Source: Minisyncoccota bacterium | GTDB taxonomy: Bacteria; Patescibacteriota; Minisyncoccia; Phycocordibacterales; CSBR16-193 | Length of the DNA stretch: 64,000 nucleotides | Direction of reading: 5' to 3' | Assembly: GCA_040905715.1 (NCBI GenBank) | Contig: JBBDRA010000002.1 | Coordinates: 101,968 to 165,967 of the forward strand | In this document: one piece after another, positions 1 through 64,000 of the stretch | Position numbering within the stretch: the first letter of the stretch is position 1 | Layout: the number at the start of each line of letters is the position of its first letter | The notes under the pieces: generated by a model | What the model saw: the letters and a program-made list of their open reading frames with translations, nothing else | Told to the model about the DNA's origin: nothing | Databases searched by the model: none | Made by a program: the position numbers and the translations under genes

Positions 1-1553
1 CAAAGCAGTTTGAGCCGGGAAAGGTGCTCGGTATTATTTCTCGAGCGAAAGGAGAAGCACAAGATATAGATGAGTTTCTGGCACAGCAGCAACAAGTGGT
101 CTCGCCGATACGGCGAGTAGCCGGTGAGATATGGGGGAAATATGCTACGTTGCTTGCCGATGAAAAAGCACTGGATTTTGACGACCTGCTCTTAAAAACG
201 CTCCAGCTTCTGGAGCGGGATACTGAAGTTCGAGAGTTTTATCAAGACCTTTGGCGGTATATTCATATTGATGAGTATCAAGATACGAACCATGTTCAGT
301 ATCGTATCGCGCAGATCCTCGCCAAGAAGCATCGTAATATTTGTGTTGTGGGAGATGTGGATCAGACGATCTACTCGTGGCGCGGGGCGCAGATCAAGAA
401 TATCCTGACGTTTGAGCAGGACTATCCGGAAGCCGAGACCGTGGTTCTGGAAGAAAACTACCGTTCAACTCAGATCATTCTCCAAGCTGCCAATAACGTG
501 ATAGAAAAGAATCAATTTCGACGGGAGAAGCGTCTTTTTACTCAAAATACCGGCGGGGAACTCATTACAATAAGTGGGTTTCGAAATGAGGGCGAGGAGG
601 CCGCGTATATTGCCGGTGAAGCAAAAGACATGATCGCCAGCGGGGTGCCGGCCGAAGAGATTGCGGTTCTCTACCGGACCAATGTTCAGTCTCGGGCGAT
701 GGAAGAGGCTATGCTTAACCGGGACGTGCCGTATCAAGTGCTTGGAACACGGTTCTTTGAGCGAAAAGAGGTTAAAGATGTTATCGGTTATATAAAAACA
801 GCGTTAAACCCGGCCTCGATCACTGATTTTAAGCGTGTGGTGAATACACCGGCGCGAGGGATCGGCAAGGCAACAATGATGAGGATGATCGAGTATAAAG
901 ATAGCGAACTTGGCCCGAAGCAGCTTGCGGCTGCCGAGCAATTTCGCGCTATTCTTGAGAATATTCGCAAAATGGCGCAGGAGGCAGTACCGTCTGAGTT
1001 GGTAAGCTATGTGATCCGTGAATCCGGCCTTGACCGGGCGCTTAAAGCAGAAGGAACTGAAGACGCAGAAGAGCGACGGGCAAACATGTATGAGCTCGCC
1101 AACCTTGCCCGTAAATACGATGAACTTGGACCTGACGAGGGAATCGAGATGCTTCTCTCTGACGCGGCGTTGGCATCTGACCAGGACGAGCTAAAGGAAA
1201 ATAAGGCCGGAGTAAAGCTTATGACCGTTCACGCGGCGAAAGGCCTCGAATTTGATCGGGTATTTGTGGTCGGACTTGAGCAGGATCTTTTTCCACAGTC
1301 GCGTGAGGAAACAGAGGAGCAGGAGGAAGAGCGGCGTTTGTTCTATGTGGCTCTCACCAGAGCGCGCGCTAAACTGTATTTAACCTATGCCGGCATGCGC
1401 ACCATTTTCGGGAAAACCAACTTTCAGATGCCGTCCGAGTTTCTCGAAGACATCGACGATACGTTGGCTCTCCGCGACGAGCCTGAAGAGGTTACTGGCG
1501 GAGGAAGTGTTGGTATGCTGGATGACGACCCGATCGTGCGGATCGAGTGGTAG
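1..1553 (+). CDS. UvrD/PcrA/Rep-family DNA helicase, C-terminal portion (5-prime end outside window)
   Basis: Open frame continues to base 1 with no upstream stop. Helicase superfamily 1 motifs DEYQDTN, VGDVDQTIYSWRGA and LEENYRST are present. Confidence 0.85.
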   Translation, partial: KQFEPGKVLGIISRAKGEAQDIDEFLAQQQQVVSPIRRVAGEIWGKYATLLADEKALDFDDLLLKTLQLLERDTEVREFYQDLWRYIHIDEYQDTNHVQYRIAQILAKKHRNICVVGDVDQTIYSWRGAQIKNILTFEQDYPEAETVVLEENYRSTQIILQAANNVIEKNQFRREKRLFTQNTGGELITISGFRNEGEEAAYIAGEAKDMIASGVPAEEIAVLYRTNVQSRAMEEAMLNRDVPYQVLGTRFFERKEVKDVIGYIKTALNPASITDFKRVVNTPARGIGKATMMRMIEYKDSELGPKQLAAAEQFRAILENIRKMAQEAVPSELVSYVIRESGLDRALKAEGTEDAEERRANMYELANLARKYDELGPDEGIEMLLSDAALASDQDELKENKAGVKLMTVHAAKGLEFDRVFVVGLEQDLFPQSREETEEQEEERRLFYVALTRARAKLYLTYAGMRTIFGKTNFQMPSEFLEDIDDTLALRDEPEEVTGGGSVGMLDDDPIVRIEW

Positions 1554-1663
1554 GTATCCAGGTTATAGGTATTAGCTTACAGCTTATACAAAAAAAGAAG
1601 TCCACCTCTTTCTGGGTCGTGCGCCTCCTCGGCGCCGGTTTCACTGACGTTGTTATGGTACAC

Positions 1664-1786
1664 TAATGCTACGTAATAGTTACGTAACTATTACGTAATG
1701 GTTACTTCAACAAGCGAGGATCGATCGTGAGCTCGCTCTCGTTTCACCCGAGCGTAGTTGAAGCAAGCTCTGCTTACGTAGCATGT
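1664..1786. promoter_or_regulatory. Nested palindromes rich in TACGTA; candidate operator region
   Basis: Perfect 28-bp palindrome tacgtaatagttacgtaactattacgta at 1670-1697. Outer inverted repeat atgctacgtaa (1666-1676) pairs with ttacgtagcat (1774-1784). Lies immediately upstream of the AbrB-like gene. Confidence 0.4.
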
Positions 1787-1803
1787 AATAATCCTTTTAC
1801 TCT

Positions 1804-1974
1804 ATGGCTCAACAGAATATTCAATTTATACGTAAGGTAACTCGTGTTGGCGGCAGAAGCCTCTCTATAGTTATTCCGTCTGAGATCGTTAGCGCACTTG
1901 GTATTCGAGAGCGCCAAAAACTTACCCTTGAGCTTGACGGTGAGAGGATCATTGTCCGGGACTGGAAAGAATAA
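1804..1974 (+). CDS. AbrB/MazE/SpoVT-family swapped-hairpin DNA-binding protein (56 aa)
   Basis: Hand translation gives MAQQNIQFIRKVTRVGGRSLSIVIPSEIVSALGI...RIIVRDWKE. The RKVTRVGGS-IPSEI pattern is typical of AbrB-fold proteins. Too short for the ORF track. Confidence 0.55.
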   Translation: MAQQNIQFIRKVTRVGGRSLSIVIPSEIVSALGIRERQKLTLELDGERIIVRDWKE

Positions 1975-2044
1975 AACTATTGCGTTTTTGGGTCGAAGGT
2001 GGTTGAGTAGCCTTATGCATGAAACCGAATATGAAACCGCAATT

Positions 2045-2863
2045 ATGAAACCAAAGAAATCACTCGGACAGCACTTCCTAACTTCAGAAGGTGCAGTGAA
2101 GCGCATTGTTGATGCAGCTGACATTACTGATGGGGAACAAGTGCTTGAGATCGGGCCGGGCCGAGGCGTGCTGACCAAAGCACTTCTGGATGCGGGTGCG
2201 CGCGTTGTCGCGGTGGAGAAAGATGAAGCACTTGCCACTGAACTTAGAGATCGTTTCGCTGACGCTGTGTCCGCAGGTACTCTCAGTGTGATCGCGGATG
2301 ATATTCTGAATAGTGATCTCGTTGATACTGAATACGGAATACTGAATACAAAATATTCCCTTGTTGCTAACATTCCTTACTACATCACCGGCGCTATCAT
2401 CCGGCAGTTTCTCACCGCTTCGCACCAACCGACGAAAATGGTGCTTCTAGTCCAGAAGGAAGTTGCTGAGCGCATTATTGCCCGAGAGGGAAACAAGCAG
2501 GGGAAGGAAAGCCTGCTCTCGATCTCAGTTAAAGCATACGGTGAGCCAAAAATGGCTGGTGTTGTGAAGGCGGGAAGCTTTAACCCTCCACCGAAGGTGG
2601 ATTCGGCTATTTTAGTTATTGAGAATATCTCCCGGGCTTTCTTTAAAGAGATCGATGAAAAGCAGTTTTTTGAGATGCTCCACCTTGGCTTCGGCCAGAA
2701 ACGCAAACAGCTCGCCGGTAACTTAAAAGCACGATTCAGCTCTGAGGTAGTAGAGCAGGCTTTTGTAGCGTGTGCTATAGATACTCAGGTGCGCGCAGAA
2801 GATCTTGGGCCTGCGCAGTGGCACTGTCTCGCAAAAGAGCTTTTTTCAATGCAGAACTCCTGA
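2045..2863 (+). CDS. rsmA: 16S rRNA adenine dimethyltransferase KsgA/RsmA
   Basis: N-terminus MKPKKSLGQHFL, SAM-binding motif LEIGPGRGVLT and NIPYYIT motif. Start chosen at the internal Met within ORF 1898-2863. Confidence 0.85.
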   Translation: MKPKKSLGQHFLTSEGAVKRIVDAADITDGEQVLEIGPGRGVLTKALLDAGARVVAVEKDEALATELRDRFADAVSAGTLSVIADDILNSDLVDTEYGILNTKYSLVANIPYYITGAIIRQFLTASHQPTKMVLLVQKEVAERIIAREGNKQGKESLLSISVKAYGEPKMAGVVKAGSFNPPPKVDSAILVIENISRAFFKEIDEKQFFEMLHLGFGQKRKQLAGNLKARFSSEVVEQAFVACAIDTQVRAEDLGPAQWHCLAKELFSMQNS

Positions 2864-2920
2864 AGTAGCTCTTCCGGGCGTATGTAAAAAAATGAAGCGC
2901 AGGCAAGAAAAGGCATAGAA

Positions 2921-2950
2921 AAAGCGGCTATACGTAGCCGCTTTTCTGTT
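2921..2950. terminator. Hairpin agcggctatacgtagccgct flanked by A/T runs (bidirectional)
   Basis: Stem-loop seen in sequence between the convergent genes ksgA and 2964-3875. Confidence 0.5.
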
Positions 2951-2963
2951 TATTTAATTTTGT

Positions 2964-3875
2964 TTAGTCGTCGTCTCTTGCCCGAATACGTAATGTATCA
3001 GTGACCTGACCTCCTTCACGGTCTGTGATGCGAATATCGACATAATGATTTCCATCGTCATCAACTTCGCCGGTTAGATACAATCCTCCTTCTTCAACCT
3101 CGAACTGTGTTAGGTGGTCAGGAAGGTCAGTGAGTACCTCGTATTCATACGGCCCCCCGGCGCCACCGGTCGCAACGATCGAGAGAGTAATATCTCTGTC
3201 TTCTCTAACTTCCCAGTAGTCAGGCACAAGGCGCAACTCGCCGCCGCAGGCGTAGCTTCCTTCTTGGGTCTCCTCGCCACACTCTACTGGTTCCTCATCC
3301 TCGTCAGTATCGTCACCGCCGGTGTCTGAGCCGTCGTCTCCCGAATCAGTATCACTATCAGAATCATCGTCTCCACCACCGGAGTCAGAGTCATCACTGT
3401 CACCGGAGTCTCCGCCCCCACCTCCTCCATCTCCACCTCCGCCACCCCCACCTGAATAGCCGCTGCTGAATTGGCAGCCGGGGAAACTTGAGCCGACCAT
3501 GGATATATCGTAGTCAGGTGTTTCTGAGCTTTCACAGAACGAGGTAAGGGTTACGCAGCTGGTTCCGGTCGTGACGAAGCCGAGCGCGCAGCTCTGAGGA
3601 AGCGGGTAGTAGTAGGTTTGGCGATACGCGGACATTGCCCAGCTCGTCTTGAATGTGCCGTCAGGGAGGCTGCTTTCAACTGCTTCGTGTTCCAGCATGA
3701 TCGTTCCATCGCAGCAAATATTTGTGATAGTCGTGAATCTTCCTCCGAAATGCTCTGATCCTCCTCCGCCTTGTGCCTCAATGCGCTGTTCAGGTGCTGT
3801 TACAAATACAGCTGTCGTGATCAGTGTTGTAGAGAACACCACTGCAACGATAGAAAAATAAACTGATGATCTCAT
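2964..3875 (-). CDS. Secreted low-complexity protein (poly-Gly and Asp/Ser-rich)
   Basis: N-terminal signal-peptide-like hydrophobic segment, a GGGGGGGDGGGGGGDSGDSDDSD tract and several Cys residues. Confidence 0.5.
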   Translation of the reverse strand: MRSSVYFSIVAVVFSTTLITTAVFVTAPEQRIEAQGGGGSEHFGGRFTTITNICCDGTIMLEHEAVESSLPDGTFKTSWAMSAYRQTYYYPLPQSCALGFVTTGTSCVTLTSFCESSETPDYDISMVGSSFPGCQFSSGYSGGGGGGGDGGGGGGDSGDSDDSDSGGGDDDSDSDTDSGDDGSDTGGDDTDEDEEPVECGEETQEGSYACGGELRLVPDYWEVREDRDITLSIVATGGAGGPYEYEVLTDLPDHLTQFEVEEGGLYLTGEVDDDGNHYVDIRITDREGGQVTDTLRIRARDDD

Positions 3876-3886
3876 GTTTTTAATAA

Positions 3887-4831
3887 CTAATTACCATAGG
3901 ATTTATAAAAGAACGGTATTACATTGCTCTCGCCGCTTTCGTTCACGACCTTGATCTGTACCAAGAGCTCTTCTGGGAATTGTGAACGCACCTGATCAAG
4001 TTTGTCTGAAGGGACAGCGTTCAGTTGTTTTTCAAGCTCTTCCCCGACCGTTGTTTGAAGGGTGAAGGTGAGTGTTTCGCCGTCTTTTGAGGCCACCTCT
4101 TGGTATTGGTCAGGCTGAGTATGGTTGGTCATGACCGTGTTGCGTCTGGTGTTAAAATTGTGTCCGTAGAGCGTTATTTTGTCACCATTCGTGCCCTTAG
4201 CCGGTTCAATGCGAGTGATCTTTGGCTCGTTCCATAAGCCGGTCACTGCGGGCGCATTACTTTCTTTCGGATCTTCCTCAGAAGTGTTTAGTTCAATATT
4301 TGCTTCGCTTGTTTGCTTCGGGGTAGATCCACCACCTACAAATTCGTTGAGCTTTTGACGTGTTGTCTGTCCCACAAAACCGGTTCCATGTGCGAGGTTC
4401 CATGGGTCCAGGACCTCACTGCGATACTTTTCTTGAAAGGCGATCACCGCTTGGGTTGTAAGAGAGCCGAAAAAATCGGTCTCGTTGCCTGGCGAGCCTG
4501 CACCGCTTGCGGCGATCTGGATCCCGGGCACATTGTTTAGTGCTTGCTGGAGTGTGCGTACTTGAGGTTCGCGGTCGCCAGGAGAGAGATTTGAAGTAAT
4601 CTCACCAACGTTATTTGTTGGTTGAGAAATGTTTTGAAATGCGTCTATTTGTTGTTGAAGTAGTTTGATCTGGTTCTGGAGCGATCGGATCAAGTCGGCA
4701 TCTTGTGCATTTACTTGAGATGTGCCAAACAAGACACCGAAAGCGATAAAAGTTGAAAAAATTATCGAATAAGTAAGGATGCCTGACGCCTTTTTCGGCA
4801 CGCTTCTTTGTGAGATCTGTTTCATGTCCAA
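3887..4831 (-). CDS. Secreted protein with a peptidoglycan-binding (PG_binding_1-like) domain
   Basis: Signal/TM at the N-terminus. The LQQALNNVPGIQ...DFFGSLTTQAVIAFQEKY pattern resembles the PG-binding domain. Confidence 0.55.
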   Translation of the reverse strand: MDMKQISQRSVPKKASGILTYSIIFSTFIAFGVLFGTSQVNAQDADLIRSLQNQIKLLQQQIDAFQNISQPTNNVGEITSNLSPGDREPQVRTLQQALNNVPGIQIAASGAGSPGNETDFFGSLTTQAVIAFQEKYRSEVLDPWNLAHGTGFVGQTTRQKLNEFVGGGSTPKQTSEANIELNTSEEDPKESNAPAVTGLWNEPKITRIEPAKGTNGDKITLYGHNFNTRRNTVMTNHTQPDQYQEVASKDGETLTFTLQTTVGEELEKQLNAVPSDKLDQVRSQFPEELLVQIKVVNESGESNVIPFFYKSYGN

Positions 4832-4894
4832 AGTATACCACCAGCGATTGCAATCAACAGGTTAAGGTGGGGAAAAGTCTGATACAATTTAGGA

Positions 4895-5845
4895 ATGTTA
4901 CCGAGCAAGAAATTTACTTTCGTTATTATCGGCGTAGCGGTCAGTGTAGGGGGAGCTGTGTTTCTTTTCATGGGACTTGACGCTGACTCCGTGCCGTATT
5001 CACGTGATGGATTTTCTGCGGTTGCGAGAGGAGGTGCGGATGAGTTAGGTGGCCCGAATATCTCCGGCGACAGGCCGGAAAGCAGTTCAAAAGAGTCTTC
5101 GGAGGAAGATCAAGAAGTGCGTGGTCACTCAACAGCTTCAACAGATAGCGATAAAACAGCAGAATCCACAGAAATTTCTCAGCAGAGTCAAAATATGACG
5201 GATCATTATCCGGAAGATTCCTGGACAAGAGAGTTTCTTGAATACTACAACCAAACAGTTGATGAGCCGCTTATTAATTACAGTGACATAAGCGAGTTTG
5301 ACCGATCAAAGGCGCTTCGCGGCTTTCTTGAGCGGGCGGACGTAAAAAATGAACTTCGTCGATTTCGTGCGTATACTCAAAAAGACCTCACTATAAATGA
5401 TAAGGTTGCAGATGAAGATCGCCGAGACTACGGTAACAAGGTTGCACAAATATTTATCGACAATAGTTCCCCTTACAATGTGACGTCACTGTCGATCTAT
5501 AGAAAAGCTCGAGAGATTGACGATGGAGGGTTGCGTGAAGAACTTATTAATGAATTGCGAAATACACGGCTGCGTTACGAGAGAATGCAAAACGAACTTG
5601 TGCAGTTGAATGTTCCAGAGGACGCGGTTGAGGTGCATCTTGCGCTTTTGAATAGTTCGAGTTTGCTGGAAAAGCGTGTGGCCGGGATGACGCTGTTCTC
5701 ACTTGATCCGATACGAGGAGTAGTGAATGCCGGAGCGTACAAACCGCAAAGCAAGTATTTTGTAGAGAGCTATGAACAACTGGTTGCGTATCTGGAAGAA
5801 CACGAAGTGAGTTTTGCACAGGGGGAGCCTGGTTCCACGTTGTAG
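4895..5845 (+). CDS. Membrane-anchored hypothetical protein
   Basis: Single N-terminal TM helix followed by an acidic Ser-rich linker and a globular domain. Part of the T4SS-like cluster. Confidence 0.45.
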   Translation: MLPSKKFTFVIIGVAVSVGGAVFLFMGLDADSVPYSRDGFSAVARGGADELGGPNISGDRPESSSKESSEEDQEVRGHSTASTDSDKTAESTEISQQSQNMTDHYPEDSWTREFLEYYNQTVDEPLINYSDISEFDRSKALRGFLERADVKNELRRFRAYTQKDLTINDKVADEDRRDYGNKVAQIFIDNSSPYNVTSLSIYRKAREIDDGGLREELINELRNTRLRYERMQNELVQLNVPEDAVEVHLALLNSSSLLEKRVAGMTLFSLDPIRGVVNAGAYKPQSKYFVESYEQLVAYLEEHEVSFAQGEPGSTL

Positions 5846-5893
5846 GTGCGGTATACTGAGTATGATAAACGAAACTTTTAGCACGAGGGCACT

Positions 5894-7096
5894 GTGATGA
5901 CATCATTTACAAAACAGATCTGGGTAGTGGGCGGGCTTGCCATGCTTACTGTAAGCATGGGCGGTGTATTTTTGCCGTCTGCTGTGTACGCTCAAGGTGG
6001 CGGCCAGAGCGTGCCGGTGACTGATGAAGATCATATTGAGGTAAGCGAGGAGGCGAATAATATTCTCAGTAATATTCAAGAAACAAATAAAGAAAATCTT
6101 GAGCAAAATGCAAACGCCGCAGAGACGCTCAAAAAACTCCTTGAAGTGTTTACGGTGGATCACCCGGAAGGAGAAAAAGCATCCAAAGACGCGCTTGCTG
6201 AGAAATCAAAAACAAACATTGATGATTCAGTCGAGGGATACAAAGGATACATGAACAATCAGTACCTTCCGCAGTATGATTGTGAAGAGGGAGAGAATTC
6301 ATTTATTGAGACCGACCCTGATCAATACTACCAGGATGTTTCAAATAGTCAGTTTAATAGATTTCTTGTAGAGGAGTTTAGTTTTGACCGTGATGATCTT
6401 TGTGACAACGGCGACAACTACACTCCTCCCAACAGTAATGACACGCCGAACTATCAAAAAGGGTTAGTTCGCTCACTTCAGACATCTAATGCGCAAGAGC
6501 AGGAATTTGATCTGAATTACAATCTTCACGAAACAACTGACGGAAACGTCGATGAATTTATGAGTGGAGATTTTTCCCACGGCGGCTACGCCGGCCTGTT
6601 TTCGGCTTTGGGAAATTCTGATAATCATATCTACGGAGCATACACAAAGTCTAAAGGAGAATCAGAGCGGCGTGAAAGGGAAGCTCAAGAGATTGAGAGT
6701 CAGAAGCTTGAATGGAGCGGTGGGGCCCATGCTCTTACGAATAGTGATAACCAGATCCTTACGCCAGGAACGCTAAACCGTGACAGGTATGATAGAGCGG
6801 TTAATTTTTGCGAGCGGTCCCTTGTTGGTCTTGATAAACATCAAGAAGTTGCCGAGCAGTTAGATGAGCATTGTCAAGAGATCGAGAACAAGATCATGGA
6901 CGGACTTGCTCTCGATGGGTCGTTGCTTGATTCATTCGATCAGCTTATTAACGGCCTGATCAATCTTGATTACGAGGCAGAGTTTGAAAATATCATTGAT
7001 GATCTTGAGAGCGAAGCAGAAGACTACGTGAGCGACGTAATCGACGACTTCATCGGTGGCTGGCTTGGCGGCGGAGGTGGCGGTGGATTCCTTTAG
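5894..7096 (+). CDS. Secreted acidic hypothetical protein
   Basis: Signal peptide, highly acidic composition, C-terminal GGGGGG tail. Confidence 0.45.
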   Translation: MMTSFTKQIWVVGGLAMLTVSMGGVFLPSAVYAQGGGQSVPVTDEDHIEVSEEANNILSNIQETNKENLEQNANAAETLKKLLEVFTVDHPEGEKASKDALAEKSKTNIDDSVEGYKGYMNNQYLPQYDCEEGENSFIETDPDQYYQDVSNSQFNRFLVEEFSFDRDDLCDNGDNYTPPNSNDTPNYQKGLVRSLQTSNAQEQEFDLNYNLHETTDGNVDEFMSGDFSHGGYAGLFSALGNSDNHIYGAYTKSKGESERREREAQEIESQKLEWSGGAHALTNSDNQILTPGTLNRDRYDRAVNFCERSLVGLDKHQEVAEQLDEHCQEIENKIMDGLALDGSLLDSFDQLINGLINLDYEAEFENIIDDLESEAEDYVSDVIDDFIGGWLGGGGGGGFL

Positions 7097-7105
7097 TAGT
7101 TAGTT

Positions 7106-9214
7106 ATGAATCGAGCAATTTACACAGTACTTTTCTTCCTCATGCTGGCAACAGCAGGATATTTGCGCTTCGGACCATCTTCAGCTGAAGCTAGTTTTCA
7201 CGACACATGGATCGGAGGCGCGGCTCTTATGGCATTCCCTCCTGTGGGTTTGGCTAATGCGGGGTATCAAGCAGGTTCTTGGGCGTTGTCTACTGGAGGC
7301 GAGAAAGTTAAGGAGATGGCCAGCGCTAAATTTATAGATATACTCGTCGACATTGCATCTTTCTTGTTCCAGTTCACTGTGATGTTGTTTCAGATGACCG
7401 TATATTTATTTGAGATCAGTCTTGAATGGTCTGTTGTTAAGTTTACTGAGAATATTGAAAATATCACAATGATCGATACAGGTTGGACGATCATTCGTGA
7501 CATGGTCAATGTTGCTTTTATATTCATCATTCTTTATATAGCGATAAGGATCATTTTACAAATGAACGAAGCAAGCGCTAAACAGATGCTTGTACGAGTT
7601 ATTGTCGCCGCACTGCTTATTAACTTCAGTTTGTTTGCTACCAAGGTGGTTATTGACGCTTCAAATGTTCTCGCTATTGAGTTCTATAACGCCGTTGAGA
7701 CAGTGCAGCCCGCGCCGCAAGATATGCAGGTTGAGATGCCTGATGGAACCGTTTTTGTAAATGAGGATGATCCAATAATCGTAAAAGGGCCGGCATCCGC
7801 GATCATAGGAGGTCTTAATATTCAAACATTATTACATCAGTCAGATGCCGATCCGACACTTAGGTCAGTAGCTGTCGTTTACATAGGAGGAACCGTTCTT
7901 TTATGGGTCCTTATGTTTGTTCTGGGGGCACTGGCAATTATGTTCCTGATACGTTTCGTGGCGTTGATATTTTATATGGTCTTCTCGCCGATCGGTTTTC
8001 TTGGAATTATTTTGCCCCAGCTGTCTTCGGTGGGAGGTAAGTGGTGGAACGGATTGTTGAAGCAAGCGTTCTTTGCTCCAGTTGCGCTTTTCATGCTTTT
8101 TCTGGTCTCCAGTATGGTTAGCAGTCAAAGCTTGGTTGCTGTCACGTCTCTTCCTCAAGGAGCTGCTAATCCGGCACTCGCCTCGGCTATCCAAGGTGAC
8201 ATAAACCATTTTGGGACACTAATGAATTACTTTTTAATAATCGCTCTTACCTGCGGAGCGCTTATTATCTCAAATAGCATTGGCGCACACGGTGCGGCGG
8301 CGGCTGTTTCTGTAGGCAAAAGGACGGCAAACGGAGCTCGTGGCTTTGCTGGGCGTAATACAATAGGTTGGGCTGCGCAAAGAGCTGAAGAGAGGTTTGG
8401 TGATTCGCGTCTCGCCAACACGTTTGTGGGTTCATCGCTCAGAGATATGACCACGCGCAAGCTCGCGAGCGCGAAGTACGGCGGGAAGAAATCAGCGGCA
8501 GACGCGGCAAAAGCAGAACAAAAACGCCGAGGGACGTATGAAAAAGTAGCTAGCGAATCGACGGCCAAAACCCGAGAGCGGATGACCAGATCAGTAGACG
8601 CAGAGGCTGAACGACATCAGGTAAATCTACGGGATGTTGAAGGCAGGATCTCACAGGATCCGCGGGTGCGAGGTCATGATGAGCGATTGCGGGGGCTTAA
8701 TAGTGAAGCGAATCAGCTGCGAGAACAAAAGAAGCAATTTGATGGTAAAGCAAGTACTCCTGATGCTATTCAGGCACGAAAGAATCTAGAGGATAAGGAA
8801 AAAGAACTTCGAAGAGCTGAGCAGGAACGCGAGCAAGCTATTCCGGGAGATCTGAAGCGGGAGCGTGATGCTGTGAAAAGAGAGGCTGAGTATGCAAAAA
8901 AGAACAGCGAGAAAAAACATGAAGAAGCAAATCAAGTTGCAAAGAAAATGGTGGCACGACAGCGCCAGAAAGCGTCCAAGGGTGGGTTAACTACAGCCGG
9001 CACGCAGCAACAAGCAAATATCCTTAAGGAGATGGAAAAAGGAATGGGTGACGACGTTGGGGAGATGAGAAAGAAAGCGAAAGACAAGCAGAAAAAGGAT
9101 CCGGCAGGCAACCTCGCTGATGCGGTTAAAGGCGCTATAGAGGCAGGTGTTATTGATATGCCGGCAAGTGGGCAGGGGCAGGATGATAAAGGTGGAACTT
9201 CTCAACTTAAATAA
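7106..9214 (+). CDS. VirB6/TrbL-like polytopic membrane protein with a C-terminal charged coiled-coil tail
   Basis: Six or more predicted TM helices in the first 430 aa, then a long Lys/Glu/Arg-rich tail. Sits beside VirB4 and VirB3-like genes. Confidence 0.5.
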   Translation: MNRAIYTVLFFLMLATAGYLRFGPSSAEASFHDTWIGGAALMAFPPVGLANAGYQAGSWALSTGGEKVKEMASAKFIDILVDIASFLFQFTVMLFQMTVYLFEISLEWSVVKFTENIENITMIDTGWTIIRDMVNVAFIFIILYIAIRIILQMNEASAKQMLVRVIVAALLINFSLFATKVVIDASNVLAIEFYNAVETVQPAPQDMQVEMPDGTVFVNEDDPIIVKGPASAIIGGLNIQTLLHQSDADPTLRSVAVVYIGGTVLLWVLMFVLGALAIMFLIRFVALIFYMVFSPIGFLGIILPQLSSVGGKWWNGLLKQAFFAPVALFMLFLVSSMVSSQSLVAVTSLPQGAANPALASAIQGDINHFGTLMNYFLIIALTCGALIISNSIGAHGAAAAVSVGKRTANGARGFAGRNTIGWAAQRAEERFGDSRLANTFVGSSLRDMTTRKLASAKYGGKKSAADAAKAEQKRRGTYEKVASESTAKTRERMTRSVDAEAERHQVNLRDVEGRISQDPRVRGHDERLRGLNSEANQLREQKKQFDGKASTPDAIQARKNLEDKEKELRRAEQEREQAIPGDLKRERDAVKREAEYAKKNSEKKHEEANQVAKKMVARQRQKASKGGLTTAGTQQQANILKEMEKGMGDDVGEMRKKAKDKQKKDPAGNLADAVKGAIEAGVIDMPASGQGQDDKGGTSQLK

Positions 9215-9231
9215 TTGGTAGCGATTTACAT

Positions 9232-10263
9232 ATGACACTATCTCACGAGACAATAGGTAACTACATAAACGAACTCGATCCCGAGCTTAGGTCGTATTTA
9301 GTTTCCGACAATATTCAGGATCGGCTTCGCGATATTGCAACAACATACAACCTCTCCGACGAAGAAGTTGTCCGTCTTATTGATGAATCGTATTACGTAT
9401 TGATGGGGCTAAAGCCTGTTTCTGCGTTTGCTGATGAGCTTGCGTCCGGTGTCAAAGTAAATGATGGTGAGCTTGCTGAGATCATTGAATCGGTGGACGA
9501 ACAGATAATTGAACCCGTTAGCGACCTTATACCTTTACATGAGGACGACAAAGAATCGTTTGACGATCAACAATTAGATTCAACTCTAACTGAAGAGAGT
9601 GATGAGCGGGTAGTGACTGTTGCCGACGACCAGATGTCATCTGTCCCTGATTCTCCTCGCAAGGCGGCGCACGAAGCGCTATCATCAAAAGTAAAGAAAC
9701 ATAGCAACGTGCCGGCACCCGATAACCTTCCAGGAACATCTGGAGAACCGATAAGCGCTCCTCAAACACGGCTGCGATCACAAGGCCACTCTTCATCTCC
9801 GGCAAAAAAACCTTCACAAAGTATTTGGGATAAGATCTCTTTTCGTAAGTCGGCAGAGCAACAGGACGGTGTTGACCGGTCACTCAAGAAGGATGTTCCG
9901 CGTTCACCTTATGCAAACATGCCGGAAAGCCAGGAACAAAACGAGGGTCCGCAGGATAGCCAGCAGCTTGATGGGATTGACGTTAAGAGAGAAGTAAAAC
10001 AGCCGTCAGAAAGCGAGAAAGGGCAGAGAGCGTCGACAGCCAATTATTCCATCGGCGGATTTGATTCATTTCGGGAGACTGACCACGATCACCGTAATTT
10101 AAATCGTGACCAGGTGCTGGCCGGTATTGAAGATCCAGATGGAGAAACAAGGCCCAATGATACGGTGTCAGAAGAAGAGTTGCGCCAGGAGTCGCCGGGC
10201 ACGAACGACCCCGACCAAAGGTACGGTGAAGAAGAAGATCCATACAGAGAGCCTGTGGCCTAG
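9232..10263 (+). CDS. Acidic, probably disordered hypothetical protein
   Basis: Long ORF with low hydrophobicity and Asp/Glu/Ser-rich composition, in cluster context. Confidence 0.4.
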   Translation: MTLSHETIGNYINELDPELRSYLVSDNIQDRLRDIATTYNLSDEEVVRLIDESYYVLMGLKPVSAFADELASGVKVNDGELAEIIESVDEQIIEPVSDLIPLHEDDKESFDDQQLDSTLTEESDERVVTVADDQMSSVPDSPRKAAHEALSSKVKKHSNVPAPDNLPGTSGEPISAPQTRLRSQGHSSSPAKKPSQSIWDKISFRKSAEQQDGVDRSLKKDVPRSPYANMPESQEQNEGPQDSQQLDGIDVKREVKQPSESEKGQRASTANYSIGGFDSFRETDHDHRNLNRDQVLAGIEDPDGETRPNDTVSEEELRQESPGTNDPDQRYGEEEDPYREPVA

Positions 10264-10366
10264 CGTATTGATTGTTATAATAATGCTGTGCACATATCGC
10301 ACCCTTCAGCGCAGAATATGGGGGGGTGGTATGATGACAGAGTCACTATGCCTGTAAATTAATTGT

Positions 10367-10804
10367 ATGCGTTTTCACGTCCCTCAATATATTGAAATAG
10401 AAAGCAAGCTGTTTGGACCGTTTACGCTCAAGCAGTTTATCTACCTCGCGGGTGGTATTGGCGCGAGTGTGGGGTTGTGGTTCGTGGTGCCGTATGCGGT
10501 CCTGTCTTTGCCGCTCATAGCTGCAGTTGCTTTGTTTTCATTTGCGCTTGCTTTCTACAAGGTTAATGAAAAGCCGTTCATTGAGGTGATGGAGGCTGCG
10601 TTTTACTATGCCGTAGGCTCAAAGCTCTATATTTGGGATCGGCACCGTAAAACCCCTACGAAGAAAGAAATCGCGGAGGCGGATAAGAAAGAGCAGGAGG
10701 CGAATGTGCCAAAACTGTCGAGCAGTAAGCTTAAAGATCTCACCTGGGACCTGGATACCAAGACCGGAGAGAAAGACGAAGATCTGTCAGATGAAACTAT
10801 TTGA
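10367..10804 (+). CDS. Small two-TM protein, PrgI/VirB3-like
   Basis: 145 aa with two hydrophobic helices, located immediately upstream of VirB4 as in Gram-positive conjugation loci. Confidence 0.45.
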   Translation: MRFHVPQYIEIESKLFGPFTLKQFIYLAGGIGASVGLWFVVPYAVLSLPLIAAVALFSFALAFYKVNEKPFIEVMEAAFYYAVGSKLYIWDRHRKTPTKKEIAEADKKEQEANVPKLSSSKLKDLTWDLDTKTGEKDEDLSDETI

Positions 10805-10891
10805 TCAGTTGCATAACTAACATGTAACGCATACGAACAAGACTGAATTGTTCATCGTATCGATATGATACACTAGAGAAAGCTCATTATT

Positions 10892-11554
10892 ATGGCAAAA
10901 CGAAGCACTCCATCACAAGATTTTATTCCGATCAAAGAGATTCGCGACGACGTTGTGATACTCAAGAACGGATCCCTGCGGGCCATACTTATGACCTCAA
11001 CGGTTAACTTTGGTTTGAAATCAAAAGAAGAGCAGGAGTCTACGCTCTATCAATTCCAGAACTTTTTAAATTCTCTCGATTTTTCTACGCAGATCTGTGT
11101 TCAGTCCCGTCGACTTGATATTCGTCCGTACCTTCAGCTTCTTGCGGAACGTCAAAAAGAACAAGTGAACGAGCTTCTAAAGGTTCAAACAAAAGAATAT
11201 ATAGAATTCGTTAAGACCTTTACCGCCAAAACAAATATAATGGCGAAGCATTTTTACGTTATTGTGCCGTATACGCCAACTACAATATCGACTTCCGGCG
11301 GTGGTATTGCGGATAAATTAAAAGGGTTAGTTGGCATGGGCGGATCTGACGACGAGAAAGAGGAGGCAGCTGAGCAAACATTTGATCAGCAGCGAAGCCA
11401 GCTTGAGGCACGGCTGTCTGTTGTGGAGCAGGGATTGATCCGCTCCGGTGTTCGCAGTGCTCGGCTCGGTACCGATGAGTTGACTGAACTTTTTTACCAG
11501 ACCTTTAACCCGGGCGAGACCGATATTCCGGTCAATAAATCGGATGATGAATAA
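10892..11554 (+). CDS. VirB4 N-terminal domain (Orf16/TcpF-like), a separate ORF from the ATPase body
   Basis: SQDFIPIKEIRDDVVILKNGSLRAILMTSTVNFGLKS...FQNFLNSLDFS matches the conserved N-terminal pattern of Gram-positive VirB4 homologs. Ends 24 nt before the ATPase ORF, which is in a different frame. Confidence 0.45.
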   Translation: MAKRSTPSQDFIPIKEIRDDVVILKNGSLRAILMTSTVNFGLKSKEEQESTLYQFQNFLNSLDFSTQICVQSRRLDIRPYLQLLAERQKEQVNELLKVQTKEYIEFVKTFTAKTNIMAKHFYVIVPYTPTTISTSGGGIADKLKGLVGMGGSDDEKEEAAEQTFDQQRSQLEARLSVVEQGLIRSGVRSARLGTDELTELFYQTFNPGETDIPVNKSDDE

Positions 11555-11577
11555 ATCGCGGTAATTGCACTATATAT

Positions 11578-13416
11578 ATGGGTATCCTTGGATTTGGAAA
11601 ATCAAAAAAAGAAGCATCTGACGACAGTCCGATCCTGCCACATCAATTAATGAACGCGGAGTCTTTGGAGCTCGAGGATATAATTGCCCCGAGTGCGCTT
11701 AAGATCACTCCGAAAGCGCTTCATCTCGGTAATAAGATCGTGCGGACACTGTTTGTGATCTCGTACCCGCGTTATCTTACCGAAAGTTGGTTCTCGCCGG
11801 TTATCAATCTAGATAAAGTTTTTGACGTATCGATCTTTATTCACCCGATCGAGACGAGTCAGATCCTGAAGAAGTTTCAGAAAAAAGTGGCAGAGGTGCA
11901 AAGTCAGATCCATGAGCGGGAAGATAAAGGGCTGGTACGTGATCCGCAACTTGACACTGCCTATCAGGATCTCGAGAATCTGCGTGACAAACTTCAGCAG
12001 GCGCAGGAACGTTTGTTCGATGTTGGGTTGTATCTCAGTATCTATGGAGACGATAAGGACGAACTGGATAAAATAGAATCAGAGATCCATTCGATCCTTG
12101 AGGCAAAACTTATTTACGTAAAACCGGCCCTGTTCCAGCAGGCGGAAGGTTTTCGTAGTGCGATCCCGATATCAACTGACGAGCTCGAAGTTCACTCAAA
12201 GTTGAATTCGACCCCGCTGTCGAGCATCTTTCCGTTTGTTTCGTTTGATCTCACGGCTGATTCAGGGATCTTGTACGGTGTTAACCGTCACAACTCAAGT
12301 CTTGTTCTGTTTGATCGCTACAGTCTTGAGAACTACAACTCAGTTACGCTCGCCAAGTCCGGTTCAGGTAAATCATACGGAACGAAACTCGAGATCCTTC
12401 GGTCACTTATGTTTGACACTGAGGTGATCGTGCTCGACCCGGAGCGCGAATACGAAAATCTCTCGGAAGCTGTTGGTGGTCGGTACTTTAATATCTCACT
12501 TACTTCCCAGCACCATATTAATCCGTTTGACCTGCCGGTGCCGACCGAAGACGAGTCTACCGCAAACATCATTCGCTCGAACATTATCCATCTGGTGGGT
12601 TTGTTCCGTATCATGATGGGTGGTTTGACGCCGGAGGAAGACGCGATTATCGATAAGGCGATCACGGAAACCTATGCTCTTAAGGATATTACCCCGGATG
12701 CTGATCTGACCAAGGTCGAAGCACCTTTGTTGTCGGACTTTGAGATGGTACTTTCGGGTATGGAAGGAGCCGAGTCGCTTTCGCAACGCCTTTCAAAGTA
12801 TACTGAAGGAACATGGGCTGGTTTTCTGAACCAGGCAACCAATGTGGATATCGAGCAGAAGTTCATCGTCTTTTCCCTGCGAGACATGGAGGACGAGTTG
12901 AAGCCGGTGGCGATGTACATCGTTACCCACCATATCTGGAATGCGATCCGTCGTCGCCTTCAGAAGCGATTGTTAGTGATCGACGAGGCGTGGTGGATGA
13001 TGAAATCTGAAGATACCGCTTCGTTCCTGCTTGGACTGGCGAAGCGAGGTCGAAAGTACTACCTTGGTCTGTCGACGATCACTCAAGATGTCGGTGACTT
13101 CCTCAAGTCTCCTTACGGCTTACCGATCATCACGAACTCATCGATGCAGTTTTTGATGAAGCAGTCGCCTTCCGGTGCGGAAAGACTTCAAGAGATCTTC
13201 CATCTTACTGAAGAGGAAAAATATCTCCTTATGGAGTCAGATGTTGGAGAAGGTATCTTCTTTGCCGGTATGAAGCATGTCGCGGTAAAAGTAATAGCCA
13301 GCTATACCGAAGATCAGATCATTACGTCTGACCCTTCTGAGATCATGGCGATCAAGAAGTCCAAAAAAGAATTTAATGAACAGGATAGTGACGAGAAGCA
13401 AGAACCGATCAATTAA
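11578..13416 (+). CDS. virB4: VirB4/TraC/CagE-family type IV secretion ATPase (body)
   Basis: Walker A AKSGSGKS and Walker B LLVIDEAWWMM, 612 aa. With the preceding 220-aa ORF the total reaches about 830 aa, typical for VirB4. Confidence 0.8.
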   Translation: MGILGFGKSKKEASDDSPILPHQLMNAESLELEDIIAPSALKITPKALHLGNKIVRTLFVISYPRYLTESWFSPVINLDKVFDVSIFIHPIETSQILKKFQKKVAEVQSQIHEREDKGLVRDPQLDTAYQDLENLRDKLQQAQERLFDVGLYLSIYGDDKDELDKIESEIHSILEAKLIYVKPALFQQAEGFRSAIPISTDELEVHSKLNSTPLSSIFPFVSFDLTADSGILYGVNRHNSSLVLFDRYSLENYNSVTLAKSGSGKSYGTKLEILRSLMFDTEVIVLDPEREYENLSEAVGGRYFNISLTSQHHINPFDLPVPTEDESTANIIRSNIIHLVGLFRIMMGGLTPEEDAIIDKAITETYALKDITPDADLTKVEAPLLSDFEMVLSGMEGAESLSQRLSKYTEGTWAGFLNQATNVDIEQKFIVFSLRDMEDELKPVAMYIVTHHIWNAIRRRLQKRLLVIDEAWWMMKSEDTASFLLGLAKRGRKYYLGLSTITQDVGDFLKSPYGLPIITNSSMQFLMKQSPSGAERLQEIFHLTEEEKYLLMESDVGEGIFFAGMKHVAVKVIASYTEDQIITSDPSEIMAIKKSKKEFNEQDSDEKQEPIN

Positions 13417-13422
13417 CCTTCC

Positions 13423-14115
13423 ATGCCAGAACCGCGCCCTTATAGCAACGATACGAGAAGAGAGACAGGTCCGGCACCGGTAGCGCCGGGAGGGGTTGGT
13501 CCTAAGATGGGAAATGAAGAGGATTTTGAAAAAGATTTCTCTCAAGAAAAGAAGTCTGCGGTAAAAGAGGGTGAGGGTGGGCAGCAAAAAAGATTACAAC
13601 AGCAAAAAACTGGAAGAGGGTCGCGTAAAGGTCGGGTTGCACAACGTGGTTTAACGCGGGCTCGCGCAAAAACTCGTCAGGCGCTTCGAGCGAGCCGAAG
13701 GCAGGAGCAGTTAGAGCAGAGCGTCTCCCAAACTCCAAAGAAAAAGCTGACAGGGTGGCCGTTCTACGTTGTTCTGTTTCTCGCGATCATTAAAGATATT
13801 GTTGACATTATCGTGACGATATTTGTAATCTCTTCAATTGCGAGTACAGCTGCTGCTGCGTTGCTTACCATTGTTATCGTTCCATACTATCTTTACAGCG
13901 GTGTTTTGCCGAAAACAAAGAAGGTTGTGATGTGGGTTATTACAGCTGTTATTGCGTATGTTCCGTTTCTCGCGGTTCTCCCTACGGCAACAATTAATGT
14001 TGTTTTGACACGGATCATGACGAACAATGAGCTTTTCCAGGCAGTGGCAAGCAAGGTAAGCGTAAAAGGAAACATCCGCCGAACCGCGCGTCGAAAAGCA
14101 CAGTCAGCAATGTAG
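13423..14115 (+). CDS. Membrane protein (basic N-terminal region, three C-terminal TM helices)
   Basis: Composition and hydropathy from the translation. Confidence 0.4.
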   Translation: MPEPRPYSNDTRRETGPAPVAPGGVGPKMGNEEDFEKDFSQEKKSAVKEGEGGQQKRLQQQKTGRGSRKGRVAQRGLTRARAKTRQALRASRRQEQLEQSVSQTPKKKLTGWPFYVVLFLAIIKDIVDIIVTIFVISSIASTAAAALLTIVIVPYYLYSGVLPKTKKVVMWVITAVIAYVPFLAVLPTATINVVLTRIMTNNELFQAVASKVSVKGNIRRTARRKAQSAM

Positions 14116-14167
14116 TGGATAATATGCTCACCCCACTTCTAAATAGACGTGATAGAATAACACTATA

Positions 14168-14899
14168 ATGCAAGCGATGAGCATAAAACATAAAGTATTT
14201 ACAGGTCTTGCGATAGCGCTTTTGCTAATACTTGCCCCAAGCGCTCTAGTTCAAGCGCAAGAAGTCGACGTGGATCTGATCTGGGAGGCAGAGTCGTATA
14301 CGCCGGTTTTGTATGACGGAAAATCACGCTATACACCGGGTGCGTCGGTAACACTGCAGGCAGTGCCGTATCGTGTCGGGACAGGTGAAACTATTGATCC
14401 AGCTGTTACAGAATTTACTTGGAAAGTTAATGGGCGACAGATGCGCCAGGGAGTGGGAGAAGATGCGTTTGTTTTCAATGGGTCTACGCAAAAAGAGCAC
14501 ACGATCTCGGTTACGCTAAGAAACAGTAATAAGATAAGTCAGTCAGTAACACTAAAACCATCAGCTCCGGAAGTTGTTTTGTATCCCGAAAGCCCTCTTT
14601 ACGGTACTCAGTCTGCATTTGCACTTATGGGAACATTTCACATGCGTGATCAAGAAGCAACTATTCGCGCCGTACCGTATTACTTCACGGTTGCGTCCGC
14701 GGTCGATCTAGGGCTCCTCTATCGCTGGAGTGTTAACGGAGAGGATATAGATCAGGATCTCACAGGAGACGATGCTTCCGCGTTAACCATGCGTGCCCCC
14801 GAAGGCAATGGATCGGCGCATCTCGGGTTAGAGGTGGAGAAGCAAAACTCACTGTATCATCTTGTCCGAGATCAGTTGAATGTCAGATACGGGCTATAG
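14168..14899 (+). CDS. Secreted hypothetical protein
   Basis: Signal peptide MQAMSIKHKVFTGLAIALLLILAPSALVQA followed by a beta-rich composition. Confidence 0.45.
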   Translation: MQAMSIKHKVFTGLAIALLLILAPSALVQAQEVDVDLIWEAESYTPVLYDGKSRYTPGASVTLQAVPYRVGTGETIDPAVTEFTWKVNGRQMRQGVGEDAFVFNGSTQKEHTISVTLRNSNKISQSVTLKPSAPEVVLYPESPLYGTQSAFALMGTFHMRDQEATIRAVPYYFTVASAVDLGLLYRWSVNGEDIDQDLTGDDASALTMRAPEGNGSAHLGLEVEKQNSLYHLVRDQLNVRYGL

Positions 14900-15740
14900 C
14901 TCATCGAGAGACATGAATACTTTATTTATTATAATAAAAAAACAGTATCAGATACTCGGGGGAGTGGTTCTTGCTTTTATACTTCCGGTGGTTACGTACG
15001 CTCAAAATGATTACGTGCCGTTGGTGCCACTACCAGGGATCGATGGGTCCGGAGGGATCGGGCTGGCAAATTACTTTCAGCAGATGTTCATTCTACTGCT
15101 TAGTTTAACCACGGTCTTCGCGGTGTTGATGATTGTGATTGGCGGATTGCAATACATGACGGCCGGGGACAATGCGAGCAAAGTATCTGGAGCAAAAGAA
15201 ACCATTCAAAATGCTTTATACGGCCTTTTTCTTGCTATCGGTGCCTGGCTCATTCTTTACACCATTAATCCGACCATCCTCAGCTTAACAATCGGGGGTG
15301 ACGAGATTGAGCATCAATCATCCTATGGGTTTATGCGCAATCGAGTGACAACAGCCACGGTGTCGTCTGATTGGATGGGAAACAATTTTTTTGAATATAT
15401 CGCCGGCGCGAGCGACCCGGAGGATGCCGCAATTCAACAGTGCCTCCAAAAAGCCGCACAAATAAATAATGTAAGGGACGAGTATAATATATATAATATT
15501 CAGTCCGGTATGTGCACCAATCCAGAACAGGTCACTCGATATGATGGAGCTGTTGGGTACATCGCTCGTTTTGATTATGCGCGCGTATTCCCCGATACCC
15601 GTTTCGGGCCTGAGCGGTATTTCTCGGATACCATTGAAGAATGCCGAAATCGGCGGGATACAATAATACAGTCAGCAGCGAACCTGGGCGTACCGGCGAG
15701 CGCTCTAGATGCTTCTAATTGTCAGCCGTACACTCATTAA
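14880..15740 (+). CDS. VirB2/TrbC-like pilin with a C-terminal extension
   Basis: Signal peptide, then two closely spaced hydrophobic helices (FILLLSLTTVFAVLMIVIGGLQY and LYGLFLAIGAWLILYTI) typical of T4SS pilins, then roughly 150 aa of Cys-containing extension. Confidence 0.5.
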   Translation: MSDTGYSSSRDMNTLFIIIKKQYQILGGVVLAFILPVVTYAQNDYVPLVPLPGIDGSGGIGLANYFQQMFILLLSLTTVFAVLMIVIGGLQYMTAGDNASKVSGAKETIQNALYGLFLAIGAWLILYTINPTILSLTIGGDEIEHQSSYGFMRNRVTTATVSSDWMGNNFFEYIAGASDPEDAAIQQCLQKAAQINNVRDEYNIYNIQSGMCTNPEQVTRYDGAVGYIARFDYARVFPDTRFGPERYFSDTIEECRNRRDTIIQSAANLGVPASALDASNCQPYTH

Positions 15741-17080
15741 ATATGAAAAAGATCTTATACATCGCTGTGGTGCTTCTTGTTGTCGTTTGTGCGGCTGCTG
15801 TCGGTCTGTACGCATACCTACCAATCGGTGATGTGAATCCGGAGACCGGCGAGATAGTAAAGATCCAGGATTATTTGCCAATAGCAAATGATAGATCAGG
15901 TGATCCGGATTCTTCAGATGCGGGAGGTGATCAGACTCAGGATGAGGAAGGAGGTTCTCCGGCTGATACAACGTCTTCAGACGAAGAGACCTTACCGGCG
16001 CTGCGCGACCTTTCCGGAGAACCGGTTGCTGGTGCGATCGCGTTTGAGCAGACAGAGCAAGTAGGAACATCAACCCATGTATTTACTGAGATACGCTACA
16101 CGACGGTTGCACAAGGACACGTGCACAGTGCTCGGTCTGATCGGTCGGGTACCGACAGGGTTACCAATGAAACAAATCGAAAAACCGTTAATTCTGTCTG
16201 GACATCACCCGTTACCACAATTTTGCAGACAGTTGATACTAACAGGGATAGTATTACATCGCTGCTGGTTACGATCCACGATGAGCAGGCCACGTCATCC
16301 TCTCTGCGAGAGGTGAGTGGAAATTTTCTTAGCAACACTATTAAGAACATTGTCTCGGCACCAACCGGTGGTCAGATAGTCCTGATTCGATCGCAAGAGA
16401 GTGGTGGGGTTTCTGTTGAAGTAGGTCAGCCGGGAGAACAGATGACGGTGTTGTATACGACACCGCTGAGTGACTGGCAGATCGCATGGCCGGCTTCGGC
16501 ACAGGTTTTATTGACAACCAATCCGGGTGCTGGTGATGACGGATTCCTGTATTCGATCAATACGCAAAACGGCGCACGTACTCGATTGCTCGGTGGTATT
16601 GCCGGTCTGACAGTACGTATGAATTCGGGTGGTTCAAGGTTGCTTTACAATGAGAGTACGAGGAGCGGATTCCAGTTGTACAGCTACACTATTGAAACAG
16701 GTGAGAGCTCTGAACTTGTCACACACCAAACTCTGCCTGAGAAATGCACATGGAGTTCCGAGAGTTCAATAATTGCTTACTGCGGTGTTCCAAGAGAGGT
16801 TCCGTCTGCTCAGTATCCAGATGATTGGTATAAAGGTCGTGTGTCATTTGACGACCACCTAGCCCGGTTTAATGTCGAGACAGGAAAGGTTGAAATTCTT
16901 GAGGATCTCTCAGCAAAAATAGAAGGAGGTGGGGACGTTATCGAGCCCTTCCTCGGGCCCAACGAAGAGTATCTTTTCTTCACCAACAAAAAAGACGGTC
17001 ACTTGTGGAGCTACCGTCTCTCTGATTCAGAAGAGGCGGCTTCGACCAACTCTGGCTCTGAAGAGGGAGCTGATTTCTAG
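15719..17080 (+). CDS. Membrane-anchored beta-propeller-like protein (PD40/TolB-like repeats)
   Basis: N-terminal TM helix, Asp/Ser-rich linker and repeated beta-strand motifs. Confidence 0.45.
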   Translation: MSAVHSLNMKKILYIAVVLLVVVCAAAVGLYAYLPIGDVNPETGEIVKIQDYLPIANDRSGDPDSSDAGGDQTQDEEGGSPADTTSSDEETLPALRDLSGEPVAGAIAFEQTEQVGTSTHVFTEIRYTTVAQGHVHSARSDRSGTDRVTNETNRKTVNSVWTSPVTTILQTVDTNRDSITSLLVTIHDEQATSSSLREVSGNFLSNTIKNIVSAPTGGQIVLIRSQESGGVSVEVGQPGEQMTVLYTTPLSDWQIAWPASAQVLLTTNPGAGDDGFLYSINTQNGARTRLLGGIAGLTVRMNSGGSRLLYNESTRSGFQLYSYTIETGESSELVTHQTLPEKCTWSSESSIIAYCGVPREVPSAQYPDDWYKGRVSFDDHLARFNVETGKVEILEDLSAKIEGGGDVIEPFLGPNEEYLFFTNKKDGHLWSYRLSDSEEAASTNSGSEEGADF

Positions 17081-17090
17081 ACGTATTGAT

Positions 17091-17576
17091 CTAGTTGACT
17101 GAGGGCTCAGGTTCATCAGTATAGGTAATAACGACGTGACGCTTCTCGCCGACTCCTTCAGAGCATGTTTCGATGTCTGAGACATTGCTCAGTACGTCGT
17201 GGACCACGAAACGCTCGAACGAACTCATAGGCTCCATGGCGATGGAGTTTTTTAGTGAGCGAGCACGCTCAGCGCAAGCCGATGCTTTTTGCGTAAGTGC
17301 TTCGCGTGCGTGTTCACGGTGATAGTTTACGTCAATAGAAAAAACGGCCACATCAGGGCCGAGCTGTTTGCGTGCTATTTGGTGGACAAGGGTGTTTATT
17401 GCTTGCAAATGCGTGCCGTCTGAGCCGATCAGTTCCTTGTCGTTTTCTGCGCTGATCATGAATACCGGGCGGGTTTCATGATCGTGCATGGTGATATCGC
17501 TGTATGAGACGCTAAGAGCGCTCAGGAACCCCTCGATGATCCTCTGTATTTGCTGATTGGTGTCATCGGTCGGCAT
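17091..17576 (-). CDS. jag: Jag/KhpB-like RNA-binding protein (KH/R3H)
   Basis: Conserved position downstream of yidC. R3H-like C-terminal region. Confidence 0.6.
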   Translation of the reverse strand: MPTDDTNQQIQRIIEGFLSALSVSYSDITMHDHETRPVFMISAENDKELIGSDGTHLQAINTLVHQIARKQLGPDVAVFSIDVNYHREHAREALTQKASACAERARSLKNSIAMEPMSSFERFVVHDVLSNVSDIETCSEGVGEKRHVVITYTDEPEPSVN

Positions 17577-17587
17577 AAGGGGTGGTG

Positions 17588-18490
17588 TTATCTATTTCTC
17601 TTTGCGTGCTTTTTCTTTCGTTTGTTTTTCTTTTGCGGTCGGGCTCCCGGGGTTTTTTGCTGCTCAGTACTTTGCGCGTGATTTTGTGCGTTAACCGCGT
17701 GTTCTGGTAGTGGGTCGGTAGTGTCGGGTGCTGACTCCGGGGTTTTTTCGGTGTCTTTCTGGTTTTGCATCTCTCGGCGTACTACGAGCTCCTGTCCAAG
17801 TGTGAAGAGGTTCGAGGTGATCCAGTAAAGCGCGATGGCGCCGGAGATGCTCCAGGCAATGAAAAAGACAATAACCGGGAAAACGTAGCGCATTTGTATG
17901 TTCATGCTGCGCATGAGGTCTTCTTTAAAGTTCGGCTCACTTGAGGTTTTCGGCTTGAGCGGAGGCATCGAGTAGCGGATCTGGAAAAAGCTCGTGATTG
18001 AAGCAAATACTGCCAGTACCCAGCTTTTACCGGCCAATGAGAGGAACGAAAGCCCGAATAATTGCACGGTTACCAACTCCGGTTCTTGAACAAAGGAGTA
18101 AAGAAGCTCTTGGTCGATCTCTGGCAGGCCGGTGCTTAAAAATATATGATACAGTGCAATAATGATCGGGAGCTGGATCAGGATAAGCAGAAAACTGGAG
18201 AACGGATTGATCCCTTTTTCCTTATAAAAGGCCATCATTTCCTGCGCTTGTGCCTGCTTGTCTTCTTTGTGCTTTTCCTTGATCTCTTTGAGCTCGTCTT
18301 CGTGTGAGCGCATCTTCATCTGCGTTTTGACTGCTTTTCGCGATAGCGGGAAAAGCAGGAGACGAACGAGTACCGTGAAGACGATAACCGCAAGTCCGGC
18401 ATCGCTCCATGGCAAGAACCACATTACAAAAACGAGGCCGTTATAAAGCGGCTCGTAGACAACGAAATTAAAAGCGTCAACGATAAACAT
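17588..18490 (-). CDS. yidC: Membrane protein insertase YidC
   Basis: YidC/Oxa1 signature helices (YNGLVFVMWFLP..., LYKEKGINPFSS). Start chosen at the internal Met of ORF 17588-18580. Confidence 0.8.
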   Translation of the reverse strand: MFIVDAFNFVVYEPLYNGLVFVMWFLPWSDAGLAVIVFTVLVRLLLFPLSRKAVKTQMKMRSHEDELKEIKEKHKEDKQAQAQEMMAFYKEKGINPFSSFLLILIQLPIIIALYHIFLSTGLPEIDQELLYSFVQEPELVTVQLFGLSFLSLAGKSWVLAVFASITSFFQIRYSMPPLKPKTSSEPNFKEDLMRSMNIQMRYVFPVIVFFIAWSISGAIALYWITSNLFTLGQELVVRREMQNQKDTEKTPESAPDTTDPLPEHAVNAQNHAQSTEQQKTPGARPQKKNKRKKKHAKRNR

Positions 18491-18622
18491 GCTCTCTACT
18501 CTAGCGCATCCGCAGGCTTTTTTCAATTTATCCGGTACACTCTTTAGGTTTACGTCAAAGGTGTGTCCAGCCACATGCACGCACGCGTGTACAGCAGGAC
18601 TAATCTAAAACGGGTGGAGTGA

Positions 18623-18970
18623 TTACCCGTTATATACTTTTGCTTTTCTTAGTATTTTCTCAAGGTCGGACGCGACCTCCTCCGAGGAGGCGTCGCGAAT
18701 AGATGATTTGGCGTATAAAGCAATTTTCCAGCCGTCCTGGGTGTGCCCCAAAAGGTCGTTGATGGCGTGGTGTACACGTCGTTTAATCCGATGACGTTCA
18801 ACTGCTCCTTTGGTTACTTTTTGAGAGATGATCACGGCAAACCGGGCAGGAGATGATTCAGTAGAAAGAGTGCGTGCAACAAAAAACGATGAGTGAGTTA
18901 CTCTCACTGCATCGTTTGTCTGCATCTCCTTAAGCATCTCGGTAGTGAGTCGTCGGCTACGGGGAAGCAT
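18623..18970 (-). CDS. rnpA: RNase P protein component
   Basis: FAVIISQKVTKGAVERHRIKRRV motif and rpmH-rnpA-yidC synteny. Confidence 0.8.
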   Translation of the reverse strand: MLPRSRRLTTEMLKEMQTNDAVRVTHSSFFVARTLSTESSPARFAVIISQKVTKGAVERHRIKRRVHHAINDLLGHTQDGWKIALYAKSSIRDASSEEVASDLEKILRKAKVYNG

Positions 18971-19013
18971 GGGAAGAATATATACAGCTTTTAAACCGGG
19001 TCTTTAAGCTGCG

Positions 19014-19157
19014 GTTACACCGTAGAGAGCTTGGTGCGTCCTTTGCGACGTCGACGTCGCAGAATGTTTCGGCCGTCTGCTGTACGGGATCGTTTCCGAA
19101 AACCGTGCACTCGTGCACGCTTCTTTCGTTTCGGGTTGTAGGTTAGTCCTTGTGGCA
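19014..19157 (-). CDS. rpmH: 50S ribosomal protein L34
   Basis: Hand translation gives [47 protein letters not shown]. Too short for the ORF track. Confidence 0.85.
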
Positions 19158-19417
19158 TGTGCATTGTTATATCATAGAAGCGAAGAGAGCTCAAGTCTTT
19201 TTATTTGTCTTTGTTGCGAGAAAAGGTACCGGGAAAAAGGTGCGACATTTATCACAAACAGTATTGCAGTGGGTAGCAGAAGTGTGTCCTGTATGCAATA
19301 CACACCTTGTGCACACGCTGTTCACAAAACCGGGCAAGCAAAAAAATGAGGAGCTTCTATAATGGCATCAACGAACATTTTATTATCAAGAGCTGGATGT
19401 GATACACTTACTGCCGT
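19158..19417. other. Candidate chromosomal origin (oriC) between rpmH and dnaA
   Basis: Conserved rpmH | dnaA intergenic position, an AT-rich stretch and degenerate DnaA-box-like 9-mers. TGTGGACAA overlaps the dnaA start. Confidence 0.45.
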
Positions 19418-20800
19418 ATGGAAACTGTGGACAATAAAAAACTATGGAACAGCGTCTTGGTTGAGATAGAGTTAAATGTTTCGAAAGCAAATTTTAACAC
19501 GTGGTTCAGAGACACGTATATTCTCAAGCAAGAAGAAGGGGTTATTTATCTGGCCACACCGAACACGTTCGTAAAAGAATGGCTATCTCACAAGTATCAC
19601 AATTTTGTCCTCCGTATTCTCCGCAACATCTCTCCTGACGTACGCTCTCTGGAGTATGTCATCACAAAGAATCAGCCGAAGAATCCGCCCCAGCAGTCAC
19701 ACACCTCTCCACAAACAGAGAAACTTGGCCAAGGACAATCTACAGCAGGAGAGTTGCCTCTTGAAGAGCATTACATCAATAAAGATGACAATCTGAACCC
19801 GCGATATGGCTTCGACACCTTTATTGTGGGTCCTTTCAATGAGCTTGCGTACGCTGCTTCTCAAGCGATCTTAAAACAGCCGGGAAGAATGTATAATCCG
19901 CTTTTTGTGTACGGCGATACCGGTCACGGCAAGACTCATTTGATTCAGGCGATCGGTAACGCGCTCAAGAATGAAGAGGGAACTGACCGCAAGATCTTTT
20001 ACGTTACCTCTGAACGTTTTGTGATCGACTACATTAACGCAATTCAGGCAAACAAAGTAACACCGTTCAAGGAAAAATATCGCAAGTACGATATTTTGAT
20101 CATGGATGACATTCAGTTCCTTTCGAACAAAGAGAAGACGCAAGAAGAGCTTTTTCACCTTTTCAATACACTCTACGACAACAACAAGCAGATCATTTTC
20201 TCGTCCGATAAACACCCGAACTATATACCTGGCTTGGAAGATCGACTAAAATCACGGTTTAGTGCCGGCATGATCGTGGATATTCCGGCTCCGGACGCAG
20301 AGTCACGGGCTGCAATTCTGCGCGAGAAAGCAAAGATGAATAATATTGAGCTTGACCCGGAGGTGGTCGAGCACATCGCCTTCTCGGTGGAAGGGAATGT
20401 ACGCGACCTTGAAGGGGTCATTAATACGGTTATGTGCCAGCAGGAGCTCAAAGGGAGACCGTTGAACGTAGGGGAGGTGAAACAGGTCATTAAGAGCAGC
20501 GAGAAGCCTAAGAAGACAATGTCAGCTGAAGAGATCATTAAGACGATCGCTAATTATTACAACATTGACGAGCAAGCAATTTACCAGAAAACACGTCGGA
20601 AAGAGGTAATAAAGCCTCGTCAGCTGATCATGTTTGTGATGCGTGAGGACTTTGGTTCCTCCTATCCTTCCATCGGCCAGAAGCTTGGCGGGCGGGATCA
20701 TACGACTGTTATTCATTCCTGCGAGAAAATACGAGGAGAGCTAAAAACAGACACCGCCCTTCACCAGGAACTGAATCAGATCCGTGCACTTATTTCGTAA
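19418..20800 (+). CDS. dnaA: Chromosomal replication initiator DnaA
   Basis: AAA+ Walker A GDTGHGKTHL and a C-terminal DnaA-box-binding domain. Confidence 0.95.
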   Translation: METVDNKKLWNSVLVEIELNVSKANFNTWFRDTYILKQEEGVIYLATPNTFVKEWLSHKYHNFVLRILRNISPDVRSLEYVITKNQPKNPPQQSHTSPQTEKLGQGQSTAGELPLEEHYINKDDNLNPRYGFDTFIVGPFNELAYAASQAILKQPGRMYNPLFVYGDTGHGKTHLIQAIGNALKNEEGTDRKIFYVTSERFVIDYINAIQANKVTPFKEKYRKYDILIMDDIQFLSNKEKTQEELFHLFNTLYDNNKQIIFSSDKHPNYIPGLEDRLKSRFSAGMIVDIPAPDAESRAAILREKAKMNNIELDPEVVEHIAFSVEGNVRDLEGVINTVMCQQELKGRPLNVGEVKQVIKSSEKPKKTMSAEEIIKTIANYYNIDEQAIYQKTRRKEVIKPRQLIMFVMREDFGSSYPSIGQKLGGRDHTTVIHSCEKIRGELKTDTALHQELNQIRALIS

Positions 20801-20826
20801 AAGAGAAGAATTAATAAACACTATCT

Positions 20827-21930
20827 ATGAATGTTGAATGCGTAAAAGATAAACTCGAACAAGCGCTCACAAAGGCAACGCGAGTTACTAGCAAGAACGT
20901 GACACTGCCGGTGCTTCAGTGCGTACTCCTCGAAGCAGCTGACAACCAGCTTCTTATTCGGGCAACAAACCTTGATCTCGGCGTGGAGATCGGTTTGTCG
21001 GTGAAAGTAAAAGAAGAAGGTATTGTTGCGGTGCCCGGTTCGATCTTAGCTTCATTCCTTTCCCATGTTTCAGATGAGTCGGTTACGCTCGAGCGTGAAG
21101 GCGAGCAGCTTGTCGTGAAGACGGCAAGTGCTTCAACAAAGATCAATACGTATGACCACGAAGATTTTCCAACGATCCCACGAGTAACGGACGGTGTTTC
21201 TTTTTCAGTTGACTCGAGTACGTTTGCTGAAGGATTTCACTCGGTTGCGTACAGCGCTGCTGTCTCAAGTATGAAGCCGGAACTCTCAAGTGTGTATATC
21301 GCACCGGCAAGCGACCAGCGGTCACTCGTCTTTGCTGCAACTGATTCATTTCGCCTCGCGGAAAAGAAGGTACAAATGAAAGAGGTGCCGGTGTTTGATT
21401 ACGTACTTGTGCCGGTTAAGAATACGAACGAGATCACACGCATGCTCGATGAGTATAACGGCACTATCGAGATCAAGTTCGGTGAAAGCCAGGTGGCGTT
21501 TGTCGGCGACGGGCTGTATGTGACATCACGTACGGTCGATGGGGTATTCCCCGACTACCAGCAGATCATTCCGACTGAGTTTTCAGCTGAAGCGACCGTG
21601 TTAAAAAATGATCTGGTAACAGCGCTTAAAGTTGCCACCATCTTTACTGATAAATTTAATCAGGTAACCGTATCAATTGATCCGGGCCAAAAACAATTCA
21701 CCTTGCAGACAAAGAACAGTGAGGTTGGTGAGAATACGTATTCACTCGACGGAGCGTTGAGCGGCGAAGCATTAACGATAGCTTTTAATCATAAATACAT
21801 AATGGATAGTTTTCAGTCTATCACTACCGACAGCGTGGTGCTGAAACTGGGCGGCCCTGGCAAGCCGATGGTCATGAGCGGGGTTTCTGATCCATCTTTT
21901 CTTTACTTGGTGATGCCGATGAATAGATAG
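20827..21930 (+). CDS. dnaN: DNA polymerase III beta sliding clamp
   Basis: Three-domain clamp length (367 aa) immediately after dnaA. Confidence 0.9.
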   Translation: MNVECVKDKLEQALTKATRVTSKNVTLPVLQCVLLEAADNQLLIRATNLDLGVEIGLSVKVKEEGIVAVPGSILASFLSHVSDESVTLEREGEQLVVKTASASTKINTYDHEDFPTIPRVTDGVSFSVDSSTFAEGFHSVAYSAAVSSMKPELSSVYIAPASDQRSLVFAATDSFRLAEKKVQMKEVPVFDYVLVPVKNTNEITRMLDEYNGTIEIKFGESQVAFVGDGLYVTSRTVDGVFPDYQQIIPTEFSAEATVLKNDLVTALKVATIFTDKFNQVTVSIDPGQKQFTLQTKNSEVGENTYSLDGALSGEALTIAFNHKYIMDSFQSITTDSVVLKLGGPGKPMVMSGVSDPSFLYLVMPMNR

Positions 21931-21967
21931 TTTGGGTTGCTAGGGTTTAACGTCTAACGCCTAGACT

Positions 21968-22222
21968 ATGTTCAACATTCAGGACTATCTCAAAAAGTTC
22001 AAGGTTCTTACATCTACCGAGGGTGAGGTAAAAGATGCCACGGTCTCGGTTATAGAGAAAAAGCTTGGAGTAGTTCTTGATCGTAATGCAGTAGTATATC
22101 GAAACAAACAAATATTCATTACTGCTCATCCTGCGGTTAAAAACGAGCTCGCTCTTCGTCGAAGAGAGGTCACGGCCGCTATTCAAGCACAGACATCTCT
22201 CAGGATCAAAGATATACGTTAG
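21968..22222 (+). CDS. Small hypothetical protein, possibly a DUF721-like protein found after dnaN
   Basis: 84-aa ORF in the conserved post-dnaN position. No recognisable motif. Confidence 0.3.
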   Translation: MFNIQDYLKKFKVLTSTEGEVKDATVSVIEKKLGVVLDRNAVVYRNKQIFITAHPAVKNELALRRREVTAAIQAQTSLRIKDIR

Positions 22223-22287
22223 TAAGAAATGTGACGCAAACAAAAACACCCCTCCGATTCTCGGTGGGGTGTTTTGCTTTTTGTTTA

Positions 22288-24510
22288 TTACCGCGATGAG
22301 TTCTCGTCATCATCCTCATCATCATTTGAGCGATCTCTATCACTGTCATCGTCTTCATCCTCATTGTCGTTATCATCTGAGCCATCGTCTGTTGAGGTGG
22401 CGGTATCCTCGCCAAAACCTTGTGTATCCGCCCAGAGACTAACCGGAAATTCCCATTGAGCATACTGACCGTCTTGACGCGGATTGCGCGGGGCGGGTCC
22501 GCGTGGGTCGTTGCGATTCACCCAGTGCAGTATCGAATGAACCCCTCCATTGTTCTGCCATTTGCCGGCTAAAATAGGTTTAAGGTTATCATCAGATGTG
22601 CTGATAAAATCATCAAATCGTGAGTTCGGTTTCTCTTCTAAGGCCTCGACCATGAACTCGTTCCACATTGGAGCAACAATAAATCCGGCGATCTCTTTGA
22701 CCATGGCTGATCCGTCGTTGTTTCCTGCCCAGGTACCTACAGCTATATCCGGCGTGTAGCCAATGATCCAGGCGTCTTTGTAGTCGTTAGTAGTACCTGT
22801 TTTTACGGCTACGTCGCGTCCCGGAAAGTGAAGAAGAGAGTTGTGTCCAAATGCCGGTGCTCGGGCGGCGTTGTCGGAGAGCATATCTGATATTTGAAGC
22901 GCTACATCTTCTGAAAGTACGCGATCAGGATTTACTTCGTGCTCAAATAGTACTTTGTCATCGCTGTCTTCTACTTTCAGTATGGCAACATGTTCGTTTC
23001 TCTCTCCCTCGTTGCCAAAGACGCCGTAGGCGCTGGTCATATCAAGAAGTGATACTTCGCCGCCACCAAGCACAAGGGTGAGGCCGTATTGGCGGATATC
23101 TCCAAGATTCTCAACACCCATATCTCGGGCGAGTTCAAGTGTCGCGTCCATTCCGGCAAGATACAAAACTTTGATAGCCGGGATGTTAATTGATTGAGCT
23201 AGGGCGTTTCGGAACGAGACGGGTCCACGGAACTTACTGTCATAGTTCTGTGGAGAATAACAGTCACCTCCGTTGGAGAGGTTTGAAGGAGCGCAGGCCG
23301 TGGAAAATTGGGTTTTGAGGTCAAACACCACGGTCTCCGGGGTGTAACCTTTAGTAAGTGCTGCAGCGTACGCGAAGGGCTTGAACGTTGAGCCTGGTTG
23401 TCGGTTCGGTGAGACTGCTACGTTGAATTGACCTTGGATCGTATCCGAAAAGTAGTTGCGGGATCCAACCATTACCTCGATACCCCCCGTTTTCGGGTCG
23501 ATTGCTACAAGCGCCGCGTTCTCGGCATTGAATCGGGTTGCGTTTGAGCGGGCGTTCTCAAGAATGATCTCCTCAGCTTTTTCCTGCAGTTCGAGATTAA
23601 GCGACGTGGTTACCTTAAGACCCCCTTGACGTACCGTTTGTTCACCGTACTCGTCAATAAGCTGTTCGATAACGTACATCACAAAATGTGGAGCTTTGAT
23701 GATGGCTGTATCTGTCGGCGACAGTTCATAGACTTCTTCACGTGCGTCTCGGTATTCTTCCGATGTAATGTAGCCATGTCGGCGCATTTCAATAAGCACT
23801 TGATTTTTGCGTGTTTCGAGTGCCTTAGGATTGTTGAGATAGTAGGTCGGTGCTTTTGGAAGCGCGGCCAAGTAGGCGCTTTGGGCGATCGACAGATCGC
23901 TGGCCGGCGTGCCGAAGTAGGCCTGACCGGCTTCTTCCACACCGTACAGACTGCCTCCGTACGGGATCTCGTTGAGATAGATATTTAAGATCTCGTCTTT
24001 TGTATTAACGCGTTCTATTTTTAAGGCGAGAAGCCATTCTTTAAGTTTTCGGGTGATCGTCTTCTCGGGTGTGAGAAGCGAGTTTTTTACTACTTGCTGT
24101 GTGATAGTTGAACCACCTTGTTCAAATCCAAAATTGATCAGGTTGACGAATGAAGCTCGTAGAATAGCAGACGGTTTAATACCGACGTGTTGATAAAATT
24201 CAGGGTCTTCGATCGCGAGCGATGCCTCTTTAACAGAGTCGTTGATCTCGTCGAACGGCACAATTGTTCGTTGGTAGTCCCGATATACATCATAGAGCAG
24301 TGCCTCACCGCTTTTATCGTATATTTTTGTTGATTGGGCAACTTGGCGTTCTTGAAAGGAGTCGACGGTAGGGATCTCAAGAGTGGAAACCCAGATGGCG
24401 GTAGCGCCGGCGAGGAATACACCGATGGCAAAAAGCAGGATGAGGGTATTTTTTACCGCTATCCAGTTCAAAAAGCGTCGTGAGTTCTTCTCTGATCCTT
24501 GATGTGCCAT
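22288..24510 (-). CDS. Class A penicillin-binding protein (transglycosylase plus transpeptidase) with an acidic C-terminal tail
   Basis: N-terminal TM helix. GT51 motifs (EDPEFYQHVG, RQGGSTITQQ). Transpeptidase motifs STFKP, SRN and KTGT. Ends DDDSDRDRSNDDEDDDENSSR. Confidence 0.85.
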   Translation of the reverse strand: MAHQGSEKNSRRFLNWIAVKNTLILLFAIGVFLAGATAIWVSTLEIPTVDSFQERQVAQSTKIYDKSGEALLYDVYRDYQRTIVPFDEINDSVKEASLAIEDPEFYQHVGIKPSAILRASFVNLINFGFEQGGSTITQQVVKNSLLTPEKTITRKLKEWLLALKIERVNTKDEILNIYLNEIPYGGSLYGVEEAGQAYFGTPASDLSIAQSAYLAALPKAPTYYLNNPKALETRKNQVLIEMRRHGYITSEEYRDAREEVYELSPTDTAIIKAPHFVMYVIEQLIDEYGEQTVRQGGLKVTTSLNLELQEKAEEIILENARSNATRFNAENAALVAIDPKTGGIEVMVGSRNYFSDTIQGQFNVAVSPNRQPGSTFKPFAYAAALTKGYTPETVVFDLKTQFSTACAPSNLSNGGDCYSPQNYDSKFRGPVSFRNALAQSINIPAIKVLYLAGMDATLELARDMGVENLGDIRQYGLTLVLGGGEVSLLDMTSAYGVFGNEGERNEHVAILKVEDSDDKVLFEHEVNPDRVLSEDVALQISDMLSDNAARAPAFGHNSLLHFPGRDVAVKTGTTNDYKDAWIIGYTPDIAVGTWAGNNDGSAMVKEIAGFIVAPMWNEFMVEALEEKPNSRFDDFISTSDDNLKPILAGKWQNNGGVHSILHWVNRNDPRGPAPRNPRQDGQYAQWEFPVSLWADTQGFGEDTATSTDDGSDDNDNEDEDDDSDRDRSNDDEDDDENSSR

Positions 24511-24768
24511 GTCTGATAGTATTATACGTTAGAGCGTAGGTGAAGGCTACGGTGGGGACGCGCCTTCGGTTTTTTAAGATGCCGTGTAATTACTCATTTA
24601 ATTACCTGCTTTATAATAACTCCCGGTGTGGTATCCTCTGTAATAGAGATCACTTGTCCTCCTTAAGACGTATCGGGGTCTTGTATCTTTCACTGGCCAT
24701 GCTCGAGTGCCTTGTGCTCGTTACCTGACATTGCCTGATCCTACTAGCTAGAAGTTTCAAAGTGTACC

Positions 24769-25992
24769 ATGAATATAACCACCGGTAAAGAGCGTATAGA
24801 TGAGGTTTTAACCCGCGGCGTCGCAGAGCTTTTGCCGTCTCGAGAAAAGGTTGAAGAGCGACTTTCCTCCGGCGAGCGTCTTCGGATCTACCTTGGTATC
24901 GACGCGACCGGCGCCGAGCTTCACCTGGGCCACACCAAGAACATCCTCCTGCTTGAACGTTTGCGTCGGCTGGGCCATGTAATAATTCTCTTGTTCGGTG
25001 ATTTTACTGCCATGATCGGTGACCCGACAGACAAAGGTGCGGCTCGTCAGCGTCTCACTAAAGAAGAGGTCGAGGAGAACATTGCTAGCTGGAAAGAGCA
25101 GATCACACCGATCCTCTCACTCGATGACCCGGAGAACCCGGCTCAGATAAGGCAGAACAGCGAGTGGCTCTCTAAACTTGGTTTTAATGACGTTGTAGAC
25201 ATTGCCTCCAACTTTACGGTTCAACATATGCTTGAGCGGGACATGTTTGAGAAGCGCATGAATGAAGGAAAGCCGGTATATGTACATGAATTTATGTACC
25301 CACTGATGCAAGGGTATGACAGCGTGGCTATGGATGTAGACGGCGAGGTTGGCGGTACCGATCAAACCTTTAATATGCTTGCCGGACGCAGTCTGCAGCA
25401 AACCTATAATACAAAAGAGAAATTCATCATTACGATGAGTCTGATCGCCGATCCGGTGACGGGTAAAAAGATCATGAGCAAAAGCGAAGGCGATTACGTC
25501 AGCCTTACCGCAACGTCGGAGGATATGTACGGTGGCGTGATGGCGCTCCCGGACGGAGTGATCGTCCAGATGTTTGAAGGCTGCACGTTTGTGCCAATGA
25601 AGGAAGTAGATGAGGTTCGCGCTCAGTTGGAGGGTGGTGAGGTGAATCCGCGAGATCTCAAGATGAAGCTGGCTCAAGAGATCACAAAAATGTATCACGG
25701 CGAGGAAGCCGCAGAAAAAGCGGGCCTGCAATTCACTCAAGCCTTTTCTGAGCGAAGTGTGCCGAGTGAGATAAACGAAGTATCGGTGGTAAGTGGTGCG
25801 CTGCTCGTCGATGTGCTCGTCGAGCACGGGGTTGTGGAATCAAAAAGTGCCTTTCGACGACTTGTCGAGGCCGGTGCGGTTCGCGATATGGAAAGCGAGG
25901 AAAAGATCAGCGATCAGAACACCGCGATAGAACGACCGTTAACGCTGCGGGTAGGAAAGAAGCAGTTTATAAAGATCACTCCGCAGGAATAG
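24769..25992 (+). CDS. tyrS: Tyrosyl-tRNA synthetase
   Basis: Class I HIGH-type motif HLGH and a KMSKS motif. Confidence 0.85.
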   Translation: MNITTGKERIDEVLTRGVAELLPSREKVEERLSSGERLRIYLGIDATGAELHLGHTKNILLLERLRRLGHVIILLFGDFTAMIGDPTDKGAARQRLTKEEVEENIASWKEQITPILSLDDPENPAQIRQNSEWLSKLGFNDVVDIASNFTVQHMLERDMFEKRMNEGKPVYVHEFMYPLMQGYDSVAMDVDGEVGGTDQTFNMLAGRSLQQTYNTKEKFIITMSLIADPVTGKKIMSKSEGDYVSLTATSEDMYGGVMALPDGVIVQMFEGCTFVPMKEVDEVRAQLEGGEVNPRDLKMKLAQEITKMYHGEEAAEKAGLQFTQAFSERSVPSEINEVSVVSGALLVDVLVEHGVVESKSAFRRLVEAGAVRDMESEEKISDQNTAIERPLTLRVGKKQFIKITPQE

Positions 25993-26461
25993 TATTGATC
26001 GTCGCCAGTGCAGTGATACCGATAGCAATCGCGTCGTATTCGTCGTCGTGCTGAAGAGGTTCTCCGATATGCACAAGGCGCTTGGTCATAGTAATAACTT
26101 GTTTTTTATCGCTGTTGCCTTCCCCGGTAACAGCGATCTTAATTGCCTGGGGAGAAAATTCTGTTATCGGAAGATTGGCGCAGGCTGCGGCGGACAAGAG
26201 TGCGCCGCGAGCCTCGGCGACTTTCATGGCGGTTTTTTGGTTTACGCTGAAGAAGAGGGTTTCGGTGGCGAACGCGTCAGGTGCATATTCCTGAATAATC
26301 CGCTCTATCTCGCGGTAGACTTGAGAGAGGCGTTCAGGGTGGGGAGTGGTAGACTTGGTTTTAAAACACGCGGAGTACACAAGCGCTTCACTTCCCGACG
26401 GTCCGTCAAGCACCGCCACACCGAGTCGTTCATACCCCGGGTCGATTGCAAGAATGCGCAT
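25976..26461 (-). CDS. ruvC: Holliday junction resolvase RuvC
   Basis: MRILAIDPGYERLGVAVLD N-terminus and RNase H fold length. Confidence 0.85.
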   Translation of the reverse strand: MRILAIDPGYERLGVAVLDGPSGSEALVYSACFKTKSTTPHPERLSQVYREIERIIQEYAPDAFATETLFFSVNQKTAMKVAEARGALLSAAACANLPITEFSPQAIKIAVTGEGNSDKKQVITMTKRLVHIGEPLQHDDEYDAIAIGITALATINTIPAE

Positions 26462-26487
26462 AGCGTAGTAACTAAAAAAGAGGCAGT

Positions 26488-27018
26488 TTATGCGGCATTT
26501 GTATACACATCTTGAACATCTTCATGTTCTTCAAGCGTTTCTATAAGCTGATCGAGTTTTGCGCGATCGTCCTCACTGATCTCCATCGTTGTCTGCGCGA
26601 CCCACTCGCCGTTTTGTTTTTCAAACGCCCAGGCTGCAGCGCCGGGTGTGGCAAGTTCAAGGCCGTTTTTGGAGAGGAGATGTTTGATCTCGCTTGATGT
26701 TCGGTTGTTGTTGTCGGTTAGACCGGTAATAACAATGGCAATGCCGGCGGGTCCATAGGTTTCAAACACGACCGGCTCGAGTGTTGCTGCGTCCCCGCTC
26801 TGGCCTTTTTTGACCGCCCGCTCAATATTGTCATTGGGCATATTCTCTTTTTTCGCCTTCTCGATCGCTGCTTTCAGGGAAGGGGATTCAACATTACCGT
26901 CGGCATTCTTTGATTCGGTCGCGATCAGTTTGGCTAGTTTGCCGAATACCTGACTCTTTTTCGAATCTGAGGCGGCTTTTTTGTGCTTTATCTTACTCCA
27001 TTTATTGTGTCCGGACAT
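26488..27018 (-). CDS. YebC/PmpR-family transcriptional regulator (short form)
   Basis: MSGHNKWSKIKHKK N-terminus characteristic of YebC. Confidence 0.75.
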   Translation of the reverse strand: MSGHNKWSKIKHKKAASDSKKSQVFGKLAKLIATESKNADGNVESPSLKAAIEKAKKENMPNDNIERAVKKGQSGDAATLEPVVFETYGPAGIAIVITGLTDNNNRTSSEIKHLLSKNGLELATPGAAAWAFEKQNGEWVAQTTMEISEDDRAKLDQLIETLEEHEDVQDVYTNAA

Positions 27019-27097
27019 AGTGTTTGTAGTTTTACATAGTTAGGTCTAATTATCAAATCTTTAAAGATCGCAAAAGATTTAGGGTCTATGAATAAAG

Positions 27098-27125
27098 AAA
27101 AGATCCGCCCAAAACGGATCCGTGA
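27098..27125 (-). terminator. Intrinsic terminator after ruvB
   Basis: Minus-strand hairpin gatccg-ttttggg-cggatc followed by a T-run. Confidence 0.4.
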
Positions 27126-27157
27126 CCTAAGACTCTGATCGATCCAGTGGTCATGTG

Positions 27158-28144
27158 TTACGTATTGAATCGCTCACGTGCTTCTTTGGTGGCAACACGT
27201 CCCCGTGGGGTACGCTCAATAAGGCCGATCTGGATCAGGTATGGTTCGTTGAACTCCTCAAGCGTGCTTTCTTCCTCGGCAAGAGCGGCTGCAAGTGTGT
27301 TGAGACCGACCGGTCCGCCGTTGAATTTCTTTATGATAGTCGAAAGAAGGTCTCGGTCGGTCCGGGAGAGGCCATACTCGTCGATATCAAGCAGTTCTAG
27401 GGCCTCTTTCACGATAGTGTCAGTCAGATCTTGTTTGTGAACTTGGGCGAAATCGCGCGCACGCTTTAAAAAGTAGTTAGCTGTGCGCGGGGTGTAGCGA
27501 CTTCGTCGGGCGATCTCGCTGACCGCTTGGTCGGTTATCACTATACCTAGTATGCCGGCCGACCGGCGAACGATCTCTTCTATCTCCAGATCGGTATAGA
27601 ACTCCAGTTTGAACGTTCCGCCGGAAAACCGAGAGCGAAGTGGGGAGGAAATACCGGCCACGCGGGTAGTAGCGGCAATGAGGGTGAACGGTGGTAACTC
27701 CAGTTGGATCGTGCGGGCGCTGGGTCCTTTGCCGAGAATAATGTCAAGCGAACCTGACTCCATGGCAGGGTAGAGAACCTCCTCGATCGACTTGTTAAGC
27801 CGGTGGATCTCATCAATAAAGAGAATGTCGCCGCTTGAGAGGTTGGTAAGCACCGAGGCAAGGTCGCCAACTTTCGTTATGGCCGGTCCGGAGGTTACCT
27901 TGAGTTGAGAATTGGTTTCCTTGGCTATGAGGTGAGCCAACGTTGTTTTCCCAAGCCCCGGTGGGCCGTAAAAGAGAATGTGTTCCGGAGGCTGGTCACG
28001 CTCTGTAGCCGCCTTTAGGAGAATAGAAAGGTTGTTTTTGATGCTGATCTGTCCGATATATTCGTCCCATGTACTTGGTCGGAGTGTCCTATCAAGGAAA
28101 TGAGCGTCACTCGGTTGGGTGGGGGGTTGTCCGTTGAGTGTCAT
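27158..28144 (-). CDS. ruvB: Holliday junction helicase RuvB
   Basis: AAA+ Walker A GPPGLGKTTLA and RuvB length. Confidence 0.9.
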   Translation of the reverse strand: MTLNGQPPTQPSDAHFLDRTLRPSTWDEYIGQISIKNNLSILLKAATERDQPPEHILFYGPPGLGKTTLAHLIAKETNSQLKVTSGPAITKVGDLASVLTNLSSGDILFIDEIHRLNKSIEEVLYPAMESGSLDIILGKGPSARTIQLELPPFTLIAATTRVAGISSPLRSRFSGGTFKLEFYTDLEIEEIVRRSAGILGIVITDQAVSEIARRSRYTPRTANYFLKRARDFAQVHKQDLTDTIVKEALELLDIDEYGLSRTDRDLLSTIIKKFNGGPVGLNTLAAALAEEESTLEEFNEPYLIQIGLIERTPRGRVATKEARERFNT

Positions 28145-28151
28145 AAATCAT

Positions 28152-28180
28152 TGACAATATATTTTCTTTATATTATACTA
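28152..28180 (+). promoter_or_regulatory. Sigma70-like promoter (TTGACA-17-TATACT) on the plus strand
   Basis: ttgaca at 28152-28157, a 17-nt spacer, then tatact. No plus-strand CDS follows. Confidence 0.45.
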
Positions 28181-28187
28181 GCTTAAT

Positions 28188-28492
28188 CGTTGATCTTTAC
28201 GGACTCACTATATTAGTGAAGCTCGTCAAAGCCAGCTCATAAACCTCTCAGCAACAAAGTACTGCTTTGAGGTGTATCGCCAGGATTTCCGCGGTTCTCT
28301 CGCTTGTACGAGAGGTGACTGCAGTAATTGCTGAGTAATATCCCCGACTTTCTCCGTGAAAGGTGTTGCTGAGAGGTTTATGGTCTGGACGGCTTTAGAA
28401 GAACATTTTGTTCCGCGAGGCTTTCTTCAGTGAATCCTAGTTGCATTATACACAAAACACCCCGTTTGTCAGAGGGGTGTTTTGTTTTTATT
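28188..28492 (+). ncRNA. Candidate structured ncRNA of about 300 nt with its own promoter and terminator; possible divergent RNase P RNA (rnpB)
   Basis: No ORF. Perfect 18-bp long-range helix ataaacctctcagcaaca (28239-28256) pairs with tgttgctgagaggtttat (28364-28381). AAAGCCAGCUCAUA (P4 5-prime-like) and GGACGGCUUUAG (P4 3-prime / CR-V-like) give AAGCC/GGCUU pairing. GUGAAAGGUG resembles the P15 region. The 5-prime GGACUCACU can pair with the 3-prime AGUGAAUCC (P1-like). Ends at a strong terminator. Confidence 0.35.
28459..28492. terminator. Bidirectional intrinsic terminator (acacccc-loop-ggggtgt plus T-runs)
   Basis: Serves the plus-strand ncRNA candidate and pilB on the minus strand. Confidence 0.55.
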
Positions 28493-28524
28493 GATCTTCT
28501 TGGGTTTCAGAGTAAATAAACAAC

Positions 28525-30216
28525 CTATTCTTCGCTGTCTATATCAACCACTCGACGCAGTTCCTCCAGCGAGGTTATGCCTTTAAGTGCCTTTATAACG
28601 CCATCTTCGGCAAGTCTCGGAATGCCTTGTGGTTTTGCTGCCTCCCAGATCTCACGGATACTTGGATTGTCCCGGAGCGCCATCTCGATCGCCTTATCCC
28701 CAAGGATCGCCTCGTAAATACCCAGACGCCCCTTGTACCCGAGGTCGTTGCATTTATCACATCCGCCAGCTACCCACATTTTTTCTGTCTGCAGGTCAAC
28801 AAGATACTTTTCGTTCTTTTCGCGCAAACTTGCCAGGAGTCGGTCAACGGTTTCTTTGTCTTTGCCCTCGATCACAGCTTCTTTTTTGCAGTCTTCACAA
28901 AGCTTTCGTACCAGGCGCTGGGCCATTGAGAGGGTGACCGCTGAGGTGATGACTTTTGCATCTACACCAAGGTCTATTAGACGCGGGAACGTACCGGCGG
29001 CATCATTTGTGTGCAGGGTAGAGAACACAAGGTGACCGGTCAGGGCCGCGTTGATCGCGGTGTTGGCGGTCTCCTCGTCACGGATCTCACCGACCATGAT
29101 GATGTCCGGGTCCTGGCGCATCGCGGAACGTAGTCCGGCGAGGAAGTCATACCCGGCCTCATGGTTTACCTGGGTTTGCACGACTCCTTCTAGGTGGTAC
29201 TCAACCGGGTTCTCGATCGTGAGGATCTTTACATCCAGCGAGTTTACCTCGCGGAGGAAAGAATAGAGCGTTGTTGTTTTTCCGGAACCGGTTGGACCGG
29301 TGTTCAGGAGCATGCCGTTTGGCTTCTGGATCTCTCGTTTGAATATCGTAAGCAGATCGGGCGGAATACCAAGGTCTTTAAGTTCCACCTGGATCGAGGA
29401 CGGGTCAAGAATACGCATTACGATCGAGTCGCCACCCGGGGAGGGAATGACCGAAGAGCGGATCTGGATCTTTGCATTGCCGGCATCGATCGAGAACCGG
29501 CCGTCTTGAGCTTCGCTGGTAACGTTAAGCTTCATGCCTGAGACCAGCTTAAATCTAGCCATGAGGCTTTTGTAGGTCGGGTAGTCGATATCGGCGATCT
29601 TTTGGAGCACACCGTCAAGACGGTATCTCAGACGCACAGCTTCTTCTTCCGGCTCGATATGGATATCAGACGCACCGACAGCCAGCGCACCGCCAAGAAC
29701 ATGCTCGGTCAGCTCTGAGGTCTTGGTCATGGAATCCTTTTCGAGTGTTGTGGAGACGAGCTCTCCTACGTCTTGGATCGTTTTTACTTTTTCGCGGATC
29801 GCATCAATATTTTCATTTGAAATATCAACCGTTCCGCGTCGGGTTTTAAAGGAGGCGGATAGATCATCATAGGTTCGCCAGCCTTTCTCAAGACCGATCG
29901 TGGTTGTGAGAAAGGGGTTTACGACGTACCCTTTTTCTTTGAGGTCACTTAGCACTTTTTGCGTCTCCTCGCTATTTGGCTGACGCATCGCAATGCTGAC
30001 CTTGTTGTTTACGATAGCGAACGGTACGAGTTTGGCTTTTTGAGATACTTCTTTGGGAACCAGCTGCATCGCGTCACCCTCGATGTTTTTCATGGTCAGA
30101 TCAACAAACTCCATTCCGGTCTTAGCGGCCAACTGCTGGACGAAATCGTCCTCTTCGTCCGTACGGAGTTTGCTCAGCGTTCCTTCTTGGTTTTCGTCGT
30201 CAAATTGGATGATCAT
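28525..30216 (-). CDS. pilB: Type IV pilus / type II secretion assembly ATPase (GspE/PilB family)
   Basis: N-terminal GspE-N domains, Walker A GPTGSGKTTTLYS, and a tetracysteine CDKC...C motif. Confidence 0.85.
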   Translation of the reverse strand: MIIQFDDENQEGTLSKLRTDEEDDFVQQLAAKTGMEFVDLTMKNIEGDAMQLVPKEVSQKAKLVPFAIVNNKVSIAMRQPNSEETQKVLSDLKEKGYVVNPFLTTTIGLEKGWRTYDDLSASFKTRRGTVDISNENIDAIREKVKTIQDVGELVSTTLEKDSMTKTSELTEHVLGGALAVGASDIHIEPEEEAVRLRYRLDGVLQKIADIDYPTYKSLMARFKLVSGMKLNVTSEAQDGRFSIDAGNAKIQIRSSVIPSPGGDSIVMRILDPSSIQVELKDLGIPPDLLTIFKREIQKPNGMLLNTGPTGSGKTTTLYSFLREVNSLDVKILTIENPVEYHLEGVVQTQVNHEAGYDFLAGLRSAMRQDPDIIMVGEIRDEETANTAINAALTGHLVFSTLHTNDAAGTFPRLIDLGVDAKVITSAVTLSMAQRLVRKLCEDCKKEAVIEGKDKETVDRLLASLREKNEKYLVDLQTEKMWVAGGCDKCNDLGYKGRLGIYEAILGDKAIEMALRDNPSIREIWEAAKPQGIPRLAEDGVIKALKGITSLEELRRVVDIDSEE

Positions 30217-30311
30217 TTACCCTATAATATCGCGGTGTGAGTGATGGAACAAGGGAAATTAAGGTGAGGGGTTGAACCATGGGCGATGATAGGGGGCGAT
30301 GACGGTGAAAA

Positions 30312-30350
30312 ATATTAGAGTTAACTCTAATATAACTCTAATATTTTAGA
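30312..30350. promoter_or_regulatory. AT-rich palindrome and direct repeats upstream of pilB
   Basis: tattagagttaactctaata palindrome plus a taactctaata direct repeat. Confidence 0.3.
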
Positions 30351-30402
30351 GAATGCAGTGTAGTGTTCTTACGATCAGCATCTGTTGCTGGCGCAACAAA
30401 TT

Positions 30403-30435
30403 ATAAAAAAGCCGCATTGCTTGCGCAATGCGGCT
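30403..30435 (-). terminator. Intrinsic terminator after the 30460-31170 gene
   Basis: 11-bp perfect stem agccgcattgc/gcaatgcggct followed on the minus strand by a T6 run. Confidence 0.55.
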
Positions 30436-30459
30436 GGTGAACGTACTTGGGAGTCTCGA

Positions 30460-31170
30460 TTATTCGGAGGTCGTCCATTCGAAACCGCGGTCGTGGATCG
30501 TCTGGTTGGGACCTCCCACAACCTCGATCCGCTCTCCGGGCTGATCGCGTTCTTTGAGCGCATCAGCTTCGCTGGTGTAGCGATCGGATGAGGAGCTACC
30601 AGACGGGATCCGTTGACTCTCAACTCGCCGAGTGTCGTCACGAACCGGCACTCGAGCAGATTCGAGTCGCTGACGAGTGACAGTATATGCTTGTCCTTGA
30701 GCACGAAACTTTGCCGCATCGCGTTCGCCGATTGCTCCGCCGGCTTCCGACTCGCCGGGTTGAGCCACGTGCTCCTCAGCGTACATGAACTCAAGGTTTT
30801 GGTTGTGTTCCTGGCGGCTTTGCCTGGAGATGATGTCGGAAGTATTGTTATCCTCGCGAATGTTGTTGTCGGCGCCAGCATTGTCGGCGCGGATGTCGTT
30901 GGACGTACGGACCGTATCGAGATTACCTCTGTTTCTGGTTCGAACCGTATCTCGCTCGAGATCGTGCTCGTGGTCCTGCTCTTCGCGGTCCTTGTCGCGT
31001 TTGTGGTCGCGCTCCTCTTCGATATCGTCGAGAATAACGTCGGCAACCTTTTCGCCGATGTCATCGCCGAACCAGTCCTTGATATCATTCGCCTCGGCAG
31101 GTGCCGGGGAAACGAACGAAACGAAACTGAACGAGAGAATTGCCAGTGTGGTCAAGATCGTCGTACGCAT
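30460..31170 (-). CDS. Secreted highly charged (Asp/Glu/Arg-rich) hypothetical protein
   Basis: AGGAGG sits 7 nt upstream of the ATG at MRTTILTTLAILSFSF (signal peptide). The longer ORF-track start is unlikely. Confidence 0.5.
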   Translation of the reverse strand: MRTTILTTLAILSFSFVSFVSPAPAEANDIKDWFGDDIGEKVADVILDDIEEERDHKRDKDREEQDHEHDLERDTVRTRNRGNLDTVRTSNDIRADNAGADNNIREDNNTSDIISRQSRQEHNQNLEFMYAEEHVAQPGESEAGGAIGERDAAKFRAQGQAYTVTRQRLESARVPVRDDTRRVESQRIPSGSSSSDRYTSEADALKERDQPGERIEVVGGPNQTIHDRGFEWTTSE

Positions 31171-31307
31171 AGCGCACCTCCTAAAAAGTGGTTTGTTTGA
31201 TCTGAAACGAGCCCTCACATTTCTGGGTCTATTATACATCTATACAAATATTTGTCAAGACCCTGTAAACTCTCTCATGCACTGTTTTCTGTGCTACAAT
31301 ACGCTCA

Positions 31308-31766
31308 ATGACGACCGTTTCGGAAGGTGAATTACAGGGCTTTGTTGAGCGTTTTTTGCAGGAGATATCAGAAAACACAGCGACTGACCGTACAAAATCG
31401 GTCGTTGTGGCTTTGTCCGGGGATCTGGGGGCCGGAAAAACCACCTTCACCCGTACGCTTGCCCGTGTTCTGGGTGTAACCGGACCGGTCACCAGTCCGA
31501 CCTTTGTGATCGAGCAGGTGTATGACCTACCGGCTGACAAGAACTTTGGTCACCTGGTTCACATTGATGCGTACCGACTTGAGAGCTCTGAAGACCTCCG
31601 AAGACTTGGCTGGGATGACATTGTTGCAGATCCGGCTAATTGTATTGTGGTTGAGTGGGCACAGAAGGTTGCAGATATACTACCTGAGGATGCGGTGTGG
31701 TTGATGTTTGAGGTGGTGGGAGAGAAGGAGAGGGAAATAACTACAGGACCTCAAATCAAACACTGA
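31308..31766 (+). CDS. tsaE: tRNA threonylcarbamoyladenosine biosynthesis protein TsaE
   Basis: P-loop ALSGDLGAGKTTFTR and about 150 aa. Confidence 0.75.
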   Translation: MTTVSEGELQGFVERFLQEISENTATDRTKSVVVALSGDLGAGKTTFTRTLARVLGVTGPVTSPTFVIEQVYDLPADKNFGHLVHIDAYRLESSEDLRRLGWDDIVADPANCIVVEWAQKVADILPEDAVWLMFEVVGEKEREITTGPQIKH

Positions 31767-31800
31767 ATACCGGATACCGGATACTGAATACAGACTACCG
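31763..31800. promoter_or_regulatory. ATACCGG / ATACTGAATAC repeat motif upstream of polA
   Basis: ctgaataccggataccggatactgaatacagactaccg. A related motif lies upstream of ruvX at 42816-42846. Confidence 0.25.
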
Positions 31801-31808
31801 AACTAGTT

Positions 31809-34235
31809 ATGTCACCAAAAACTAAAAAATCTGCAAAGAACGAACAAGACAAAAAGCGTCTGGTCTTGCTCGACGCTCATGCGATCTTGCATCGCGGGTA
31901 TCATGCCCTGCCGGCCTTCTCGACCACGAAAGGTGAGCCCACCGGTGCGCTCTACGGCCTCTCGACCATTCTCGTGAAGCTCATTGGCGATCTTAAGCCG
32001 GATTATATTGTCGCCTGTTACGATCTTCCCGAGCCAACTCATCGCCACGAAGCATACGATGCTTACAAGCAGGGACGAAAAGCGACTGACGAAGAGCTCA
32101 TCTCGCAGATCATCAATTCGCGCGAGATATTTGCGGCGTTCGGTATTCCGATGTACGAGGCGCCGGGTTTTGAGGCAGATGATCTGCTTGGTACAGCCGT
32201 TGAGCAATTCAAGGAGAGAGATGACATTGATATTGTGATCGCGTCCGGAGATATGGATACCATGCAGCTTGTCGATGATAAGCGGGTGCAGGTGTATACG
32301 ATGAAAAAAGGGATTCAGGACACCGTAATGTACGACGAAGATGCGGTGAAGGCGCGGTTCGGGTTTGGCCCAAAGCTTCTGCCTGACTACAAAGGTTTGG
32401 CCGGTGACCCTTCCGACAATATCCCCGGCGTTGCCGGCATAGGAGAGAAAACGGCAACACTGTTGATACAGGCGTTCGGAAGCATTGAAAAGATCTATAA
32501 AACGCTTAAGAAAAGCCCCGAGAAATTCGAAGAGGCGGGGATAAAGAAGCGAGTGGTTACGTTACTAGAGGAAAACAAAGACGAGGCAGAGTTTTCGAAA
32601 ATGTTGGCCACGATCCGGCTTGACGCACCGGTCGAATTCACGCTTTCCGACCGCGAATGGCGTGACGGTATTGATTTTGAAAAGACCCGGGAGGTTTTCC
32701 AGCGTTTTGAGTTTCGTAATCTCGAGCAACGTCTGCGGGAGGTGATCGCAACCGAAGACGAGCGGACAAAGATGGAGGAAGAAAAAGAGCAGCGTGCTCA
32801 GGTGCAGAAGAGCGACATCAACCAGGACGAGCTTGCCGAGACCGCTATTGCGCTGTGGCTTGTAAACTCAAGTACCACCTCGCCTACACTCGAGGATGTA
32901 CTTGCGTACGCGAATGCGACAGCGTTTGCAGAGGCGCGGGAGGTGATATTCCAAAAGCTTAAGGAGAACGAACTCGAAAACGTGTTTTATCAGATCGAGA
33001 AGCCGATCATTCCCATTGTGGCAAAAATGAGAGAGCGCGGCATAGTGATCGATCGCACATATCTCGCTGGCTTATCAGAGAAGTATCACATAGAACTCGA
33101 TCGGATCGAGAAAAAGATTCACACTCTGGCCGGCCGGGAGTTTAATATCAATTCACCAAAGCAGCTCGGCGAGGTGTTGTTCGACGAGCTGAGTCTCGCG
33201 CCTAAAAATCATCGTAAAACTTCCACCGGTGCTCGCTCGACAGCTGAGTCAGAGCTTAGAAAACTCGAAGGCGAGCACGAGATCATCGATTGTATTCTCC
33301 AGCACCGCGAACTTTCTAAACTTTTAGGGACGTATATTGATGCAATTCCCGACGGTCTTGATACACATGATAGGCTTCATGCTGAATTTCTTCAGGCCGG
33401 CACAACCACCGGTCGGATGTCCTCGCAGAATCCGAACTTGCAGAATATACCGATCCGGACCGAGCTTGGTCGGAATATTCGCAATGCGTTCGTGGCAAGC
33501 GAGGGATATGTTCTCGCCGCACTTGATTACTCGCAGATCGAACTTCGAGTATCTGCGTTTCTTTCGGGCGATGCTAAATTAATTAAAGCGTTCAAGGATC
33601 GTGAGGATATTCACACGGCTGTTGCGGCGGAAGTGTTCGAGGTTCCTGTTGAGGAGGTTGATAAGGAAATGCGTCGGAAGGCCAAGGTGATCAACTTCGG
33701 GATCATTTACGGCATGGGCGTAAATGCCCTGAAGACCAATCTCGGTACTGACCGCAAAGAAGCCCAGCAGTTTTACAATCGCTACTTTGAGAAGTTCAGT
33801 GGATTGGCAAAATATCTGGAGCACTTAAAAGATGAGGCGCACCAGCAGGGCTACAGCGAAACGCTCTTTGGCCGTCGTCGTTATTTTGAAGGTCTTGATT
33901 CACGTCTTCCGCAAGTGCGGGCCGGTGCGGAGCGCATGGCGATCAATGCGCCGATCCAGGGAACCGCTGCTGATATTCTCAAGATCGCTATGAAACGTGT
34001 TGACGAAAAATTGTGTGAACGCGCTGACGACAAGCAGACGTATCTTTTGCTTCAGGTACACGATGAGCTCGTCTACGAGGTGCCGGAAGGTTTGGTCGAC
34101 CAGATAGTACCACTGATCGAGGAAGCAATGGAATCGGTCCTGAGTGAAGAAGAGACAAAAGGTGTTCCTTTAGCAGCCGAGGCAGAAGTTGGTAAGAATT
34201 GGGGTGAGATGAAGTCGATCGAAAACGAAGGATAA
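31809..34235 (+). CDS. polA: DNA polymerase I
   Basis: 5-prime nuclease domain, polymerase motifs DYSQIELR and QVHDELV. 808 aa. Confidence 0.9.
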   Translation: MSPKTKKSAKNEQDKKRLVLLDAHAILHRGYHALPAFSTTKGEPTGALYGLSTILVKLIGDLKPDYIVACYDLPEPTHRHEAYDAYKQGRKATDEELISQIINSREIFAAFGIPMYEAPGFEADDLLGTAVEQFKERDDIDIVIASGDMDTMQLVDDKRVQVYTMKKGIQDTVMYDEDAVKARFGFGPKLLPDYKGLAGDPSDNIPGVAGIGEKTATLLIQAFGSIEKIYKTLKKSPEKFEEAGIKKRVVTLLEENKDEAEFSKMLATIRLDAPVEFTLSDREWRDGIDFEKTREVFQRFEFRNLEQRLREVIATEDERTKMEEEKEQRAQVQKSDINQDELAETAIALWLVNSSTTSPTLEDVLAYANATAFAEAREVIFQKLKENELENVFYQIEKPIIPIVAKMRERGIVIDRTYLAGLSEKYHIELDRIEKKIHTLAGREFNINSPKQLGEVLFDELSLAPKNHRKTSTGARSTAESELRKLEGEHEIIDCILQHRELSKLLGTYIDAIPDGLDTHDRLHAEFLQAGTTTGRMSSQNPNLQNIPIRTELGRNIRNAFVASEGYVLAALDYSQIELRVSAFLSGDAKLIKAFKDREDIHTAVAAEVFEVPVEEVDKEMRRKAKVINFGIIYGMGVNALKTNLGTDRKEAQQFYNRYFEKFSGLAKYLEHLKDEAHQQGYSETLFGRRRYFEGLDSRLPQVRAGAERMAINAPIQGTAADILKIAMKRVDEKLCERADDKQTYLLLQVHDELVYEVPEGLVDQIVPLIEEAMESVLSEEETKGVPLAAEAEVGKNWGEMKSIENEG

Positions 34236-34241
34236 GAACAT

Positions 34242-34955
34242 ATGCTTTACATTCTCTACGGTTCAGATTTTCAAAAGCGAAATACCAAGCTTAACCAGCT
34301 CTTGTTAGGTTTGGAGAAAAAACGCCCGAACGCGGAGCTTTTTAAACTCGACGAGATGGATATTAGCCCGGTACGACTCGAGGAGTTGGCCGGTTCACAG
34401 GGGTTATTTGATAGCAAATACATTGTTCAGATCGATCAGGTGATGGATATAGCTGATGCGCGTGAGACGGTTCTCGAGAGCGCGAAGTCCCTCGGTGAGT
34501 CAGAAAATGTTTTTATTATTGTGGAGAACGAACTTTCAAAAGCGGTTCTTAAAAGGCTTGAGAAACACGCTGAACGGGTCGAAGAGTTTTCTAAAAAGAA
34601 GGAAGGGAAAAAAGAGTTTAATACCTTTGCGCTCGCTGATGCACTCGGCAAGCGAGATCGCAAAGCGCTCTGGGTGGAGTATCAGAAGAATTGTCGGGAG
34701 CTCAAGGCACCAGAGGAAATACACGGTGTTTTGTTCTGGCAGCTTAAGTCAATCGCTATCGCACAGCAAACAAATTCAGCTGAAGAGGCAGGAATGAAAG
34801 CGTTTCCGTATTCCAAAGCAAAGGGGTTTGGGAAGAACTATACTGACAAAGAGTTGTACGATCTCCTCGGTGATCTTGTTGAGCGCTACCATCTGGCTCG
34901 CCGAGGAGAAGGTGATATGTCGACACAGTTGGAGCAGTTTGTGCTTACCGTGTAA
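34242..34955 (+). CDS. holA: DNA polymerase III delta subunit-like (short)
   Basis: N-terminus MLYILYGSDFQ resembles the HolA start. 237 aa is short for HolA. Confidence 0.45.
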   Translation: MLYILYGSDFQKRNTKLNQLLLGLEKKRPNAELFKLDEMDISPVRLEELAGSQGLFDSKYIVQIDQVMDIADARETVLESAKSLGESENVFIIVENELSKAVLKRLEKHAERVEEFSKKKEGKKEFNTFALADALGKRDRKALWVEYQKNCRELKAPEEIHGVLFWQLKSIAIAQQTNSAEEAGMKAFPYSKAKGFGKNYTDKELYDLLGDLVERYHLARRGEGDMSTQLEQFVLTV

Positions 34956-34976
34956 GGGGTTTACAGAAACATTTCA

Positions 34977-35105
34977 TGTCCGCCCGGTAGCCTGCCTGCC
35001 GGAAGGCAGGGAATCGCCTCTCCCTTCGGTCGAAATGCGCTAAAAACATAGTCGCAAGCCTGTCTGCCAACAGGCAGGCTCCTTGTTTTTAGGCACCTTC
35101 GGTTC
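34977..35105. repeat. Degenerate partial copy of the tRNA-Lys 3-prime region interrupted by a 20-nt hairpin insert, plus an inverted T-loop-like ggttcgattcc
   Basis: tgtccgcccggtag[cctgcctgccggaaggcagg]gaatcgcc compared with the real tgtccgcccggtaggaatcgaacc at 35164-35190. Confidence 0.55.
35057..35090 (+). terminator. Intrinsic terminator after holA
   Basis: Stem agcctgtctg / caggcaggct with loop ccaa, followed by ccttgttttt. Confidence 0.5.
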
Positions 35106-35119
35106 GATTCCTTCCCAAG

Positions 35120-35157
35120 CATACAAAACAAAGGCACGGGAGAAAACCCGTGCCTTT
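35120..35157 (-). terminator. Intrinsic terminator downstream of tRNA-Lys
   Basis: Stem aaaggcacggg/cccgtgccttt followed on the minus strand by ttttgtat. Confidence 0.55.
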
Positions 35158-35166
35158 GTTTTGTTG

Positions 35167-35239
35167 TCCGCCCGGTAGGAATCGAACCTACGACCGTCTC
35201 CTTAAAAGGGAGCTGCTCTACCGACTGAGCTACGGGCGG
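35167..35239 (-). tRNA. tRNA-Lys (anticodon TTT)
   Basis: Cloverleaf read by hand: acceptor CCGCCCG/CGGGCGG, D-arm GCTC-AGTCGGTA-GAGC, anticodon loop CTTTTAA, T-arm GTAGG-TTCGATT-CCTAC. Confidence 0.8.
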
Positions 35240-35284
35240 AAGTGAGGACGATCAGAAATATATCATATATATTTATGTTTCGTC

Positions 35285-35400
35285 CGAATGCACCGCCCGA
35301 AAGATTTTCTTACGGGCGGGAATGAGCGGTATCGCGCGAGAGCTAGCTCTCGCATGATCCGCGATTGACCGTTCGCAAGCTTTGCTTACGGGCGGGTAAT
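35285..35400. repeat. tRNA-Lys upstream region with two partial copies of the tRNA 5-prime end and palindromes
   Basis: cccgcccgtaag copies (minus-strand sense) at 35309-35320 and 35386-35397. Perfect 18-bp palindrome gcgagagctagctctcgc at 35336-35353. Confidence 0.5.
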
Positions 35401-35469
35401 TTGCGGCAAGAGTATTATTGCTCTTGCGTTGATTTCAATTTATAGCATAGAATAGAGAGCGTTTCAATT

Positions 35470-35937
35470 ATGGCCACTTATTTATTACTCCACAACATTC
35501 GCTCCACCTACAATGTCGGTTCTATTTTTCGGACAGCTGATGCTGCCGGTGTTGAGAAAATATTTCTGACCGGCTACACGCCAACACCGACCGATCGACA
35601 CGGACGGACGCGAAGCGACATTTCCAAGACCGCATTAGGCGCCGAAGGTTCTGTTGCGTGGGAGTATCATGCTCAGCCCGGGCCACTCGTAAAGGAACTA
35701 AAAGATCAAAGCGTTCGGGTGGTGGGTGTTGAGCAGGATGAGCGGTCAATTCCGCTTACGAAATATTCATCTCAGAAAAAAGAATTGCAAGATATTTGCT
35801 GGATCTTAGGAAACGAAGTGCGGGGCATATCTTCTCAGTTGCGCCGTCAGTGCGATGAGCTCGTCGAGATACCGATGTGCGGAAAGAAAGAATCACTCAA
35901 TGTTTCAGTTGCTGCCGGTATTGTACTTTTTTGTTGA
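35470..35937 (+). CDS. SpoU/TrmH-family RNA 2-prime-O-methyltransferase
   Basis: SPOUT motifs GSIFRTADAAG, ILGNEVRGIS and LNVSVAAGIVLF. Confidence 0.75.
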   Translation: MATYLLLHNIRSTYNVGSIFRTADAAGVEKIFLTGYTPTPTDRHGRTRSDISKTALGAEGSVAWEYHAQPGPLVKELKDQSVRVVGVEQDERSIPLTKYSSQKKELQDICWILGNEVRGISSQLRRQCDELVEIPMCGKKESLNVSVAAGIVLFC

Positions 35938-35940
35938 TAG

Positions 35941-36540
35941 TTACTCGTCTTGTTCGCGATGTTTAAAAAGCCACTTTACTGCAGGTCGGCCAACAAAATA
36001 GATGCCAAGGGTGACGGCCAGTAATGCAGTAAGCGCGATCTGGAGGCCAAATGCTGTATCTTCTAGCGTTGCAAGACCGGCACCCAAAACAAGACCGATC
36101 ACCGTAAGCAGTAGAATCCAGACAATGTTGCTTAGTAGTACAACAAGGGCGTATTGCCAAAGCGGAACTCGGTATATTCCGGCCAGGAGCTGAAAGACCA
36201 TTCGGGTGCCGAATAAGAATTTTGAATAAAATAACACGCGGAGTTTATGTTGTCTAAAGAACTCATCAAACGGTTTTGCTCGGTCGAGTCTAGACCGTAC
36301 GTATCGATAGTGCGCTAATCGCTCTTTCGGAATAAGGAGACCGAGCGTATACCAAAAAGTGTCGGCGAGCAGGGCTCCGCATAGTGTAAATATAAGCACA
36401 AGCTCTAGATCCAGGCGCCCGGTATAGCCAAGATAAATACCCGGAAGCACGAAAGCCTCGCCTAAAAAAATAACTCCTATAGTGTAGGCGAAATAAAAGT
36501 AGACGATTGCTGGAAATGAGAACATTATAAAAATGATCAA
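35941..36540 (-). CDS. DedA/TVP38-family membrane protein
   Basis: DedA signature region and multiple TM helices. Confidence 0.7.
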   Translation of the reverse strand: MIIFIMFSFPAIVYFYFAYTIGVIFLGEAFVLPGIYLGYTGRLDLELVLIFTLCGALLADTFWYTLGLLIPKERLAHYRYVRSRLDRAKPFDEFFRQHKLRVLFYSKFLFGTRMVFQLLAGIYRVPLWQYALVVLLSNIVWILLLTVIGLVLGAGLATLEDTAFGLQIALTALLAVTLGIYFVGRPAVKWLFKHREQDE

Positions 36541-36562
36541 GACCTAAAGACCGCCATCTGCA

Positions 36563-37147
36563 TTATCTGCTTGCTCGGGAGAAAGATAGTTTGCGTTTGG
36601 TGAACCAGTACACACCGGCATAGGAAAGGAGGGTGACAATAAGTGTTGCTGTGGCGGCGATGCCGGCACCGGTCATAACATCTTTAAGTACGTCAATGCT
36701 GGCGCCTAGGATGACACCGAACACGGTGGCCACACCAAACCACACGAGTGTGGCAGAGGTGCTCGCGAGGATGTAATGGCGATATGGTACATGGTTCATT
36801 CCGGCGAGCACCTGAAAGAAGATGCCGGTACCAAATAAAAACTTAGAAAGAAAGATCATTCGCAGCTTATGTTTGTCGTAAAAAGGTTTAAGCTTTTCTG
36901 CTCGTGCTGTTTCTCGTTGGATGAGTCGGTAGCGCATCAGACGCTGCTTTGGAAAGCGGCGACCTATACAGTACCAAAATGTATCTGAGAAAAGTGATCC
37001 AAGCAGAGCTACACCAAGAACGCTTAGAAGAGCAATGCCGCTCATATAGCCGAGATAAACAGCAGGGATAAGCGTGATCTCACCGGCAGAGATCATGCCA
37101 ACAAAGAGAGCGACAAAAAAATATTTAGTTATCCAGGTGGGGAGCAT
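36563..37147 (-). CDS. DedA/TVP38-family membrane protein (paralog)
   Basis: Clear paralog of the preceding gene (FLSKFLFGTGIFFQVLAGM versus FYSKFLFGTRMVFQLLAGI). Confidence 0.7.
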   Translation of the reverse strand: MLPTWITKYFFVALFVGMISAGEITLIPAVYLGYMSGIALLSVLGVALLGSLFSDTFWYCIGRRFPKQRLMRYRLIQRETARAEKLKPFYDKHKLRMIFLSKFLFGTGIFFQVLAGMNHVPYRHYILASTSATLVWFGVATVFGVILGASIDVLKDVMTGAGIAATATLIVTLLSYAGVYWFTKRKLSFSRASR

Positions 37148-37168
37148 AAGGATATTCTTAGCATTTTA

Positions 37169-38125
37169 TTAGGTGTTGGCGGTTTTTTGGCAAACAGGAC
37201 AAAAATGCGCGCTTCTGCCACCAACAACAATTCTCTTTATTATACCAGAACATCCGCGACGTGAGCAGGGGGCGTCTTTTTTTCGATAAACTTGGTGAAA
37301 ATTCTGATATTGGCCTTTTTCTCCGTAAATATTACGGTAATCTGAATCGGAATCCCCACCTGTCTCAATGGCGCGGGCCATTACTTTTTTGAGTGACTGG
37401 TGGAGCTTTGTTAACTGTAGGTCACTGAGTTTCTGAACATCGGTTTCCGGATGTATGCTACTCATCCAGAGTGCTTCGTCGGAGTAGATGTTTCCCACCC
37501 CGGCAAGGACCGACTGATCCATTAGAACTGTTTTGATCCGCCCGCTTTGTTTCCGGCGGATCCGATCACGGAATGTTTTCGGGGATAGGTCGAACGGGTC
37601 AGGGCCAAGAGCTGAAATGTCACTGACGGTGTCTATAGTAGAAGTAGGAAGAAGTGTTATTTTTGCAAATTTACGCACATCAGAGAGAACAAGGTGCTTG
37701 TCGTTGGAAAGAGAAAAGACAAGATGGATAAACCGATTATATGGATCCCAGAGCGGGGAGTCTTTTTCTGCGACCGGAACCCACTTCTCGCCACGCCAGT
37801 TTTCAGGAACTCGTTTTGCACTCTGTAGATCTTTGGTTTTTGTATACCTGCCGTACATTACATGCCCTGTCATCTTCATATGGATCAGTATCGTGCGGTC
37901 GTTCGTGAGCTCGATCAATATATTCTTTCCGCGGCGCGTGGCATTGGTGATAGCTGCGCCGATGACGGCACGTTTGAATGTGCGGTAAAAACGCTCGCTT
38001 TTGAGGGTGTCGGTTCGATGGGTTGCGTCGACATGAATATCCGACCAGACGTCAGTGATCGTTGTTCCAACTAATTCCTTTCGAATCTGCGTAGTAGTTG
38101 TATGCACCTCGGGGAGTTCAGGCAT
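37169..38125 (-). CDS. mutM: Formamidopyrimidine-DNA glycosylase (Fpg/Nei family)
   Basis: MPELPEV N-terminus (catalytic Pro2) and a C-terminal zinc finger CxxC...CxxC. Confidence 0.8.
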   Translation of the reverse strand: MPELPEVHTTTTQIRKELVGTTITDVWSDIHVDATHRTDTLKSERFYRTFKRAVIGAAITNATRRGKNILIELTNDRTILIHMKMTGHVMYGRYTKTKDLQSAKRVPENWRGEKWVPVAEKDSPLWDPYNRFIHLVFSLSNDKHLVLSDVRKFAKITLLPTSTIDTVSDISALGPDPFDLSPKTFRDRIRRKQSGRIKTVLMDQSVLAGVGNIYSDEALWMSSIHPETDVQKLSDLQLTKLHQSLKKVMARAIETGGDSDSDYRNIYGEKGQYQNFHQVYRKKDAPCSRRGCSGIIKRIVVGGRSAHFCPVCQKTANT

Positions 38126-38221
38126 ATGAGCAGTATCTAGATTGAGTATGTGGTAATTAGTACTCTAGTTTAGTGTTGATTAAAAGCGTAACATCCAGCA
38201 GGTGTTATACAGCAACATATA

Positions 38222-39532
38222 TTACCTACCTCTCAACTTTGCAAGTTCTTCTCGCGCTACTTCAGCATCACTCCACGGAGTTTTTGTGTTATTTGCTTCC
38301 ATGATGTACGGGTCGGTACCTTTGCCGGTGATGAGAACAACAATGTTTTTGTTTTGCTCACCCTCTGTAGCTTTTGTGAGGGAGGAAGCTTTTTGCAGGG
38401 CTGTATGAATAGCCTCTCGTCGATCCATAATGATCGCACACGGTTTTTTGGTGATGCTTGTTTTCATTTCCTCAACGATCGATCGAGGGTCTTCATCGTA
38501 CGGGTCTTCGTTCGTGAGGATGATCTCATCGCAATGAGTATCAGCGATCGTACCCATACTTTTTCGTTTCCAGGTGTCGCGTCCGCCGCCGGCGTTGCCA
38601 AGCACGCATACTTTTTTTGTTTTAGGAAATGTTTCGTAGAGTTGTTTGAGTGAGTCAGGGGTGTGGGCGTAGTCTATAAAAACACGAAAATCTTGTCCCT
38701 CGGTGATCTCCTCTACTCTGCCCGGTGTCCCGGTATAGGTCTCGATAGCTCGTTTAGCTGTTTCTACCGGTATGCCAAAGGTACGCAGACAGGTGAGAGC
38801 CGCGAGAATATTGGAGAGATTGAAGGCGCCGAGCAAAGGTGAAACCATAGATGTTTCTTCAAAGATAAATTCGAGACCGTTTTCACTGGTTGAGTATGGC
38901 TGTGCGTCTGCAAGCGAGAAAAGAACCGGTGAGCAACTGGAGCCCGCTGCGGTTACGAACTTGCTGTGTTCAGGGTCATCTGCGTTAGCAACTATATACT
39001 TAGGGGTTTTTGGTGAGCGCGCGAGCCCGCGGGCTATATCAAGTTTTGCTTCTCGGTACTGCTCAAAAGAGCCGTGCGATTCGATGTGCTCAGGGTGAAG
39101 GTTGGTGAAGATGAGTGCATCGAGTTCAATAAAACGGTGGCGGAACTGCTTGGCTCCTTCGGAGGTTAATTCAATAACTGCATAGGTACAACCGGTGTTT
39201 ACCGCTTGACGCATGGTCCGCTGAAGAAAGAATCGTCCCCGAACTGATGTTTTAAAGAGGTTCCGCTCTGATCGTTCGGCAACCTTTATGCGAACTGTAT
39301 TTGTGAGGACGGTCGGATGGCCGTTTTCTTCTAGGATAGCGTTAAGTAATTCTGTAGTAGTTGTCTTCCCTTTGGTTCCGGTTACAGCAATGACAGTGAG
39401 GTGTTTTGATGGGTTACGGTAAACAAGGTATCCCAAAAAAGCTAGTGAGAAATGATACGCCGGCTGGAAAAAATGAAACACACTCTTCGGGATCAGTTTT
39501 TTTATGGAGAATAAAATGTCATCGAGTTGCAT
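38222..39532 (-). CDS. Mur ligase family protein (MurE-like)
   Basis: ATP-binding motif VTGTKGKTTT and Mur ligase middle and C-terminal domains. Start chosen at the internal Met to avoid overlap with ruvA. Confidence 0.6.
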   Translation of the reverse strand: MQLDDILFSIKKLIPKSVFHFFQPAYHFSLAFLGYLVYRNPSKHLTVIAVTGTKGKTTTTELLNAILEENGHPTVLTNTVRIKVAERSERNLFKTSVRGRFFLQRTMRQAVNTGCTYAVIELTSEGAKQFRHRFIELDALIFTNLHPEHIESHGSFEQYREAKLDIARGLARSPKTPKYIVANADDPEHSKFVTAAGSSCSPVLFSLADAQPYSTSENGLEFIFEETSMVSPLLGAFNLSNILAALTCLRTFGIPVETAKRAIETYTGTPGRVEEITEGQDFRVFIDYAHTPDSLKQLYETFPKTKKVCVLGNAGGGRDTWKRKSMGTIADTHCDEIILTNEDPYDEDPRSIVEEMKTSITKKPCAIIMDRREAIHTALQKASSLTKATEGEQNKNIVVLITGKGTDPYIMEANNTKTPWSDAEVAREELAKLRGR

Positions 39533-39542
39533 ACGAGAAATG

Positions 39543-40112
39543 TTAGGCGCCCATGTTTTTAAGCGCTTCCTTAATACGCTCACCGGTGTCGGTAATGTCA
39601 GTTGGAAGGTTGCGTACAGCGTCGCGCGCCTCAGAGGCAGAGTAGCCTAATGAGGTAAGTGCTTCAAAGGTTTCACTATCGGTATCGCGGTACGTACCCG
39701 CTTCTTCGTCGACTGCTTCGAGCTTGCCACGCAATTCCAGCACGATCTTTTCAGCATTTTTTTTGCCAATGCCGGATACCTTTACGAGGTGGGAGGTGTC
39801 GCCGGCTGCGACGGCGTTCTTTAGGGCATTAGCATCGGCAACGTTAAGAATACCCAGAGCGCTTTTAGGACCGATACCGGAGACAGTGAGGAGGAGTTCA
39901 AAGAGCTGCACGTTCTCTTCGCTGGTAAATCCATAAAGATCGAGTGAGTTCTCTCGTACTGCTAGATGCGTCCAGAGCGTGATGTGCTCACTATGAGCGG
40001 TGTTGAGCGCAATGTCACTCGGGCAGTATACAACATAGCCAACACCGCCCGTGTCAATAACGAGTGAATTAGCGTTTTGAGATATGACAGTGCCGGTGAG
40101 TACGCGGATCAT
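39543..40112 (-). CDS. ruvA: Holliday junction DNA helicase RuvA
   Basis: MIRVLTGTV N-terminus and HhH motifs LLTVSGIGPKSA and VSGIGKKNAEKIV. Confidence 0.8.
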   Translation of the reverse strand: MIRVLTGTVISQNANSLVIDTGGVGYVVYCPSDIALNTAHSEHITLWTHLAVRENSLDLYGFTSEENVQLFELLLTVSGIGPKSALGILNVADANALKNAVAAGDTSHLVKVSGIGKKNAEKIVLELRGKLEAVDEEAGTYRDTDSETFEALTSLGYSASEARDAVRNLPTDITDTGERIKEALKNMGA

Positions 40113-40211
40113 GGCTTTATCATAACTTGTGAAGAGCGAAACTGGAAGCGCGCGCAAAAACAGTTCGTTGACAGTTATTAGTGTTTTACGTATAACAATT
40201 ATGGATAGTAC

Positions 40212-40598
40212 ATGCATGATATTCATTTCCTTCTAGATAAGGAGAGTCGCGTGACTACATCTTTGAATGGCGATAAGTTTTCGAAGTCGGTAGAAGCTCA
40301 GCTTCGGAGACTCGGTTTCAGGGCTGACGAACAGTGCGGCCGTCGGTACTGGGTGCGTGAGAAGAAAGACATATGGGACATATGGGTGTTCCGTAAAGCC
40401 GGCGTGTTCATTGTTCGACGACGACGGCGTCCGTGGATGAGGCGCTCCGGTCAATACAGGTGGCAGACTGCCAAGGAGGAGAAGGCGCTGGACTGGGTCC
40501 GCGGCTGGATCAAGGAAGAAACAGACGGAACACTTTCCCGTAAACGGAGTAGATTCTTTGCTCGCCAATGCTTGCCGAGACCCGTCAATCAGGTCTGA
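40212..40598 (+). CDS. Hypothetical basic protein
   Basis: A strong terminator lies downstream on the plus strand, favouring this ORF over the overlapping minus-strand ORF. Confidence 0.3.
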   Translation: MHDIHFLLDKESRVTTSLNGDKFSKSVEAQLRRLGFRADEQCGRRYWVREKKDIWDIWVFRKAGVFIVRRRRRPWMRRSGQYRWQTAKEEKALDWVRGWIKEETDGTLSRKRSRFFARQCLPRPVNQV

Positions 40599-40616
40599 AG
40601 CCCGTTTCCACACCAG

Positions 40617-40650
40617 CAAGACGTCGAGGTATCCTCGACGTCTTTTTATT
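40617..40650 (+). terminator. Intrinsic terminator (12-bp perfect stem aagacgtcgagg/cctcgacgtctt plus T-run)
   Basis: Seen in sequence. Confidence 0.55.
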
Positions 40651-40835
40651 TATATACAAAACCTGCTTGTACACTTCTAGAAGTGTACAAGCTTTTCCTT
40701 CCTGGAAAACGCCGTTCGGATTCTCACACGTCTGTTTCGGAGGGTGCAGAGAGGTCCTTTATGCTATGAGTAATCAGTAGCGATCTCTCTCGGACATGTT
40801 GCCTTTTTTGATCAGGTGATGTAGGATACTCGCGT

Positions 40836-41102
40836 ATGCCAAATCTACAGGCAAGTAAAAAATCACTTCGAGCTGATCGGAAAAAAACCGTATTTAATCA
40901 GCGAAAGAAAGTTTTAATGAAAAAAGCGATCAAAAAAGTTCGCGACCTTACTATTGCCGGTGATGTGAAGGAGGCGCAGGAGAATCTGCCGGCTGCCTAC
41001 GAGGCGATCGACAAGGCCTTGAAGCGAAAGGTTATTAAGAAAAACACTGCCGCACGCAAGAAATCAAGACTGGTAGGTGCGATCAAGCGGGTGCAGGAGT
41101 AA
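40836..41102 (+). CDS. rpsT: 30S ribosomal protein S20
   Basis: Sequence pattern KSLRADRKKTVFNQRKK...AARKKSRL. Confidence 0.85.
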   Translation: MPNLQASKKSLRADRKKTVFNQRKKVLMKKAIKKVRDLTIAGDVKEAQENLPAAYEAIDKALKRKVIKKNTAARKKSRLVGAIKRVQE

Positions 41103-41137
41103 GTTAACCTTTATACAAAGATCAATAAAAATAAGAC

Positions 41138-41170
41138 ACCGTTCGGTGTCTTATTTTTTATTAAATTTGG
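41138..41170 (+). terminator. Intrinsic terminator after rpsT
   Basis: Stem ataagacacc/ggtgtcttat followed by a T-run. Confidence 0.55.
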
Positions 41171-41222
41171 TGTACTTAATTTTCTGATGCCCCGCTGGCT
41201 GGCGGAGAACTAGAAAAAGAAG

Positions 41223-41250
41223 TGCTCCCGGCAGGAATCGGCCCCGCGAG
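41223..41250. repeat. Partial duplicate of the tRNA-Arg(GCG) 3-prime end (att-like)
   Basis: gtgctcccggcaggaatcg repeats the sequence at 41499-41517. Confidence 0.6.
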
Positions 41251-41257
41251 TTCTAAG

Positions 41258-41400
41258 TATTTTGCTTCGCTCAAACAAATAAGGCTTCTTGTGTTTTCTT
41301 CGAAAACATCCGCGAAGCGAATGTGTGCTTTTTTGGATACGGAACGTTACACTTGCAAAAAACACACATTCGCCTGGCCGGCGCCTCACATCGCTACGCG
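41258..41400. repeat. Repeat element copy A (about 135 bp; second copy at 51364-51500)
   Basis: Shares a 53-nt exact core cttcttgtgttttcttcgaaaacatccgcgaagcgaatgtgtgcttttttgga and a conserved long hairpin cgaatgtgtg...cacacattcg. Confidence 0.6.
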
Positions 41401-41465
41401 ATATGTTCCGGCGCTTCGATTCCTGACGAAAGTGCAGAAATGCACTTTCTCCGGAAACACAAATT

Positions 41466-41496
41466 AAAAAAACCAGGTAAAACCTGATTTTTTAAT
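41466..41496. terminator. Hairpin ccaggt-aaa-acctg with flanking A/T runs, immediately 3-prime of the tRNA on the minus strand
   Basis: Seen in sequence. Confidence 0.4.
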
Positions 41497-41499
41497 TTG

Positions 41500-41571
41500 T
41501 GCTCCCGGCAGGAATCGAACCTACATTACGAGCTCCGCAAGCCCGCGTTCTATCCGTTGAACTACGGGAGC
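41500..41571 (-). tRNA. tRNA-Arg (anticodon read as GCG)
   Basis: Acceptor GCTCCCG/CGGGAGC, D-arm GTTC-AACGGATA-GAAC, anticodon stem CGGGC/GCTCG with loop TTGCGGA (G37), T-arm GTAGG-TTCGATT-CCTGC. Confidence 0.75.
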
Positions 41572-41720
41572 AAATGAGGGGTATCGCGCAAAAGCATACT
41601 CTCTGGCAAGTGAGGGATACGAGAAAACTCGTTTTCATCGTATCACGAACGAAGTCAGAGAAAGCTATGCGACTTTGTTTTCTTTTGAACAGCTTTGCTT
41701 ACGGGAGCAAGGCTTGCGTC
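41565..41720. repeat. tRNA-Arg(GCG) leader region, inverted homolog of 45996-46130, including a partial tRNA 5-prime copy
   Basis: Over 90% identity in reverse complement to the leader of tRNA-Arg(TCT). The ttgctcccgtaag copy is at 41698-41710. Confidence 0.6.
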
Positions 41721-41782
41721 AACGCGATAAACTGTATCCTGAAACGAATGCGCTGTAAAGCAGGGCTTTGCTGTTAGAACAA

Positions 41783-42307
41783 CTAAAAGCCCATCCACTC
41801 CATGATTTTTTGCGAAAGTGGTTCAAACAACTCTTCCTCATCCACAAAATCAAGCATGTAGTCGGTAACATCTTCCGGATCCACCTCTTCTTCATTGATC
41901 GGAATAACAATGAGTGGCATGAGTATCTTATGAGATTTAGCCAGTAGTTTTGGTCCTTCCTGGCTCTCTTCATCGTTTTCTACCCAAAATGATTCAAGAG
42001 TGTTAAATGGATATAGTTTTTTGTTGATTACTACGCCTCGACTCGTGATAGCAATATTCATTTCCGCAGGACCGTTGAGCGACTGGATCATCAACGCAAT
42101 TGCGGCTATAACGATCAGGATTGCAAACAAAAAGTTTCCGAAAATAATAGATGCCATCGCAATAGAAAGAGCAATAAGTCCAACTGCCCAGTACCAATCA
42201 GCTGTTTTGTTTAGATGCTCATGCTCTAGCGTTGACCACTCAAGTTTTTCAGGAAGGTCAGGGTGCGAGTGCACCAAGGTATGAGTTGACTGAGGTGATC
42301 GTGCCAT
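41783..42307 (-). CDS. Hypothetical membrane protein (two TM helices)
   Basis: ORF with hydrophobic helices and no recognised motif. Confidence 0.4.
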   Translation of the reverse strand: MARSPQSTHTLVHSHPDLPEKLEWSTLEHEHLNKTADWYWAVGLIALSIAMASIIFGNFLFAILIVIAAIALMIQSLNGPAEMNIAITSRGVVINKKLYPFNTLESFWVENDEESQEGPKLLAKSHKILMPLIVIPINEEEVDPEDVTDYMLDFVDEEELFEPLSQKIMEWMGF

Positions 42308-42436
42308 AGATAGATATTATTATATCACACACACGCATGCAGCAATCAACGTTTTCGATACCGTTTCTTAGATGAATATAGATATTACAAAACCTAATTA
42401 TTGTGGCGAGTGCTTCTCTTTGGTAAGATGGCGTAG

Positions 42437-42688
42437 ATGGAGAATATTAATGATTCGACGCTTGTAACACTGCTTGCTATTGTTGTGGTTACCTTGCCGT
42501 TTAAAGGAACAGCATTATGGATGGCGGCACGTCGATCACACATGAGGTGGTTTATCGTGCTGTTGATCGTTAACAGCCTTGCTATTCTCGAAATCATCTA
42601 TATATTCTTTATTGCGAAGCAGTACACTGTTGAAGTGGAAGAAACGAATGCTGATTCGAGACACTCGTCGTCAGACATTGAAAAATAA
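42437..42688 (+). CDS. Small two-TM hypothetical protein
   Basis: ORF only. Confidence 0.3.
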   Translation: MENINDSTLVTLLAIVVVTLPFKGTALWMAARRSHMRWFIVLLIVNSLAILEIIYIFFIAKQYTVEVEETNADSRHSSSDIEK

Positions 42689-42692
42689 CATA

Positions 42693-42777
42693 CGGAGGGC
42701 TGCGCCGAATGGCTAAGGCACCGGTCTTGAAAACCGGCGGGTTCACGCCCTTGTGGGTTCGAGTCCCACGCCCTCCG
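42693..42777 (+). tRNA. tRNA-Ser (anticodon TGA)
   Basis: Type II tRNA. Acceptor GGAGGGC/GCCCTCC, anticodon stem CCGGT/ACCGG with loop CTTGAAA, long variable arm, T-arm GTGGG-TTCGAGT-CCCAC. Confidence 0.8.
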
Positions 42778-42843
42778 CACCGAGATTATTTATGAGTTTG
42801 CTCACTTGCTACTGCATACCGAATACGAGATACTGAATACTGT

Positions 42844-43227
42844 ATGAAATATCTCGGTATCGACTTCGGCACAAAGAAAGTTGGTCTTGCTCTCTCAGAC
42901 GAGTCAGGAACATTTGCGAATCCATTGAAAGTGATCCCGAATAATGATGATCTCGTTAATGAGATCAAACGATTATGCGCAGAGCACGAGGTTTCGGTGA
43001 TCGTGCTTGGTTTATCAACAAATTTTAAAGGAGAGGATAACCCGGTAATGAAAGAAGCGCGTCAGGTGAAGGAGGTGCTTGAACGAGATGAAGCAGTCAA
43101 GGTAGAACTTGAACCGGAATTTCTTACTACTGCACACGCCGCGCGCACCGAAGAAAACAAAGCCACGCTCGACGCTTCTGCAGCAGCGTTGATACTCCAG
43201 AGTTTTCTTGATCGCCACAAGGAATAG
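42844..43227 (+). CDS. ruvX: Holliday-junction-resolvase-like nuclease YqgF/RuvX
   Basis: MKYLGIDFGTKKVGLALSD N-terminus. Confidence 0.8.
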   Translation: MKYLGIDFGTKKVGLALSDESGTFANPLKVIPNNDDLVNEIKRLCAEHEVSVIVLGLSTNFKGEDNPVMKEARQVKEVLERDEAVKVELEPEFLTTAHAARTEENKATLDASAAALILQSFLDRHKE

Positions 43228-43286
43228 GTTTTTCTTGTGCGCATAAGCAGGTTTTGAAACGCACGCACCTGCGTTATAATACCTCT

Positions 43287-44351
43287 ATGACAAGCAACGA
43301 GTTCCTGCACTTTTTTCCAGCACCAACATTTCTTCAGATGCCGACTGCCGGGCTTGATATTGCTGATGGAGAAATACGTTTCATTGAGCTTCGCGAAGAC
43401 CGCGGAGTTCTTGGGCTTCAAAATTACGGGATGCAAAAGATAGCTAATGACGTGATCGAAGAAGGCTCTATTGAGAAAAAAGAGGAACTTGTAGCAGCTC
43501 TTACAAAAATCCGCGAAGAGAACGGTCTTAAGTTTGTGCGAGTCTCTCTCCCCGAAGAAAAATCATACGTATTTCATACAACAGTTCCGTACGCTGCAAA
43601 CCCTGATGAAATGCGAGACGCTATTAGCTTCACGATCGAAGAAAACGTTCCTCTGTCAGCGGAAAATGTAGTGTTCGATTACAACGTGATAGGTAGAAAG
43701 TCCGTAAAGGTATCGGAAGATGTGGATGTTGCTGTCTCGGCACTCCCGATCAATGTTGTAGAAATGTATATTGATGTAATTCGATCAAGCGGGTTACGCC
43801 CGATGTCACTTATGGTTGAGTCGCAAGCTATCGCGCGATCGGTGGTCCCAAAGGAAAATCCAAATTCATTCTTGGTTATAAATATCGATACGGAAACATC
43901 GGTGGTATATATCGTAAATAATAATACAGTACACTTCACGTCAGCGTTTCCTACAAAAAATGCAGGTTCAAGTGTTTTAACTTCTAGCACTTCGATCACC
44001 CAAGAAGGGGAGCTTGTTGATAATAAGGAAGATTCAATAAGTGAAGAAGATACTTTTTTCTCGAATGCGTCTGAGATACTTGCTGAAGTAAAGCGAGTGT
44101 ATGATTATTGGCATTCGCGTGGCATCGGGTCACAAAAGGACAACCAAGTGAAAAAATTTCTTATATGTGGAGATCACGCCCTCGATAAACAGTTTCAGAA
44201 AAAGCTTGCTGAAACATTTTCGGTTGATGTTGAGACCGCGAATGTCTGGATAAACGCGATGACATTTGACGAGTCTGTACCAGAGATACCTGTTGATGAA
44301 GCACTGCGGTATGCTGCCGCGATCGGTTTGGCACTTCCTCAAAATATATGA
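43287..44351 (+). CDS. pilM: Type IV pilus assembly protein PilM (actin-like ATPase)
   Basis: PilM-like pattern LDIADGEIRFIEL and actin fold length. Start moved to the ATG 6 nt after a TATAAT box, since the ORF-track start is a TTG. Confidence 0.65.
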   Translation: MTSNEFLHFFPAPTFLQMPTAGLDIADGEIRFIELREDRGVLGLQNYGMQKIANDVIEEGSIEKKEELVAALTKIREENGLKFVRVSLPEEKSYVFHTTVPYAANPDEMRDAISFTIEENVPLSAENVVFDYNVIGRKSVKVSEDVDVAVSALPINVVEMYIDVIRSSGLRPMSLMVESQAIARSVVPKENPNSFLVINIDTETSVVYIVNNNTVHFTSAFPTKNAGSSVLTSSTSITQEGELVDNKEDSISEEDTFFSNASEILAEVKRVYDYWHSRGIGSQKDNQVKKFLICGDHALDKQFQKKLAETFSVDVETANVWINAMTFDESVPEIPVDEALRYAAAIGLALPQNI

Positions 44352-44899
44352 TCAACCTGCTACCAGAGAGTGAGAAAAAACGAGTTCGCCGCGAATATAA
44401 TGTGCGCCGCATGGTTGTCGTGGTTATTTTTGCGTGTGTGACCGGTGTTATTGTCGGTATTGCGTTGCTGCCATCCTATATGCATGTGCAGGCGCGTAAA
44501 CAAGCACTTAGCCAAGAACTTGATCATCTGGAAAGATCAACAGACAGTAAAAGATCGCAAGAGTATGCAGAACGTCTTGAACGCGCGAATCAAATGATAT
44601 CTATTCTGACTCCACACAAAAATTACATTCCGGCCTATGTCCTCATAGAGAATTTAGTTGATAACCTGACGGAAGAGGTAAGATTACGCGGTATGAGTTA
44701 CGAGCGCAAAATCACAGAAGATGGTGAGCGCAGTATCCTTTTGTCAGTGACCGGTGTTGCTGCGGATCGGGACGCTCTCACCGCGTTAAAACAAGCACTC
44801 GAAGAAGTTTCGTATTTCGATGAAGTTGATCTACCGATCTCGAATTTTGCGGAGCGAGAGAATATTGAGTTCTCCATGACCTTAACCGGAACCCTCTAA
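44348..44899 (+). CDS. pilN: Type IV pilus assembly protein PilN
   Basis: N-terminal MINLLPE motif followed by a single TM helix. Overlaps the pilM stop. Confidence 0.7.
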   Translation: MINLLPESEKKRVRREYNVRRMVVVVIFACVTGVIVGIALLPSYMHVQARKQALSQELDHLERSTDSKRSQEYAERLERANQMISILTPHKNYIPAYVLIENLVDNLTEEVRLRGMSYERKITEDGERSILLSVTGVAADRDALTALKQALEEVSYFDEVDLPISNFAERENIEFSMTLTGTL

Positions 44900-44904
44900 C
44901 ACAT

Positions 44905-45450
44905 ATGTCCTCGAGTATAAAAACATTATCAATATCATGTCTTGTCGTTCTCGTTGTGAGCGGTATTGTGATCGGTTTTTTCTACGAGATACGATCAGTG
45001 AACAGTGAAGCGAATGCTATTGCAGAACAGGTGAGGGTTGAGCGTGAGCGTCAGCAACGTTCAGAGTCAGTACAGGAAACACTTGAGAACAACGTTCAAG
45101 AGATCAACAGTCTTGGCTCATATATTGTGGGTGCAGATGAAACACCTGATTTCTTGAGCATGGTGGAAGAAGTTGGCACACAAAGCGGGGCCACTATCAG
45201 TACAGAATCAGTAGAGACATTGGATGAGGACGAATCAGATCAAGGGGAGCTTTTACAGATGAACGTAGTGATCTCCGGAAGTTGGCAGGAGGTATACCGT
45301 TCGGTCGCTCTAATAGAAACATTGCCATTCAAGATCACGGTGACTGCTTTTAATTTTTCTCAGAAAAGCACCGGAGAAGAAGAGGGCCCTGCTATTCAGT
45401 GGGAGGCAAAGGTAAAATTAGATGTCGTTAAATTAACTTCAACTCTATAA
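44905..45450 (+). CDS. PilO-like membrane-anchored protein
   Basis: Single TM helix and a coiled-coil region, in operon position after pilN. Confidence 0.45.
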   Translation: MSSSIKTLSISCLVVLVVSGIVIGFFYEIRSVNSEANAIAEQVRVERERQQRSESVQETLENNVQEINSLGSYIVGADETPDFLSMVEEVGTQSGATISTESVETLDEDESDQGELLQMNVVISGSWQEVYRSVALIETLPFKITVTAFNFSQKSTGEEEGPAIQWEAKVKLDVVKLTSTL

Positions 45451-45452
45451 TT

Positions 45453-45791
45453 ATGTTCGCTCGTATTAAAAAACAACTACGCGCAGTGATCCCGCAAGGC
45501 AAGGGGCGGGGTACCGGTGCGCACCCAATGTTTCAACCGGAGCATGACTGGCAGATCATGAGCGCTGCGTTTATTGTAGTAAATGTAGTGGTCGCCGTTA
45601 TTGCGTGGTATATGTACATTCAGGTAGAGTCAGGAACCTTTTTTGCGAGCACTGTTGTGCAGGAAGAGAATAGCAGTGCTCAACTTCAAAAAAATGAACT
45701 GACAAATATCATTGAACATTACGAGCAAAAAAAGAGACGTTCCGGTGAATTTCAACGCGAAGCCGAGGTCATAATTGACCCTTCAGAGTAA
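45453..45791 (+). CDS. Small single-TM protein (fourth gene of the pilMNO operon)
   Basis: Operon context. Confidence 0.35.
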   Translation: MFARIKKQLRAVIPQGKGRGTGAHPMFQPEHDWQIMSAAFIVVNVVVAVIAWYMYIQVESGTFFASTVVQEENSSAQLQKNELTNIIEHYEQKKRRSGEFQREAEVIIDPSE

Positions 45792-45829
45792 TGGTAGTAT
45801 GGTTTTGGGGCTTGCTTATTGAGTGAGCA

Positions 45830-46194
45830 GAATTTGCTCCCGTAAGTAAACTTGCTCTGACAACGCTCGGACGGTACGTAAACGCGTTTCCGACCGCTCC
45901 TCGCTTGTCAGAGTAAGCGAAGCTTTCGAAAGCTACATTCGCGGATCATGCAAAAGCAAGCACCACCAGGGCACTTCTTGTTTTCTAATTCACAGCGAAG
46001 CTGTTCATAAGAAAACAAAGTCGCATAGCTTTCTCTGACTTCGTTCGTGATACGATGAAAACGAGTTTTCTCGTATCACTCACTTGTCAGAGAGTATGCT
46101 TTTGCGTGATGCCGTTCACTTGCTCCCGTAAGCGAAGCTTTCGGGATCTGCGTTCGAAGAAAATAGAAGTAAACTTCAATTTTGCTTCTCACTT
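45830..46194. repeat. tRNA-Arg(TCT) leader with two partial tRNA 5-prime copies and nested palindromes
   Basis: ttgctcccgtaag at 45834-45846 and 46119-46131. Palindromes agctttcgaaagct (45921-45934) and aaacgcgttt. 45996-46130 is the inverted homolog of 41565-41700. Confidence 0.6.
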
Positions 46195-46266
46195 GCTCCC
46201 GTAGTTCAACGGATAGAACAAGGGGCTTCTATCCCCTCAATGTGGGTTCGATTCCTACCGGGAGCA
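46195..46266 (+). tRNA. tRNA-Arg (anticodon TCT)
   Basis: Acceptor GCTCCCG/CGGGAGC, anticodon stem AGGGG/CCCCT with loop CTTCTAT, T-arm GTGGG-TTCGATT-CCTAC. The first 25 nt are identical to tRNA-Arg(GCG). Confidence 0.85.
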
Positions 46267-46271
46267 CAATG

Positions 46272-46318
46272 AAACACACGGATGTTTTTGAAAAAAACAT
46301 CCGTGTGTTTCGTATTTT
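46272..46318 (+). terminator. Intrinsic terminator (18-bp stem aaacacacggatgttttt/aaaaacatccgtgtgttt) after the tRNA
   Basis: Seen in sequence. Confidence 0.55.
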
Positions 46319-46422
46319 GGAGTAGGAATCGAACCGGGAAGGGGTCGGGGAACGGTAGTTCCCCGTGAAGGAAAGGTGGAAAAACCGTGGGTTTTCCAGA
46401 TGTTCTTTCCTGCCGGGAGCAC
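46319..46422 (+). repeat. tRNA-associated structured element, copy 1 (GGGAAGGGGTCGGG hairpin family)
   Basis: Left flank ggagtaggaatcgaacc, hairpin cggggaac-ggta-gttccccg, second hairpin ggaaaaacc-gtg-ggttttcc, right flank cctgccgggagcac (tRNA 3-prime duplicate). Confidence 0.6.
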
Positions 46423-46582
46423 TACCAGAGTACTTCTTTATTTCTAACTCGCTTCCGCTCATAAGGGCTAAAAGTCGCACAACCAGAGCACCTCTTAAAA
46501 TATCCCACCGTAACAAACTGTCGGCAAAACCAGTCTTCACTAGCAGGCGTTTCATGTTCCTTCAAATATAAAGGATGCCAAG

Positions 46583-47161
46583 ATGGTGAAGAAGAAGGTA
46601 AAAGCGAAAGTCGGCGAGAACAGATCTCCTCAGCTAACGGGTGAACAAATACAGTATATCGAAGAGAGAATAGCCAGTATTGGATCGGCAAAGCGTTCGC
46701 TCGATGAGTTGCAGGCGCAAATGGATCAGCAGATCGAAGAGGTTCGCGAGTCGTTCCGATCACGAACACAGCAGAGTGCTACTGTGGTTCAGGAAAAGCT
46801 AGATGAGCTCTATCAGTTCTGTGAGGAGAACGCCGAGGCGGTTACTCAGGGCGGACTTCAGCAAAGTGTGAAGGTAAGCAACGGGCAACTTGGTTGGAGA
46901 TTAGGGAATACCACCGTGGAAGTAATAGAAGCTGAAGATTCGGTGATAGCTCGTATCAAGCAGCGCAGTCTAAGTCGAAAGTTGTTGATACAGACTCCGC
47001 GACTGAACAAGATAGCTATCAAAGCTTTTCTGGAAGCCGGTTGCCGCATTAAGGGTGTTGTGCTCAAAACACCTCAGCGGTTCTTCGTAAAGCCCTCTGA
47101 GACCGTGGAAGGGGTCTCGAAAGATGTTCAGACACTTCAAAAGCTCTCCGGCAAAAAGTAA
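46583..47161 (+). CDS. Phage Mu Gam-like DNA-end-binding protein
   Basis: Blockwise similarity to Mu Gam as recalled from memory, not checked against a database: FCEENAEAVTQGG vs WCEANRDELTNGG, NGQLGWRLGNTTVEV vs TGDVSWRVRPPSVSI, RLNKIAI vs EINKEAI. Confidence 0.65.
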   Translation: MVKKKVKAKVGENRSPQLTGEQIQYIEERIASIGSAKRSLDELQAQMDQQIEEVRESFRSRTQQSATVVQEKLDELYQFCEENAEAVTQGGLQQSVKVSNGQLGWRLGNTTVEVIEAEDSVIARIKQRSLSRKLLIQTPRLNKIAIKAFLEAGCRIKGVVLKTPQRFFVKPSETVEGVSKDVQTLQKLSGKK

Positions 47162-47181
47162 GGAGAAAGGCGAAGAAATAT

Positions 47182-47205
47182 AAGCAACCCTTGCGGTTGC
47201 TTTTT
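47182..47205 (+). terminator. Intrinsic terminator after the gam-like gene
   Basis: Stem aagcaaccc-ttgc-gggttgctt read as caacccttgcggttg, followed by a T-run. Confidence 0.45.
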
Positions 47206-47234
47206 GTGTGGAGAATCCGGTCATTGCAGCTTTT

Positions 47235-47395
47235 TAATTTGTGATATACTTCTATCCCAACAACACAAGTGAGTAGATAAAGAGGAAGAGGGTGTAATTC
47301 CCCACAGTCGCGCTACTGTAAAGTCAGACCTTCTTTATCGAACTTTTCCAAAGCTCACCGTGACGCGCGTTTCGTCGACTTTCTATATATAAGTC
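47235..47395 (+). promoter_or_regulatory. Candidate cobalamin riboswitch in the nrdB-nrdA leader
   Basis: GAGGAAGAGGGTGTAATTCCCCACAGTCGCGCTACTGTAAAGTCAGACC contains a GGTGnAAnTCC-like core, CGCTACTGT (B12-box-like GCCACTG with one mismatch) and an AGTCAG element. The leader is 314 nt long. Confidence 0.4.
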
Positions 47396-47397
47396 GA

Positions 47398-47430
47398 ATT
47401 AACGTGTGCACGAAGTGCACACGTTTTCTG
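47398..47430 (+). terminator. Putative riboswitch expression-platform terminator
   Basis: Perfect 10-bp stem acgtgtgcac/gtgcacacgt followed by ttttctgtt, 45 nt before the nrdB start. Confidence 0.45.
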
Positions 47431-47475
47431 TTAAACAGAAATGGGCGCTGTTGGTTTATCAGTAACTTCACTTAT

Positions 47476-48786
47476 ATGAAAATCACTGAAGTTCGGAAAC
47501 GCAATGGCTCTGTTCAGGTATTTGATAGCAGTAAGATCACCAAGGCAGTTACAAAAGCGTTTGATGCGATTGAGGGTGGCAGCAACGCTGACGCGACAAA
47601 GGTGGCAAAAAATGTTGAAAAAAAGGTGGTAGAGATGTGTGAACAGGATGCAAAGCTCCCTGATAGTTCACCGAAGAAAAAATGTAAAGACGGAAAACCT
47701 TCAGTAGAGGAGATCCAGGATCTGGTCGAAGAAGCGCTTATGGAAATGGAGTTTTATGATGTCGCTAAGGCGTATATCTTGTACAGGAATAAACGAAAGG
47801 AGATGCGTGAGCGAGACCTTTTTCGCAAACGGATCAACCTTAAGCCGTATGAATATCCGGAACTCGTGGAATACGTTGATGCTATACGGCATTCGTACTG
47901 GATCCATACCGAATTCAATTACACAAGTGATGTGCACGACTACAAGGTAAATATCACGGACATAGAAAGAAGCGCTCTTAAAAATGCAATGCTGGCCATT
48001 GCTCAGATCGAAGTGGCGGTCAAAACGTTCTGGGGAGATCTCTATAAAAAAATGCCAAAGCCGGAGCTTGGCGCGGTCGGGTACACCTTCGCTGAAAGCG
48101 AGGTGCGGCATATGAATGCGTATTCTCACCTCCTTGAGATCCTCGGTCTCAATAATGAATTTGAAGACCTCGTTGATGTGCCGGTTATACAAGGCCGGGT
48201 TGCGTATCTTGAAAAAGTGGTTGCGCTATCTCGGACCGATGACAACAAAGAATACACACAGGCAATTCTCCTATTCTCTCTCTTCGTTGAACATGTGTCG
48301 TTGTTCTCACAGTTTCTGGTAATGATGTCATTCAATAAATACAAGAACCTTTTTAAGGGCATCTCGAATACTGTTGAGGCCACATCGAAAGAAGAACAGA
48401 TCCACGGACTCTTTGGTATCGACCTTATCAATACGATTCATCGCGAACACCCGGAGTGGTTTGATGATAGAACAAAAGCTCTCATTGAGAATATGACACA
48501 GGAAGCATTCAAGGCAGAGGAGGGAATAGTCGATTGGATCTTCGAGGCAGGAGAGCTTGATTTTCTACCGAAAAAGGACGTGAAAGAGTTTATAAAGCAA
48601 AGGCTCAATAATTCACTGGTGAGTATTAAAATGAAGCCGCTCTTTGAAGTGGATGAAGAGATCGTTTCGTCTCTCAGCTGGTTCGATGAAGAAGTGATCG
48701 GCACAAAGCACGTCGATTTCTTTGCAAAGCGGTCAATTAATTACAACAAACGAAAAAGCAGCATAACGAGCGCTGACCTTTTTTAG
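47476..48786 (+). CDS. nrdB: Ribonucleotide reductase small subunit NrdB with an N-terminal ATP-cone domain
   Basis: N-terminal MKITEVRKRNGSVQVFDSSKI (ATP-cone), then a ferritin-like R2 domain with iron ligands (EVRHMNAYSH, EEQIHG). Confidence 0.8.
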   Translation: MKITEVRKRNGSVQVFDSSKITKAVTKAFDAIEGGSNADATKVAKNVEKKVVEMCEQDAKLPDSSPKKKCKDGKPSVEEIQDLVEEALMEMEFYDVAKAYILYRNKRKEMRERDLFRKRINLKPYEYPELVEYVDAIRHSYWIHTEFNYTSDVHDYKVNITDIERSALKNAMLAIAQIEVAVKTFWGDLYKKMPKPELGAVGYTFAESEVRHMNAYSHLLEILGLNNEFEDLVDVPVIQGRVAYLEKVVALSRTDDNKEYTQAILLFSLFVEHVSLFSQFLVMMSFNKYKNLFKGISNTVEATSKEEQIHGLFGIDLINTIHREHPEWFDDRTKALIENMTQEAFKAEEGIVDWIFEAGELDFLPKKDVKEFIKQRLNNSLVSIKMKPLFEVDEEIVSSLSWFDEEVIGTKHVDFFAKRSINYNKRKSSITSADLF

Positions 48787-48805
48787 CATTTTAAAACAGA
48801 TCTGT

Positions 48806-50494
48806 ATGGAGAAAAAACAAGACTTTTATTGGCTCAATGAAAACAGTATTGCATTCTTGGAGCGGGGGTATTTGCAGGAAGGTCAGAGTGCACAAGAGCG
48901 CATCCGAGAGATAGCCGACACCGCTGAACGGTATCTCGGCAAAGAAGGGTTTGCCGACAAGTTCTATGACTATATGGCAAAAGGGTACATCTCTCTCGCG
49001 TCTCCTGTGTGGTCGAATTTCGGGATCGACAAAGGGCTTCCGATCAGTTGTTTTGGTTCGTATGTGGGCGACAGTATGGGGAGCATTATGTTTACCCAGT
49101 CGGAGGTAGGTATGATGAGTAAATTTGGCGGTGGAACGTCCGGATACTTCGGCGCACTGAGATCTCGCGGATCGAACATAAGTCAGAACGGACACTCTTC
49201 CGGCTCAGTTCATTTCATGCAGCTTTTTGACCTGATGGTAGATGTGGTGAGTCAGGGTTCTGTGAGGCGGGGTCATTTTTCTCCATATCTTCCGATCGAA
49301 CATCCGGATATAGAAGAGTTTCTGCAGATAGCAACAGAGGGAAATCCTATACAGAATTTGAATCACGCGGTAACAGTAAGTGATGAGTGGCTTCAGGCGA
49401 TGGTCGACGGCGATGAAGAGAAGCGGGCTCTATGGGCAAAGGTAATACAGCGACGAAGCGAGATCGGATACCCATATATCATGTTCTCTGATAACGCCAA
49501 CAATAATACGGTCGATGTGTACAAGGATAAAGGTCATAAGATCTACGCAAGTAATCTGTGCAGTGAAATAATGCTTCCCTCAAACGAAAAGTGGTCGTTC
49601 GTGTGCTGTTTGTCATCATTGAACGTCCTTCACTATGATGACTGGAAAGACACTGATCTGGTAGAGACAATGACGTACTTCCTTGACGCGGTCATCACCG
49701 ACTTCTGCACGAAATTAGAGGCGATGCGGGATTCTGATAAGAAGGAAAAACAATTGGCCTTTCAGTTCATGGAGAGAGCATATACATTTGCGAAAGAGAA
49801 TCGAGCTATTGGGATCGGCGTACTTGGATGGCATTCACTGCTCCAGTCACGAATGCTTTCCTTTGAAAGCGACGAGGCGAATCAACTTAATGTTGAGATC
49901 TTTAAGTCTATTCGGGAAAAGGCATATACAGCTTCAGAAGCTCTCGCAGAGGACTTGGGAGAGCCTGAAGTGTTAAAGGGATATGGAAGGAGAAACACCA
50001 CGCTTATGGCTGTGGCCCCAACAACGTCTTCTGCGTTTATTCTCGGACAAGTATCGCAGAGTATCGAACCGGTTTGGTCAAACTGTTATGTCAAAGATGT
50101 ACAAAAGTTAAAAGTCACCATTAAAAATCCATTTCTCGAAGATCTTTTAGAAGAAAAGGGAAAGAATACTCGTGAAGTTTGGGAAGACATTCGCAATAAC
50201 GACGGATCGGTTCAGCATTTGGAGTTTCTTACTGAAGAAGAAAGAAAGGTGTTCCGGACTTTTGCGGAATTGGATCAATCTGTAGTAATCGAGCAAGCGG
50301 CGGTACGGCAGCAGTACATAGACCAAGGGCAGTCCTTGAACATTGCTGTTTCTCCCGATGTTTCGGCAAAAGATATTAATCAACTGTACATTCAGGCGTG
50401 GCGTCAGGGAATTAAGGCGCTTTACTATCAGCATAGTGTAAACGCGGCGCAGGCGTTGAGCCGCAAAAAGATCTGTTTGAATTGCGAGGCCTGA
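48806..50494 (+). CDS. nrdA: Class I ribonucleotide reductase large subunit without an ATP-cone
   Basis: Active-site motif NLCSEI and the C-terminal Cys pair region. 562 aa. Confidence 0.85.
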   Translation: MEKKQDFYWLNENSIAFLERGYLQEGQSAQERIREIADTAERYLGKEGFADKFYDYMAKGYISLASPVWSNFGIDKGLPISCFGSYVGDSMGSIMFTQSEVGMMSKFGGGTSGYFGALRSRGSNISQNGHSSGSVHFMQLFDLMVDVVSQGSVRRGHFSPYLPIEHPDIEEFLQIATEGNPIQNLNHAVTVSDEWLQAMVDGDEEKRALWAKVIQRRSEIGYPYIMFSDNANNNTVDVYKDKGHKIYASNLCSEIMLPSNEKWSFVCCLSSLNVLHYDDWKDTDLVETMTYFLDAVITDFCTKLEAMRDSDKKEKQLAFQFMERAYTFAKENRAIGIGVLGWHSLLQSRMLSFESDEANQLNVEIFKSIREKAYTASEALAEDLGEPEVLKGYGRRNTTLMAVAPTTSSAFILGQVSQSIEPVWSNCYVKDVQKLKVTIKNPFLEDLLEEKGKNTREVWEDIRNNDGSVQHLEFLTEEERKVFRTFAELDQSVVIEQAAVRQQYIDQGQSLNIAVSPDVSAKDINQLYIQAWRQGIKALYYQHSVNAAQALSRKKICLNCEA

Positions 50495-50562
50495 TATCTT
50501 TGATGGCAGGAGACGGGTGGAGTCACGTAAAAATAGAAACACAAAATGGTACACTGGTGATA

Positions 50563-51078
50563 ATGAGAAAAGAAGATCAGCAAGGTTTTTCCCTTATTGA
50601 ATTACTCGTTGTCATCGCTATCATCGGCATACTTTCTGCGGTTGTGTTGGCGTCGTTGAGTGTGGCTCGAGATTCTGCCCACTTTGCACGAGCGAAAGCA
50701 GAGATGAGAAGTATCCGTGAGGCAATGGAGTTTTACTATAATGAGCACGGTGAGTACCCGGCAGATGCTAATCGGGGCCAGTCACCGGGTCTTGATGAGT
50801 ACCTTACTTCAGATGGATGGCCGGAAGGACCGTGGCCGGGGAGTGTGTATGACTGGGATGTGTGGGACATAGACGGAGATGGTGATGTTGATACGTATCA
50901 GATCAGTGTTCGATTTTGTCCTAGCGACACTTCTCCGCTAGAGGACTGTCGATTTCCTGACGAAGAGTGGGCGGATAACTTTGATCAACAGAGTAGCGTA
51001 TACTATTGTGTTGACGGTTCGTGCCAAGCTCATGTAGGTGAAGACGCTGATCACCCTGGATATTGCGTGAATTGCTAA
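50563..51078 (+). CDS. Type IV pilin-like protein (prepilin)
   Basis: Class III signal peptide MRKEDQQG|FSLIELLVVIAIIGIL with G-1, F+1 and E+5. C-terminal Cys pairs. Confidence 0.75.
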   Translation: MRKEDQQGFSLIELLVVIAIIGILSAVVLASLSVARDSAHFARAKAEMRSIREAMEFYYNEHGEYPADANRGQSPGLDEYLTSDGWPEGPWPGSVYDWDVWDIDGDGDVDTYQISVRFCPSDTSPLEDCRFPDEEWADNFDQQSSVYYCVDGSCQAHVGEDADHPGYCVNC

Positions 51079-51103
51079 AGCCTCTCTGTGCGAGTGTCCG
51101 TAT

Positions 51104-51160
51104 AGCTAAAATAAACACTAAAGACCCGGTCTTTAGTGTTTATTTGGTACTTTTTTGCAC
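51104..51160 (+). terminator. Intrinsic terminator after the pilin gene
   Basis: 17-bp perfect stem aaataaacactaaagac/gtctttagtgtttattt followed by a T-run. Confidence 0.6.
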
Positions 51161-51363
51161 AAACCTAATCACAAGAACAGGATGTGGAAGTTTTGTTTTG
51201 TGGGGTGGGGCTTCCGGTAGGGGCTCGGTCACACATAAATTTCCTGACGGAAATTTTGCGCGTTCCGTTATCACCGGTCTCGCACAGCTCGACATCGGTG
51301 ATTTCGCTTCGCGAACCTCCTGAAACATAAAGCAGTTTATGTTTCAGCCCCTCTCGTGGTTTT

Positions 51364-51500
51364 TGCCTTGCTTCGCAAACAAATCTTCTTGTGTTTTCTT
51401 CGAAAACATCCGCGAAGCGAATGTGTGCTTTTTTGGAGATGGAGCGCTTCGCTAGCAAGAAACACACATTCGGCTGCGCCTTTCTCGTCCCTACGCAGGC
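51364..51500. repeat. Repeat element copy B (homolog of 41258-41400)
   Basis: Same 53-nt core as copy A (positions 51385-51437) and the same cgaatgtgtg...cacacattcg hairpin with a different loop. Confidence 0.6.
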
Positions 51501-51519
51501 AAAGCAGTTTGCCTGCTCA

Positions 51520-51588
51520 ACGCCCACAAAGCAAAAATCTGCACGAATAATTCGCACAGATTTTTGCTTTGTGGGCGTTGAGGGACTC
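51520..51588. repeat. 24-bp perfect-stem hairpin overlapping a partial duplicate of the tRNA-Val 3-prime end
   Basis: caacgcccacaaagcaaaaatctg...cagatttttgctttgtgggcgttg. tgtgggcgttgagggactc at 51570-51588 repeats the sequence at 51720-51738. Confidence 0.55.
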
Positions 51589-51719
51589 AAATCTTACAGA
51601 TTCTGTACAGGTTTTCACTATTTTGTTTCGTTCCTCACAAAATAGTTGAAGAACCTTTTCGAGTCCGCGTTACGCCGCTGTCGCGGCTACGCCTCATCGT
51701 CCTCGCTCCTTCGTCGCTG

Positions 51720-51793
51720 TGGGCGTTGAGGGACTCGAACCCCCGGCCTATCCGGTGTAAACGGATTGCTCTAGCCAACTGAGCTAAACGCCC
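51720..51793 (-). tRNA. tRNA-Val (anticodon TAC)
   Basis: Acceptor GGGCGTT/AACGCCC, D-arm GCTC-AGTTGGCTA-GAGC, anticodon stem ATCCG/CGGAT with loop TTTACAC, T-arm GGGGG-TTCGAGT-CCCTC. Confidence 0.8.
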
Positions 51794-51891
51794 CTACTTC
51801 GCTCGGGTTGTCACCCGAGCTTCGAAGGACAAGTTGTATTTAATTTGTACCGCGTCTCGTCCTGCGAAGCTCGATTGCCAGTGAGAGCGTA

Positions 51892-51912
51892 GCGGGAAGC
51901 TAAACGCCCTAT
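51892..51912. repeat. Partial copy of the tRNA-Val 5-prime end upstream of the gene
   Basis: Minus-strand sense atagggcgtttagcttcccgc compared with the real gggcgtttagctcag. Confidence 0.45.
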
Positions 51913-51979
51913 AGTCATATAGCCTACGAAACTTATTCATTTTTTGCAAGAAACACCAAATCTCCCTATACTGAAAGTA

Positions 51980-52279
51980 ATGAGATCTGCAACCGATGAA
52001 AAAGAAATTGAGGCTTCTATTACCGGCAAGGTGCAAGGGGTGAATTTTCGTACGTTCGTTAAAAAACGCGCTGATGAACTCGGGCTCACCGGTTATGTTA
52101 CAAATCTTGATGATGGCTCTGTTGAAGTGATCGCTCAAGGTGAAAAGGAGCAGTTAGAAGAACTGGTTAGACAGCTTCACAAAGGTCCGCACTTTGCAGA
52201 GGTCGAAGAAGTTGATGTTTCTTGGCACGATTCACTACAAGATACGTTCACTGACTTTAAGATCAAGAAAATAGTATGA
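51980..52279 (+). CDS. acyP: Acylphosphatase
   Basis: Motifs VQGVNFR and GYVTNLDDGSVEV. Confidence 0.7.
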   Translation: MRSATDEKEIEASITGKVQGVNFRTFVKKRADELGLTGYVTNLDDGSVEVIAQGEKEQLEELVRQLHKGPHFAEVEEVDVSWHDSLQDTFTDFKIKKIV

Positions 52280-53007
52280 CCTATCGCGACGAACATTTGA
52301 ATGCCAAACGCGAGCTACCTGTAGAGGGTTCACCGCAGTGTGTGGGCGTGGTCATGGACGGCAATCGCCGCTGGGCGAAACGAAACGGTCTGCCAACTGT
52401 TGAGGGACACCGAGTCGGTTACAACAAGCTCAATAATCTAATGCAATGGGCAAAGGAAGAAAAGATCCCGTACGTGATCGTCTATGCGTTCTCAAGCGAG
52501 AATTGGAATCGTTCAGAAGAAGAAGTGAGTGCATTGATGGGACTCTTTCGTCACTTCTTCCGTTCCCAGATCAACTACGCTAAACGTAATAACGTAAAAA
52601 TTGTGTTCATCGGCGAGCGTGAACGTCTACCAAAGGATATACAGACCGGCATGACGCGTATCGAGCGTGAGACGCAGCACAACACCGCTCTGACGCTTGT
52701 CATTGCTGCTCCGTATGGATCACGTGGCGAGATCGTCGATGCGATCAATCGAATACTTGATACGCAGGGAGGCCACGATCATATTACCGAGGATATAGTA
52801 AGCGGTTACTTATGGACATCCGGCATACCGGATCCGGATCTTATTATTCGTACCGGCGGTCGGCGTCGGCTTTCGAACTTCCTACTCTGGCAAGCAGCCT
52901 ATGCGGAACTGTATTTTTCTGATACGCTTTGGCCTGATTTTGTTCGAACGGAGTTTACAAAGGTGTTGTATGATTACTCACTGCGTAAACGATCTTTCGG
53001 AAAATAG
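52276..53007 (+). CDS. uppS: Undecaprenyl pyrophosphate synthase (cis-prenyltransferase)
   Basis: Motifs VMDGNRRWA and RTGGRRRLSNFLLWQAAYAELYF. Confidence 0.85.
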   Translation: MTYRDEHLNAKRELPVEGSPQCVGVVMDGNRRWAKRNGLPTVEGHRVGYNKLNNLMQWAKEEKIPYVIVYAFSSENWNRSEEEVSALMGLFRHFFRSQINYAKRNNVKIVFIGERERLPKDIQTGMTRIERETQHNTALTLVIAAPYGSRGEIVDAINRILDTQGGHDHITEDIVSGYLWTSGIPDPDLIIRTGGRRRLSNFLLWQAAYAELYFSDTLWPDFVRTEFTKVLYDYSLRKRSFGK

Positions 53008-53050
53008 AATAAATTTCTCTTTCTACGTTTTTGATGTAGACACTCAATAC

Positions 53051-53803
53051 ATGAATCCAATCCCTGAAATACTTTTTGAAGATGAAGATATAATTGTTAT
53101 CTCAAAGCCACCTCGTTTGAACGTCCACGGTAATGGACGCGACGAGGAGTACACGCTCACAGACTGGCTTCTCGAGCATGATCCATCGCTTGTTGATGTT
53201 GGTGAACCACTTAAACTGGAGGGCGGCAAAACCATACCCAAGCCCGGCCTTGCTCATCGGCTCGATCGCGACACCTCCGGTGTGATGGTCATTGCTCGTA
53301 ATCAGCGTGCATACAAAAAGTTAAAGAATCAGTTTCAGGAGAGAGAAGTAGAAAAATGGTATCACGCGATCGTATACGGTGCAGTGAAAGGTCGGTATGG
53401 AGAGATCGATCAGCCAATAGGCCGGAGCTCGGTTAATTTTAAACGACGCACCACCAACCCTGAAACAATGCGCGGCCGCATGCGGCCGGCATATTCTGAG
53501 TACTGGGTTGCACTGAGTGCGCCCAAAGCGTCGCTTCTAAAGGTCCGCCCGAAAACAGGACGAACTCACCAGGTTCGGGTGCACTGCGCTGCGATCAAGC
53601 ACCCGATTGTTTGTGATCATCTCTATGCGTCTCATCGCGAGCGATTGCTCGGTTTCAGTCGTTCGGCCCTGCATGCATATCAGATCACGTTTACGCACCC
53701 CACAAGCGGCGAGAGGGTGGTATTCACTGCTCCTTACCCGCAAGATTTTGAAAATGCGGTCGAGGCATTGAAAAAAGAGGCTCAAACTGATACAAGTACT
53801 TGA
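53051..53803 (+). CDS. RluA-family pseudouridine synthase
   Basis: Catalytic motif HRLDRDTSGVMV and GRTHQVR. Start chosen at the internal Met. Confidence 0.75.
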   Translation: MNPIPEILFEDEDIIVISKPPRLNVHGNGRDEEYTLTDWLLEHDPSLVDVGEPLKLEGGKTIPKPGLAHRLDRDTSGVMVIARNQRAYKKLKNQFQEREVEKWYHAIVYGAVKGRYGEIDQPIGRSSVNFKRRTTNPETMRGRMRPAYSEYWVALSAPKASLLKVRPKTGRTHQVRVHCAAIKHPIVCDHLYASHRERLLGFSRSALHAYQITFTHPTSGERVVFTAPYPQDFENAVEALKKEAQTDTST

Positions 53804-53838
53804 AACTCTAACTAAGCTGTGTTACATTATCTTTCATT

Positions 53839-54414
53839 ATGACTACGCCAACGGTTACATTTTCACCGGTAAATATAGAGAAGCGCAAAGAGACCGATAT
53901 TCGAACGGGTGATACTATTCGTGTACATACGAAGATCATCGAGAAAGGTAAAACCCGAACCCAGCCTTTTGAAGGTTTGGTGATCGCGCGCAAGCACGGT
54001 GCTGAGCCCGGTGCTACATTTACCGTTCGCCGAACATCTGAAGGATACGGTGTTGAAAAGATCTTTCCGCTTTACTCTCCAAACATTGATAAGATCGAGA
54101 TACTGCGTCGATCAAAGGTTCGCCAAAGCAACATTTATCACGTTCGTGAGAAGGTGGCTAAGCAGATCCGTCGAGAGATGCGCCGCATGATGTTGATGGG
54201 CGAGCTTGCATTCTCTGAATCTGAAGAACAAGAAGCAACGAAAGCAGAAGAGGCGGTGGCAGCTCCGACGTCGCAAGACGAGTCGGAGCCCCGACCCGAG
54301 GGCGTCGGGGAAGCAGCCGAGGAAGCAACAACTAACGAGACACAATCAGAAACACAACCAGATGAGTCACCGGTCGAAGAAAAACAATCCGGTGGAGAAG
54401 AAACAAAAGAATAA
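53839..54414 (+). CDS. rplS: 50S ribosomal protein L19 with an acidic C-terminal extension
   Basis: L19 core (GDTIRVHTKIIEKGKTRTQPFEGLVIARK) followed by a Glu-rich tail of about 70 aa. Confidence 0.85.
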   Translation: MTTPTVTFSPVNIEKRKETDIRTGDTIRVHTKIIEKGKTRTQPFEGLVIARKHGAEPGATFTVRRTSEGYGVEKIFPLYSPNIDKIEILRRSKVRQSNIYHVREKVAKQIRREMRRMMLMGELAFSESEEQEATKAEEAVAAPTSQDESEPRPEGVGEAAEEATTNETQSETQPDESPVEEKQSGGEETKE

Positions 54415-54420
54415 GTAGAA

Positions 54421-54450
54421 AGTAAATCCACAGCTTGTGGATTTACTTTT
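54421..54450 (+). terminator. Hairpin agtaaatccacagcttgtggatttact plus T-run after rplS
   Basis: Seen in sequence. Confidence 0.5.
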
Positions 54451-54482
54451 ATCTAATTTGGTATACAATAAACACTAGAGAT

Positions 54483-55130
54483 ATGAGACGTGGATCAAAA
54501 CCAAAAGGGAAGGTGCGGATACAGTGGTCGTCTAACTTTGCGTATGCAATTGGTTTGCTTGCGGCAGATGGATGTTTATCAAAAGATGGTAGGCATATTG
54601 ACGTAACATCGAATGATTACGATCAACTTGAAAATTTTATTAAAGCTCTTGATATTGACGTAAAAATTACTCAAAAATCATCCGGAAGAGGGTATACAAG
54701 TTGGCATGTTCAGTTCAGTGATGTTCTTTTTTATAAGTTTCTTACTGAAATAGGTATAACCTCAGCAAAGAGTAAGACATTAAGAAAGCTTGATATTCCC
54801 GACGAATACTTTTTTGATTTTTTAAGAGGGGAATTTGATGGGGATGGACATTTTTATAGTTATTGGGATAAGCGATGGACGAATAGTTATATGTTTTATT
54901 TAACTTTTATTGGTGCAAGTCAGAAATTTCTTGAATGGATTTCACAAACTAATGAGCGTCTCATTGGTATAAAAGCGAATGTAATTTTTTGTAAAAAATC
55001 AAAGGTATATCAGTTACGTTATGCAAAAGAAAGCACTCTGGAAATAATCAATAAAATGTATTATACTTCCAGCGCACTTCATTTGAGGAGAAAAAAGAAA
55101 AAGATAGATGCTTTAGTAGTGCCTCGATAA
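54483..55130 (+). CDS. Free-standing double-motif LAGLIDADG homing endonuclease
   Basis: Motif 1 AYAIGLLAADGCL and motif 2 FLRGEFDGDGHF. AT-rich gene with its own ATG after the rplS terminator. Confidence 0.75.
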   Translation: MRRGSKPKGKVRIQWSSNFAYAIGLLAADGCLSKDGRHIDVTSNDYDQLENFIKALDIDVKITQKSSGRGYTSWHVQFSDVLFYKFLTEIGITSAKSKTLRKLDIPDEYFFDFLRGEFDGDGHFYSYWDKRWTNSYMFYLTFIGASQKFLEWISQTNERLIGIKANVIFCKKSKVYQLRYAKESTLEIINKMYYTSSALHLRRKKKKIDALVVPR

Positions 55131-55134
55131 TAAT

Positions 55135-55216
55135 GCCCAGGTGGCGGAATTGGTATACGCAATAGGTTGAGGGCCTATGCTCCTAGAGCGTGCGGGTTCA
55201 AGTCCCGCCCTGGGCA
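55135..55216 (+). tRNA. tRNA-Leu (anticodon GAG)
   Basis: Type II tRNA. Acceptor GCCCAGG/CCTGGGC, anticodon stem ATAGG/CCTAT with loop TTGAGGG (G37), variable arm GCTCCTAGAGCGT, T-arm GCGGG-TTCAAGT-CCCGC. Confidence 0.8.
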
Positions 55217-55259
55217 CAAAAGAACGAAGTGAATTTTGGGAACAGGGCTGCGAACTGTT

Positions 55260-55390
55260 TACGGAGTAAACAGGAGCTGGGACTTGGGGAAGGGGTCGGG
55301 AAACGGGAGTTTCCCGTGGAGGAAGGCAGCGACCGAAGGGAGTGTTGGAAAACCGCGGGTTTCCAAGTTAGTCTTGCCCTGGGCACAAAA
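55260..55390 (+). repeat. tRNA-associated structured element, copy 2, ending in a 15-nt duplicate of the tRNA-Leu 3-prime end
   Basis: Motif ggggaaggggtcgggaaacgggagtttcccgtggagg (55287-55322), second hairpin ggaaaacc-gcg-ggtttcc (55347-55364). gccctgggcacaaaa at 55376-55390 repeats 55207-55221. Confidence 0.65.
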
Positions 55391-55391
55391 A

Positions 55392-55418
55392 AAGACCAGC
55401 ATCAAGCTGGTCTTTTTT
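55392..55418 (+). terminator. Intrinsic terminator (agaccagc/gctggtct plus T6)
   Basis: Seen in sequence. Confidence 0.55.
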
Positions 55419-55510
55419 ATATGTTATCCTTTGAATTTCTTAAGTTAAACAAGGTATAATAATACCAACATATTCAGTACTAATGAGTGTACGCTAACTA
55501 GAGCATTTAC

Positions 55511-57058
55511 ATGATAACAAATAAACTTCTTTCATATATTAAAGATGAACGGGCACGAGGTGTTTCTGAGGCTCAGATCCGAAAAACTCTCATGGCTCAA
55601 GGTGGCTGGCATCAAGATGATCTCAAAGAGGCATTCCAAGCTGTGCAGAAATCGGTCGCCCAGAAAGATACTCCACAAAAGAGCGCAAAAGCGCCAGCTT
55701 CTCAGTCTGCCGCTAAACAAGCATCCGCCTCTCGAGTGAGTGACCCAATAAAGAAGAACAAAAAAGATGAAAAGTTTGGTAAGGATCTTGATTCTCAGTC
55801 TGAGAGCATGCAGACGAACAGAAAGCAACAGGCAGTAATTCCGTCTCATTCATCTGTCGGTAGAAAAGTTGTTTTATTTTTAGTAGCACTTCTTGTGTTT
55901 GTCGGTGTAGCTGTTGGCGGAGTGGCTGCGTACACGTCCATTATCGGAGGGGTAAACGAAGATTTGTCAAAAGATGAGATTTTATCTTCTGCGTTCTCAA
56001 ATTTCTCTGATGCAACCTCGTTGGAATACGAAGCTGTGTTAACTGTAGAGAGCGGTATCGATGGATCAAGGCCTCATTCTCTCCGCGTGAGCGCCGATGG
56101 AGTGTCAAGCATGGGCGCGGCTTTTAGCGATCTTACAATGCAGCATAAGGTATCTGTTGAATCAGAGACAGATGGTCAGGAACAAGGAGGGTCATTAATT
56201 GATACCGAGGTAGAGATGCGTCTAGTAGATAAGATCCTCTACTTCTATGTTGAGCATGCCCCTGAGATGACAAGAGTGTTCTTGCCTATTTCTGAGCAAC
56301 AGTGGTTGCGCTCGCCGGAGGTGGTGGCTTCGGGACGAACTGGAAGTGAGAGCGGTATTGGTCTCGATGGATTTAAAGATGAGGCAACCAGGCGGTTCGT
56401 TATTGATTCTGTTAAATTAGCCCGAGAGCATCGGGTGTACAGTATTACGGAAATAGAGGAAGAAAGAATAAATGGTGAAGGTGTACACGCTTTTAGTATT
56501 CGTTTTCATCCACAAAACATAGAGGTGTTTTTCAATGACGTGGTTGCTATGGTTTATGAGCGAGAAGATCTGCCGGATGAAGTGAGGGAAAGCGTGATAA
56601 CCTGGGCCGAGAGGAAAATTCAGCTTTCAGAAGAAGAACGAGCGCAAGAGATAGAACGCATAAAACAAGTCACTGATAATTTAGAAACCGAGATCATGAT
56701 CGGGAAGAGAGATATGCTGCCGCGTCGTATCCGTATTTCTTTCGATGGCGATGTGCCTGGTGAGCTTGTGGATCAAGGAGGTGTGAATTCTTTTGCATCG
56801 AGGGTGATCGGGAACGATCCACTGCGACGAAATGCAATGTCAGTCATCGGTTCTGCGTTTAATCCGGTCCGGGTAGCTGGTGCAGATTTTCCGCTTCTTC
56901 TCGATCTCGAGATCCGTTTTTCTGGCTTCAATGAATCGGTTAATGTAGAAGCGCCTGCCGACGCGATCGATTTTGAAGCTGCGATAAGAGATGCCCGCAT
57001 AGAAGGAGGAAGCGGCTCGGGAGATATGAGCACATCTTCAGAAGAAGTTGAGCTCTAG
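55511..57058 (+). CDS. Membrane-anchored hypothetical protein (Lys-rich cytoplasmic N-terminus, one TM helix, large extracytoplasmic domain)
   Basis: Translation features only. Confidence 0.45.
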   Translation: MITNKLLSYIKDERARGVSEAQIRKTLMAQGGWHQDDLKEAFQAVQKSVAQKDTPQKSAKAPASQSAAKQASASRVSDPIKKNKKDEKFGKDLDSQSESMQTNRKQQAVIPSHSSVGRKVVLFLVALLVFVGVAVGGVAAYTSIIGGVNEDLSKDEILSSAFSNFSDATSLEYEAVLTVESGIDGSRPHSLRVSADGVSSMGAAFSDLTMQHKVSVESETDGQEQGGSLIDTEVEMRLVDKILYFYVEHAPEMTRVFLPISEQQWLRSPEVVASGRTGSESGIGLDGFKDEATRRFVIDSVKLAREHRVYSITEIEEERINGEGVHAFSIRFHPQNIEVFFNDVVAMVYEREDLPDEVRESVITWAERKIQLSEEERAQEIERIKQVTDNLETEIMIGKRDMLPRRIRISFDGDVPGELVDQGGVNSFASRVIGNDPLRRNAMSVIGSAFNPVRVAGADFPLLLDLEIRFSGFNESVNVEAPADAIDFEAAIRDARIEGGSGSGDMSTSSEEVEL

Positions 57059-57084
57059 TTCTTAGTTCGTGGCGGACTATATTT

Positions 57085-57666
57085 ATGACTTTTTTTACAG
57101 GAAAAGGTGATGATGGCACTACTAAAACGTTCGGTTGCAATCAGCGAATATCAAAAAGCTCGGCTATTGCCGAGGCGCTTGGTACAGTCGATGAGCTCAA
57201 CTCATTTCTGGGTTTGCTTAAAGTGAAAGGCAGTGAGAGCAACGTGCTTGTGCCGAAAACGGAGGAAACCCTTGCCTCGCTTATTCATGCTATTCAGCAC
57301 GATCTGTTTATTGTCCAAGCAGAGCTTGCCGGAGCTGATAAAGCCATCGAGGAGGAAAAGGTGGTCAAGCTTGAGAAGATCATAAACACCATTGAACGCT
57401 CGCTCCCGGAGATCACGACGTTCTTTGTCTCCGGCGGAACCGAGCTTGCTGCGCTGTGTGATGTGGCTCGCACGATCACTCGGCGCGCCGAGCGCCGAGT
57501 GATCGCGGTGTACGACGGTTCGACAGACTCACCGCAGGCGAAGGGGCAAAAAGTAGATGCGCAGACCCTGGCCTATCTCAACCGCCTCTCCAGTATCTTT
57601 TATGCGTTGGCGCGACTTGTTAATCACCAGGCCGGAGTGAGTGAGGAGTCGCCGACGTATGTCTAG
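57085..57666 (+). CDS. PduO-type ATP:cob(I)alamin adenosyltransferase
   Basis: N-terminus MTFFTGKGDDGTT and overall length match the Cob_adeno_trans family. Confidence 0.75.
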   Translation: MTFFTGKGDDGTTKTFGCNQRISKSSAIAEALGTVDELNSFLGLLKVKGSESNVLVPKTEETLASLIHAIQHDLFIVQAELAGADKAIEEEKVVKLEKIINTIERSLPEITTFFVSGGTELAALCDVARTITRRAERRVIAVYDGSTDSPQAKGQKVDAQTLAYLNRLSSIFYALARLVNHQAGVSEESPTYV

Positions 57667-57755
57667 GCCCTGAGTATTAGGGTGTTGAGTCGGTATTGCA
57701 ATTATCCACAAGCAAATCTGTTTACCCTGTACTATTCCTGGGCTACTATTAAGTA

Positions 57756-58253
57756 ATGCCAGATGTTTCATGCAAAAAATGCGGTAATACTTTTTATGCA
57801 AAACCAAATTGGTTAAAGCGTGGCTACGGAAAGTTCTGCTCCATTAATTGTACTCGCCTGGCAAGCAGGAGGGGTAGTTGGAAAGCATGTTGCCTTTGCA
57901 AAGAAAAGGTCTACAAATCACTAAAAGATATCCGGCGGTCAAAGAGCGGGAACTTTTTTTGTAGCAAGCGGTGTAGTTTAAAATGGCTTAGGTCAAAACA
58001 ATTTGGCAGAAATCATGCAAATTGGAAGCACGGAAAATATGCTTACAGAGGGATGCTCCTTCGTAGTGCGTTGAGCAGAAAATGCAAATTATGCGGTCGT
58101 GACGACGAACGTATCTTAATAGTTCATCATATAGATAAAAATCGTGAAAATAACAAAATAGATAATCTCACTTGGCTTTGCCTGAACTGTCATTATTTAG
58201 TTCATAATTATTCAGAGGCTGAGGACCAATTTCTTGACAGTCTAAATACATAA
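57756..58253 (+). CDS. HNH endonuclease with an N-terminal Cys-rich zinc-ribbon repeat
   Basis: HNH core VHHIDKNRENNKIDNLTWLCLNCH. Two CxxC...C...C modules at the N-terminus. Confidence 0.7.
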   Translation: MPDVSCKKCGNTFYAKPNWLKRGYGKFCSINCTRLASRRGSWKACCLCKEKVYKSLKDIRRSKSGNFFCSKRCSLKWLRSKQFGRNHANWKHGKYAYRGMLLRSALSRKCKLCGRDDERILIVHHIDKNRENNKIDNLTWLCLNCHYLVHNYSEAEDQFLDSLNT

Positions 58254-58256
58254 ATT

Positions 58257-58763
58257 ATGGAAAGGAGTTGTGAAATATGTAAAGCGACGTTTAAAACAAA
58301 ACCTTATTTTATTCGGAAAGGGCAAGGGCGCTTTTGTTCTAAAAAATGTCAATACGAAAGTTTCAAAACTGGTTCAAGTATCACTTGCGATACCTGTAAG
58401 AAGAACGTCTATAGGAATAGGTCGGGCTTAGGTAGATCCAAGAGTAGGAAATTCTTTTGTTCAAAATCGTGCCAAACAAAATGGAGAAATACGCAGTACA
58501 GTAGAGAGAAACATTTAGGTTGGAAGGACGGCGTTTCGTCATATCGAAATGCCATGCTAAGAAATAATGAATCGCAAGAGTGCAAGTTTTGCAAAGAAGT
58601 CGATGTGCGAGTTCTTGTTGTCCACCATGTTGATGAGGATCGAACCAACAACAAACTGGAAAATCTTTGCTGGTTATGCCATAATTGCCACCACCTTGTT
58701 CACCATTGCAAAGGCGAGTCAGAAAAGATTCGCTCGATCATTGGTAAAGGCAAAGAACAGTAG
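58257..58763 (+). CDS. HNH endonuclease (tandem paralog)
   Basis: HNH core VHHVDEDRTNNKLENLCWLCHNCH. Same architecture as the preceding gene. Confidence 0.7.
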   Translation: MERSCEICKATFKTKPYFIRKGQGRFCSKKCQYESFKTGSSITCDTCKKNVYRNRSGLGRSKSRKFFCSKSCQTKWRNTQYSREKHLGWKDGVSSYRNAMLRNNESQECKFCKEVDVRVLVVHHVDEDRTNNKLENLCWLCHNCHHLVHHCKGESEKIRSIIGKGKEQ

Positions 58764-58850
58764 CATATGGTGCCTATGGTATAATGGTTATTACGGAAGC
58801 TTGTGGAGCTTCAAATTCCAGTTCAATTCTGGATAGGCACCCAGAATATA

Positions 58851-58882
58851 AAAACAACTCCATGCCTGGAGTTGTTTTTTAT
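58851..58882 (+). terminator. Intrinsic terminator (aaaaacaactcca-tgcc-tggagttgtttttt)
   Basis: Seen in sequence. Confidence 0.5.
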
Positions 58883-58898
58883 TAGTAAGAAGTTACCG

Positions 58899-58945
58899 GG
58901 AATCGAACGGGAAGGGGTCGGGAAAACTAGAGTTTTCCCGTGAAG
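58899..58945 (+). repeat. tRNA-associated structured element, copy 3 (partial, no adjacent tRNA)
   Basis: ggaatcgaac followed by gggaaggggtcgggaaaac-taga-gttttcccgtgaag. Confidence 0.55.
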
Positions 58946-59127
58946 TCTGCCTGCGGGCGCTGTCAGGGAAAGCTCTGCTTATGAATGGAATGAATTAGGA
59001 AACAAGCAATGCTCTTTGGGTATTTCCCAGAAGTGAGATAGCGACGGAATCCCGCTTTCGCGGGCTCAGCTTTTTCGGAGACTTATTCTCAGCCAAAATC
59101 ATATATAACCTGTGATACTATTCACTC

Positions 59128-59535
59128 ATGGAACAACATGCTGCCGGAATTATTCTTGTAACACCAGGTGGATCGGTCATTCTTCAGCAGCGAGATCGAT
59201 CAGGCGTTGAGCAGCCTGGGAAAATTAGTTTCTTTGGTGGGGGATGTGAAGAAGGTGAGACAGTAAAAGAGTCCGCAGTACGTGAGTTGCGGGAGGAGAC
59301 AGGTCTCGATGTCTCGCCAGATGATCTCGAACTATTTAAAGAGTATGATGTAACTGCTCACGAAGGACGTCACTCCGGCGCCACGTTTTTTGTTTTACGC
59401 GGTATTACTCCAGAAGATATAACTGTTTATGAAGGTGAGGGTGTGGTGATGGTTTGCTCTTGGGAGGATGTTCAGGGGCATCCTGGTATCGCTTCTGTGG
59501 CTCGTCAGGTACTAGACGATTGGTTTAATTCGTAA
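59128..59535 (+). CDS. NUDIX hydrolase
   Basis: Nudix box GGGCEEGETVKESAVRELREETGL. Confidence 0.7.
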   Translation: MEQHAAGIILVTPGGSVILQQRDRSGVEQPGKISFFGGGCEEGETVKESAVRELREETGLDVSPDDLELFKEYDVTAHEGRHSGATFFVLRGITPEDITVYEGEGVVMVCSWEDVQGHPGIASVARQVLDDWFNS

Positions 59536-59539
59536 CTTC

Positions 59540-59995
59540 ATGCCCCACATTCATGACAGGATCGATTATACGGTAGAGGTGTTTATTGTTCACAAAGACA
59601 CGATACTTCTCCATCAGCACAAGAAACTGAACAAGTGGCTCTCGATAGGCGGTCACGTTGAGCTCGACGAAGATCCCGAAGTTGCATGTCATCGAGAAGT
59701 AAAAGAGGAAATGGGGCTCGAGATCGAGTTGGTCCCGGAACGAGAAACAAAAAAGTTTAATACGAGCCATGAATTACCTCAGCCGTTTGCAGTAAATCGA
59801 AACCCGATCACCGATACGCATGACCATATAACTTTTGTATACTTTGCCCGCACAAATACCGATCAAGTGACGCCGGAAGAAGGTATAACAGAGTGGAAGT
59901 GGTTTGCGAAAGAAGATCTTGAGGAAAATGGAGACGGGGTACCTGATGATATACGGTACTATGCCCTCAAGGCACTTGATGTGCTAAGCTCATAG
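59540..59995 (+). CDS. NUDIX hydrolase
   Basis: Nudix box GGHVELDEDPEVACHREVKEEMGL. Confidence 0.7.
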   Translation: MPHIHDRIDYTVEVFIVHKDTILLHQHKKLNKWLSIGGHVELDEDPEVACHREVKEEMGLEIELVPERETKKFNTSHELPQPFAVNRNPITDTHDHITFVYFARTNTDQVTPEEGITEWKWFAKEDLEENGDGVPDDIRYYALKALDVLSS

Positions 59996-59997
59996 AT

Positions 59998-60429
59998 ATG
60001 CAAAAAGGAATTGATTATCCAGGCATAACTGTTGTTTTCTTCTGTCACGACGGACAAGGGAATTACGTGTTGGCAAAGCGAGGGAAGAACTGTCGAGACG
60101 AGCACGGATGTTGGGATCCGGGTGGAGGCGGTGTAGAGCACGGGGAGACTATTGAAGGAACGTTGCGTAAAGAGATCGCCGAGGAATATTGTACTGATGT
60201 TTTGGATCATGAATTTCTTGGGTATCGTGATGTGCATCGAGATCACGAAGGGGCAAAGACGCACTGGATAGCACTCGACTTCAAAGTTTTAGTTGATAAA
60301 GACAAGGTTGCCAACGGTGAGCCGCATAAGTTTGATGCGATTGAATGGTTCCGGGTAGACGCCTTACCTGAGCCAATGCACTCTCAACCCCCGGCTTTTT
60401 TTGAGAAGTATAAAGATAAACTCCTATGA
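59998..60429 (+). CDS. NUDIX hydrolase
   Basis: Nudix-like GGGGVEHGETIEGTLRKEIAEEY. Confidence 0.6.
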   Translation: MQKGIDYPGITVVFFCHDGQGNYVLAKRGKNCRDEHGCWDPGGGGVEHGETIEGTLRKEIAEEYCTDVLDHEFLGYRDVHRDHEGAKTHWIALDFKVLVDKDKVANGEPHKFDAIEWFRVDALPEPMHSQPPAFFEKYKDKLL

Positions 60430-61016
60430 GTAAACCGGTACTCGGACTTGATGTAGATGATGTGCTTGCGGATTTTAACGCAACGCTCTTTGGATTTCAT
60501 AATATGCACTACGGTACATCGCTGACACGCGACGATATTATTGATTATAGACTCGAAGTTTCGTGGGGGTGTAGCAAAGAAGAAGCTTGTCAGCGGATTA
60601 GACACTTTCATAGATCACCGGAATATAAGAATCTACCTCCGATTTCAGGCGCTGTCGCGTCGGTTAATGAGCTTTCCAATCAATACGATATCCATTTGAT
60701 AACAGCACGACCCGATGAGATCCGCGAGGAAACATGTGCATGGATCCAGCAGCATTTTCCGTATCTCGTTGAACGTGTTCATTTTACGCGACAAGTGGTT
60801 GGTGGCGATCAGCGACCTAAGAGTGAGGTGTGCCAAGAGCTTGGTGTAAGTATATTTGTTGATGATGCGTTGCATCATACTGAAGATCTTTCCCCTGCAG
60901 TTGAAAAAGTTTTCTTGTTTGACACGCCCTGGAATCAAACATCTAAGGCGCTTCCGGAGAACGTGCTACGGGTGTATTCGTGGGAGGAAATTACAAAAAA
61001 GCTTTTACCACTATGA
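60426..61016 (+). CDS. 5-prime(3-prime)-deoxyribonucleotidase-like HAD phosphatase
   Basis: N-terminal LGLDVDDVLADF (HAD motif I) and overall similarity to the NT5C family. Confidence 0.6.
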   Translation: MSKPVLGLDVDDVLADFNATLFGFHNMHYGTSLTRDDIIDYRLEVSWGCSKEEACQRIRHFHRSPEYKNLPPISGAVASVNELSNQYDIHLITARPDEIREETCAWIQQHFPYLVERVHFTRQVVGGDQRPKSEVCQELGVSIFVDDALHHTEDLSPAVEKVFLFDTPWNQTSKALPENVLRVYSWEEITKKLLPL

Positions 61017-61435
61017 ACCAATTCGTCGCAACCAGAGCGTTTATTGTAAATGAAGAGGGAAAGGTGCTCATCATCCGCGAGGCATCGGAGTATTCAGGTG
61101 GTACCCAGGTCGGTAAGTACGATCTCCCGGGTGGCAAGATCAAGCCGGGCGAATCGGCCGTTGAGGCGACCAAGCGGGAGGTTAAAGAGGAGGTTGGTCT
61201 AGATGTTGAGATCGGTCAGCCGTTCTTTGTTAGCGAGTGGTATCCGGAAATAAAAGGCGAAACGATCCAGATCGTCGGCATCTTTTTTAAATGTACCCCT
61301 GCCTCTTCGGTGATCATCTTGAGCGTTGACCACGATGACTTTCAGTGGATCGATCCGGCTGATCATTCCCAGTACGAGTGCATGAAGGAGAATATTGGAG
61401 CGTTTGATGCTCATCTAAAAAATAGATATAGATAA
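61013..61435 (+). CDS. NUDIX hydrolase
   Basis: Nudix box GGKIKPGESAVEATKREVKEEVGL. Start at the ATGA overlap with the upstream stop codon. Confidence 0.7.
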   Translation: MNQFVATRAFIVNEEGKVLIIREASEYSGGTQVGKYDLPGGKIKPGESAVEATKREVKEEVGLDVEIGQPFFVSEWYPEIKGETIQIVGIFFKCTPASSVIILSVDHDDFQWIDPADHSQYECMKENIGAFDAHLKNRYR

Positions 61436-61443
61436 TGATGCTC

Positions 61444-61471
61444 TTGACAATTATTTTAAAGGGAGTATTAT
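61444..61471 (+). promoter_or_regulatory. Sigma70-like promoter TTGACA-16-TATTAT
   Basis: Hexamers read directly from the sequence. Confidence 0.45.
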
Positions 61472-61478
61472 ATTGTCA

Positions 61479-61554
61479 GTAATAAAAAAGTACCCCAAGC
61501 CCCCGGAAGCCCATCGCACGAATTTTGTTTCGTGCGGTGGGTTTTTTATTTTTT
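61479..61554 (+). ncRNA. Candidate small RNA (promoter to intrinsic terminator, about 75 nt, no ORF)
   Basis: Starts downstream of the promoter and ends at the hairpin cccatcgcacgaa/ttcgtgcggtggg followed by gttttttatttttt. Confidence 0.3.
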
Positions 61555-61593
61555 AAAACCCACTGACCCAACAATTCTATCTGACAATAAATC

Positions 61594-61622
61594 TTGACAC
61601 TTAAAGCTCGTATGGTTACTAT
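61594..61622 (+). promoter_or_regulatory. Sigma70-like promoter TTGACA-17-TACTAT
   Basis: Read directly. Lies upstream of the small basic ORF and the PRTase gene. Confidence 0.4.
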
Positions 61623-61688
61623 GTAGTGCGGTTGAGCCTTGTATGGATATAAGGCTCGTTACAGTGTTCTTACAGAAAGAGGGTTTTC

Positions 61689-61790
61689 ATGTCGAGGAAA
61701 CGGCATCGAGGCAAGGTTCGTAAGCAGACCGGTAAGCGTCGTAAGAAGTCGCTGAAACGCGCCACGAAAAAAGCCGGCAACGGTAACTGA
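61689..61790 (+). CDS. Small highly basic peptide (33 aa)
   Basis: An aaagaggg RBS precedes the ATG. Translation MSRKRHRGKVRKQTGKRRKKSLKRATKKAGNGN. Confidence 0.3.
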   Translation: MSRKRHRGKVRKQTGKRRKKSLKRATKKAGNGN

Positions 61791-62028
61791 CCATCTCTTT
61801 TGCCCGTCCTGGGCAACCGCCGAATCGTGGCGCTCTCCTGGAGCGTCGCGATTTTTTCATATCTGTATTGTCCGTAATCAGGATAAGCGATGGTATACCC
61901 ACAAGCAGTTCTTGCTCCAAGAATAGGAATATTTGACTTATTTTTCTTGCCGAGTACTGTTAGCGCCAGTGTTTTGATCCTTGTCTTCACTCTGGCCTCT
62001 AGCAGGTTCGTCCTGGGAAGGAAGATGT

Positions 62029-62679
62029 ATGAATACGAATGACTGGCGCAGCATCTGGAAAAATCTCGGTGGCTACTGGAAATTTGATCATGATCATGAT
62101 CCGGCGATTCAGCCGCATGCAATTCTTACCAGCGGTAATCACTCAGACGGGTACGGCAATAGCCGGGTTATCAGTGCGAATCCATGTGCGGTTACCCGGG
62201 CTGCTCTCGATATGTGGGATGCGTTTTTGCAAGAGCGCCCGTTGAATCTTCCGCAGGCGGTATTCGCTCCGGAAACAAGTGCTCCGCCGTTTGCAGAAGA
62301 GATCAAACGGTACAAAAGTGTGCCGTTTGGCAGTATTGAAAAGGACGGCACGATCAACTGGCCCAAGAATGTGAAGAAGGTCAGAACGGCCCTTGTGATC
62401 GAAGACGTGGTTACAACCGGCGGCAGTGTAGTGAAGGCGATCAAAGCGCTCGAAGATGCCGGGGTCGTGGTGTTGCCGTATGTACCCGTCATTCTCAATC
62501 GCAACACGGACGGAAAGGATTACCTTGAAGATGAGAGCGGGAACACGCTGGCTATGCGTATCCTCCCGTTGATCAAGGAGCCGATGAACATCTGGCCATC
62601 GGAGGAATGCCCTCTGTGTTGCAAGGATAGCACGGCATATCGTCCGAAAGAGAACTGGTCCTTGTTTGCCGGCTCTTGA
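62029..62679 (+). CDS. Type I phosphoribosyltransferase (PyrE/OPRT-like)
   Basis: PRPP-binding motif LVIEDVVTTGGS. Start chosen at the internal ATG. Confidence 0.6.
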   Translation: MNTNDWRSIWKNLGGYWKFDHDHDPAIQPHAILTSGNHSDGYGNSRVISANPCAVTRAALDMWDAFLQERPLNLPQAVFAPETSAPPFAEEIKRYKSVPFGSIEKDGTINWPKNVKKVRTALVIEDVVTTGGSVVKAIKALEDAGVVVLPYVPVILNRNTDGKDYLEDESGNTLAMRILPLIKEPMNIWPSEECPLCCKDSTAYRPKENWSLFAGS

Positions 62680-62933
62680 TTCGGTTGACAAACTTCCTTA
62701 GGTGAGTAAGCTAGAGGCAGTTATTTGATTTGTACCCAGACGCTTCACGGCCCCGAGAAAGAGAATGAAGTCGACCCTCAGACGATTTCTTTCCTCTTCT
62801 CGGGGTCTTTTTATAAGCTGCGTACCGTTCTGGTACTGTTTTGATACGTATTCTGTTTGTGCGTAGTTCGTGACAGGGTTTATTTAAGCAGTGCTTGATT
62901 CCACATTATATACATGCTACAGTCTTTAGCACT

Positions 62934-63050
62934 ATGAAAGTCAAAGCATCGATCAAAAAAGAAAAGCCGGGAGACAAGCTTGTTCGTCGACGAGGACGTC
63001 TTTACCGTATCAATAAGCGCGATCCACGACGAAAAGCACGGCAAGGATAG
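62934..63050 (+). CDS. rpmJ: 50S ribosomal protein L36, Cys-less variant
   Basis: Translation [39 protein letters not shown]36 pattern with no zinc-binding cysteines. Confidence 0.75.
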
Positions 63051-63096
63051 TCAGCTTGTACCTGCCTGCCGGCAGGGCTGATAGATTATAGCGTAT

Positions 63097-63131
63097 AAAA
63101 CCCGCCCGGCTCCGCCGGGCGGGTTTTTGTT
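63097..63131 (+). terminator. Intrinsic terminator after rpmJ
   Basis: Stem cccgcccggc-tcc-gccgggcggg followed by tttttg. Confidence 0.55.
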
Positions 63132-63135
63132 TGAC

Positions 63136-63167
63136 TATAAAAAGCCGCTCGGGTGTGCCGAGCGGCT
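63136..63167 (-). terminator. Intrinsic terminator after the desaturase gene
   Basis: Stem agccgctcgg/ccgagcggct with a T-run on the minus strand. Confidence 0.5.
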
Positions 63168-63171
63168 TGAA

Positions 63172-64000
63172 TCAGTCCGCAGGCTTGGCTTGCGGTGATT
63201 CTTTTCGCCTAATAGTCTCTAAGGAAGGAACATTTACATTTTTTGCTAAACGAAGGAAGGCAAAGAGCTGAATCAGGCGGTAGCTCGGATCGAACCCTTG
63301 CCCAAGTGAGTGCCATGCAGATTTAGGAAGTGCATGATGGTTATTATGCCACCCCTCACCTCCACCGAGTATACCGCAGATCCAGTTGTTCCTGCTTTGG
63401 TCTTGGGTATTAAAGCGTCGTGTGCCAAACACATGGCAAACAGAATTAATACTCCAGGTGACGTGATGGAGTGCACCAATGCGGATCAAGCTACCCCAAA
63501 GAAATGCTAGGAGAGCGCCAGATGCTGTTCCGGTGATGACAAAGCCAAGTACCGCCGGAAGAGCAAGTGAAAGAACTGTCCATAACAGGAATAAACGGCT
63601 AATCAAGACCAGGTCAGGGTCGCCTATGATGTGCTTGGCGTAACGATCCTTGTCAATCCGCTCTTCGGTGAGTAGAAATCCAAAGTGAGCGTGCCAAAAT
63701 CCGTGAACCGGTGAGTGTGGGTCACCTTCTTCATCGGCGAACCGGTGGTGCTTATTGTGTCTTGCGACCCAAGTAGCAACCGGCCCTTCAAGCGCCATTG
63801 ATCCGGCAATGGCAAGTATGATCTTCAACGGGCGAACTGCTTCAAATGAAGCGTGTGTAAAGAGTCGATGGTATCCGACCGTGACACCAAAACCGGTGAA
63901 GATATAGAAACCGGCAAACAAAGCTAGGCTTATCCAATCAACCCCCCAACCCCAGATCTGGATGATGCCAATAGGAAGCGCGATGATCGGTAGTATAACA
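63172..64000 (-). CDS. Membrane fatty-acid desaturase (N-terminus probably beyond the window end)
   Basis: His boxes HRLFTH, HNKHHRF and HNNHH. The frame stays open to the window edge. Confidence 0.7.
   Translation of the reverse strand, partial: VILPIIALPIGIIQIWGWGVDWISLALFAGFYIFTGFGVTVGYHRLFTHASFEAVRPLKIILAIAGSMALEGPVATWVARHNKHHRFADEEGDPHSPVHGFWHAHFGFLLTEERIDKDRYAKHIIGDPDLVLISRLFLLWTVLSLALPAVLGFVITGTASGALLAFLWGSLIRIGALHHVTWSINSVCHVFGTRRFNTQDQSRNNWICGILGGGEGWHNNHHALPKSAWHSLGQGFDPSYRLIQLFAFLRLAKNVNVPSLETIRRKESPQAKPAD

Follow-up and report, generated by a model that had tools for sequence, protein, structure and literature searches.

The window, the 64-kb stretch of DNA analysed here, contains seven tRNA genes, and six of these bear a structured insert of 120-270 bp, either the element described below or an analogous one. 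Three of the inserts share a 14-mer, GGGAAGGGGTCGGG, that occurs exactly three times in the window, always on the + strand (at 46336, 55287, and 58909), a count reached in 0 of 100 shuffles. A covariance model (CM) built from 45 foreign copies detected the same three copies only (82.8, 61.0, and 36.1 bits; the next-best window match had E=0.28), in agreement with the first-pass annotation, which had described three copies sharing a core and a hairpin. That annotation had placed two of the copies by tRNA genes; in fact a same-strand tRNA gene lies 66-69 nt upstream of all three (Arg-TCT, Leu-GAG, and His-GTG), and it is copies 1 and 2 that end in a duplicate of a tRNA 3´ end. Neighbouring ORFs encode a Gam-like protein, ribonucleotide reductase (RNR), NUDIX, LAGLIDADG, and HNH proteins, as well as a 515-aa protein without a Pfam match. 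Across the copies of the element listed, the 100-250-bp inserts contain no ORF, and no integrase cluster was found in their flanks.

Copy 1, like all features given here, is on the + strand and follows tRNA-Arg(TCT) (46195..46267; ARAGORN, Rfam tRNA 66.5 bits). The last ~20 nt of this gene, from the T-loop to the 3´ end, are the sequence X from which the arms of copy 1 derive. A spacer (S´, 46270..46312) comes next, in which the terminator scan identified a 20-bp terminator-like palindrome and then a T-rich tail. The 5´ arm, GTAGGAATCGAACC (46322..46335), is a 14-nt exact inverted match, being the reverse complement of GGTTCGATTCCTAC in the tRNA (T-loop plus the 3´ strand of the T-stem), and the hairpin extending from the tRNA T-arm through this arm (46243-46337) gives weak microRNA-type Rfam matches. 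The core (46336..46402; CM 82.8 bits, E=1.7e-19, and fold) is composed of a purine leader, GGGAAGGGGT (46336-46345), hairpin H1 (46346-46365), a joiner (46366-46376), and hairpin H2 (46377-46398). The 3´ arm, CCTGCCGGGAGCAC (46409..46422), is a direct copy of a tRNA-Arg 3´ end. The earlier suggestion that copies end in the 3´ end of their own tRNA holds for copy 2 and needs correction for this one: the arm sequence TTCCTGCCGGGAGCAC is identical to the 3´ end of a different gene, tRNA-Arg(GCG) (41499-41517), and differs by 1 nt from the adjacent tRNA-Arg(TCT), which has CCTACC.

Copy 2 lies behind tRNA-Leu(GAG) (55135..55217; ARAGORN, Rfam). Its 5´ arm, CTGGGACTTG (55277..55286), was identified from the sequence as an inverted match and contains GGGACTTG, an inverted copy of the Leu T-loop/T-stem sequence CAAGTCCC. 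The core (55287..55366) comprises a leader, H1 (55297-55316), a joiner, an optional hairpin (~55327-55347), and H2 (55345-55366). The 61.0-bit CM match spans 55287-55350, with the H2 of the model put on the optional hairpin, and the true H2 was read from the sequence. The 3´ arm, GCCCTGGGCACAAAA (55376..55390), is a direct repeat of 55207-55221, corresponding to the tRNA-Leu 3´ end plus 4 flanking nt, and overlaps the start of an intrinsic-terminator-like hairpin (55388-55418).

Copy 3, behind tRNA-His(GTG) (58770..58842; ARAGORN, Rfam), had been taken to be 47 nt long. It extends instead to ~59053, with an expansion of ~80 nt that stands in place of the joiner and opens H2; expansions resembling it are present in four foreign loci (L025, L037, L051, and L116). 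The 5´ arm, CCGGGAATCGAAC (58896..58908), is a T-arm complement that matches tRNA-His approximately. In the core (58909..59030; CM 36.1 bits over 58909-58970, and sequence reading), the leader and H1 (58919-58940) are separated by the expansion from the 3´ strand of H2, TTTCCCAG (59023-59030). The 3´ end (59033..59053) carries GTGAGAT, which is T-loop-like, AGCGACG at the position of the mini-hairpin, and GAATCCC, which pairs with the 5´ arm. The two arms pair mutually, with no exact match to tRNA-His and no copy of the tRNA-His 3´ end at the 3´ end of this copy. The GTGAGAT and AGCGNAGCG modules recur in many foreign copies.

As originally described, the hairpin that follows the shared sequence differs among the three copies and stays paired (H1 strands CGGGGAAC/GTTCCCCG, CGGGAAAC/GTTTCCCG, and CGGGAAAAC/GTTTTCCCG), and a second hairpin, H2, is common to copies 1 and 2. 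Each window copy also opens with the tRNA T-loop/T-stem in inverted form (46322-46335, 55277-55286, and 58896-58908), a feature that the first-pass annotation had missed.

The window copies belong to an unannotated, gene-less, ~100-base structured repeat that is common in the ultra-small Patescibacteria (CPR). A pattern scan for the exact 14-mer gave at least 120 loci, with at least ~105 true copies in Patescibacteria among the matches listed, although the invariance of the 14-mer is partly ascertainment because the scan demanded it. The CM added five non-exact copies within the scanned 8-kb loci, with scores up to 90 bits and matches in about 90 foreign loci. Among the matches listed, the hosts include Saccharibacteria, Paceibacteria/Parcubacteria lineages, Minisyncoccia, and Berkel-, Uhr-, Falkow- and Moraniibacteria, and 66 nt of core are identical between a Saccharibacteria MAG and a Zambryskiibacteria MAG (L024 and L036). 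The order of parts is gene end X, spacer, inverted X, conserved core, and direct X. The conserved core, ~90-110 nt long and without an ORF, reads 5´-GGGAAGGGGUC, H1, a purine-rich joiner, an optional hairpin, H2, GGAG, a GNA mini-hairpin, and GACGAC-3´.

At least ~70 copies are found 19-103 nt behind a tRNA gene, all on the same strand as the gene and together covering 18 amino-acid types. Adjacency to tRNA genes, which was noted for the window copies, is nevertheless only part of the target spectrum. Among the matches listed, one copy is behind tmRNA, and in seven of the scanned loci a copy directly follows the rplL stop codon; copies also follow rpsI in three loci (L098, L029, and L057) and flank a duplicated 18-codon ORF in L105 and L063. 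The same core is seen at more than 25 unrelated targets, always at a distance of a few to ~100 nt behind a gene that is both highly conserved and highly expressed, and in the orientation of that gene. Occupancy by an insert among the other tRNAs in the fetched loci is only about 18%.

The structure of H1 and H2 appears to be under selection, since these hairpins show the covariation generally asked of a structured RNA. Compensatory changes in these two hairpins exceeded those in all of 500 shuffles: in an alignment of 45 copies, double-change cells number 45, whereas shuffles give 19.2+-3.2 (0/500), and the covariation score peaks at zero slide, above all slid registers. H2 occurs as 46 distinct variants in 82 copies, with 8-10 bp kept in 78 of the 82. 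The first-pass annotation had read such changes as selection on RNA structure. Selection on the paired structure stands, whereas the choice of RNA is less secure, since a single-stranded DNA form fits equally well. A weak indication, drawn from the sequences, is that the + strand may be the one that folds: wobble (G.U)-compatible changes amount to 7.5% versus 4.9% (OR 1.6, p=0.048), and duplexes of the + strand come out ahead in 63 loci and behind in 37.

Several other interpretations of the core were rejected. A small ORF on either strand is incompatible with the covariation of H2 and with the optional hairpins, and a G-quadruplex would lack a conserved fourth G-tract, which would fall in the H1 loop. 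For a tRNA-like or tmRNA-like gene on the minus strand, there is a T-loop-like motif without a matching stem, and the 5´ arm copies the 3´ strand of the T-stem (GTAGG) rather than the 5´ strand (GTGGG). The joiner and the H2 loop are strongly associated (TC with GAG in 11/12, GC with GAGG/GATG in 13/15, and GA/AA with GTG in 34/46), but a pseudoknot between them follows no consistent Watson-Crick rule, and the association may be subfamily history. The probability that we are dealing with chance similarity or a neutral duplicate is negligible given the 0/100 shuffles, the CM matches, the covariation, and the strand-specific association with gene 3´ ends. The original view of the copies as a genuine recurrent structured unit finds support in the number of copies, the CM, and the covariation.

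The combination of features is absent from the RNA and mobile-element families tested. Only tRNAs in the window pass the gathering threshold of Rfam 15, and relaxed searches with copy 1 (E<=10) and the consensus-like L108 (E<=5) returned microRNA-type long-hairpin and ylbH noise, far below threshold, with no family match for the element. For 20 non-tRNA loci, Rfam gave only tRNA, rRNA, and tmRNA. The first-pass annotation, too, had not recognised a known RNA family, and neither the motif nor elements flanking CPR tRNA genes turned up in our literature search.

It is possible, if unlikely, that the element is a host-beneficial structured RNA, co-transcribed with the upstream gene and acting as a 3´-end module in cis or in trans. 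Such an RNA could block 3´ exonucleases, provide a processing stalk, or mimic an acceptor/T-arm minihelix that engages tRNA-processing enzymes, and the gene-derived arms would supply the stem used for closure or processing. That H1 and H2 covary and that the core is highly conserved across CPR lineages fits this idea, as do the three-way junctions closed by the arm helix that are predicted for complete copies, and the reproduction of acceptor plus T-stem by the arm helix in L091, L120, and L016. The abundance of such inserts behind the window tRNAs (6/7) also points this way, together with copy 2, where the region separating the tRNA from the element has no predicted terminator, whereas one is predicted after the 3´ arm. 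Copy 1, in contrast, has a terminator-like hairpin between the tRNA and the element, the distribution is patchy, as the occupancy of ~18% in the fetched loci indicates, and the behaviour of the arms, described next, is not that of a maintained stem.

In every context (tRNA, tmRNA, rplL, rpsI, and the tiny ORF), the arms derive from the target gene, of which they copy the last 10-50 nt. Up to 22 nt of the gene are reproduced exactly, in inverted form, in the 5´ arm. On the left, the direct repeat has a fixed edge, which at tRNA genes falls in the T-loop/T-stem, whereas its right edge varies and its length runs from 7 to >100 nt; the target-identical 3´ segment has a median of ~16 nt. Among 71 element-free tRNAs in the same loci, there is no inverted copy of the tRNA's own 3´ end (median 0), with three exceptions that bear related elements, and we therefore rejected the interpretation of the inverted arm as a native terminator.

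When the arms of 65 copies are compared with the tRNA, 105 differences are found in the 5´ arm only, 83 in the 3´ arm only, and 4 in both, where about 3 shared changes are expected by chance. The arms diverge from the gene independently, which is the behaviour expected of insertion footprints. An arm helix maintained as a conserved RNA stem was rejected, as the 65 copies contain no compensatory signal, and this counts against a host RNA. The displaced ends of rplL and rpsI tell a similar story. The peptide is still the same in some loci, including L073, with one residue different in L009. In the rpsI copy of L057, which forms the 3´ arm, all 8 codons are changed synonymously at the third position, and by base-by-base reading only 2/8 of these changes would keep pairing with the 5´ arm, again contrary to what a host RNA would require. 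The displaced copies in L084, L088, and L060 have lost the stop codon or the frame, so the downstream gene-end copies are not maintained exons, and their decay also argues against splicing. In a comparison asking whether the downstream copy at rplL travels with the element, these copies were more uniform than functional gene ends over the first 12 nt only (85% versus 77%); over 27 nt, the values are 69% and 74%.

Sites differ in occupancy among relatives. Behind rplL, genomes whose L7/L12 proteins are 92-97% identical show several states: an apparently empty site (L212), arm-only or truncated remnants (L210 and L214), the core studied here (L079 and L206), and three other cores (L204/L208, L213, and L215). 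The apparently empty site, the different cores, and the tolerated truncation in L210 all count against a host RNA. Elsewhere, L055 and L057, which are different sites of one genome with unrelated flanks, share 102 identical nt, and in L003 two tRNA-Leu genes have cores 1 nt apart with different spacers and with 3´ arms that differ, each matching locally. Identical cores at different sites could also stem from gene conversion among old copies, without any recent movement. Nested or tandem insertions are present in L025, L037, L051, L116, L085, and L206. The multiplicity of targets, the site polymorphism, and the nested and tandem insertions are the behaviour of an insertion element and not of a housekeeping RNA gene. 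No truly clean empty/filled pair was obtained among near-identical genomes. In a metagenome scan for empty sites that used the gene for the small subunit of RNR, located ~1 kb downstream of copy 1, the best relatives were only 69% identical and element-free, and an exact-protein look-up with the Gam-like neighbour returned the same strain only.

No linked protein emerged from the neighbourhoods. Among the matches listed, no protein family is enriched beside the copies (maximum 8/105 loci). Within 8 kb of these ~105 copies there is neither an enriched transposase family nor a reverse-transcriptase cluster, and no TnpB, IscB, IS110-type, or other candidate ORF lies in or beside any of them. Such absences bear on the idea that the element is a stand-alone guide RNA, in which the core is a protein-binding scaffold and the antisense 5´ arm and sense 3´ arm are guides for an unlinked RNA-guided recombinase, transposase, or nuclease, comparable to the IS110 bridge RNA or the TnpB omega-RNA. 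A constant scaffold flanked by short target-matching segments behind conserved genes is indeed shared with these RNAs. The scaffold followed by a target-identical 3´ segment is the omega-RNA layout, the two arms address both strands of one site and are reprogrammed per target while the scaffold stays constant, and insertion occurs at "safe harbour" positions behind essential genes. Guide segments in bridge RNAs are located in internal loops. The arms of the element, unlike those guides, pair with one another, and they decay without purifying selection. The repeat is long and very variable in length, and known guide scaffolds give no Rfam matches. With no nuclease or recombinase gene as a neighbour, we regard a guide function as very unlikely.

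The order X, spacer, inverted X, core, X is the order predicted for integration of a single-strand hairpin, and raises the possibility of an integrative satellite with a folded ssDNA hairpin attachment site, as in CTX-phi, or of a scar left by a tRNA/tmRNA integrative element. In this scheme, the gene end would pair with its inverted copy into a stem resembling the duplex target, and a trans-acting tyrosine recombinase (Xer-like or an integrase) would recombine this stem with the chromosomal gene end, giving gene end, spacer, inverted copy, loop (the core), and displaced gene end. As in CTX-phi/IMEX, an inverted target copy adjoins one end of the element and can fold with the direct copy to mimic a duplex target. 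The target here, however, is not dif, there is no phage genome, the arms vary with each target, and the loop is a conserved structured core rather than an arbitrary spacer. Many properties of integrative elements are also shared: direct repeats of the 3´ part of the gene, reaching from the T-loop to or past the gene end, flank the insert; the 3´ ends of tRNA, tmRNA, and conserved genes are classic integrase targets; the gene stays intact while the displaced end decays; and tandem accretion is seen at tRNA-Met in L085. The anchoring of the left edge of the direct repeat in the T-loop fits as well; sublocation classes of integration at tRNA/tmRNA 3´ ends were reportedly defined by Williams in 2002. 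Transformation, moreover, brings ssDNA into these bacteria (PMC10633639). Yet the insert, at 100-250 bp, carries no integrase gene, no integrase or Xer gene adjoins the copies among the matches listed, and 2.9 M viral contigs contained no copies, only two chance matches in coding DNA. More than 25 unrelated targets, at all of which the core is the same, would have to be recognised by one recombinase, and direct repeats vary from 7 to >100 nt; the insert, unlike those integrative elements, also adds an inverted target copy beside a conserved structured core. Spacers differ completely among near-identical cores, which gives no obvious sign that the spacer and the upstream gene end belong to a transferred unit. 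Taken with this evidence, we consider a satellite or an integration scar quite unlikely.

Likenesses to other mobile elements are partial. With MITEs and REP/BIME repeats, the element shares its short, ORF-less, multi-copy, hairpin-rich form, its intergenic position downstream of genes, its nesting, and a presumed mobilisation in trans. The first-pass annotation had raised a match to an IS or MITE terminus as a possibility, but the arms are not shared terminal repeats: they differ at every locus and copy the 3´ end of the adjacent gene, and the duplication of 7 to >100 nt is not a target-site duplication of fixed length. Orientation strictly follows the host gene, between the arms lies a multi-hairpin core that is conserved and covaries, and no parent IS was found within 8 kb of the copies listed. 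Group IIC introns likewise insert, co-oriented, just after terminator hairpins, and both these and the group I introns of CPR tRNAs (PMC13011429) are structured RNAs in the same bacteria that are tolerated with gene function preserved. The element, however, has no Rfam group I or II match, no domain V, and no reverse-transcriptase ORF, and is far too small. A group I intron was also rejected on position, as those of CPR tRNAs sit in the anticodon loop (35/36; PMC13011429) and the element lies outside the gene. Retrons similarly have a closing stem of terminal inverted repeats around a G-rich start and conserved hairpins, but the element has no adjacent reverse transcriptase or effector, its arms are copies of the host gene, and it is present many times in a genome, in association with gene 3´ ends.

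We favour the interpretation, to which we give a probability of about one half, that the element is one family among ORF-less, structured, probably mobile insertion modules specific to Patescibacteria, non-autonomous and with arms templated on conserved host gene ends. In this model, the core would be the functional part of the mobile element and would fold as a + strand single-stranded nucleic acid, either read-through RNA or ssDNA, and the arms would be insertion footprints, templated on the local gene end and decaying afterwards. The likeliest route would be copy-and-paste through template switching or fold-back synthesis at the host gene end, a process whose product would be gene end, turn, inverted gene end, core, and direct gene end. 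Spread between genomes could then occur by natural transformation followed by homologous recombination, since each side of the insert has homology to a sequence that ranks among the most conserved in the genome. Saccharibacteria have been shown to undergo natural transformation with homologous recombination, and com genes are conserved throughout CPR (PMC10633639). Because neither an enzyme nor an autonomous partner was found, attributing the mechanism to host replication or repair is conjecture. The strict co-orientation also weighs against our model: simple template switching, acting on a symmetric inverted-repeat fragment, would not predict it, and a transcript-dependent step or selection is needed. 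The strong conservation and covariation of the core would also fit an RNA useful to the host.

A bolder version of the model, which we offer tentatively and think somewhat unlikely, is a protein-less mobile element that builds its own insertion arms from the conserved gene end where it inserts. The GGGGUCG-plus-hairpin core, as RNA or ssDNA, might recruit a host polymerase or recombinase, or might itself be catalytic. By copying the final 10-50 nt of the host gene in inverted and again in direct orientation, the element would make its own homology cassette, which after natural transformation could home to the corresponding, universally conserved site of other genomes. Several unrelated-looking cores appear to share this way of choosing targets and spreading.

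The genomes of Patescibacteria are among the smallest and most streamlined of bacterial genomes, and an insert at six of seven window tRNAs despite this streamlining implies that something either very selfish or useful is tolerated. On either reading, the duplicated gene ends can mislead annotation of tRNAs and att sites and the prediction of genomic islands, and the family and at least three sister cores merit covariance models in public databases. If the element is a functional RNA, it would be a widespread, unannotated CPR RNA family tied to the expression of tRNAs, tmRNA, and ribosomal proteins. If the arms are self-built, this would be a new way of choosing targets and of spreading, in which homology is borrowed from the target and not specified by a transposase or a guide. 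If the element is mobile, its arms would record a targeting principle undescribed for bacterial repeats, with terminal repeats copied from the host gene end. It would then amount to a natural "knock-in cassette" for the genome's most conserved sites, which could account for horizontal spread across deeply divergent CPR lineages, and might be used for genetics in these hard-to-manipulate, naturally transformable bacteria.

The structured element that lies behind tRNA genes of the window is real, unannotated and widespread. The window has its 14-mer GGGAAGGGGTCGGG at three places, on the + strand only (at least three occurrences in 0 of 100 shuffles), in copies starting near 46319, 55260 and 58899, which lie 66-69 nt 3´ of + strand genes for tRNA-Arg(TCT), tRNA-Leu(GAG) and tRNA-His(GTG), respectively. 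A covariance model trained on foreign copies only, with the window copies left out, scores these three at 82.8, 61.0 and 36.1 bits and, with filters off, finds no fourth copy in the 64 kb. The first-pass annotation had correctly placed tRNA genes 5´ of the copies, for two of them rather than all three, and had recognized the tRNA-end copies while overlooking the inverted copy of the tRNA T-loop and T-stem with which each of the three opens. It also cut copy 3 too short; the real end is near 59053, after an expansion of ~80 nt within the second hairpin.

A scan of one genome per species for GGGAAGGGGTCGGG, a gap of 8-18 nt and CCCGTG returned at least 120 loci; among the matches listed, ~105 are true copies, and the others are chance hits in high-GC coding DNA. 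The covariance model adds five copies with inexact motifs within the same 8-kb loci. Hosts among the matches listed are almost all labelled Patescibacteria (CPR), the record labels naming Saccharibacteria, many Paceibacteria/Parcubacteria, Berkel-, Uhr-, Falkow- and Moraniibacteria, and Minisyncoccia. Three element-bearing foreign loci (foreign loci are denoted by L and a number) are on contigs labelled Gammaproteobacteria or Bacteriovorax (L019, L089 and L009); their content (a CPR-like rplL context, a tRNA with the element) suggests Patescibacteria contigs that were mis-binned or mislabelled. The element was absent from the 2.9 million viral contigs scanned, and no description of the motif or of CPR tRNA-flank elements was found in the literature. 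No Rfam family matched even at permissive thresholds, in line with the first-pass annotation, which had not recognized it as a known RNA family. The group I introns of CPR tRNA genes are unrelated, as they sit in the anticodon loop.

Around 70 copies among the matches listed are linked to tRNA genes, of 18 amino-acid types, and lie 19-103 nt 3´ of the tRNA, all on its strand. In the 5´ arm, the T-loop, the 3´ strand of the T-stem and sometimes the entire acceptor 3´ strand recur as reverse complement, exactly so over up to 22 nt (in L091 and L120, for example). The 3´ arm repeats the tRNA directly, from a point in the T-loop or T-stem to the tRNA end or past it, so that direct repeats measure 7 to more than 100 nt. 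The same layout is found at tmRNA (L076), directly after the rplL stop codon (seven loci among the matches listed), 3´ of rpsI (L098, L029 and L057), around a duplicated 18-codon ORF (L105 and L063), and at further non-tRNA sites. The rule is gene end X (the last bases of the gene), spacer, inverted X, core, direct X, always in the orientation of the gene. Element-free tRNAs in the same loci (n = 71) lack an inverted copy of their end (median longest match 0), the three exceptions carrying related elements. The inverted arm thus comes with the element, and a native terminator is ruled out as its source.

Duplexes between the two arms are stronger than in shuffled controls. Across 965 comparable positions in 65 tRNA-linked copies, 105 show a departure from the tRNA in the 5´ arm only and 83 in the 3´ arm only, and a change common to both arms is seen at four, about the chance expectation. 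Where the gene-end copies disagree, the 5´ arm matches the functional upstream copy 195 times versus 84 for the downstream copy (p = 2.5e-11). Judged from these sequence comparisons, the arms look like insertion footprints rather than a selected helix. Among protein-coding targets, the downstream copy at L057 keeps APQFSKR-stop with all eight codons different, and at L073 it likewise retains the C-terminal peptide through synonymous differences; at L009 the peptide is off by one residue, and at L084, L088 and L060 the stop codon or frame is lost. Such a pattern is that of a gene end first displaced or imported and then decaying, and it argues against splicing to the downstream copy.

Signs of mobility come from the rplL 3´ site in genomes whose L7/L12 is 92-97% identical to that of L079. 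The core studied here is present in L079 and L206, three other cores have the same arm layout in L204/L208, L213 and L215, and the site is apparently empty in L212. L214 has the inverted arm alone, internally deleted and preceding a terminator, and L210/L211 hold solo remnants, that of L210 being the inverted arm and first 15 nt of the core joined to the downstream promoter region. The remnants in L210/L211 and L214 show a route by which the insert is lost, and that the inverted arm can outlast the rest. Two unrelated sites of one MAG (L055 and L057) carry elements identical over 102 nt. The cores behind two tRNA-Leu genes 460 nt apart are the same but for one base; their spacers are unrelated, and each 3´ arm matches the tRNA to which it belongs. 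Elements are also nested within loops of the second core hairpin (H2), or in tandem with other cores.

We consider the element a non-autonomous, probably mobile insertion module whose core is the functional part and whose arms use the local gene end as their template when it inserts, a reading to which we give about even odds (roughly 0.5). Fold-back or template-switch synthesis at the host gene end would give the observed order, and would also give spacer palindromes; the spacer is often palindromic (W1, presumably window copy 1, and L120, L079 and L057). Genes beside the copies show no enrichment of any protein family (maximum 8 of 105 loci among the matches listed), the commonest neighbors being L10, L7/L12, ABC-F ATPase and similar. 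Two alternatives invoke a protein acting from elsewhere: an integrative satellite with a hairpin att site, served in trans by a tyrosine recombinase, seems improbable, and a stand-alone guide RNA serving an unlinked effector still more so.

Between the 5´ and 3´ arms, the aligned copies have, in order, GGGAAGGGGUC; a first hairpin (H1) of CGGGAAAC, a 4-nt loop and GUUUCCCG; a purine-rich joiner, G(A/C)GGAA(GG); an optional hairpin, its tip often GCGAAGC; H2, of 8-10 bp with apex ACC-GNG-GGU; GGAG; a GNA mini-hairpin or longer hairpin; and (C)GACG(AC). For complete copies, the predicted fold is a three-way junction that the arm helix closes. The paired changes first described in the post-motif hairpin of the window copies are borne out in their sequences. 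Among aligned copies, H1 has double changes from AU to GC, and H2 occurs in 46 distinct versions in 82 copies, with 8-10 bp retained in 78. An unfitted MAFFT alignment gave 45 double-change cells versus 19.2 ± 3.2 in shuffles (0 of 500 as high), and the covariation score was higher in the true register than in every slid register, so the proposed compensatory changes are sound for H1 and H2. The seeming invariance of the 14-mer is partly ascertainment, since the scan demanded an exact match; variants are present in L003 and L206. In the foreign alignments A3/A4, the dinucleotide after CCCGUG is strongly correlated with the H2 loop (UC with GAG, 11/12; GC with GAGG/GAUG, 13/15; GA/AA with GUG, 34/46), and no simple pairing rule was found there; the correlation may reflect a tertiary contact or the history of subfamilies. 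Nested modules recur in the H2 apex (L025, L037, L051, L116 and L206) or other inserts (the L012 tRNA-Pro flank; the window at ~51600-51625). One such type is CGACC, a hairpin and GAAGTACYCYKGTGGTG; another, GAAAGGTGTACNG...CTGTAAG, is found in both orientations and has a relative in the tRNA-Val insert of the window.

The element is strictly co-oriented with its gene and sits where strongly expressed genes end, which suggests that it is transcribed by read-through. Copy 2 has a predicted terminator 3´ of its 3´ arm, and copy 1 a terminator-like hairpin 5´ of the element. Transitions in the 3´ arm are wobble-compatible at 7.5% versus incompatible at 4.9% (OR 1.6, p = 0.048), and the + strand duplex is better in 63 loci and worse in 37. 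This weakly favors the + strand as the folded strand, which would fit RNA and single-stranded DNA alike. The compensatory changes on which the first-pass annotation based its proposal of selection on RNA structure are confirmed in H1 and H2; the strand evidence does not separate an RNA form from single-stranded DNA. GCGNAGC mini-hairpins, which are unusually stable as DNA, are frequent in the copies. That the element is a 3´-end RNA useful to the host is, on balance, unlikely.

Three - strand inserts in the window have the same arm layout and different cores: at tRNA-Lys(TTT) (34985-35125), tRNA-Arg(GCG) (41222-41445) and tRNA-Val(TAC) (51590-51718), an inverted T-loop copy (GGAATCGAAC, GGAATCGAAG and GGACTCGAA, respectively) is combined with a terminal direct copy of the tRNA 3´ end. 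The only bare tRNA in the window is tRNA-Ser(TGA), at 42694-42778. Sister cores elsewhere are found in L047 (Leu/Val) and in L038 (Glu), L078 (Met) and L213 (rplL), the latter three with GGGGTCGCG and a hairpin; the GGGGTCG motif also occurs in the studied core. A self-templating, protein-less mobile class common to several cores is a tentative idea. In a mirror of the 3´-end phenomenon, tRNA gene 5´ ends are also duplicated upstream, at 45834-45857, 46115-46139 and 46186-46205 (CACTTGCTCCCGTA twice ahead of tRNA-Arg) and at 35292-35396 (upstream of the - strand tRNA-Lys), each pseudo-start being followed by AGCGAAGC or AGCAAAGC and a hairpin. The two opposed tRNA-Arg genes have a common upstream region, a 137-nt inverted repeat (41563-41699 and 45994-46130; 93% complementary), and are thus paralogous units; the 3´ arm of copy 1 bears the 3´ end sequence of the GCG paralogue. 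A 101-nt direct repeat (88% identical), at 41276-41376 in the tRNA-Arg(GCG) insert and 51376-51476, 3´ of the tRNA-Val insert, contains GAATGTGTG...CACACATTC hairpin sequence and is probably a member of another small repeat family. In a palindrome at 51516-51582 (33-nt arms, 94% complementary), the duplicated tRNA-Val 3´ end forms one outer arm and its reverse complement the other, which here places the inverted copy 3´ of the direct copy.

On the + strand, a LAGLIDADG-type ORF (54435-55130) ends 4 nt 5´ of tRNA-Leu, and another ORF (58257-58763), whose HNH motif falls below the cut-off (PF13392, 20.8 versus 24.8 bits, E = 3e-4), stops 6 nt 5´ of tRNA-His; both tRNAs bear the element. Small GIY-YIG or LAGLIDADG-like ORFs are found 5´ of element-bearing tRNAs or the rplJ-rplL operon at L008, L065, L069 and L208. 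It is possible that homing-endonuclease breaks are linked to the insertions.

The element has some features of MITE/REP repeats, tRNA-integrase islands, CTX-type hairpin elements, group I/II introns, retrons and omega/bridge RNAs, and fails a defining feature of each. We file it with small non-autonomous insertion elements, with a substantial chance that it stands further from known kinds. Natural transformation occurs in Saccharibacteria, which recombine the DNA they take up (PMC10633639). Since both flanks of the insert are homologous to extremely conserved sequence, horizontal spread of the element by transformation is plausible.

Follow-up and report, generated by a model that had tools for sequence, protein, structure and literature searches.

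Our analysis indicates that the leader of the nrdB-nrdA operon in a CPR genome is, with high probability, a true cobalamin riboswitch of compact form, repressing the operon by premature transcription termination. The leader lies within a 64,000-nucleotide stretch of DNA that we analyzed as a whole and refer to as the window. It contains an aptamer that is homologous to known cobalamin aptamers and is built like them, an intrinsic terminator, and pairings that exclude one another. Repression of a B12-independent ribonucleotide reductase (RNR) by a B12 riboswitch is a principle known since 2003 to 2006. What is new here is the host, which belongs to the CPR, the subtype of class I enzyme that is controlled, and the minimal aptamer, which scores below the curated threshold for its family.

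The nrdB-nrdA operon and its leader

The genes and the upstream terminator that frame the leader are the following.

46583-47161: Mu Gam-like gene, the upstream neighbor
47182-47210, forward strand: terminator of the Gam-like gene, consisting of a terminator-like site at 47182-47202 followed by TTTTGTGT (inverted repeat I5)
47476-48786, forward strand: nrdB, radical-generating subunit of the NrdBi type, with an N-terminal ATP-cone (PF03477, residues 5-109) and a PF00268 domain (Ribonuc_red_sm, residues 119-393)
48806-50494, forward strand: nrdA, short catalytic subunit of the NrdAi type, matching TIGR02510 ("NrdE-prime"), PF02867, and PF00317

The intergenic leader extends from the stop codon of the Gam-like gene at 47161 to the ATG of nrdB at 47476, and its measured length of 314 nt agrees with that given in an earlier note on this DNA. 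Because a terminator lies behind the Gam-like gene, the nrdBA leader appears to belong to a separate transcription unit. The earlier note was also right about the order of the two genes and their assignment to class I, both of which are borne out by the Pfam and TIGR02510 matches; NrdA scored 780.6 bits against TIGR02510, for which the cut-off is 602. An ATP-cone is present at the N terminus of NrdB and absent from NrdA. Judged by this domain arrangement, the operon product is an NrdBi/NrdAi enzyme, that is, a class I enzyme of the class Id type. The ATP-cone on NrdB and the CPR host are points additional to the earlier note.

An NCBI protein from a Candidatus Paceibacterota MAG has exactly the sequence of the window's NrdB. 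The closest other relatives of this NrdB, at 66 to 72% identity, are found in Kaiserbacteria, Nomurabacteria, and further CPR groups, and it shares 61 to 63% identity with homologues from Flavobacteriaceae.

A cobalamin aptamer in the leader

A core motif, a B12-box-like motif, and an AGTCAG element had been reported in this leader, and all three lie at the positions given for them. Together with the helices that can be drawn around them, and with a candidate promoter, they make up the following features.

47224-47229: candidate weak -35 element, TTGCAG, with a 15-nt spacer to the -10 element
47242-47250, forward strand: candidate extended -10 element, TGATATACT, proposed from reading the sequence
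47269-47345, forward strand: cobalamin riboswitch aptamer, placed by the RF01482 alignment, the match to our own model R1, a constrained fold, an inverted repeat, and covariation in relatives
47271-47274 with 47342-47345: outer helix (P1), first option, GAGU/ACUU
47269-47274 with 47353-47358: outer helix (P1), second option, GUGAGU/GCUCAC
47276-47285 with 47330-47339: P3, 10 bp, which holds a perfect 8-bp inverted repeat (47276-47283 with 47332-47339)
47286-47289: J3/4, AAGA
47290-47292 with 47300-47302: P4, closed by loop L4, UGUAAUU
47291-47301: core motif, GGTGTAATTCC, read from the sequence
47306-47308 with 47312-47314: P5, with loop L5, CGC, at 47309-47311
47311-47321: B12-box-like motif, CGCTACTGTAA, read from the sequence
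47316-47318 with 47325-47327: P6, 3 bp, CUG/CAG, with a loop of only 6 nt, UAAAGU
47322-47327: AGTCAG, read from the sequence

Across the 64 kb, the combined core pattern has a single occurrence, and 100 dinucleotide-preserving shuffles contain none; the fold of the leader is more stable than those of all 200 shuffles to which it was compared (z = -4.8). When the leader was folded with P4 to P6 fixed, a four-way junction of P3 to P6 spanning 47276-47339 was obtained, and the conserved junction nucleotides of cobalamin riboswitches (a GGAAG-like J3/4, CAC, the B12 box, and AGUCAG) are present along with it. The B12 box reads GCUACUG rather than GCCACUG, and P5 compensates for this change by having AGU/GCU in place of GGU/GCC.

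A consensus promoter scan of the leader returned no site. Given the candidate -10 and -35 elements, we place the probable start of transcription at about 47255 to 47258, close to where the Rfam match described below begins (47255).

Rfam match and subclass

A scan of the whole window at Rfam gathering thresholds returned 7 tRNAs only and no riboswitch. The covariance-model search that the earlier note had proposed, run as an E-value scan of 47100-47550 (451 nt), gave a significant full-length match (model positions 1 to 149) to RF01482, AdoCbl, at 47255-47375, with a score of 39.2 bits (E = 7.9e-6 in 451 nt) that is below the family's curated gathering score of 50. The identical sequence had an E value of 6.8e-4 in a 38-kb search, which corresponds to about 1e-3 when scaled to the whole window. 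Lower-scoring matches to two more cobalamin-clan families cover the same stretch. The deficit against RF01482 is mainly due to the absence of the P6 extension, a 16-nt insert in the model that measures 0 nt here. The earlier description of a partial match that might be a divergent variant was thus a fair one: the core is intact, the P6 extension is absent, and the score is 39.2 bits against the required 50. Matches in the leader to Hammerhead_1 (14.6 bits, E = 2) and psbNH (10.7 bits, E = 8) were at chance level and were rejected.

On the strength of alignment and fold, the leader element is very probably a member of Rfam clan CL00101, the cobalamin riboswitches, with a probable Cbl-II architecture. 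The P7-P11 extension and the P2 loop-stem-loop that characterize Cbl-I appeared neither in the RF01482 alignment nor in the constrained fold, and the short P6 of the Cbl-II type (RF01689 and RF01482) is present. With the Cbl-II riboswitches (RF01689, "AdoCbl-II," and RF01482; PMC7367189) the element shares the P3-P6 four-way junction, a T-loop-like L4 (GGUGUAAUUCC), and an L5 that is free for a kissing loop with P13, as well as the lack of both Cbl-I modules. It differs from these families in scoring under both of their gathering thresholds, and by sequence it could be of subclass IIa or IIb and, accordingly, sense one corrinoid form or another. Its P4 is one pair shorter than that of most short-P6 relatives.

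The subclasses are distinguished by J1/3, which is bulged in IIa and paired or mismatched in the AdoCbl-binding IIb (PMC7367189). In the window, J1/3 is a 1x2 internal loop resembling that of Cbl-IIb if P1 is GAGU/ACUU; the alternative P1, GUGAGU/GCUCAC, is also possible. The Cbl-IIb pattern obtained with the first option fits the fact that RF01482 scored best among the families.

These features bear on whether the element could be a variant of the cobalamin fold whose ligand has changed, or which responds to one corrinoid form only (e.g., MeCbl or OHCbl and not AdoCbl). If so, the signal would not be that the cofactor of NrdJ is available. We consider such a variant highly improbable. It would be in keeping with the absence of the P6 extension, which forms the adenosyl pocket in Cbl-I, with the binding of OHCbl and MeCbl by the Cbl-IIa architecture (PMC7367189), and with the low scores of the nrdB-linked relatives against every Rfam cobalamin model; against it, P1 and P3 are nearly continuous, separated by the 1x2 internal loop that is described as a feature of AdoCbl-binding Cbl-IIb in PMC7367189. 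The best-matching family, moreover, is the one named "AdoCbl." Cobalamin riboswitches are also reportedly sensitive to a broad range of corrinoids, which likewise counts against a changed ligand.

Relatives and covariation

We searched metagenome contigs with a degenerate version of the window's core pattern and obtained 39 loci. The same short-P6 core is found in 36 of them and the other 3 look like chance matches; removal of duplicates left 30 distinct sequences. These short-P6 relatives sit upstream of genes encoding a BtuF-like binding protein, CbiK, a DUF4430 protein, and a NikA-like binding protein. Rfam gathering scores were passed by 8 of the 11 loci scanned (RF00174, 72 to 74 bits; RF01482, 58 bits; RF01689, 37 to 53 bits).

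Three of the loci (L092, L096, and L111) have the short-P6 core upstream of an nrdB with an ATP-cone. Two of these copies, in L092 and L111, scored 23 to 25 bits in Rfam, and the copy in L096 had no match. The NrdB proteins encoded there are 56 to 58% identical to that of the window and are closest to Flavobacteriaceae NrdB. Transfer of a riboswitch-nrdBA cassette from this lineage into that of the window was considered but is not supported, given that riboswitch-less CPR have NrdB proteins with 65 to 72% identity to that of the window.

A covariance model built from the 30 sequences, with the window left out (R1), found a single match in the 64 kb, at 47272-47343 with 58.9 bits, a score that is partly circular in that the window supplied the pattern used to pick the training sequences. 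In an alignment of 35 sequences, including the window, that was fitted to the model, compensatory changes occur in 10 of 14 pairs, and 90.9% of cells are paired, compared to 33 to 49% in slid controls. None of 500 shuffles reached the covariation score of these homologues, which had been chosen with the window-derived pattern. The closing pair of P5, for example, is UA in 21 sequences, GC in 8, and AU in 6, the window being among the last. For P4 and P5, the covariation was also recovered by RNAalifold from a plain MAFFT alignment. Four more contigs from the species of the window (L081 to L084) have identical leaders, so this locus itself provides no covariation signal.

Cobalamin riboswitches at other nrdB loci

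We then used R1 on 80 species-representative loci encoding NrdB of the ATP-cone type. A riboswitch was found upstream of nrdB in two, both from CPR, namely, L032 (Parcubacteria group) and L039 (Kerfeldbacteria); in the remaining 78 loci, no cobalamin riboswitch was found upstream of nrdB. The core written as a strict regular expression matched none of the 80 loci and was discarded as too narrow once R1 had found these two copies.

The locus from Kerfeldbacteria shows the layout of an isozyme switch in one piece, with nrdJ, the riboswitch, nrdB (including the ATP-cone), nrdA, and a gene for a CobA-like adenosyltransferase in that order. Its NrdJ matched NF006417 with 1138.6 bits (cut-off, 961) and TIGR02504 with 712 bits (cut-off, 400). 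The nrdB-linked riboswitches of L039 and L032 are more divergent: the former matched RF00174 with 25.7 bits (threshold, 31.5), and the latter had no Rfam match. L032 has a second riboswitch, located behind nrdA and before a DUF4430 gene.

In two Flavobacteriaceae loci (L038 and L058), an RF00174 riboswitch adjoins nrdB on the opposite strand and controls metE. These Cbl-I copies have in common with the window element the conserved core, the B12 box, and the logic of repressing a B12-independent isozyme. They differ from it in that Cbl-I has a long P6 extension and a P2 module, neither of which the window element has, and in that the Flavobacteriaceae copies (91 to 101 bits) control metE, not the adjacent nrdB.

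Expression platform and proposed switch

Downstream of the aptamer, the leader can form the following structures.

47361-47377, forward strand: proposed P13 hairpin, a UGACG/CGUCG stem with the 7-nt loop CGCGUUU, -3.0 kcal/mol alone
47359-47412, forward strand: antiterminator, 47359-47371 (CGUGACGCGCGUU) with 47401-47412 (AACGUGUGCACG), 12 bp with one bulge
47375-47381 with 47391-47397: small hairpin inside the antiterminator
47401-47433, forward strand: intrinsic terminator, a perfect 11-bp stem (47401-47411 with 47415-47425), a GAA loop, and the tail UUCUGUU

The perfect hairpin and T-run that had been noted before the start codon are present where they were placed, with a stem that we count as 11 bp where 10 had been given. 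The terminator hairpin has a folding energy of -15.9 kcal/mol; its stem ends 50 nt before the ATG and its T-rich tail about 42 nt before, and the U-tract is interrupted (UUUUCUGUU). The antiterminator is the MFE fold both of the whole leader and of the platform alone (-28.5 kcal/mol), compared to -25.7 kcal/mol for the best platform fold that contains the terminator, and in a transcript cut at 47413 it has already formed (-26.0 kcal/mol). P13, the antiterminator, and the terminator are mutually exclusive, as in an expression platform. This exclusivity, together with the folding energies, fits an OFF switch.

All classes of cobalamin riboswitch are described as sharing a kissing loop between L5 and L13 (PMC7367189). 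In the window, the P13 loop CGCGUUU (47366-47372) is complementary over 4 to 5 nt to L5, (U)CGCG(C), at 47308-47313, a match that is short and self-complementary; about 5% of 55-nt stretches would contain any given 5-mer by chance. Comparable hairpin loops of 7 nt follow the riboswitches of relatives (CGCGCUA in L039, CGCGCCA in L032, and CGCACGA in L092). From these complementarities, we infer that L5 and P13 may form a kissing loop in the window leader. The placement of P13 by Rfam (AAGCUC...GCGUUU, mismatched) was dropped in favor of 47361-47377, which is cleaner and has a loop resembling those of the nrdB-linked relatives.

We propose that, without ligand, 47359-47371 would pair with 47401-47412 as soon as the latter is transcribed, blocking the terminator and allowing polymerase to read into nrdB. 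Since the antiterminator is the most stable fold, the terminator could not form and read-through would be the default. A corrinoid presumably binds in the P3-P6 junction, upon which CGC(G) of L5 (47309-47312) would kiss CGCG of the P13 loop (47366-47369). Docking would keep 47361-47377 in P13 and make the 5' strand of the antiterminator unavailable. The 11-bp terminator (47401-47425) with its U-rich tail could then form, ending transcription 50 nt short of the start codon. In this way the cell would turn off its class I enzyme, which depends on oxygen and metal, when B12 is available, presumably because an AdoCbl-dependent NrdJ can replace it.

The aptamer could be real and yet have an output other than simple termination, acting on translation or mRNA stability or using the hairpin as a pause or processing site. 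We regard this as quite unlikely, since an 11-bp GC-rich hairpin with a U-rich tail and a fully overlapping antiterminator is the classic design for termination, and the antiterminator is moreover the MFE fold. What speaks for another output is the imperfect U-tract, the lack of a visible Shine-Dalgarno sequence before the nrdB ATG, the platform of L032, which is without a clear terminator, and a 15-nt repeat of 80% complementarity through which 47387-47401 pairs with 47463-47477 and covers the start codon. This last pairing, however, is weak and has to compete with more stable local hairpins.

It is also very unlikely, in our judgment, that the resemblance is due to chance or to a relic in decay and that the operon is under protein control, or is constitutive and regulated by ATP-cone allostery only. 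An Rfam score under the threshold, the absence of the element from 78 of 80 related nrdB loci, and zero within-species variation for testing selection would suit such a history, but all conserved core blocks are intact, and the sole deviation in the B12 box is the one that is compensated in P5. The failure of the core pattern to appear in 100 shuffles, the 10-bp P3 with its perfect 8-bp inverted repeat, and the coherent expression platform point in the same direction. With up to 3 mismatches allowed, no NrdR box was found in the leader, so a protein operator is unlikely; the only match in the window is at 26995, where 0.41 are expected by chance. We therefore retain repression by premature termination through a cobalamin riboswitch as the preferred reading.

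A different leader RNA in most CPR nrdB loci

In most CPR relatives, a different, previously undescribed, conserved and structured leader RNA of about 190 nt occupies the position of the nrdB leader. A model of its 5' part (R2) found it in 30 loci, 28 of which are GTDB representatives. The R2 element is always on the nrdB strand, usually 150 to 250 nt upstream of the ATG, and directly follows a -10-like box. Within the full leader RNA there is a long-range helix in which compensatory pairs of many types occur, and an Rfam scan of 11 loci gave this RNA no match at E ≤ 1. The R2 element was not found in the window, in L032, in L039, or in any Flavobacteriaceae locus.

Tentatively, and with more doubt than confidence, we suggest that the nrdB leader of CPR is normally this strongly covarying RNA of about 190 nt, that a compact cobalamin riboswitch is present instead in the lineage of the window, in L032, and in L039, and that the organism of the window might thereby read external corrinoid. 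Should the RNA of about 190 nt also sense a ligand, one riboswitch would have replaced another on a single operon. This RNA may be a more valuable lead than the riboswitch.

B12 use by the organism

A gene of cobalamin metabolism lies in the window, as follows.

57085-57666, forward strand: PduO-type ATP:cob(I)alamin adenosyltransferase (PF01923, E = 3e-44; TIGR00636, 148.8 bits, cut-off 108)

The earlier note had cited this gene as a sign that the organism handles cobalamin, and the identification holds, with matches to PF01923 and to TIGR00636, the latter above its cut-off. The PduO gene argues for the production of AdoCbl from salvaged corrinoid. In CPR relatives, it lies directly downstream of nrdJ (L130 and L131/L132) or no more than 4 kb from it (L127 to L129), and PduO and NrdJ matches fall on equal-sized contigs in at least 11 cases. 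The window ORFs that we examined include neither nrdJ nor a corrinoid transporter gene, and the best 120 of 8,000 CPR NrdJ matches include none from the 189-kb contig to which the window belongs. The proposed switch predicts that the genome encodes NrdJ.

An ORF of 515 amino acids (55511-57058) precedes the PduO gene. Its product looks membrane anchored and had no Pfam, NCBIfam, or PDB match.

Comparison to known systems and significance

The closest parallel in regulation is the nrdABS operon of Streptomyces, where, according to a passage of PMC12528414 that cites Borovok et al. 2006 (J Bacteriol 188:2512), a B12 riboswitch in the 5' leader represses the class I RNR when coenzyme B12 is present. 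The same passage mentions B12 riboswitches for further RNRs. The statement in the earlier note that class I enzymes are repressed in this way in organisms that also have a class II enzyme is therefore documented at least for Streptomyces nrdABS, Streptomyces having the class II enzyme NrdJ as well. Both systems thus place a leader B12 riboswitch on a class I RNR. The window operon differs from nrdABS in that its target is NrdBi/NrdAi, the gene order is B and then A, the host belongs to the CPR, and the aptamer is of the minimal, short-P6 kind.

The closest parallel in enzyme type is the NrdAi/NrdBi of Leeuwenhoekiella blandensis (PMC5794259), which combines the same ATP-cone NrdB with a short NrdA that has no cone. 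Besides this enzyme, L. blandensis has a class II RNR (PMC5794259). No riboswitch is described for its operon in PMC5794259, a paper in which the word itself is absent. A search for literature combining Patescibacteria, riboswitches, and cobalamin found no paper in the library searched.

Compact riboswitches linked to nrdB lie under the Rfam thresholds (39 bits in the window, 23 to 25 bits in L092 and L111, and no match in L096), and annotation pipelines consequently miss them. The element described here documents, at the level of sequence, what appears to be B12 sensing in a Patescibacteria genome. It would extend riboswitch control to an NrdBi/NrdAi enzyme, which is also regulated allosterically via the ATP-cone of NrdB, and it implies that CPR organisms with reduced genomes salvage and adenosylate corrinoids. 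If our more tentative suggestion about external corrinoid is true, an ultra-small, host-dependent bacterium would decide which ribonucleotide reductase to use by reading corrinoid supplied from outside.

A conserved leader RNA upstream of CPR nrdB

A structured, previously undescribed leader of about 190 nt, which found no match in Rfam 15, is conserved 5' of ATP-cone nrdB in 30 CPR loci (L001-L008, L010-L020, L022, L023, L028, L029, L031, L033, L034, L036, L046, L085, and L086; for example, L011:2781-2990 and L086:2783-2960). It starts immediately 3' of a -10-like box and opens with AUCACACGA-loop-UCGUGUG UGUC-GGAGGUAA-GACACAC; the later blocks are GGUGUGUUUGUCGCGACC and AUUGCGC..UAGACCUAAUUG ... 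CCACCAAUUAYGUCUG..GCAAU. These later blocks build a helix by long-range pairing, and many types of compensatory pair occur in it. This leader is absent from the window, where, as in the CPR nrdB loci L032 (Parcubacteria group) and L039 (Kerfeldbacteria), a cobalamin riboswitch occupies the position that the leader holds elsewhere.

The nrdB leader of the window contains two further inverted repeats:
47387-47401 with 47463-47477, inverted repeat, 80% complementary
47425-47432 with 47434-47441, inverted repeat in which the U-rich tail of the terminator, UUUCUGUU, pairs with AACAGAAA just 3' of it
Through the first of these, the region preceding the terminator could pair with the start codon region.

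Classical RF00174 riboswitches (91 to 101 bits) also adjoin ATP-cone nrdB in Flavobacteriaceae (Flagellimonas and Allomuricauda), where they are intergenic and lie on the strand opposite to nrdB (L038:2371-2574 [-] and L058:2528-2725 [-]). The gene controlled in L058 is metE (773 aa), and nrdB itself has no detectable riboswitch in either locus.

PduO neighborhood and other genes of the window

The PduO-type adenosyltransferase gene of the CPR loci L127-L132 is found directly 3' of a class II RNR gene or within 4 kb of it (for example, L130:7630-10588 and L131:7687-10558); these RNRs bear an ATP cone together with PF17975 and PF21995 (RNR-II insertion domain). Unlike these loci, the window has no class II RNR next to PduO. 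The genes found around it are as follows:
54435-55130, LAGLIDADG-domain ORF
55135-55216, tRNA gene
55511-57058 (+), 515-aa ORF, same strand as PduO and 27 nt 5' of it
57756-58253 and 58257-58763, tandem HNH-endonuclease ORFs
58770-58841, tRNA gene

The LAGLIDADG and HNH ORFs, which flank the PduO region and the two tRNA genes, resemble homing-endonuclease-like genes of the free-standing type, here within a small CPR genome. The 515-aa ORF has one predicted membrane-spanning stretch, near residues 120 to 140, and no match in Pfam, NCBIfam, or PDB; by position alone, it would suit as a candidate corrinoid-related surface protein.

Elsewhere, the window encodes the following:
11578-13416, TraG/VirB4-like ATPase
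19418-20800, dnaA
28525-30216, type II/IV secretion ATPase
50482-51078, prepilin-type N-methylation-motif protein, directly 3' of nrdA
Because dnaA is located there, the replication origin is probably near 19418-20800.

Riboswitch loci in other CPR genomes

In the Kerfeldbacteria locus (L039:240-6767), nrdJ falls within 6.5 kb together with three further B12/RNR components: a cobalamin riboswitch at 2737-2903, which RF00174 scores below threshold at 25.7 bits; the pair of ATP-cone nrdB and nrdA; and the gene for a CobA-like adenosyltransferase. In the Parcubacteria group locus, the stretch L032:6128-6906 includes a second cobalamin riboswitch, scored at 30.8 bits by our short-P6 core model R1 and at 26.1 bits, below threshold, by RF01689. 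It lies directly 3' of nrdA, between that gene and one for a DUF4430 protein. DUF4430 proteins are likewise encoded downstream of riboswitches in L100, L110, and L121, and the L032 gene probably provides a CPR genome with corrinoid binding or uptake.

Follow-up and report, generated by a model that had tools for sequence, protein, structure and literature searches.

Why do three nuclease genes stand beside tRNA genes in the DNA of a bacterium, outside any intron or intein? Homing endonuclease genes (HEGs) usually do no damage to their host because they reside within self-splicing introns or inteins, and free-standing HEGs are known mainly from phages. The stretch of DNA analysed here (the window, 64,000 nucleotides) belongs to an ultra-small Paceibacteria bacterium. 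A first-pass annotation of it had described one double-motif LAGLIDADG gene and two HNH genes with N-terminal Cys modules, and had suggested that they may home at or near tRNA loci. These three open reading frames (ORFs) were confirmed by their coordinates, Pfam matches and residues. In our reading, which we consider probable, they represent two unrelated free-standing HEG families, each restricted to the 5' side of a single tRNA gene: LAGLIDADG to tRNA-Leu(GAG) and HNH to tRNA-His(GTG).

Layout of the locus and nature of the three genes

The features of the two sites are the following:

53839..54414, + strand: rplS (ribosomal protein L19), which usually borders the LAGLIDADG site on the left (Pfam Ribosomal_L19, E 4e-32)
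54418..54450, + strand: terminator-like hairpin ending the L19 transcript, a 15-pair stem followed by a T run; the inserted unit starts just beyond it
54442..54469, + strand: promoter-like site TTTACT-16-TACAAT before the LAGLIDADG ORF (consensus scan)
54483..55130, + strand: predicted free-standing gene, intact and 215 aa long, for a single-chain LAGLIDADG homing endonuclease with two motifs
55135..55217, + strand: tRNA-Leu(GAG), the constant neighbour of the LAGLIDADG gene on its right (ARAGORN, Rfam)
57085..57666, + strand: PduO-type cobalamin adenosyltransferase gene, which in this lineage borders the HNH site on the left (Pfam Cob_adeno_trans, E 3e-44)
57756..58253, + strand: predicted HNH homing endonuclease gene 1 (HNH1), two Cys4 zinc modules and a ββα-Me HNH domain, 165 aa
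58257..58763, + strand: predicted HNH homing endonuclease gene 2 (HNH2), with the architecture of gene 1, 168 aa
58770..58842, + strand: tRNA-His(GTG), the constant neighbour of the HNH family on its right (ARAGORN, Rfam)

The LAGLIDADG ORF, found at 54483-55130 where the first-pass annotation had placed it, ends 4 nt before the start of tRNA-Leu(GAG), and HNH2 ends 6 nt before tRNA-His(GTG). Because of the latter junction the HNH pair belongs to tRNA-His and not to tRNA-Leu, so the original description of the three genes as lying around tRNA-Leu is true only for the LAGLIDADG gene; the tRNA-His(GTG) had been overlooked. Similarly, the terminator and copy 3 of a structured element reported to follow the HNH pair are both present, but the order is HNH2, tRNA-His(GTG), and then the hairpin with copy 3 (the element gave only chance-level matches with Rfam at permissive thresholds). 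No intron family was detected in the window by Rfam, and none of the neighbours (L19, the adenosyltransferase gene, the two tRNAs) is disrupted. All three nuclease genes are thus free-standing in the manner of the T4 seg/mob genes, outside any intron or intein and between intact conserved genes, as had been proposed.

The LAGLIDADG protein exceeded the curated cut-off of Pfam LAGLIDADG_3 (E 8e-8, 32.8 bits vs 22.5) and carries the two motifs IGLLAADGC and LRGEFDGDG, with the catalytic residues D29 and D121 invariant among 27 homologs. Its AlphaFold model (pLDDT 92, pTM 0.88) shows the pseudo-symmetric, twice repeated αββαββα fold. In the Foldseek comparison the top PDB match was I-Tsp061I (PDB 2DCH; E 7e-12, TM 0.72-0.75), which was also the best match in sequence (E 8e-8), followed by I-DmoI, I-SceI and I-AniI; WhiA and the bI3 maturase were among the fold matches as well. 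By its motifs, its predicted fold and its mobility the product would be a single-chain, two-domain LAGLIDADG homing endonuclease, with DNA cleavage as the predicted activity. The family is large: more than 2,000 homologous protein clusters were found at E <= 0.001, which is a lower bound given by a word-index search, and relatives occur in at least 596 species genomes, while no viral relative was found in IMG/VR (2.9 million viral contigs).

The two HNH proteins are 44% identical to each other, and the closest relative of HNH2 is not HNH1; most likely the tandem pair arose by two independent arrivals at one site. C110, C113, H124, N137, C142, C145, H146 and H150 are invariant in the family (44 sequences), H125 is kept in at least 90% of the homologs, and both proteins retain all of these residues, H125 included. 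Both also have two N-terminal Cys4 modules (C6, C9, C28, C32 and C45, C48, C69, C73), which gave weak matches to FCS/MYM/TRASH zinc fingers. HNH1 scored above the Pfam HNH cut-off (PF01844, 23.6 vs 21.4) and HNH2 just below that of HNH_3 (20.8 vs 24.8). The best fold matches of the structure model (pLDDT 90.9) were the HNH domains of McrA, Cap5, IscB and Cas9, every one of them with an E of at least 0.017; the core is nearer to the zinc-bearing type of IscB, group II intron maturase and McrA, and the sequence match of I-HmuI was marginal (E 0.64). The residues and zinc site, the modelled ββα-metal fold, and the fixed site with its presence/absence pattern would together place the two genes among the HNH (ββα-Me) homing endonucleases. 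Viral contigs hold at least 323 relatives with this architecture; a tRNA was located within 500 nt in 51 of 80 viral relatives and abutted the gene in 11 of 80. HNH endonucleases have also been reported in the tRNA region of phage T5.

The three genes have the lowest GC of the 60 ORFs in the window, in agreement with the AT-richness relative to the neighbours that had been noted earlier (0.336, 0.386 and 0.398 vs a background of 0.482 +/- 0.027; z = -5.3, -3.5 and -3.0). The LAGLIDADG gene is more AT-rich than its flanks in 76/76 loci, and its GC follows that of the host (r = 0.86). AT-richness is therefore a family-wide trait and no sign of recent arrival.

Position, occupancy and transfer among relatives

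The stop codon of the LAGLIDADG ORF falls between -44 and +31 nt from the start of tRNA-Leu(GAG) in all 75 informative loci. L19 stands upstream of the gene in 73 of 80 related loci, and the adjacency to the tRNA is kept also where the upstream gene is other than L19 (L009, L010). The HNH homologs were sampled in 7 loci, all of them 41-58% identical to the window genes. The complete ones (L011, L013, L015, L025, L088, L169) all abut or overlap tRNA-His(GTG), directly 5' of it even with unrelated upstream genes, and the homolog in L159 is interrupted by the contig end. It was demonstrated that each family holds the same nucleotide-scale position relative to its own tRNA regardless of the upstream gene, and the suggested tie of these genes to tRNA loci has become one to two fixed partners.

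The existence of alleles without the genes, which had been predicted, was also verified. Among 46 distinct loci selected by L19 the LAGLIDADG gene was found in 7, in one of these as a degraded copy, while 31 had a short spacer and 8 had ordinary genes at this place; all the 39 relatives without the gene still possess tRNA-Leu(GAG). In the empty allele of L013 the L19 stop is only 2 nt before tRNA-Leu. Occupation of the tRNA-His sites by HNH genes was observed in 3 of 48. In 10 distinct loci with an empty site the adenosyltransferase stop is located 6-62 nt before tRNA-His with nothing between them; a single HNH gene widens this spacer to about 535-550 nt, and a pair of them to about 1010-1100 nt. 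At the level of populations and strains, same-strain contigs with identical L19 all carry the LAGLIDADG gene, so an empty tRNA-Leu site within a population was not found, and for the HNH site the exact adenosyltransferase protein had no database record.

Some features of the empty alleles were considered and set aside. In 8 loci L19 and tRNA-Leu are separated by a larger insert (727-960 nt), and these inserts were regarded as candidates for other endonuclease genes; those examined proved to be ordinary genes (an inositol-monophosphatase-like protein, an opposite-strand ion channel, a small helix-rich protein). The family HMM found no significant LAGLIDADG remnant in 46 empty spacers (best E 0.2). 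A diagnostic 'immunity' nucleotide in tRNA-Leu was sought by comparing 84 occupied with 46 empty alleles, and no position separated them consistently; such differences as do occur (acceptor pair 2:71, T-stem) may merely track the host lineage.

Transfer of the LAGLIDADG gene can be read from its history relative to the neighbouring genes. Its distances are uncorrelated with those of L19 (Spearman 0.016), while L19 and the pseudouridine synthase gene give 0.445; against the latter gene the LAGLIDADG gene retains a weak vertical signal (Spearman 0.18, 7/500 permutations). In L004 and L018 the LAGLIDADG proteins are 87% identical, whereas the L19 proteins differ at 41% of sites. The two loci have a common cassette of 828 nt (gene and tRNA, 83% identical) within flanks that are not alignable, which begins some 30 nt beyond the stop of L19 and reaches as far as the 3' end of the tRNA. 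The left homology arm that homing would require is poorly conserved in DNA. The cassette spans the whole tRNA-Leu gene, but since this gene is conserved in any case, identity alone cannot prove that the tRNA was transferred together with the LAGLIDADG gene. Conversely, the near-identical hosts L018 and L020 have LAGLIDADG proteins differing at 34% of sites. In L141 the copy is split into three ORF fragments, a case of decay. These data show that the LAGLIDADG gene transfers horizontally, as a cassette which starts behind the terminator of the upstream gene and would reach to the tRNA 3' end, and that intact, degraded and absent states all exist among the relatives. For the HNH family the argument for mobility is one of presence/absence and site constancy, drawn from 7 loci, and it suggests the same behaviour.

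Purifying selection on the LAGLIDADG gene is strong, with dN/dS of 0.05-0.09 in the closest pairs, and its protein is about as conserved as L19 (mean distance 0.43 vs 0.40). The first-pass annotation had held that housekeeping-like purifying selection together with strict conservation in all relatives would speak against selfish elements; selection of this strength is indeed present, but strict conservation clearly is not. Its further proposal, that the nuclease genes had generated the insert-and-duplication scars nearby, found no support. The scar motif is absent in 175 of 176 related loci, including 84 which carry the LAGLIDADG gene, and in the window it also flanks tRNA-Arg(TCT), a tRNA without an endonuclease gene.

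Proposed mechanism and alternative explanations

If these genes are HEGs with tRNA-specific sites, alleles that lack them would be cleaved by the enzyme within or next to the conserved tRNA gene or its promoter. Recombinational repair templated by an occupied allele would then insert the HEG, and the tRNA gene would provide the homology on the right-hand side; natural DNA uptake may be the source of the donor DNA. The position would be harmless to the host. The HEG would supply a promoter that serves the tRNA too, or would encode the tRNA promoter in the 3' part of its coding sequence; RNase P would free the tRNA from the HEG transcript, a release that would stand in for the splicing of intron- and intein-borne HEGs.

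Concerning the promoters, the site at 54442..54469 probably drives tRNA-Leu as well as the LAGLIDADG ORF. The number of promoter-like sites found in the region by consensus scan is no higher than chance expectation, thus the promoter assignments in the window are only inferred. In one clade the last codons of the LAGLIDADG gene (RKFAKAKEI...) coincide with a TTGCAA-17-TAAAAT promoter of tRNA-Leu, which is found in empty alleles, too. A 42-nt similarity between the empty L130 and the occupied L136, considered as a deletion scar, is really this tRNA-Leu promoter with its leader; it is common to many empty alleles of the L130 clade, and the endonuclease ORF reads through it, therefore L130 is no proof of loss.

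The least improbable of the alternatives, although we hold it to be unlikely, is that the LAGLIDADG protein has been domesticated by the host and could bind, in a sequence-specific manner, the DNA or RNA of the adjacent tRNA-Leu(GAG) gene or transcript, as WhiA and the bI3 maturase, both evolved from LAGLIDADG nucleases, might suggest. The presence of these two among the fold matches fits such a role, as do the constant position across so many species, the overlap of the ORF 3' end with the tRNA promoter or the tRNA itself, and the L19-like conservation, low dN/dS and host-tracking GC, which would also be expected of a long-resident, host-useful gene. On the other hand, both catalytic residues D29 and D121 are invariant, while the known domesticated LAGLIDADG proteins have lost their catalytic Asp residues. 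Furthermore, the gene is missing in 39 of the 46 L19-selected relatives that retain the tRNA, a degraded copy is on record, and the tree of the family is decoupled from the flanking genes, with clear recent transfer between hosts.

It is quite improbable that we deal with ordinary, vertically inherited accessory genes, whose tRNA adjacency would be synteny and whose patchiness would be repeated deletion without homing. The conserved order of L19, LAGLIDADG gene and tRNA-Leu in most loci, the GC matching the host and the weak correlation with the pseudouridine synthase gene would agree with this, but the nucleotide-scale adjacency is kept despite differing upstream genes, the L004/L018 cassette lies in unalignable flanks, and near-identical hosts carry divergent copies; in addition, two unrelated nuclease families have the same habit at two tRNAs, and the phage relatives of the HNH family behave likewise. 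That the genes came in with phages or integrative elements integrated at tRNA genes, as their cargo or remnants, is very improbable: tRNA genes are classic integration sites, the HNH architecture has many relatives in viral contigs and tRNA 3' ends are repeated as short copies in the vicinity, but integrase-mediated insertions leave repeats on the tRNA 3' side whereas the nuclease genes are on the 5' side, the insert consists of the endonuclease ORF(s) alone (about 535-550 nt per HNH gene, no other phage genes), and the LAGLIDADG family has no relatives in the viral contigs searched.

A third family linked to tRNA genes was also recognized. It consists of uncharacterised ORFs of about 230 aa with an HTH domain and a C-terminal domain without recognisable nuclease motif; it was first seen in L048, where its stop lies shortly before the tRNA, and it ends 6-10 nt before tRNA-Gly(GCC) in 3 independent loci (L257, L258, L259/L260). 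Profile comparison revealed no relationship of the ORFs at tRNA-Gly and tRNA-Ile with the LAGLIDADG family, and they had no PDB sequence match. As a separate observation, the ORF before tRNA-Ile(TAT) is possibly related to the HTH family (likeness by eye).

With this third family beside the LAGLIDADG and HNH families, a wider hypothesis can be put forward only tentatively, as we regard it as rather doubtful: selfish genes with specific sites might have a general 'safe harbour' at the 5' edges of Paceibacteria tRNA genes, with tRNA processing replacing splicing and one dedicated family per tRNA; the element would carry or encode the tRNA promoter and travel with the tRNA as a cassette, and gene conversion driven by the endonuclease would replace tRNA genes horizontally across the class. 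If the mechanism proposed above for the HEGs holds, tRNA 5' flanks would add a third type of niche in which such elements do no harm, and there would be a route for horizontal tRNA gene replacement in organisms thought to be poor in gene exchange. The LAGLIDADG family would be a natural library of enzymes, presumably recognising variants of one conserved target, of use in the study of specificity evolution, and the presence or absence of the element could act as a strain marker.

Comparison with known systems

The window genes are probably free-standing HEGs with tRNA-specific sites, and the general kind is already known. What the LAGLIDADG family adds is a nucleotide-precise position at a chromosomal tRNA edge across hundreds of uncultured Paceibacteria species, together with invasion, decay, loss and demonstrable horizontal cassette transfer.

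The T4 SegB protein is a homing endonuclease encoded in the tRNA gene cluster of T4 (PMC2330249; see also PMC2988022). Like the window genes, its gene is a free-standing HEG amid tRNA genes, without intron or intein protection (PMC2330249). SegB favours its own inheritance along with that of the tRNA region (PMC2330249). SegB differs in belonging to the GIY-YIG family and to a phage rather than a cellular chromosome, and a strict pairing of one family with one tRNA at nucleotide-scale spacing is not reported for it.

LAGLIDADG endonucleases are encoded within insertion sequences of CPR rRNA genes (PMC11270868), a paper in which the term 'tRNA' never occurs. These enzymes agree with the window protein in host group, single-chain fold and a highly conserved RNA gene as target, and the archaeal rRNA-intron enzyme I-Tsp061I (PDB 2DCH) agrees in the latter two, the target of the window enzyme being a presumed one. 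Both the CPR enzymes and I-Tsp061I are encoded inside an rRNA gene and are removed from the RNA, whereas the window gene stands outside the tRNA, at its 5' edge, and the tRNA gene is uninterrupted.

The phage HNH enzymes I-HmuI (PDB 1U3E) and T4 MobE (PMC2790892) resemble the window HNH genes as free-standing ββα-Me HNH nucleases with small DNA-binding modules, and the viral relatives of the window family similarly cluster at tRNA genes. The window genes are distinguished from them by the pair of FCS/MYM-like Cys4 modules, by lying on a chromosome and by their constant pairing with tRNA-His(GTG).

Three predicted endonuclease genes and their tRNA neighbours

ORF, tRNA and Pfam checks confirmed the coordinates and descriptions of the three endonuclease genes in the first-pass annotation. 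The locus, with uppS and then a pseudouridine synthase gene upstream of rplS, is arranged as follows:

53839-54414: rplS (L19), 5' neighbour of the LAGLIDADG gene
54418-54450: terminator-like hairpin closing L19
54442-54469: promoter-like site ahead of the LAGLIDADG ORF
54483-55130: LAGLIDADG gene
55135-55217: tRNA-Leu(GAG)
55388-55418: next terminator
between tRNA-Leu(GAG) and the adenosyltransferase gene: 515-aa protein, no Pfam or NCBIfam match
57085-57666: PduO-type adenosyltransferase
57756-58253: HNH1
58257-58763: HNH2
58770-58842: tRNA-His(GTG)
downstream of tRNA-His(GTG): Nudix genes

The LAGLIDADG protein scores above the Pfam LAGLIDADG_3 cut-off and contains two motifs, each with a catalytic Asp that never varies among 27 homologs. 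Its predicted model is a two-domain LAGLIDADG fold (pLDDT 92, pTM 0.88), and the archaeal rRNA-intron enzyme I-Tsp061I is its top match both by sequence and by structure (TM 0.72-0.75). In HNH1 and HNH2 all invariant residues of the HNH motif and zinc site are retained, as are two Cys4 modules at the N-terminus with a weak likeness to FCS/MYM/TRASH-type fingers; the HNH protein model is confident (pLDDT 90.9), and its nuclease half is akin to the HNH domains of McrA, Cap5, IscB and Cas9. Judged from their sequences, all three predicted genes carry the testable defining features of the nuclease families and of free-standing homing endonuclease genes (HEGs), which lie outside any intron or intein.

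Occupancy of the 5' edge of tRNA genes

At E <= 0.001 the LAGLIDADG protein has homologs in at least 2,144 protein clusters, and the best 120 of these are about 210-260 aa long and mostly 52-62% identical; a relative is present in at least 596 species-representative genomes, and none was found among 2.9 million viral contigs. Among the 80 best genome loci, tRNA-Leu(GAG) starts at -44 to +31 nt from the ORF stop in all 75 with enough downstream sequence. L19 lies upstream in 73 of the 80, and the tRNA linkage is kept in two loci with another upstream gene (L009, L010). When relatives were picked via L19, blind to the endonuclease, 46 distinct loci had L19 and a downstream tRNA-Leu(GAG): the LAGLIDADG gene was present in 7, a bare spacer of 2-258 nt in 31 and ordinary unrelated genes in 8. 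One of the seven occupied copies (L141) is degraded to three ORF fragments and has lost the first motif; at an empty locus (L013) the L19 stop lies just 2 nt ahead of tRNA-Leu. In two independent assemblies of the same organism (L262, L263) the contigs stop at the L19/LAGLIDADG junction or inside the ORF, breaks that might reflect population heterogeneity at this site.

The HNH pair, previously assigned to tRNA-Leu, is indeed tied to a tRNA locus, the true partner being the overlooked tRNA-His(GTG), which starts 6 nt past HNH2. At least 89 HNH homologs were found in the protein search, and all complete copies that could be placed (L011, L013, L015, L025, L088, L169) lie directly 5' of tRNA-His(GTG), frequently overlapping it by 14-20 nt; the genes upstream of it are unrelated in L011 and L015. 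L159 holds an eighth copy, which ends at a contig edge with no tRNA in view and is outside this count. Occupancy was 3 of 48 distinct tRNA-His sites gathered irrespective of HNH. Between the adenosyltransferase gene and tRNA-His, 10 empty loci have a spacer of 6-62 nt; one HNH gene brings this distance to 534-551 nt and a tandem pair to 1014-1103 nt. Directly before tRNA-His(GTG), every one of the ten distinct empty alleles reads ATG, and so does the window (58764-58769), in an otherwise variable spacer; the loci include L001, L004, L031, L062, L083, L087, L089 and L161.

Both the window and L013 carry a tandem HNH pair. Local duplication is an unlikely origin, since neither partner is the other's nearest neighbour in a distance tree; HNH1 shares 58% identity with the homologous protein P0122 and just 44% with HNH2. 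The pair may represent two arrivals or an old partnership. Viral contigs contain at least 323 relatives with the two-finger-plus-HNH architecture (29-45% identity); a tRNA lies within 500 nt in 51 of 80 viral loci, and a co-oriented tRNA starts at the ORF stop in 11 of 80. Association with tRNA genes is thus a trait of the family as a whole, common to phages and these bacteria.

Proteins of about 230 aa that combine an HTH_23-like N-terminus and an uncharacterised C-terminal domain, with the conserved motifs LYWxEG and GTIQIRV and at least 147 homologs in Patescibacteria, may form a third family of tRNA-docked elements. The family was first met in L048, with the ORF stop shortly before tRNA-Gly(GCC), and in three independent loci (L257, L258, L259/L260) the stop is 6-10 nt ahead of this tRNA:

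L257, 1501-2187: third-family ORF
L258, 1501-2190: third-family ORF
L259, 1501-2196: third-family ORF

The family has no solved relative in the PDB. In L070, a 136-aa ORF without a Pfam hit lies directly upstream of tRNA-Ile(TAT), ending beside it, and by eye resembles the C-terminal half of the tRNA-Gly family (LTGIFLYWGEGTK …GTCNVKV). Domain and profile comparisons detected no nuclease domain in either the tRNA-Gly(GCC) or the tRNA-Ile(TAT) ORFs.

Movement, selection and composition

Pairwise distances of the LAGLIDADG gene and L19 are uncorrelated (Spearman 0.016, a value reached in 206 of 500 permutations), whereas those of two housekeeping neighbours, L19 and the pseudouridine synthase, give 0.445 (0 of 500). 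Between L004 and L018 the endonucleases are 87% identical, but L19 differs at 41% and the pseudouridine synthase at 44% of sites; their DNA shares a single 828-nt stretch of 83% identity, from about 30 nt past the L19 stop exactly to the tRNA-Leu 3' end, with essentially unalignable flanks. Conversely, L018 and L020 have near-identical hosts (L19 distance 0.06) and endonucleases differing at 34% of sites. With dN/dS of 0.05-0.09 in the closest pairs (median 0.14), the LAGLIDADG protein is under strong purifying selection. The cycle of invasion, decay and loss expected of HEGs is established theory, attributed to Goddard and Burt; the LAGLIDADG gene would fit it as a continually re-invading HEG, because its states range from intact through degraded to absent, copies are replaced at the same site and the protein is strongly constrained. 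So high a level of conservation would also be compatible, to some extent, with a host function.

The three genes are, as had been observed, AT-richer than their neighbours, having the lowest GC of the 60 ORFs in the window (z-scores -5.3, -3.5 and -3.0). As a sign of recent arrival this fails: all 76 of 76 related loci show the LAGLIDADG gene to be richer in AT than the flanking sequence (mean gap 7.6 points), yet its GC closely follows that of the host (r = 0.86, slope 0.67). Four-fold-degenerate GC3 is 0.29 in HNH1 and 0.50 in HNH2 against a background of 0.48 (52 codons counted per gene), which faintly hints that the tRNA-proximal HNH2 may have resided longer.

Expression signals, 3' repeats and known systems

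The LAGLIDADG gene and tRNA-Leu are probably in one transcript, because the next terminator lies only beyond tRNA-Leu and a structured element. In the clade of L116, L132 and L136 the ORF's final codons (…RKFAKAKEIYRMDGL and stop) double as tRNA-Leu promoter and leader, TTGCAA-17-TAAAAT, which is also found in many empty alleles; the gene therefore lies directly 5' of the tRNA-Leu expression signals and reads into them. Similarly, the L109 codons for a conserved RKRLKI…RII stretch at the C-terminus contain TTGAAA-17-TATAAT, as seen directly in the sequence. Expression of tRNA-Leu would be maintained in both promoter arrangements, RNase P presumably freeing it from the joint transcript as in established tRNA processing.

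The structured element (about 150-210 nt; core GGAAGGGGTCGGGRAA and two hairpins; no Rfam family match) occurs three times:

46268-46420: 3' of tRNA-Arg(TCT)
55218-55390: 3' of tRNA-Leu(GAG)
about 58895-59085: 3' of tRNA-His(GTG)

In the first two copies the element terminates with 15-18 nt repeated from the tRNA 3' end, resembling attL/attR of a tiny integrated element. The proposal that the endonucleases made these scars found no evidence: of 176 related loci 175 lack the element, among them 84 that carry the LAGLIDADG gene, and it also stands beside tRNA-Arg(TCT), where there is no endonuclease gene. The tRNA 3'-end repeats suggest site-specific integration as the origin of the scars instead.

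Two further repeats were observed at the tRNA-Arg genes. At tRNA-Arg(GCG) (41222-41571, minus strand) 18 nt of the gene's 3' end (gattcctgccgggagcac) recur without mismatch about 240 nt downstream, the same insert-plus-duplication layout with a different inserted sequence. Upstream of both tRNA-Arg genes there is a repeat of about 130 nt (45985-46110, plus strand; 41580-41720, minus strand); it holds a hairpin (gtgatacgatgaaaacgagttttctcgtatcac) as well as incomplete copies of the tRNA 5' end (ttgctcccgtaag).

The core of the first reading, that selfish genes for predicted endonucleases home to tRNA loci, is supported. In our literature searches no report emerged of chromosomal endonuclease families devoted to the 5' edge of individual tRNA genes. 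Phage T4 SegB is a free-standing homing endonuclease within a tRNA gene cluster (PMC2330249; review PMC2988022). In CPR bacteria LAGLIDADG enzymes are well known from rRNA genes (PMC11270868, where the term 'tRNA' is absent); those enzymes are sited inside the RNA gene, whereas the LAGLIDADG gene of the window stands 5' of tRNA-Leu(GAG).
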